From Octopus bimaculoides (lineage: Eukaryota): a DNA stretch of 50,739 bases. Below the pieces are notes generated by a model. It was given only the letters and a program-made list of their open reading frames with translations, ran no database searches and was not told the DNA's origin. Made by a program: the position numbers and the translations under genes. Below, piece after piece: positions 1 to 50,739 of the stretch. Position 1 is the first letter of the stretch. Each line of letters starts with the position of its first letter. The stretch lies in contig NC_068991.1 in the NCBI RefSeq assembly GCF_001194135.2, forward strand, positions 79,589,172 to 79,639,910. The letters run 5' to 3'.

Positions 1-132
1 ATATATATACATATATATGTAAAATAGTGTTAGCACTTACGGAACGTGAATTTTCTGTATCCAATGTAATTGATGAGTATATAAACAACATTGAGCGCTT
101 CTCTCTCTGGGATTGGTTGAATTGACGTAGAC

Positions 133-178
133 GCCTCTGATGAGAACCCAATGAGATTCGGAAATCGATTACTGGGGC
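133..178 (+). ncRNA. Degenerate type I hammerhead-like motif, probably in a PLE pseudo-LTR remnant
   Basis: CTGATGA at 137-143; stem II GAACC/GATTC with one mismatch; extra G; GAAA at 161-164; palindromic stem III ATCGAT. Stem I pairs poorly. Confidence 0.35.
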
Positions 179-670
179 TTATCAATTTTCAGAGAAACCT
201 CTTAATTAACCCTGTATATTCATTGGTGAGATTATATATATAGGTAAGTTACACAAACACACACACATTATGATGACCTTAAATATACATAAGTGTATTA
301 AATGTAATGTCAAATCTCTTGGTCAAATTATTCAAACCAGTGAGCAAGATCTAATCGATTATATTGTTTTTCCTGAACACTATCGTTAGCATTTCATTGC
401 TTTCTTCTGGTTACTGAGAAAATAAAGCGAACGCAGATTTCGGAGAAATGTATGTGTAACAAGTTGCAGTTCGACCGTATTTATTTAACTTCGCAAATGA
501 GGTAGAAACATTAATTTAATAATAATACATATTACGAAATTTGCATCGGATCATGGAAAGAGGAGTGATTTATCGTTGACTTGATTTTCAAATTATTTGA
601 TTTATAATAAATTGCAATAACAACAGATGTAGCAGTAGTAGCAACAGCAATAATAATAATGATTGCAAAT

Positions 671-860
671 TTTGGCACAAAGCCAGCAATTTCGGGGAGG
701 GAGTAAATTGGTTACGTCGACCCCAGTACTTAACTCGTACATCATTTATCCACCTCAAAATAATGAAAAGCAAAGTCGATCACGGCTGAATTTGAACTCA
801 GAACATAAAGACGGACGAAATGCCGTTAAGCGTCTCGCCCGGTGCGCTAACGATTCCACC
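671..860 (-). mobile_element. tRNA-derived SINE, family A
   Basis: Matches other in-window copies (aaagtcga...atttgaactcagaac..aaagacggacgaaat...gctaacgattc). B-box GAGTTCAAATTC on the minus strand. Confidence 0.8.
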
Positions 861-1001
861 ATAATCGCAACATTAATTATATAACACATTTTATTCACCT
901 TGTCCACTACCACTATGTCCCCACACGTACACACACATACGCACACATAAACACATACACACATATATATATATATATATATGCATATATGTCTTTTATA
1001 T

Positions 1002-1127
1002 TGTACTTGATTCAGTCACGAGTGTACCGTCATGCTGGGGCACCACCTTGAACAGTTTTTATTCGAATGAATTGATCCTAATGCTTTTTTTTTAAGCCTG
1101 TTACTTTATCGACTGAACCGCTACTTA
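1002..1127 (-). mobile_element. SINE family B, tail fragment
   Basis: Similar to 17420-17530 (taagcctg.tact..tatcg...ctgaacc.cta). Confidence 0.5.
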
Positions 1128-4100
1128 CACACACGCACATACATAATAGATCGGGATTCAAGTGACTCAAACACTTAAATGGTAAGGCACCGGCGCTCGA
1201 GTCGCAAAATAAAATGCATGCACGAGAAAAATAAAGAAATAGATACATAGGCGCCAAAGTACAGTCAGAAAGATATTCAGGTTATGTATGCAATTAACTG
1301 TACCTGCCTGAGTAGATAATGAGGCTAATCCAAAAACGCACATTGCATTAAATGCACGGTCCATAAAAAACTTCGGATCTACGGAAGGAGTAGGTTCTGA
1401 ATAAATAACAACAGATGGATGATGTGTGAATTCACTACAGAAGTTTCTAATGAATTGGTAATTGATTAACGATGACTTCATTACAAAACACCATTTTCAT
1501 CAGGTGAATACGTGAANNNNNNNNNNNNNNNNNNNNNNNNNNNNNNNNNNNNNNNNNNNNNNNNNNNNNNNNNNNNNNNNNNNNNNNNNNNNNNNNNNNN
1601 NNNNNNNNNNNNNNNNNNNNNNNNNNNNNNNNNNNNNNNNNNNNNNNNNNNNNNNNNNNNNNNNNNNNNNNNNNNNNNNNNNNNNNNNNNNNNNNNNNNN
1701 NNNNNNNNNNNNNNNNNNNNNNNNNNNNNNNNNNNNNNNNNNNNNNNNNNNNNNNNNNNNNNNNNNNNNNNNNNNNNNNNNNNNNNNNNNNNNNNNNNNN
1801 NNNNNNNNNNNNNNNNNNNNNNNNNNNNNNNNNNNNNNNNNNNNNNNNNNNNNNNNNNNNNNNNNNNNNNNNNNNNNNNNNNNNNNNNNNNNNNNNNNNN
1901 NNNNNNNNNNNNNNNNNNNNNNNNNNNNNNNNNNNNNNNNNNNNNNNNNNNNNNNNNNNNNNNNNNNNTATATATATATATATATATTGTTGACGTTACA
2001 ATAAGTTATGAATTTTCGAGACAACGTAAAATAATTCATTTTGGGAAAGTCTATAAATAGCCATGTCCATATTAATTTCAAAACACCTTATCAATAAAGT
2101 AAGTCGAAGGTTGCCGGTGAGACGCGAACCCACAGCTCCTGTCATTCTGCTTTTGGAACAAAGCAATTCTTCGAAAATTTATACCCATTTTAGAAAGTTT
2201 CTTCTCATCAGGTTGTCGGTGTTACAAGACTTTAAAAACTTGCGACAGAATGAGAAATAATTGATTTTTGGAATGGATTTCTAAGCACAAAAATGCTCTA
2301 ATTAATAGCACGAATAAATATAATTAATAGCAAGCATAAACAATTGACTTTCTGGTAGATTCGAACGTGATTATGTTTCTTGCCAAAGGATAACTTCTTT
2401 CAGATGACTGTTTAGTCATAACTCAGTTGATTCATTTGCGCAAGAGAGTTTTCAACCACTTGTGCCTTCTCAACCAAAGCCACCGTGGTCTACTGAATCT
2501 AACAAAATTTTGTGGCTCTTGATTATAACTTAACAAATAAGTTATTTGCTGATCCGGTATTAACACACATTCCTCTAAAATGAGAAGTTATTCTCCATTT
2601 ATGAGATACAACATTGATTAGCATATTTCGTATGTGTATTTCGTGTGCAAGATTCTTGATGTGGATGCGTGTCACAACGCCAAAACAACGCCAGATCATA
2701 CATTCAAAATAAATGGAAGTGGAGAGACAAGTTACCGAAGAGATTGCAAGAGTGCAATGGAATAATTTAACAAAAAACTATATAAATTAATAAAGGACTG
2801 AACCAGTGCGTGTGTTTATTACCGGCATAATGCCTCTCCCAAGGTTTAATTGATTCGCATATTTAAGTTGAAATCTGCTGGAACGAAATCAGAATGAATA
2901 TGGAACTCACTGTTTTTATTCTAGCTGTGTACTGTGCGCATGTCTACATATATGTGTATGTGTGGGTGCGTGTATACAGAGAGAGAGAGAGAGAGAGAGA
3001 GAGGATATTCACACACATATACAACGAATATTTGGAATGCAATTTCAATTTTGTGAAATATTCTACTCAAAACCTAATGAAACATAACCAAATCTGAAAG
3101 GTCTTTAATGTTACACTCCACTGATTTTGATGTCCACAGCTCTTATTGTGTTAAACAAAATATATAATAAATACAAAACAAGTTTCTCGAAAAAATAGTT
3201 TTCAGAAAGAAGAACATCAAATTCTGAAATCTCGCGCTAGCAATTGTGATGGCGGCTGTAATTGATTTATGTATAAATCCGTGATGCAATTTAAATAGAT
3301 TTTTGGTTTTTATATCCATCGTATATTATATTATCGAATAACGTTGAATCATTTACACAAAGTAAATAAATAGATAAATAAATTTACGTATAAATACATT
3401 TATGTGTTTGATTTGGATGTTTGATAACCAGAGAAGGCAAATAACGAGAGCATACGAAACTTGAGATAGAAAGAAAAGGTTGTCTTGTTTTGAGATTTCC
3501 AGTCCTGAGACGAAAGACAAATATGGCGGATATGTAAATGCCACGATAGCGAGTGTTTACACAATATAATAAAGCAGTCTAGAAGATTTGGTTCACATGT
3601 ATCTATAACAAATCCATCTACAACAGAAGATATTGTAGATTTGTTTAGATATACAAATACATAAGCAGTATTAATCTCATCATTATTTACAATACGATGA
3701 TGAAGTATATCAGTGCAAACAATTATTTACAGAAAAGACTGTGCTACGTGAGATTTTATTTAAGTATATCCTGTTCTTTATATATTTTGTTATATATTAA
3801 GTTCCTTTTATTTCTCAAATATGTTATATGTTGGACTATTTATACCAGGTAAAATTGTGTGTAAATGCAAGGACTATGGAGATTTCTGCTTGAAAGTAGT
3901 TAATGGATAGACAAGGTGCCAAATATTGATAGATGTTCAGCATGAGAAATGAATGATAATACAAGATTTAATGAACGAAATCTCATTCCTGTATAGGTGT
4001 AAACACTGTTAGCACTAAATTGTATGTTAATACATTGTTAATAATAAAATACAATGAATAGCTTCGAACATATTTCAAAGAAACAGCTATGGTGATTTGT

Positions 4101-4295
4101 TGATATCATTCATACACAAAAGTAGAAAGATTTCTTGGCGCACAAACTTCGATGAACCGCAATTATAATATGGATATTATCACTGCATCAAAAGTGAGGT
4201 TTCTTTTCAAAATAACTGGTTGTGTAGAGCTAATTGCTAGTAATATATGAACTTGTAACTGTGACAGTGTCACAAGGCTACATATTTTGGTGAGA

Positions 4296-4462
4296 CGTAG
4301 ACTTGATTAAATCGACCAGTGAACTAAAAAATTATTTTATTATTAAGTAAATTCCAGAATGACGAAAGACAAAGTTTATTTCAACAGGATTTCGACTTGA
4401 AACTTAAAAGACTGTACCGCATTATAATTTTCTTTGGTGTGCTAACGATTCTGCAAGTCTAT
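4296..4462 (-). mobile_element. Degenerate SINE family A
   Basis: Landmarks gaaagacaaagt, ggatttcgact and ggtgtgctaacgattctgcaag occur in the same order as in other copies. Confidence 0.5.
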
Positions 4463-5692
4463 GGCCACAAACTAAGGGTAATATAAAGAAACCTTATATA
4501 TTATTAATTTACCTTATGATGTTTTGTATGTCAGGATTCAGTCAACTATGTCTCCATCATACTGGTATTAATTTTGCACCTACGTTAGAAATCAATAATA
4601 TAAGTTATTTTATGGTGGAACATTATTTAAATGTAATTCGAAAATAATAATTAAATTTACTTGGTCATAACTTCAATATTATATATAGATATAGGTGCCG
4701 TGAACTGTCAAGATGTCTAGCATTATTCATTAGACGGTCTTTCATTTAATATGGCCTCCAGACTATAGTGTAATATCATGTTGCCATTGATTTGGCTAGA
4801 GTTCAACACATGAGAAATAATTCATTCGAAGAAAATAAGCTTTTTCTAACACACACACACACACACACACACAAATAGACACACACACATATATGTATGC
4901 AAGCATATTTTATTTGTGCATTAATGGCTTCTATTGGTTTCATGTTAAGAAAATATCTAAACAATTATTCAAGTCGATTGTAGAGACAAATATGTGTTCG
5001 TCTCCATTTTGGATTAAAACACGAGAAAACACGGGAATTCGCGAGAAAGTTTGATAAACAACAAAAAATCAACGGAGAAAAATCTTGTACAACCAATCTT
5101 GAGTGATTATCTCCCTTGGGTTTGACTTTTGGGACAAAATGTTCTGAATGTGATATCTTGGGTAAGTGTAATATTCGTATATTTGTGTATTGATGAAATT
5201 CACCATGAGAGCATGTGGCTTCTGTGTATGGAGCTGAAAGAAGAACGACCACGTAGTGCACCGATACTACAAGGATAAGCTTTTCTTCTGTGAACATGAA
5301 CATCAAATATATACGTCATATTCAACCTCAGCAGATATTAAAATGTTCTAATGTCGGAAATGTCCCAAAGAAGCAAACAACAAATTAAACATACAAATTA
5401 TAGCGAGTCATTATACAAGCTTTTTCGATAACAAAATTCTTTGATTACCGGAATAAAATTTTCATTTAAAGGACTGCAGTAAGTTCTGAAAAGGGAAAAC
5501 CTTTGTGGAAATCAGAACTCACATTTCATTCCAGATTAATATAAATGTCACGTTTTCTTTTCTTTTTTTCTTCTTCTTAGAATGCCTTGGTAATGTAAGT
5601 TGCAAAATCCCCATTTCCCTCAACAACAATGATATCAGCAAAGATTGTAAAAGTCTTGCCTCTATAGTGGCAATGCCTCATATTTTTGTATG

Positions 5693-5877
5693 TGGCGTGG
5701 GGGATCGTCGATTACATCGATCCCAATGCTAAGCTGCTACTTATTTCAAAGTTCCCGAAAGGATGAAAGACAGCAAAGTCGACCTCAACAGCATTTGAAT
5801 GGAGATCGTAAAGACGGGCGTTATGTTCTTTAGTATTTTTCCGGCGCACTAACAGTTGCGCTTGCTCACAGCCTTAT
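5693..5877 (-). mobile_element. SINE family A
   Basis: cccgaaaggatgaaagacagcaaagtcgacctcaacagcatttgaa...cggcgcactaac...gctcacagcctt. Confidence 0.75.
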
Positions 5878-6351
5878 CAAATGTAATACAATGAAACCTG
5901 AGACTGTGTTATATTTAATAGAATATTACACTGTAAAGACGTAGATTATAGATCATTAATTGATGAAAGTTATTAACGAAGTATGTCAGAAATAGCATCC
6001 TTCACAACGGCAGGCTCTTGCCATGTTCTCCGACCCTGCTCTTCCACGTTCAAATATATCGCCTCGAACTTCCTCCACATTGCTGAAACCATTCATTCCC
6101 TTAAACTGTCCAAAGTTCAGCTCCCCAAAAGAGGGAAGAAAGCACTGTAGCCCCGTATACCTTTCATTTGACGCGTATACTTACAAGCCTATTTGTCTAC
6201 AATCTTTCTTGTAGCTTATGTTGATAAAAAAGATATGAAAGTATTTTACTCAGGACTTCGAGACGTGTACAGGGATACGGTCCTCAAGCAATAGGTACAA
6301 GATGAATAATAAACCACACACGAAGCAAAGAACCACGTCGCCACCGTTTCC

Positions 6352-6390
6352 ATCACTACTACTACTACTACTACTACTACTATTACTAAC
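6352..6390. repeat. (TAC)n microsatellite
   Basis: Direct inspection. Confidence 0.9.
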
Positions 6391-7330
6391 TCCACTATAT
6401 TTGTGACCGATAAGGGAGATAATACAAACACAAATAAGTGACTGGAAATATTCCTTCACTTAAAACAATTATTCTACTAAAATGTAGAAACCACACCACC
6501 ACCAGCAACTCGATGGTGGTGTTTTAAACAAGTAACCTTTGTGTACGCGCGGAACTATTTGCTTGCTTTCGTGGGCGAAATGGAAGTAGCAGGCATCAAA
6601 CTCCTTAATTGATGTTATTGAAGTAAAAGAGGAAATGTTACTAAAATGTAATTCGATCCGCACCATTCCATAAGCAAGTAACACAACTGGACAATATATG
6701 GAAACATATGCACTGACGCCCACGCATAAACACAAGACCAATTGATAAATGGTACAGAGGAATATAGTTTCACCACCCACACCCGTCACAAATCCCATAC
6801 CAGACACATACACGAATGCGAACACGCACACAGACATACATATACACATCTACACGCAGACACACACAAACATGTTCTTTCTAATATATTTACAGAATTA
6901 ACAACATCAAACATGCACGTATCCTCACATAAACACATGCACACATGCACGCACATGAATGCATACTCATACTAACACACAACAATGCACACACTCTATT
7001 TCTCTCTCCCACATTCACGAACATTCTCCTTAACAATTAAACAAATATTGAACTGAATAGCAAAGAGATAGACAGATAGACAGACCCGAGGCAAAAGTCA
7101 GGTCGAGAGGGAATATCGTTAAAGAGGTTGCGGTTGACGACGAATGAATTCTCACATACATAATTGATTGATTGACTGATTAATCAAACTATTAATCAGA
7201 TAATCGATTAGATTCTTAAATACTTAAGCAATTAACGAATAATAAAAAAAAAGTTAAATAGAACCTGGGCGTGTGTTTATTATTGGCATACTCAGGTATA
7301 AAAATACCCTCACATACAAATATATATACA

Positions 7331-7484
7331 CAACAGGCTTCTTTCAGTTTCTGTCAACAAAATCCACTTACAAAGCTTTGCTAGGCCCGTGGCTATAGTA
7401 AATGATAATAGTTAAATATGCCACGCTGTGGGATTGAACCCGAACCCATGTGGATCGGAAGGACGCTTCTTACCTCTCCTACAT
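7331..7484 (-). mobile_element. tRNA-derived SINE, family B
   Basis: ggcttctttcagtttctgtcaacaaaatccacttacaaagctttg...gccacgctgtgggattgaaccc, homologous to the 17630-17784 and 47360-47526 copies. Confidence 0.8.
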
Positions 7485-8006
7485 CTAATATTTAGTAAAT
7501 GGCTTTTTACCTTGAGTTGAGACCTCTTCGAACTTTTCTTTTTCGATAAACAAAATATAATTCAATTATAAAGGTTGGGCTGATCGACTGTGCAGCATAT
7601 ATAAAATTCGATTATTTCTGATAATGTAAGAAATCAATATTTGTATTCGATATTTTGAAGTGACTCTAGTGTTATATTCGATTTTCCATCCTGCCGGTGA
7701 CATTCACTTCCTGCTGATACGTACAGCGGTCTACACTAAACATTTGAAAGCCAAGCCTCGCATAAATTAGGAAAATCTTCATAGGAAGAATATATAATTA
7801 AAATAGATATTCCACTATACTTTAAAAAAGATGGAGTTCTTTTCAAAAATGTTGAATTAGGTGTCAATATTGAACAAAAGCTATTCACAGTGGAAGGTGC
7901 CATTAAATTTAAAGAAACAGTCTTTCCAGTTACCAAAAATATTTCTTCGGGGAAAAATTGAAGATACATTATAATTCACATGCAAACGTGTGTGTGTGCT
8001 GGTGTG

Positions 8007-8062
<56 letters not shown>

Positions 8063-8065
<3 letters not shown>

Positions 8066-8588
8066 TAGCTGAGACACCCGGCGTCGCTCGGGATTACAAT
8101 GGTATAGTTTATATATGTATATATATATATATATTAGAGTTAGGCTGAAACAGGTGAATCGGGAAAGTGCAGCATTGACGACAAAACATTGGTGGAGTAA
8201 ATGATGGTCTGATTCGACTAATCGACATGTAATACATTGGAGGATTCCAAGTGCTAACCTATCATGGAAAATTGGGGCTGAAAGTATGTAATTTTCTAAC
8301 CCACCGAAAAGCTCAGTCGAATATTCTCAGCGAATATTCTCAGCGAATATTCTCAGCGCTACGTGTAACACGACCCGTCGTATGGTTGACAGTCAAATGA
8401 ATTGAGGTGTAATGGAGATATTCTAAGTAAATGGGTACATTCTAGAAATGGGTTGCAATGGGAGACGGTAAGGAGCTGGTAGTGCTTGCAATCTTACCTT
8501 ACCGCTCGAGCAGCACATGCCATTTGTTTCATTTGGAAATTTGAAAGCCTTGCAGAAATTTGAGTGTAGCACACCATTTTATATAGAA
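8063..8588. mobile_element. Possible non-autonomous Helentron/DINE-like element
   Basis: Starts TACTAG with a subterminal hairpin CCCG(8077-8080)...CGGG(8089-8092), has an internal tandem repeat and ends ttttatataga. Family call is from pattern recall only. Confidence 0.4.
8318..8358. repeat. 13-bp tandem repeat (CGAATATTCTCAG)x3
   Basis: Three exact copies starting at 8318, 8331 and 8344. Confidence 0.95.
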
Positions 8589-9439
8589 TTATCATTTTTA
8601 TAGGAATAGGATGGATCATATCTGAAAGCAGCTCCTGGTGTTGCGAAGAGCGAATTTGCATATGATCTATTTGTGAGAGCTATTGTATTGGACCTCCGTC
8701 TAATCTGGCGTTAAACGTTGCTCTAATGATTCAGCATTAAGTATTACAGCATGCCTTAGCTGATATTGGGAAAATCTCATCTCCCTTCTCTCTCGAGTCT
8801 GACGTGCAGCGGCATGCATCTGCTGACCTTGAGAAAGTCTAGTCTTCTTTCTCTGTCGAGACACTCGCCTTTGTTTTCTGTAATCGTCCTCGCCTTATAC
8901 GTGATTCTGGAGGGATTACGTCTTTTTTGGGGTGGCGTATTTATTCAATATTGTAAACAAAAAATTATGAACATAGAAAAAATATACATTAATCTCTATT
9001 TTTGTAAACAGTTGTAAATATATATTATGTCCTTATTTTTGTATGCTGTGTAAATTTATGAAATATAAAGAAATGAACGAAATAACACATGTGTGGAACT
9101 GCTAATTTAACGGTAAATGCTACAATAATTATTACAGAGAGACAAAGAATTTTATATTTTTACCTGCCAACCTTGGAACTGCTGCGATAATTNNNNNNNN
9201 NNNNNNNNNNNNNNNNNNNNNNNNNNNNNNNNNNNNNNNNNNNNNNNNNNNNNNNNNNNNNNNNNNNNNNNNNNNNNNNNNNNNNNNNNNNNNNNNNNNN
9301 NNNNNNNNNNNNNNNNNNNNNNNNNNNNNNNNNNNNNNNNNNNNNNNNNNNNNNNNNNNNNNNNNNNNNNNNNNNNNNNNNNNNNNNNNNNNNNNNNNNN
9401 NNNNNNNAAAAAATGTTTTTCCTAAAAACGTTCAATGAC

Positions 9440-9600
9440 GTTAACTGGAGTGTGGGGTTCGAGTAGACGTCATTCCACCTTTTGATTTATCATTACCATT
9501 CTTTTCGTTCGATTTTATTTTTCCTCCATTTTTGTGTTTTTTCTGTCCTTGTGTTGTTCCCTCTGTGTTTCGACCCTGTGTGGTTAATAAAAAAATTAAG
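9440..9600 (+). mobile_element. Probable SINE family A 3' tail variant
   Basis: actggagtgtggggttcgagtagac...ttctgtccttgtgttgttccctctgtgtttcgaccctgtgtgg.taataaaaaaat; recalled tail pattern, degenerate. Confidence 0.4.
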
Positions 9601-11461
9601 TCGTCAAGTATGTATATGTATGTGTAGATGTGTATGCGTGTGTGTGTGTGTGTGTGTCTAATAACGTACCGTATTTAGAATGTCTGTACTTTTGTATGCA
9701 GTATAAATTAAGGAAATAGAAGTACTTGTACAGAGAGACAAAGAATTTTATATTTTTACCTGCCAACCTTGGAACTGCTGCGATAATTATTAATCGGTAA
9801 TGCAACAGTAAATGTGTTTGTTTTAAAGGAAATGAAAATAAAATTTCGTATTGACACTTCACGCATGTCAGTCGTCAGGTATGTATGCGTAGACCTGTGA
9901 GTGTTTAATAACGTACCGTGATAATATGTCTGTATTTTTGTATGCAGTGTAAATTAATCCCCCCAAAATTACAGTATCGAAATGTGATTGTNNNNNNNNN
10001 NTACACACATATATAGTAGGACGTGATTTTGTGATTTTGTGACTTCTAAAGCAGCTAGAAGTGTCTTCCCTTTGTGGCAGTAGGTATAGATTAAAGCAAA
10101 GAAAAGGCAAACTATTTAGCATGACTTGACAAGGACATTTAATTTAGCTATTTAAACATTTCATTATATAGCTAAATCAAATGCCCTTGTCAATTCTTGC
10201 CAAACTGTTTGCCTTTTCTATTCTGCTTTACACTAGACCAAAAATAAATACATTAGTGGCCAAAATGGCGATCATAAAGGCACTTCGTGAAACAAATGGA
10301 TTTTCCTGAACAATGAATAGAAAAAACGTACACTTTGTAGTAACTTACGGTTTCTTTGAAAACTAGTATTTTGACAATATTGCATAATATTATCCATAGA
10401 TTACCACAGTAAGTAGTATAGAAAAGGTATCACTCATAATCTAACAAATGCTATTCAGTTTCTGAACTTAAAATTGACGGTGAACACATTTTATTTATAA
10501 AAAGGAATGCAAGTATGTTGTCGCACCAGACTGACTAAGCAGGGGTAAGCATAGGGTACAGTCGGAAAAGTAGGCCTAACCTTGGGAAGTCGACAGTGCA
10601 CTGTACTGACGAGAAGGCCTTTAGTATTGAGAATACTGAAATTGATAACGGCATCATGATTGCACCTCTTCGTGGAATATCACGTATGCAAAAGTAATTA
10701 CAAATTTATAATAACAGCACCCATACATTATATCTATTTTAATAAACTTTTATATATATATATATATATATNNNNNNNNNNNNNNNNNNNNNNNNNNNNN
10801 NNNNNNNNNNNNNNNNNNNNNNNNNNNNNNNNNNNNNNNNNNNNNNNNNNNNNNNNNNNNNNNNNNNNTCTCTTTAGAGCAATACATAAATACATAAAAG
10901 AGATAACTATATACATATATTTTTTGGTAAATCGTTATGTGTGTACTTGTGAGAGTATGCCGAGAGAGGTTGCCGAGGTCTGTTTATACACTGCATATTA
11001 TCAACTATTTATGAGTCCATTAACTTTCGCGAAGACAGTATTTCATCAGTTACGAAACTATTATAGATTCTTCGTTATATTCAATGTACACATTCTATAT
11101 TGCTTTTTCGTCGGCTTGGAATTCTATTGTCCGTTACATGAATTTACATATTAAATCTTAATACAATAGCGGCATATTACTTGTCATAAACTATCGATCT
11201 CACAAGAAAAACTCAGTAGTGAAATAATATTACTGCAATATTAAAATCTTCTTTATATGTATGTGTCAAAGGGTGTGTCAGCTTATTAAGATGTGTGTCT
11301 GTGCACGCATCTGTGCGATTGTGAGCGAACAGTTTATAGGTTGGAAAATATTCGTTAAGTTAATGTTTGTAGATACATGTGCGTTTGTTTTCAGTCAGTT
11401 TATTTGTGAAGGTGTGTCTGTTGTGCTTGCTGTTGTAGTGTGTATGAAGCATTAGTAGTGC

Positions 11462-11518
<57 letters not shown>

Positions 11519-11531
11519 GCTNNNNNNNNNN

Positions 11532-11572
<41 letters not shown>

Positions 11573-13791
11573 GCTAGAATTTGTACATAGCTAACCAACA
11601 ACGATATCCATACCTCTCAGATGACCGAACCCACAATGCCCTAAATCCCTAATATTTGTCGGTCAAATGTTCCCCCAATCGACGCTGATTTGGTCGGATC
11701 GTTCCTGCGACGATTGTCTGTTATTTGCCTCGGTGGCCCGTGCTCTTTCTTCAAATTCTGCCAAAGGGATCTTTGCGTTCGGCGTTTCTTGATCAATATA
11801 AACATTATTATTTCTCCGCAGTAATACGCTTTCTCACTCCCCCTATCTATTTTCTCTCTCCCTCTCTTTCTCTCCCCTCTTTCTAGTATTCTTTCCCTCT
11901 GAAAGAAATCAGTTCTGCTTCGATCTGTGGAGGAAGAGTTTCTGCCATGTTTAAGCTGGGTCATATGTCGTCCATGCTGTGAAAATCAAGATGACGACCG
12001 AATACCTCCATTACGAGTCAAAACGACGAACCGTAATATCAGATCATAACATAAGATCTTTGATCTTTCTGTCAACACCTCATATGGAAGATCGCTTCCC
12101 TAAAACGGAGGATCGTCTCATCACTCTACAAACATTATTTTGGACCACCACAAACAACTGTTGGATTTGTAATACTTTGTTTCAACCACTTTAATTCTCC
12201 ATATAGGATTTTTTGTATGTAAACATATATACATTTTTCTTTTGTATTTCATGTATTTGGTATACTTTGTATATTGACCTGCCTAACGTGCTTATCCTTA
12301 CATTTACTTCTCTACCCGATCACGTTTATACCTCTGGAGCACTACTGTCTTCTATACGGAGAATATCTGATGCTCATCTATGAACTATGAACCATAATAT
12401 ATGCATGTGCGCGTGTGTGTGTGTGTGTATGTGTGCGTGTGTGTGTCTGTGTGCATGTGTGCATGTGTGCGCGTACGTGTGTATGCATGTATGAAGGCAT
12501 TATCGTTGGCTTATCGTTCTTTTCCTTTCATTCCCTTCTTTTCTGATTCTTCATTAGGCTGGAATGCCATATGCACTGATTATGTTCTCCTTTCTTGAGA
12601 CAGTCAGTCTTTATAGTAATCACAACAAATTATGCCTGAGTCGTCGTATGTAGCTCTGATAATCTGCGGGGATTTTTTTGTGTCAGGAGCTTATTTCAAT
12701 TTGATTCACTCCTGTCTTCTTAGCATGTCTTCACGATAAATTGTTGCATTCTATATCTACATGGCAACATTCCATGGCGTTGACGACGACGTATATATTG
12801 GTATATTTATAACCATGTAACTGAATTACTTAATCCTTGTGAGTCTATTTTACCGCTATCACGAACCTCTGGCAGACGGTGATTTTATGAACAAAGTGCG
12901 TTATATAAACTAAATAAAGAAATAGCCGTTTCTGTAAATAACGTTCATACAGCTGTACTAGTTGTCAAGCCATTTAACTTTCATTTGAAATTATTGATAC
13001 AAGTAGAAAAAGAAGCTACAAATTAGGTAAACCCCGCTGTTCAAATCCATGACATTATTGTAAATTAGACATTAACAGAATTCAATATTTCCCAAGATAT
13101 TCGCCGGCAGCACATCCGTCTTCATATCGCTGTTTTGAACAAATTTAAATAAATAAATTATGAAGAATTTTCTTTCAAACAATTGATATTGACAACTAAA
13201 TTTGAAGAGAGCTGAGAAAACCATTTTATGGGTATTCGATATTGTAGAAATAGAAATCAAATATCCATCAAATTGCATCCGATAGGTTTTTGTGTTTAAC
13301 TTAATCATTTTTTGCACTTAAATTACATTGAGTGATGTAATTTTAGTATTACAGACTTGGCATCAAGACGGGTAGATATTGTAGGAGGGCTTTTGTTACG
13401 TCTAATTGCATTCAACGTTTTTTCCTTTATAACTGGAAGGGCACATATTGAATAATATACCTTACGTAGAAACAAAAACGCATTGCATAAAGCCGGGAAG
13501 ATGGTGATAGTAGAAAAGTTCTTGTTCGTAGATCTATTCCAGAAGCGTTCACCAAGAATAATCATTTACAAACATTACTAGTAAACGACGGTCCCCCACA
13601 TTACTGCTAAATTGTAATGTCTCCATCCCGCTAGTGTTAGAAATTCTTTCACCCGTCTGTGTGGTTCTTTCTGAAGAATTGCGTGTCTCATGGGATCAAA
13701 TAGATTTAACGTAGTGGAGGAAATTTTGTCTGCCAAACCTTTTCCAAAATATAGCAAGCACTAATTTATCCTACCACAAAATATAATAGAA

Positions 13792-13834
<43 letters not shown>

Positions 13835-39880: not shown

Positions 39881-41058
39881 TATTCGCGATTATTGACATA
39901 AATCTATTCTTTTTCTTTTGTTTACTGCCTCTATGTTATCAGGTGCTCTACCTCATGAACAAAACAGAAAGCAAAATCATTTATCGGAATTAATGTTTTA
40001 AAGTGTGCCCTTTTCGATAGACTATTGAGATCCAACTATACTTGTCAATTTAAGTGGATATAGTTTAAATTTGTTTCCATCAACGCGTTATTTTCAGGTG
40101 AGCTCTGTGTTATGTCCTCGGAAAGCACTACATACACTATGATGTTATTTCTCACACTATAACCTATTGAACATTTTCACAAATTATAACCTGATACTGT
40201 GGAATTAATAGGCTTTCCATTTTGAAACAATACTTATTAATATATTTATTCCAATGATATCTTCAAGATTTAATTATTCTACGTCTAATTTTAACTTTAA
40301 ATGTCCCGGTACTTGAAAAATGAGAGTTTATTTTGTTTATTTTCATTACAACAGCAAATTTCTGGCTTATAAACAGATTTTTACAATCCATGTTTTCTTT
40401 TAGTTTGTGAGGATTTCATGAGACAACTGAACAGTGCATGGTTCTGTTATAACCATGGCAACACATGTGTCCAATTTTTACAAATAAATGAATTAACAGC
40501 TTCTGTTTTAATTTTTACCTACTCATTATCTTCGACATATGTTGTAGTGCGTCTTTAGGGTTCACAAATTACAATCTCAGTTGTTGTACCCCGTGATCAT
40601 ATGCATCAATTAGAGAACATAGATTTCAACGTCATTCTAAAGGTGCTGACATTATATATTTACACGTAGAACGAATGGTGCAGTTGACGATCCTCGGTTT
40701 CTCTATATAGTTTGATATTACTTGCGTGCATTATGTTAGAAGTTGTGTTGATGACAATTAGTGAGCACGTTCAACTTTCACAGGGATTTTATTAAAACCA
40801 TTAAATTCATAAAACGACAAATTAACTATTTTCAAATATGTTTTTTCAGTACCAATAATAACGACTCATTTAATGGTTTGATGCATAAGTGGACACCATA
40901 ATACTTCAGATAAAATATTGGTTTCTAAACGAGCAGTGAAAATTACAATGCACTTATACGCAGAAACTTTAATGCTAGAGTAATAGATGAAGACAAAATC
41001 CCATTCCTTCTGAGCTTTGATAAAGATAATACAGCTAAAAGAAAACTTTATATTATGA

Positions 41059-41110
<52 letters not shown>

Positions 41111-42151
41111 CAACTAAAAAAAATTATATTATAATTTAATCTTCTGATATGCACCTAGTTAGAAATGTGGTGCGATAAATCGAAGGCGTTTGCATTCAGT
41201 AATCATAATATAAAATTTGAATATGATAAAGATGAGTTCTGGTGGTCTTCATGTAAGTTGCTGCTGTTATTTTCAACGTTCTAATTGTTCGCAACTTTAT
41301 AAAGCGATAGTGAATTATTGCCGATATTACAGCCACAGTTCACTGAATTTACTATATGTTAATTCGAGATTTTACTATGTGAATGTCATTATAAGAAATA
41401 TATAATATCTCATAGTGAATTAGTTTCATATGAATTGAAAATCAGCACATTATCCAATACGTAATTAAAATAATAACTATTATATTAATCCAATTTCCAA
41501 AATCTTAACCAACGGAAGATAATTAACGGTGCTAATAAAACTGATGTGAATTACAGAATAATATATTGGCATCCGACAAGAAGATTCGACAAATGGCTGT
41601 AGTTCTTGTTTCAGGCTATTCCTCTTTTACACTTAGCCAAATGTATTTATATCGAGAATTCCTTTCGCAACTATCCTATTACTTTACATTGGCATATTTC
41701 ATCCAATAAAAATGTGTGACTTGAGGCTAAAGTAGATTAACCGCATGTTTATAGAATGCAAAGTATATTGCACTGGTGAAGTGTTGTCTGCGTGTGAGTG
41801 TGTGGGTGTATACCTTCATGTACATACATATTTATATATATTTACACGCACACACACACACATACACATACACATACATACATATATGCGAACTTAAAGT
41901 TAGTTAAAATGTGTTCGTAACATTTGAACGGCTAAAGGCAAATTCACTGCAGTTACGTGGAGAAAGAAATCTCTCTTATGGTAACAAAAAGGTGTGACAA
42001 CACCACATCTGTCCAGTGCTGTCACCTGCCGGATTCCTAGACATCGATGCTTCTAGCTTCTTAACCGTTATTAATGGGAAATGCCGAAAAGGCAACATAT
42101 TTGAACAAAGCTAAAGTTCGCTTGGCGCTGATACATTCATGAATGTACATA

Positions 42152-42372
42152 CTAAGTATGTTCAAAATGTAACCATCTCTATTTTTACCACCAAAACTAA
42201 TGACACGTAGGGGAGGAAATGGTGCTACCGTTCGAACGTATATGAGAAAACTTTCGCGTCGGTGGATCAGATCAGTTTCCTGCTGTTACGCCGAGAGTGC
42301 AGACGTGTAGTACGCTCTCGTCGGATTTTCGTTTTCAAACAAGATCATCAAATGCCTCGATCAGAGACCATA
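42152..42372 (+). mobile_element. Mariner 5' end (TIR plus leader), plus orientation
   Basis: TA then CTAAGTATGTTCAAAA. The leader shares caaaactaatg, gaaactttc, tcagtt.cc.gctgttacgc, cagacgtgt and gattttcg with the reverse complement of 42800-42958. Confidence 0.65.
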
Positions 42373-42958
42373 AACCCATGTTTCATCGGGAGTGAAGATG
42401 GTTTTCATAAAATTTGATTCGTGGTTTTCACAGCATGTCCTGAGGAATTTACTTGCCGAGTTACTTCTGCTGCTCCGCCAGCTTCTTGGTGATGAATTTG
42501 GATGACACCTTCTGCACTCACTGATTCTGCGCTTATTCCAACTTCATGAGCAATTACCTGAATTGTTTCACGGTAGTCATCCATGACTATTTGCCGACCC
42601 TTCTCCATCGGTTCCTTGTTTCGGCTTCTCAACGGCCAGCCTGAACATGACTCTCTCTCTCTCTACTGAGGTGCGGTTATACTTGGAACTGCTCCAGCTG
42701 CTTTTTGCCAATGACGTCGTCGTCAGAAATTTGCTGAATCTTTTAGATGGTTTTAGCTTGAGCATCACCGGGCTTTTGGTGATACTCTGCCCGATACGTT
42801 CGGTAAATCCGAAAATCTGGCGAGCGCACACAACACGTCTGTGCTCTACGCGTAACAGCCGGGAACTGACGTGGCCTAGCGGTATGAAAGTTTCCATGCA
42901 TGCGCAGGAAGTGTGGCGTCTTTTCTCACACGGCATTAGTTTTGGCGGACACACTTCG
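42365..42958 (-). pseudogene. Mariner 5' half with decayed transposase N-terminus
   Basis: TA at 42959-42960 then CGAAGTGTGTC on the minus strand. Decayed frames give ..TIQVIAHEVGIS.., VSSKFITKKL and NFMKTIFTPDETWVYG (first catalytic D). Confidence 0.85.
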
Positions 42959-43239
42959 TATATATATTACAAAGGTGGTTTGTAATACACGGAGATAATT
43001 AGTGAACAAGCTGGATCACGTATTAAAAATCTAACATTGAACGCGGGAGGAGGGAATCTAGACCAATAAGTCTTCGTTATAGGGAATACAACAGTGGAGC
43101 TAATGAGAAGAATGAAATGATAGAAAGCCGGTTGCTATGGGCGTCAATGTTTTACAGAAGTGTTTATAAAATGTTCTTCTGCTTGACTATACAAACACAC
43201 ACACATTCACACACACACAAGCACTTATATATATATGTT

Positions 43240-44232
43240 AAATAAAATAAGGTAACAAGGCCAAGGAAATTTGATATTCCTAGGATATTTATAAATAGAA
43301 AAGTAGTCTTACAGCTGTTTCAGGGAAATAAATGATATCCCATCATCAGAGACAAGTTAAAAGAGTTTCAATAGAAGGAATTAATAGAATTCATCTTTTT
43401 AGAAGTTATTCTGGAGAGGGAGAGATATAAAAGAAATTAGATATTAATGCAGAAAGTATAAAAGGAAAAGATGAAGATAAAAATACATGTTGGATGTTAA
43501 AGTTGCTGTTCCATTATCCAAGAAATCTGTTGTGTAGAATGGGTAAAGAAGCTTCGTGTCCATGATGTGTAAAGTCCGATAAGAATTCATATGTTGTTAT
43601 TTCAAAGAACAGTTTGCAGATATTAATTCCATGTGTTGTTCATTCAAAGGTATCTTGTAGCATAAATGAATTTTGAGAATTATACTGGTAAGAGGAAGTA
43701 GATAAAAAAAGAAATGAATAGGTGAGAATATTAGAAGGAATAAAGAAATATGTATCGGAGAGAGTGGTGGTATTCATAATGGGTAGATTAAAGGTAGGGA
43801 AAGAAAAAGAAAAAGGCAAAAGAGAAAAAGAAAAAAAGCAGTGCTAGATGCTGGTCAAGATAATATAAGGGAGTGAGGAGAGGAGAGCTATCGATAGATG
43901 AAAGGAATAGGGGAGGGATAGAAAGAAGAGATAAGAGGGTAGGAAAGGAGTATGTGTGAAGAGTTGCAGGTGTGAGAAGTTACAGATGCAGGTATAGTTA
44001 AAGAATGTAGTATAGAAGGGTGGATGGAGGTAGTAGATGTGAGTGGTAAACCTCGAAAAGGAAAGGAAGGGGATGAAATGATAAGGAAGAGTGCTATGAA
44101 TTAAGGGGTGAATGTGCAGGGATGAATGGTCAAGGTTCTAAAAATAGACGAAGGCATTTATAAGAAGTCAGAGAGTGTAGTAGCTAAAGTGAAGGCGGAA
44201 ATCTATTGTGGGTTCTGATAAATCATTGACAG
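43240..44232 (-). mobile_element. Decayed Penelope-like element 3' region ending in an HHR-bearing pseudo-LTR
   Basis: The minus strand is C/T-rich with decayed frames (LPLTSTTSIHPSILHS; IMEQQL) loosely resembling PLE linker and GIY-YIG C-terminal sequence. A well-formed HHR lies near the 3' end. The protein match is weak. Confidence 0.5.
43306..43353 (-). ncRNA. Minimal type I hammerhead ribozyme
   Basis: Minus strand GTCT CTGATGA T-GGGA TATCATTTATT TCCC-T GAAAC AGCT GTA AGAC. All core nucleotides are present, stem I is 4 bp, stem II is 4 bp, stem III is the palindrome ACAGCTGT and the triplet is GUA. Confidence 0.85.
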
Positions 44233-44652
44233 AAAGAAAAAATATGTATATAGATATACACATATATATGCACCTGCGCACACGCAAGCATATATATGTA
44301 TATATATATGCACATGTGTATACACCAGCATACTCATGCATATATATACATATATATCGATACCTATATATATACACACACACACACACACACATACGAA
44401 AAATAGAAGTTGAAAATGCACTTAGAATAGTTAAAATATTTTCATTAATATATTTTATTAATATATTTCACAGTTTACACTGATTTTCAAAAGGTTCAAA
44501 TAAAAAGACATGGATTATGTCTCAGCTGTCTTGCTTCCGCTTTTCTTTATTTAGCACGCAGGCCATAACATAGAGGGGACAGCACAAGAAGAGACAAGAC
44601 ACTATTGTGCGGACATAAAACATAAAACGAATGGAAAATGAAAAAAAAATGT

Positions 44653-44719
44653 ATAATGAAATGATAATAAGGAAATGATAATAATGAAATGATAATAAGG
44701 AAATGATAATAATGAAATG
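44653..44719. repeat. 14-bp tandem repeat GAAATGATAATAA(G/T), alternating
   Basis: Units start at 44658, 44672, 44686 and 44700 and end in G, T, G, T. Confidence 0.9.
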
Positions 44720-46269
44720 GATGCATTGAACCCTCTCTCTGTTTATTTTTTGTCATTCCTTTCTTTTGAAGAGCGTAGGCTTGAAACGTAAAAGACTTTT
44801 CCAATTTTCTCGACCGCGTAAAATTAATACACTTGCTTGTTGATCATCTTACACCTGTCTTTGCTTTTTGTCTTTCTATAAATTTCAGCCATATATATAT
44901 ATATATATANNNNNNNNNNNNNNNNNNNNNNNNNNNNNNNNNNNNNNNNNNNNNNNNNNNNNNNNNNNNNNNNNNNNNNNNNNNNNNNNNNNNNNNNNNN
45001 NNNNNNNNNNNNNNNNNNNNNNNNNNNNNNNNNNNNNNNNNNNNNNNNNNNNNNNNNNNNNNNNNNNNNNNNNNNNNNNNNNNNNNNNNNNNNNNNNNNN
45101 NNNNNNNNNNNNNNNNNNNNNNNNNNNNNNNNNNNNNNNNNNNNNNNNNNNNNNNNNNNNNNNNNNNNNNNNNNNNNNNNNNNNNNNNNNNNNNNNNNNN
45201 NNNNNNNNNNNNNNNNNNNNNNNNNNNNNNNNNNNNNNNNNNNNNNNNNNNNNNNNNNNNNNNNNNNNNNNNNNNNNNNNNNNNNNNNNNNNNNNNNNNN
45301 NNNNNNNNNNNNNNNNNNNNNNNNNNNNNNNNNNNNNNNNNNNNNNNNNNNNNNNNNNNNNNNNNNNNNNNNNNNNNNNNNNNNNNNNNNNNNNNNNNNN
45401 NNNNNNNNNNNNNNNNNNNNNNNNNNNNNNNNNNNNNNNNNNNNNNNNNNNNNNNNNNNNNNNNNNNNNNNNNNNNNNNNNNNNNNNNNNNNNNNNNNNN
45501 NNNNNNNNNNNNNNNNNNNNNNNNNNNNNNNNNNNNNNNNNNNNNNNNNNNNNNNNNNNNNNNNNNNNNNNNNNNNNNNNNNNNNNNNNNNNNNNNNNNN
45601 NNNNNNNNNNNNNNNNNNNNNNNNNNNNNNNNNNNNNNNNNNNNNNNNNNNNNNNNNNNNNNNNNNNNNNNNNNNNNNNNNNNNNNNNNNNNNNNNNNNN
45701 NNNNNNNNNNTATATGTATATATATGTATGTATGTATATGCAGTGAGAGAGAGGGGGAAATTACGTAATTTTCATGGAAATCATTTCGTTCTGTGACGTA
45801 ACTGGACTTTTCATTAACGAGAACACGTTCGCACATATATCTTTCTGTATGTGTTTTAATTTTATATGGGTTTATTTCACCAAAAGTATATTGAGAACTT
45901 TTAATGATAGAATTGAGGAATCGACTACACTACAGCAATCGATAAAAAGCAGCACGGTTATAGATCGCTTAAGGGATATAAAATATGCATATAAAGATAG
46001 AACTAGGATCATGCAATGTGATAGTGCAGGTTTTAATCGCTCTGTATTAATATCCTTACCGTTTAATGCAAACGAGTTCGCTAAAATATATGTTCACATT
46101 ATAATGCATGAACGAAAGACCATTCGTTTAACTAAAAGTTCAGCATGGGTAAAAAATCTAATCACACACATTGTTTGATGTATCTATAGGATCTCATAAG
46201 AGTGCTATTTGTGATCTACTAGGTCTCTTTTTATTAGAAGTCTCTTCTTATGAAATACACTGCAATATA

Positions 46270-46621
46270 ATGAAGCAAAATATTAAAACTGAAGCATCCC
46301 AGAGATGGATCAAAAGGAAAATAGACAACGTGTCAAGCCTTGATTATTGAGATCGCCTCCAGAAACTCAAACTTTATTCCCACCAGAGTCACCATTAGCG
46401 CTATACGATTTGTATGATGTGGAAAATATTCCAGCATCACTGCTCAAATGATTTTGGCATCAACTTTAAACTTCACCCAAGGCTTGGTCCTGCTACTATC
46501 CGTCCACTACAGAAATCATGTCCGTGTCACATTAAAACACTGATATAGAACTACTTCACTAGAACTGGCTATGTTCTCTTTCAACATCATGCCAAAACAA
46601 ACAAAAAAAAGAAAAGAAACA
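46270..46621 (+). pseudogene. CR1/L2-group LINE ORF2 C-terminal remnant
   Basis: QRWIKRKIDNVSSLDY*DRLQKLKLYSHQSHH*RYTICMMWKIFQ...FKLHPRLGP matches the typical post-RT pattern Y.DRL..L.LYSL..RR.R....KI. Truncated by a gap. Confidence 0.75.
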
Positions 46622-47277
46622 NNNNNNNNNNNNNNNNNNNNNNNNNNNNNNNNNNNNNNNNNNNNNNNNNNNNNNNNNNNNNNNNNNNNNNNNNNNNNNN
46701 NNNNNNNNNNNNNNNNNNNNNNNNNNNNNNNNNNNNNNNNNNNNNNNNNNNNNNNNNNNNNNNNNNNNNNNNNNNNNNNNNNNNNNNNNNNNNNNNNNNN
46801 NNNNNNNNNNNNNNNNNNNNNNNNNNNNNNNNNNNNNNNNNNNNNNNNNNNNNNNNNNNNNNNNNNNNNNNNNNNNNNNNNNNNNNNNNNNNNNNNNNNN
46901 NNNNNNNNNNNNNNNNNNNNNNNNNNNNNNNNNNNNNNNNNNNNNNNNNNNNNNNNNNNNNNNNNNNNNNNNNNNNNNNNNNNNNNNNNNNNNNNNNNNN
47001 NNNNNNNNNNNNNNNNNNNNNNNNNNNNNNNNNNNNNNNNNNNNNNNNNNNNNNNNNNNNNNNNNNNNNNNNNNNNNNNNNNNNNNNNNNNNNNNNNNNN
47101 NNNNNNNNNNNNNNNNNNNNNNNNNNNNNNNNNNNNNNNNNNNNNNNNNNNNNNNNNNNNNNNNNNNNNNNNNNNNNNNNNNNNNNNNNNNNNNNNNNNN
47201 NNNNNNNNNNNNNNNNNNNNNNNNNNNNNNNNNNNNNNNNNNNNNNNNNNNNNNNNNNNNNNNNNNNNNNNNNNNNG

Positions 47278-47540
47278 GGACTGTACCCGGAACCATGTGG
47301 TTGGTATGCAAGCTACTTACCACACAGACAGCCACTCCTGCGCTTGTATATATATATACGACGGGATTTGTTCAGTTTCCGTCTACCAAATCCACTCACA
47401 AGGCATTGGTCGTCCCGAGGCTATAGTAGAAGACACTTACCCAAGGTGCCACGCAGTGGGACTGTACCCGGAACCATGTGGTTGGTATGCAAGCTACTTA
47501 CCACACAGACAGCCACTCCTGCGCTTGTATATATATATAC
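47278..47540 (-). mobile_element. SINE family B in tandem (one full unit plus a duplicate head, period 181 bp)
   Basis: The segments starting at 47278 and 47459 are identical over about 80 bp, including private variants (ggactgtacc, gtatgc, acagacag). Confidence 0.9.
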
Positions 47541-48889
47541 ATGAAAAGAAAACGAACTGTAAAGTGTAACACGTATCCAAAATCGGAGTCAGGTTTGGCT
47601 TCCGGAGTTGACTACAGTATCTAGTTTATTCGGACGCGAGCGTGAACCTCCCCGAAGAAATAATTATAAGCGGACAATTGGTATGCATTCAAATGTTTTG
47701 CGGGTCATCCACACGTTTCTGTAAAAAGAGTAAAATAATCATATTAGACATCTAAAAACATACATTCAATATGCATAAATTCATACGTAATACATACATA
47801 CATATATATGTGTATGGTGGGGTGCTTGTGTGTGTGTATGTGTGTTTGGTTATGCATGTATGTATGTATCGATGAATGCATGTATAAGAGAGTCCACTAT
47901 CGATTCCAACTTGGATTATTCCAGTCATGTGTATCCTCATTGTATTTCTCAGGCGAAATCATGATTTAGTGAGACGAGATTGTGTGTGTGTGTGTGAGCG
48001 TATCGAAAGAAAACACTGCGGCTTCTATTGAATTACTTGAATACGGGATTACGTGGATAGGGATTATGTTACCTTGCATTGAAAATAAAGAAATAATAAC
48101 ATTAATTTGGTACAAATCCGAAAACGTTTCACATAGAAAATATGACATTTCAATGCTGCTTCCATCGGTATCCGTGGCATTAGTAGAGAAATAGAAGAGA
48201 AACTGTTGGCAGACTTCAATCAAACAATGTGCATTGAGCTTTATAGCGGAACATTATCCGACTTGTAGAGCGTTATGATTAGTGAATAAGTTGCGTAAAT
48301 TTAACGGAGGGTATCACTGACCGTGACCTAGGTTCGTTAAATATTCGAAGCTTCTTAATTCTTGTTTTTTTTTTTAATATATGCACCTAAAGCTGAAGTT
48401 AAAGGAATGAGCGGTAGGTTTGTAATGAATCAATATTTGTGAATATGAAGCTTTTGTATATATCTACAAATAAATAAAAGATCTAAGTTTTCCCATTTTT
48501 ACAGAAAAACTACCGTGATATACGGAAATATTTCTATGTTTCTTTGGCTGGTAGGTGGAAAAATCGGTAGTTATGCTCAAACACATTTGGTTACCTTTTT
48601 CTACATCCGGGTTCCAAATTTCTCCCGCATTTAATTTTCCCCTTATAATTCTGAAGCTGATGAATTTACTGCAAATCTTTATATTCAAACAACACCCTAA
48701 GCGTTGTTGTTTTTGATCAAAAAATCTCAATTTTACGTGAACATGGCATACGTGACATAACTTAAGCGGTCTTTTGTAAGTTGCCGAAGATACTATCACA
48801 GGCAATTGTCCGTCGCATGACACCGAGGATCTGCGCCTCAAGTGCTCGCTAACCCGAGCCAAATTTTAAAGAGAAAAACAGTAACGTGT

Positions 48890-49150
48890 CATACAGTATG
48901 ATACTTAACTCCATATCATTGATGATGTCGATTGGAAGAGAAAGAAATTGAATGCTACTTGAAGTTTACGTCATTGCAGGACTTCCAACAAAATCGAAGA
49001 AAAAATCGGATTCCCTTAAAGAAACCTATTGCTTATGTGCAACAGACGAAATTTACTCCCAAATTTCATATATTTTTCAATCGTATTTTCCAAAAGAAGA
49101 CAAACTTATCGAGGCTTATTTGGTTCAGTGACGCACCAGAAACTAATTTT
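48890..49150 (+). mobile_element. Possible decayed Tc1/mariner-superfamily fragment
   Basis: ...NLSRLIWFSDAPE resembles the first-D motif IWFSDE. Nothing else confirms it. Confidence 0.25.
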
Positions 49151-50312
49151 TCTGTATGATATATTTATTAATTTAGACTAAATATTTGAAATTAAAGATA
49201 ATAGAATTTGTATGATAAAGGTTAAGTTGAAAATGAAATCAGTGGTTTTCATATCGTTAATAATAATTGATCCCATTGGTTACGATGCTAATTTCGAAAA
49301 GGCGATTCGAGAAAAACACGCCTATGATACGTCAGAGCGAATCGCTTGAAGAAATTCCAACAAATGTCACCGAAAATATTGGTGTGGAAAGAAAGCCTCA
49401 TTCTTTTTAATGATAAACTATATGAAAGTAATTTGGATACTGTTAGTCTTTCCAACCCAGTAGATTACCGGGTTCCCAACCACATCCCGTGTAAATGTAT
49501 TTATCAAATCTTCCGCTTAGACTCAACTCACAAATACAATACTATATATACTGACACAGTATTGTCTTTAAACATTTAAACTTTCACAAGAGTAACATAT
49601 TATACTGTTTCCAAACACGGCGATAACATTTCTTTAGAAGTGAAATAAATTAAATAGCATTTCGTGAATATATTAGGAGCCACATTACTGTGGTTTGAAT
49701 CCAAGTGAGAACGAACTGAAATATTCTCCACAGAATATTGTTCCTCTCTCTTCAACGTTACATTTTAAAGGAAATCATTTTATTCACATCATAACAATTT
49801 AAGAAGTCATAATAGCTTAAATAATTATTAACTTTCAAAAGGGTAAATGGCTACGTGTTCCATCAGTGTGAATATTTCATCAAAACTAACTTTATTAAAA
49901 CGCATTATTATAAATTTTAAATTAAGGATATGAAAATAATAATATCAAGCGTAAAAGCGAAAACAAATAACTATGTAAAGTTAATTAAATGAACGAAAAG
50001 TATTAATGTAGCAATTGCAGTTATGATAAATGTTGTTCTTAATTAGATATCATAGATTTATTACAAAAATAGACAAACGTTAAGCAGAAATATCCTTTAT
50101 TAATGGATATTCCGTAATTAGATTGTTAAGTTTTCTGATCGCATCAGAAATGGATTAATATCAACCCTTGTGAAAAGTAAGCTATGTAAAAAATTTTTAA
50201 CAAATATAATATCAAATTCATTGAATAATATTTGATATGTTTCAGAAATAGTAAATTATTGCACTTCAATTCATGCATACATAAATACATACCTATCTAT
50301 CTATCTATCTAT

Positions 50313-50739
50313 CTAAATTGTCGTGGCTAAATTGTCGTGGCGTCTCTTATATTCCTTCTGGGTTAGTGGCGTACATCGGCTGGTAATATGCCATTCGGTT
50401 TCACCGTTTTTTCCACAGATTCTGCACTTATCACTTTCTGCTGTGTTGTCTATTCTGTATTTTATGTAGTTTGTTCTTAGTGCTTGCTCTTGGGCAGCAC
50501 AGATTAGAGCCTTCGTTTCACTTTTAGTCATCCACAGTCATCTTTTTTCTCTGTCTGTCTTATCTTCATCATCCCTATGAAATTGACCATGCATTCTTTT
50601 CTTTACTCACCTATTTTCAGTTTCATTCGTTTTCAATTTCTTGTATAGTGCTTTATCTTTGCAATCTTTCATCCTACACAAGCCTGACCTTCCTACTTTT
50701 AATAATTGCGGTTCTGTAGCATTTTTTACATACCATTCT
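50313..50739 (-). pseudogene. R4/Dong-type (RLE) non-LTR retrotransposon fragment, post-RT region with CCHC knuckle
   Basis: KKRMHGQF...ETKALICAAQEQALRTNYIKYRID...CRICGKNGETEWHITSRC...EYKRRHD. Contains stops and continues beyond the window end. Confidence 0.85.

What the first reader, a model, noticed from the sequence alone, without database searches (positions are those of the whole stretch)
43306..43353. Near-canonical 48-nt minimal type I hammerhead ribozyme (minus strand)
RNA: GUCU CUGAUGA UGGGA-uaucauuuauu-UCCCU GAAAC AGCU GUA|AGAC. The conserved core is complete and stems I and II form. Stem III is the self-complementary ACAGCUGU, typical of dimer-acting PLE hammerheads. Predicted cleavage is between 43310 and 43309. 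The only defect is U.U at the base of stem II. It lies at the 3' end of a decayed PLE-like region.
Basis: partly seen in the sequence, partly recalled or inferred. Interest (0 to 1): 0.85.

Follow-up and report, generated by a model that had tools for sequence, protein, structure and literature searches.

The report
Solitary type I hammerhead ribozyme motif
A real but ordinary hammerhead self-cleaving RNA motif of the kind that Penelope-like retroelements and retrozymes scatter by the thousand through animal genomes sits here as a single orphan copy that probably cannot cut without a partner.

Summary
The 48-nt motif is in the sequence exactly as described (minus strand 43353..43306). It has every conserved hammerhead core position, a 4-bp helix I, a 4-bp helix II and the palindromic helix III ACAGCUGU. 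Cleavage is predicted between 43310 and 43309.

Chance is a poor explanation. A loose descriptor expects about 0.03 hits per window, and a literature-based one with a palindromic helix III expects 1e-5 to 5e-4.

The "defect" (U10.1·U11.1) is a documented natural variant. It is the best-tolerated mismatch at that position, and it occurs in axolotl HHR_Amex2 retrozymes, which cleave best as dimers.

A pattern built from its core and helix III retrieved many covarying type I hammerheads from metazoan contigs in metagenomes.

The context claim is not supported:
- No RT or GIY-YIG domain appears in any translated frame nearby.
- There is no second copy, tandem array or pLTR-like repeat.
- Rfam Hammerhead_1 does not score it, but it also misses a bulged Penelope-type control.

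Folding favours the hammerhead only as a dimer, and no partner lies within 1.5 kb.

Verdict: a genuine hammerhead-derived relic, and a new member of a well-known kind. Interest is low.

One oddity remains unexplained. The 12-mer GAAACAGCTGTA occurs three times in the window, against 0.006 expected.

The parts
43306..43353 (-). Complete 48-nt type I hammerhead motif with helix I open
   Evidence: Sequence read. It is the only hit of the structural descriptor in the window. It is the top hit of covariance model R1, at 16.8 bits.
43350..43353 (-). Helix I 5' strand, GUCU (positions 2.4-2.1)
   Evidence: Pairs with AGAC at 43309-43306 in 4 Watson-Crick pairs. The next position outward is U/U, so the helix does not extend.
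43343..43349 (-). Core box CUGAUGA (C3-A9)
   Evidence: Exact match to the consensus CUGANGA. It contains two in-frame AUG codons, A6-G8 and A9-G10.2.
43322..43342 (-). Helix II hairpin: U10.1·U11.1, then GGGA/UCCC, with the 11-nt loop UAUCAUUUAUU. Two further A-U pairs are possible inside the loop.
   Evidence: Sequence. RNAfold forms the 4-bp GGGA/UCCC stem in every predicted structure.
43319..43321 (-). Core G12 A13 A14
   Evidence: Exact match to the consensus.
43311..43318 (-). Helix III, ACAGCUGU (A15.1 to U16.1). It forms 2 bp plus the tetraloop AGCU in a monomer, or an 8-bp intermolecular helix in a dimer.
   Evidence: Perfect palindrome. An 8-bp duplex forms in the cofold MFE. At least 60 covarying natural type I hammerheads retrieved from metagenome contigs have the identical helix III.
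43309..43310 (-). Predicted scissile bond: 3' of A17 (43310) and 5' of A1.1 (43309)
   Evidence: Follows from hammerhead numbering, which places cleavage 3' of H17. Not tested experimentally.
43306..43309 (-). Helix I 3' strand, AGAC (positions 1.1-1.4)
   Evidence: Complement of GUCU at 43353-43350.
43190..43237 (.). (TA)n then (TG)n microsatellite beginning 73 nt 3' of the cut site. It is a possible 3' boundary of the insertion that carried the ribozyme.
   Evidence: Tandem Repeats Finder and sequence. Weak evidence only: 23% of window positions lie within 100 nt of such a tract.

Best explanation
This is a genuine hammerhead-derived sequence. It is a solitary type I hammerhead of the metazoan retroelement class (PLE pLTRs and their non-autonomous retrozyme derivatives). 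It was most likely left by a 5'-truncated or decayed insertion of which only non-coding sequence survives.

If transcribed from the minus strand, the RNA would form helix II on its own. Its helix III is too weak (2 bp plus a tetraloop) for a stable active monomer. Catalysis would need a second copy, so that the palindrome ACAGCUGU forms an 8-bp intermolecular helix III (a double hammerhead), with cleavage 3' of A17 (43310|43309). No partner lies nearby, so this copy is probably inactive or barely active in cis, and so a fossil.

What is shown: the motif, its improbability by chance, the dimer thermodynamics, and the existence of natural relatives with the same helix III and the same U·U feature.

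What is inferred: retroelement origin, PLE rather than retrozyme parentage, and present inactivity.
For: The core is complete and all three helices are present.

Chance expectation is 0.03 per window for a loose descriptor. With the literature criterion of a palindromic helix III it is about 1e-5 to 5e-4. Conditioned on the 3' 12-mer it is 1.7e-6.

A pattern made from the candidate's core and helix III (CTGATGA N10-34 GAAACAGCTGTH) returned at least 120 metagenome loci:
- At least 60 form a 33-nt class of type I hammerheads.
- In 28 distinct ones, 8 of 12 pairs show compensatory changes, and 96.7% of cells are paired against about 30% for slid controls.
- Some score at or near the Rfam RF00163 threshold of 34 bits (42.9, 33.9 and 31.1 bits).
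- They sit on contigs that carry animal genes such as Sprouty and family C GPCRs.

L016 and L048 carry CUGAUGA-U-GG..., the same start of helix II as the candidate. L016 has a second hammerhead in inverted orientation beside it, an arrangement described for PLEs (PMC4209133).

Literature:
- PLE min-HHRs have a 4-5 bp helix I without a defined loop 1, an extended helix II, a nucleotide between A9 and G10.1, and palindromic 15.2-16.2 and loop 3. Most copies are single scattered motifs from truncated PLEs.
- U10.1·U11.1 occurs naturally and is tolerated. The axolotl HHR_Amex2 family has a U·U at the helix II base with a 2-bp helix III and tetraloop, and cleaves far better as a dimer.

The double-hammerhead structure scores -23.3 kcal/mol against a dimer MFE of -24.1. 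The monomer hammerhead fold scores -3.7 against -8.1.

The geometry is compatible with a PLE 3' end. In the Anolis PLE, the ORF start overlaps the hammerhead, reverse transcription starts 85-92 nt past the cut site, and insertions home to AT-rich DNA. Here AUG codons lie in the core, and an AT-rich microsatellite starts 73 nt past the cut site.
Against: - No RT or GIY-YIG signal appears in six frames of 41500-44909 or in the minus frames of 45711-50739.
- There is no second copy, tandem array or pLTR-like repeat. The one 91-nt similarity (43350-43437 against 44424-44511) is matched or beaten by 41 of 200 shuffles.
- Rfam finds no hammerhead family even at E <= 10 in a 351-nt search. However, RF00163 also misses the bulged control L016.
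- The monomer fold is not better than shuffles (z = -0.36).
- If the U after A9 is read as the PLE-type bulge, the U between C11.1 and G12 becomes an atypical core insertion.
- Copy number and covariation in the source genome could not be examined, because no eukaryotic genome collection is available and the organism was not identified.
- The adjacent microsatellite is not informative, since 23% of positions lie near one.
Confidence: 0.7

Rival explanations
1. Chance resemblance: an AT-rich stretch happens to satisfy the hammerhead descriptor and has no ribozyme ancestry.
For: - A loose descriptor yields about 0.35 hits per Mb and strand in random sequence, which is hundreds per Gb-sized genome.
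- Rfam does not score the motif.
- The fold energy is no better than shuffles.
- It is a single copy with no family evidence in the window.
- The most conserved helix II pair is a mismatch.
Against: - The palindromic 8-nt helix III lowers the expectation about 500-fold. It is a criterion taken from the literature and is identical to that of many natural hammerheads.
- The strict expectation is about 7e-6 per window and under 1 per Gb.
- The conditional probability of the 5' half and both helices is 1.7e-6.
- Among real sequences carrying the same 19-nt signature, 45 of 120 pass the helix I and II test, and nearly all of these belong to the covarying hammerhead class.
Confidence: 0.07
2. It is part of a still-structured, possibly active element (a PLE with pLTRs, or a retrozyme array) whose partner hammerhead or ORF is hidden in an assembly gap or collapsed by the assembler.
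For: - The window has 18 N runs. The nearest are at 44910-45710 and 46622-47276 on the upstream side.
- PLE tandem and inverted structures are known to break short-read assemblies (PMC8557442).
- The motif itself is intact, and its dimer fold is near-optimal.
Against: - Retrozyme units are 170-400 nt and would place a second hammerhead within the 1.56 kb of contiguous sequence upstream or the 5.5 kb downstream. None is there.
- Sequence on both sides of the gaps has no RT or EN signal.
- The 890 nt upstream is CT-rich, low-complexity and non-coding.
Confidence: 0.1
3. It is an exapted solitary ribozyme that acts in cis on a host transcript, for example in an intron or UTR. This would be analogous to the isolated type I hammerheads of amniote introns.
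For: - Isolated type I hammerheads are reported in mammals (PMC7229834).
- The core is uninterrupted although the surrounding sequence looks decayed.
Against: - No gene model, exon or conservation evidence is available.
- The monomer fold is disfavoured by 4.4 kcal/mol, and helix III has only 2 bp.
- No loop 1 / loop 2 tertiary contact can be defined, because helix I is 4 bp and open.
- Rfam HH9 and HH10 are not matched.
Confidence: 0.04

Closest known systems
Minimal type I hammerheads of Penelope-like elements (min-HHRs; Cervera & de la Peña 2014, PMC4209133)
   Same: - Type I topology.
- Short 4-5 bp helix I with no defined loop 1.
- Larger stem-loop II.
- A U directly after A9.
- Palindromic helix III and loop 3, implying action as a dimer.
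- Mostly found as single scattered copies from truncated elements.
- AT-rich or microsatellite neighbourhood.
   Different: - No PLE ORF or pLTR can be shown here.
- G10.1-C11.1 is flush with G12 in those motifs. Here a U lies between C and G12, which reads as a U·U pair.
- Family membership in the source genome is untested.
HHR_Amex2 ribozymes of axolotl non-LTR retrozymes (Cervera & de la Peña 2020, PMC7229834)
   Same: - U·U mismatch at the base of helix II.
[quoted passage not shown]
- Weak as a monomer, efficient as a dimer.
   Different: - Those sit in 350-bp tandem repeats with loop 1 / loop 2 contacts.
- This copy is solitary, with an open 4-bp helix I and an 11-nt AU-rich loop 2.
Canonical invertebrate type I hammerheads (Rfam RF00163 Hammerhead_1), e.g. 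the 33-nt class retrieved here on metazoan metagenome contigs (L003, L024, L109 and others)
   Same: - Identical core.
- Identical helix III, GAAAC-AGCU-GU.
- Type I topology.
   Different: - Those have a 6-bp helix I, a 4-bp G-C-closed helix II with a 6-nt loop (UAACAA-like) and C17. They score 31-43 bits with RF00163.
- The candidate gets no RF00163 hit.
- A model built from that class aligns only the candidate's core and helix III, at 16.8 bits.

Membership tests
Hammerhead ribozyme, type I | Conserved core: C3 U4 G5 A6 N7 G8 A9, G12 A13 A14, A15.1-U16.1, H17 | tested here: met
   CUGAUGA, GAA, A...U and A17 all present at the correct spacing.
Hammerhead ribozyme, type I | Three helices around the core, with helix I open and helices II and III closed by loops | tested here: met
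   Helix I has 4 WC pairs. Helix II has 4 WC pairs and an 11-nt loop. Helix III has 2 bp and a tetraloop, or 8 bp in a dimer.
Hammerhead ribozyme, type I | G10.1-C11.1 closing pair of helix II | tested here: not met
   It is U10.1·U11.1 here. This is a documented natural and active exception (PMC3088659; PMC7229834).
Hammerhead ribozyme, type I | Score at or above the Rfam RF00163 gathering threshold (34 bits) | tested here: not met
   No hammerhead family was reported at the gathering threshold or at E <= 10 in 351 nt. Controls: canonical L109 scored 42.9 bits and L003 scored 33.9 bits. The bulged PLE-type L016 was also missed.
Hammerhead ribozyme, type I | Loop 1 / loop 2 tertiary contacts that give fast cleavage at physiological Mg2+ | tested here: inconclusive
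   Helix I does not extend beyond 4 bp and has no definable loop 1. PLE min-HHRs also lack this contact.
Hammerhead ribozyme, type I | Site-specific self-cleavage giving 2',3'-cyclic phosphate and 5'-OH ends | not testable with these tools
   Needs in vitro transcription or RNA end mapping.
PLE-associated hammerhead (in a pLTR) | Lies in a pseudo-LTR next to an ORF with a telomerase-like RT and a GIY-YIG endonuclease | tested here: not met
   No Pfam family in six frames of 41500-44909 or in the minus frames of 45711-50739. No direct repeat. The literature notes that most genomic copies are solitary, so this weakens but does not exclude PLE origin.
PLE-associated hammerhead (in a pLTR) | Unpaired nucleotide between A9 and G10.1, followed by G10.1-C11.1 | tested here: inconclusive
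   The U after A9 followed by G-C pairs fits. However, it requires an extra U between C11.1 and G12, which is not part of the described consensus.
PLE-associated hammerhead (in a pLTR) | Palindromic 15.2-16.2 and loop 3 | tested here: met
   ACAGCUGU is a perfect 8-nt palindrome.
PLE-associated hammerhead (in a pLTR) | Belongs to a multi-copy consensus family with covariation within the genome | not testable with these tools
   No eukaryotic genome collection is available. The exact pattern scan of metagenome contigs returned 0. There is no further copy in the window.
Metazoan non-LTR retrozyme | Tandem repeats of about 170-400 bp, each unit carrying a type I hammerhead | tested here: not met
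   Tandem Repeats Finder shows no array covering 43250-43640. There is no second hammerhead in the window.

The most novel reading that the evidence does not exclude
The solitary hammerhead is kept by selection as a cis- or trans-acting RNA processing element. For example, it might cleave a host transcript only when it pairs through its palindromic helix III with transcripts of other dispersed copies. The three copies of GAAACAGCTGTA in 50 kb would then mark a dispersed set of half-ribozyme or partner sites.
Probability: 0.03. Interest if true: 0.55.

Novelty: new member of a known kind. Interest (0 to 1): 0.2.

Why it matters
If the reading is right, it matters little. The locus is one more dispersed copy of a ribozyme class already catalogued in thousands to more than 100,000 copies per animal genome.

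Its modest value is as a marker that the source genome once hosted a hammerhead-bearing retroelement (a PLE or a PLE-derived retrozyme). It is also another natural example of the U10.1·U11.1 variant combined with a dimer-type helix III.

It also shows that Rfam's Hammerhead_1 model misses this class of motif. That is relevant to anyone annotating ribozymes in invertebrate genomes.

Tried and rejected
1. Rfam at the gathering and E-value thresholds gave no hammerhead hit. I do not treat this as decisive, because RF00163 also missed the bulged control L016.

2. The second CTGATGA...GAAAC match, at 17276-17308, has no hammerhead helices.

3. Self-comparison of the locus with the window gave only microsatellite hits. 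The best non-microsatellite similarity (43350-43437 against 44424-44511, 66% over 91 nt) looked like a possible pLTR-type direct repeat. It was matched or beaten by 41 of 200 dinucleotide shuffles and was rejected.

4. Pfam scans for RT or GIY-YIG found nothing. ORFs on hammerhead-bearing metagenome contigs were host genes, not PLE proteins, so I obtained no PLE query protein.

5. Identifying the organism failed:
   - The exact mariner ORF is not on record.
   - The best homologues are at most 82% identical and sit on unnamed ENA metagenome contigs.
   - Homologues of the RT-tail fragment are unnamed.

6. An exact-pattern scan of metagenome contigs for the candidate's own helix II version returned 0.

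7. A split hammerhead, pairing the two other GAAACAGCTGTA sites with distant CUGANGA boxes, gave only chance-level matches.

8. A literature text search for the 11-mer returned only primer sequences. No supplementary text is held for PMC4209133.

9. tRNA, SINE-head, promoter and terminator scans found nothing relevant.

10. The open frame that starts at the core AUGs (MMGYHLFP*, then 45 more open codons) resembles the Anolis PLE layout, in which the ORF starts inside the hammerhead. The open run is not statistically unusual once the microsatellite is discounted, so I kept it only as a weak inference.

11. I considered a whole-library protein search with the 32-aa post-stop peptide. I did not run it, because of the low prior and high cost.

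Full report
**Observation**

The minus strand from 43353 to 43306 reads GUCU-CUGAUGA-UGGGA-UAUCAUUUAUU-UCCCU-GAAAC-AGCU-GUA-AGAC. In hammerhead numbering:
- C3-A9 occupy 43349-43343.
- G12-A14 occupy 43321-43319.
- A15.1 to U16.1 form the palindrome ACAGCUGU at 43318-43311.
- A17 is at 43310.
- Helix I (GUCU/AGAC) is four Watson-Crick pairs.
- Helix II is GGGA/UCCC above a U·U.

A structural descriptor that I wrote finds this as the only hit in the window on either strand, and finds none in the reversed window.

**Is it more than chance?**

- A deliberately loose descriptor (helix I of at least 4 bp, helix II of at least 3 bp with a free first pair, any 2-bp hairpin as helix III) gave 7 hits in 20 Mb of first-order Markov sequence trained on the window. 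That is about 0.03 per window, and an analytic estimate agrees within a factor of two.
- The literature uses a palindromic helix III as an independent mark of authenticity (PMC4209133). Requiring it, together with helix II of at least 4 bp, lowers the expectation to about 7e-11 per position and strand. That is about 7e-6 per window and under one per Gb.
- I also assumed that the 3' 12-mer is common in this genome for some unrelated reason. Even then, the probability that a given site has a correctly spaced CUGANGA with both helices is 1.7e-6 (5 of 3,000,000 simulated sites).

Chance is therefore a poor explanation.

**Independent evidence from other sequences**

The candidate's exact helix II version was absent from metagenome contigs.
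- At least 60 of these form a 33-nt class with a 6-bp helix I and a 4-bp helix II.
- In 28 distinct members, 8 of 12 pairs carry compensatory changes. 96.7% of cells are paired, against 22-34% when partners are slid.
- Rfam RF00163 scores them at 31-43 bits, around its threshold of 34.
- The contigs carry animal genes such as Sprouty and family C GPCR domains.

So GAAAC-AGCU-GU is a recurrent helix III of natural metazoan type I hammerheads. Of the 120 sequences carrying the 19-nt signature, 45 pass the helix I and II test, and nearly all of these belong to this class.

Two loci, L016 and L048, begin helix II with CUGAUGA-U-GG, as the candidate does. L016 has a second hammerhead in inverted orientation beside it. 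That arrangement is described for PLEs.

**The "defect"**

U10.1·U11.1 is documented. Perreault et al. found natural hammerheads whose helix II starts with this mismatch, and noted that it supports more activity than any other mispair (PMC3088659). The roughly 60,000 HHR_Amex2 ribozymes of axolotl retrozymes combine a U·U at the base of helix II with a 2-bp helix III capped by a tetraloop. They cleave 22% in an hour as monomers and much better as dimers (PMC7229834).

The U after A9 can instead be read as the unpaired nucleotide conserved in PLE min-HHRs. That reading leaves an atypical extra U before G12.

**Folding**

- The monomer MFE (-8.1 kcal/mol, z = -0.36 against shuffles) is not the hammerhead fold, which scores -3.7.
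- Two copies cofold to -24.1 with the 8-bp intermolecular helix III. The full double-hammerhead structure scores -23.3.
- A canonical control behaves in the same way.

It also means that a lone copy is unlikely to cut efficiently.

**Context**

The window is an AT-rich (about 31% GC), heavily gapped eukaryotic draft. It has 18 N runs, 103 (TA)n or (TG)n tracts, a mariner remnant and an RT-tail fragment.

- *No PLE protein signal.* Six-frame Pfam scans of 41500-44909 and minus-frame scans of 45711-50739 gave no family at all. The mariner ORF, used as a positive control, was detected.
- *No second copy.* I found no second hammerhead, tandem array or significant direct repeat. The 890 nt upstream is CT-rich, low-complexity and non-coding.

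The PLE-like region is therefore not demonstrated. What remains is compatibility:
- Most PLE hammerheads occur as solitary motifs from truncated elements.
- PLEs prefer AT-rich or microsatellite targets.
- In the one biochemically studied PLE, the ORF start overlaps the hammerhead, and reverse transcription starts 85-92 nt beyond the cut site.
- Here the core contains in-frame AUGs. The frame is closed after eight codons by the UGA formed by U11.1-G12-A13. A (TA)n(TG)n tract starts 73 nt beyond the cut site.
- That adjacency carries little weight, because 23% of positions lie within 100 nt of such a tract.

**Classification**

The motif meets the core and helix definitions of a type I hammerhead. 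It fails the G10.1-C11.1 rule and the Rfam threshold, and self-cleavage cannot be tested here. Its shape is closer to PLE min-HHRs (short open helix I, long AU-rich stem-loop II, palindromic helix III) than to canonical retrozyme ribozymes. A covariance model built from the canonical class aligns only its core and helix III (16.8 bits, top hit in the window). That score is partly circular, because those sequences were retrieved with the candidate's own signature. The defining tandem-repeat feature of retrozymes is not met.

**Unexplained**

GAAACAGCTGTA, which runs from G12 through A17, occurs three times in the window: the candidate, 29879-29890 (+) and 31838-31827 (-). The expectation is 0.006, while CTGATGA is not enriched. 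The other two sites have no upstream core, no helices and no flank homology. One lies at the edge of a 70-nt imperfect inverted repeat. They may be dead 3' halves of other hammerhead families or a frequent word of unknown origin. Only a genome-wide count can tell.

**Verdict**

This is a real hammerhead-derived motif, most likely a solitary relic of a PLE or PLE-derived non-autonomous retroelement, and probably inactive without a partner. It is a new member of a well-known kind. I put interest at about 0.2 rather than 0.85.

Noticed in passing
window 29879-29890 (+), 31827-31838 (-), 43310-43321 (-); also 12949-12956: The 12-mer GAAACAGCTGTA (hammerhead G12 to A17) occurs three times in 46 kb of non-N sequence, against 0.006 expected. 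The two extra sites have no hammerhead 5' half and no flank homology. A fourth ACAGCTGT, at 12949, is the 10-nt palindrome TACAGCTGTA.
   Followed up: partly
window 31832-31916: An imperfect inverted repeat of about 70 nt (82% over 71 nt). One of its arms ends in the GAAACAGCTGT word, and a CAGCTG lies in the opposite arm (31920). It looks like a hairpin or a MITE.
   Followed up: partly
window 19829-20763 (+): A mariner/Mos1-type transposase remnant split over three frames. The C-terminal 171-aa piece hits Pfam Transposase_1 (E = 2e-17). Its best database relatives are at most 82% identical.
   Followed up: partly
window 50316-50537 (-): A 74-aa fragment typical of the C-terminal tail of non-LTR retrotransposon reverse transcriptases. 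Its homologues are 60-74% identical, and one is annotated with PF13966 (zf-RVT).
   Followed up: partly
window 32135-32193, 47348-47400, 7312-7372, 17610-17662: A short dispersed repeat (80-91% identity over 53-61 nt) is present in at least four places and is likely a SINE-like family. A second recurring peptide-like signature appears at 663-881, 24365-24652 and 26939-27355.
   Followed up: no
window 42262-42985: A block richer in GC (about 0.40) with long overlapping ORFs on both strands and no Pfam hit. By eye it resembles a degenerate transposase N-terminal region.
   Followed up: partly
window, whole: This is a draft-quality eukaryotic assembly: 18 N runs (10-828 nt, 4842 N in all), about 31% GC, and 103 (TA)n or (TG)n tracts. 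The organism could not be identified with the available collections.
   Followed up: partly
L016 about 310-410 (metagenome contig Ga0194135_10079970); L003 1021-1065 (-) and 1471-1515 (+): Metagenome-derived eukaryotic contigs carry pairs of type I hammerheads in opposite orientation. L016 has the CUGAUGA-U-GG bulged form, which Rfam RF00163 fails to detect.
   Followed up: partly
window 17276-17308 (-): The only other CTGATGA...GAAAC spacing match in the window. It lies inside an inverted repeat (ctccagccttcatc / gatgaaggctggag) and lacks hammerhead helices.
   Followed up: yes
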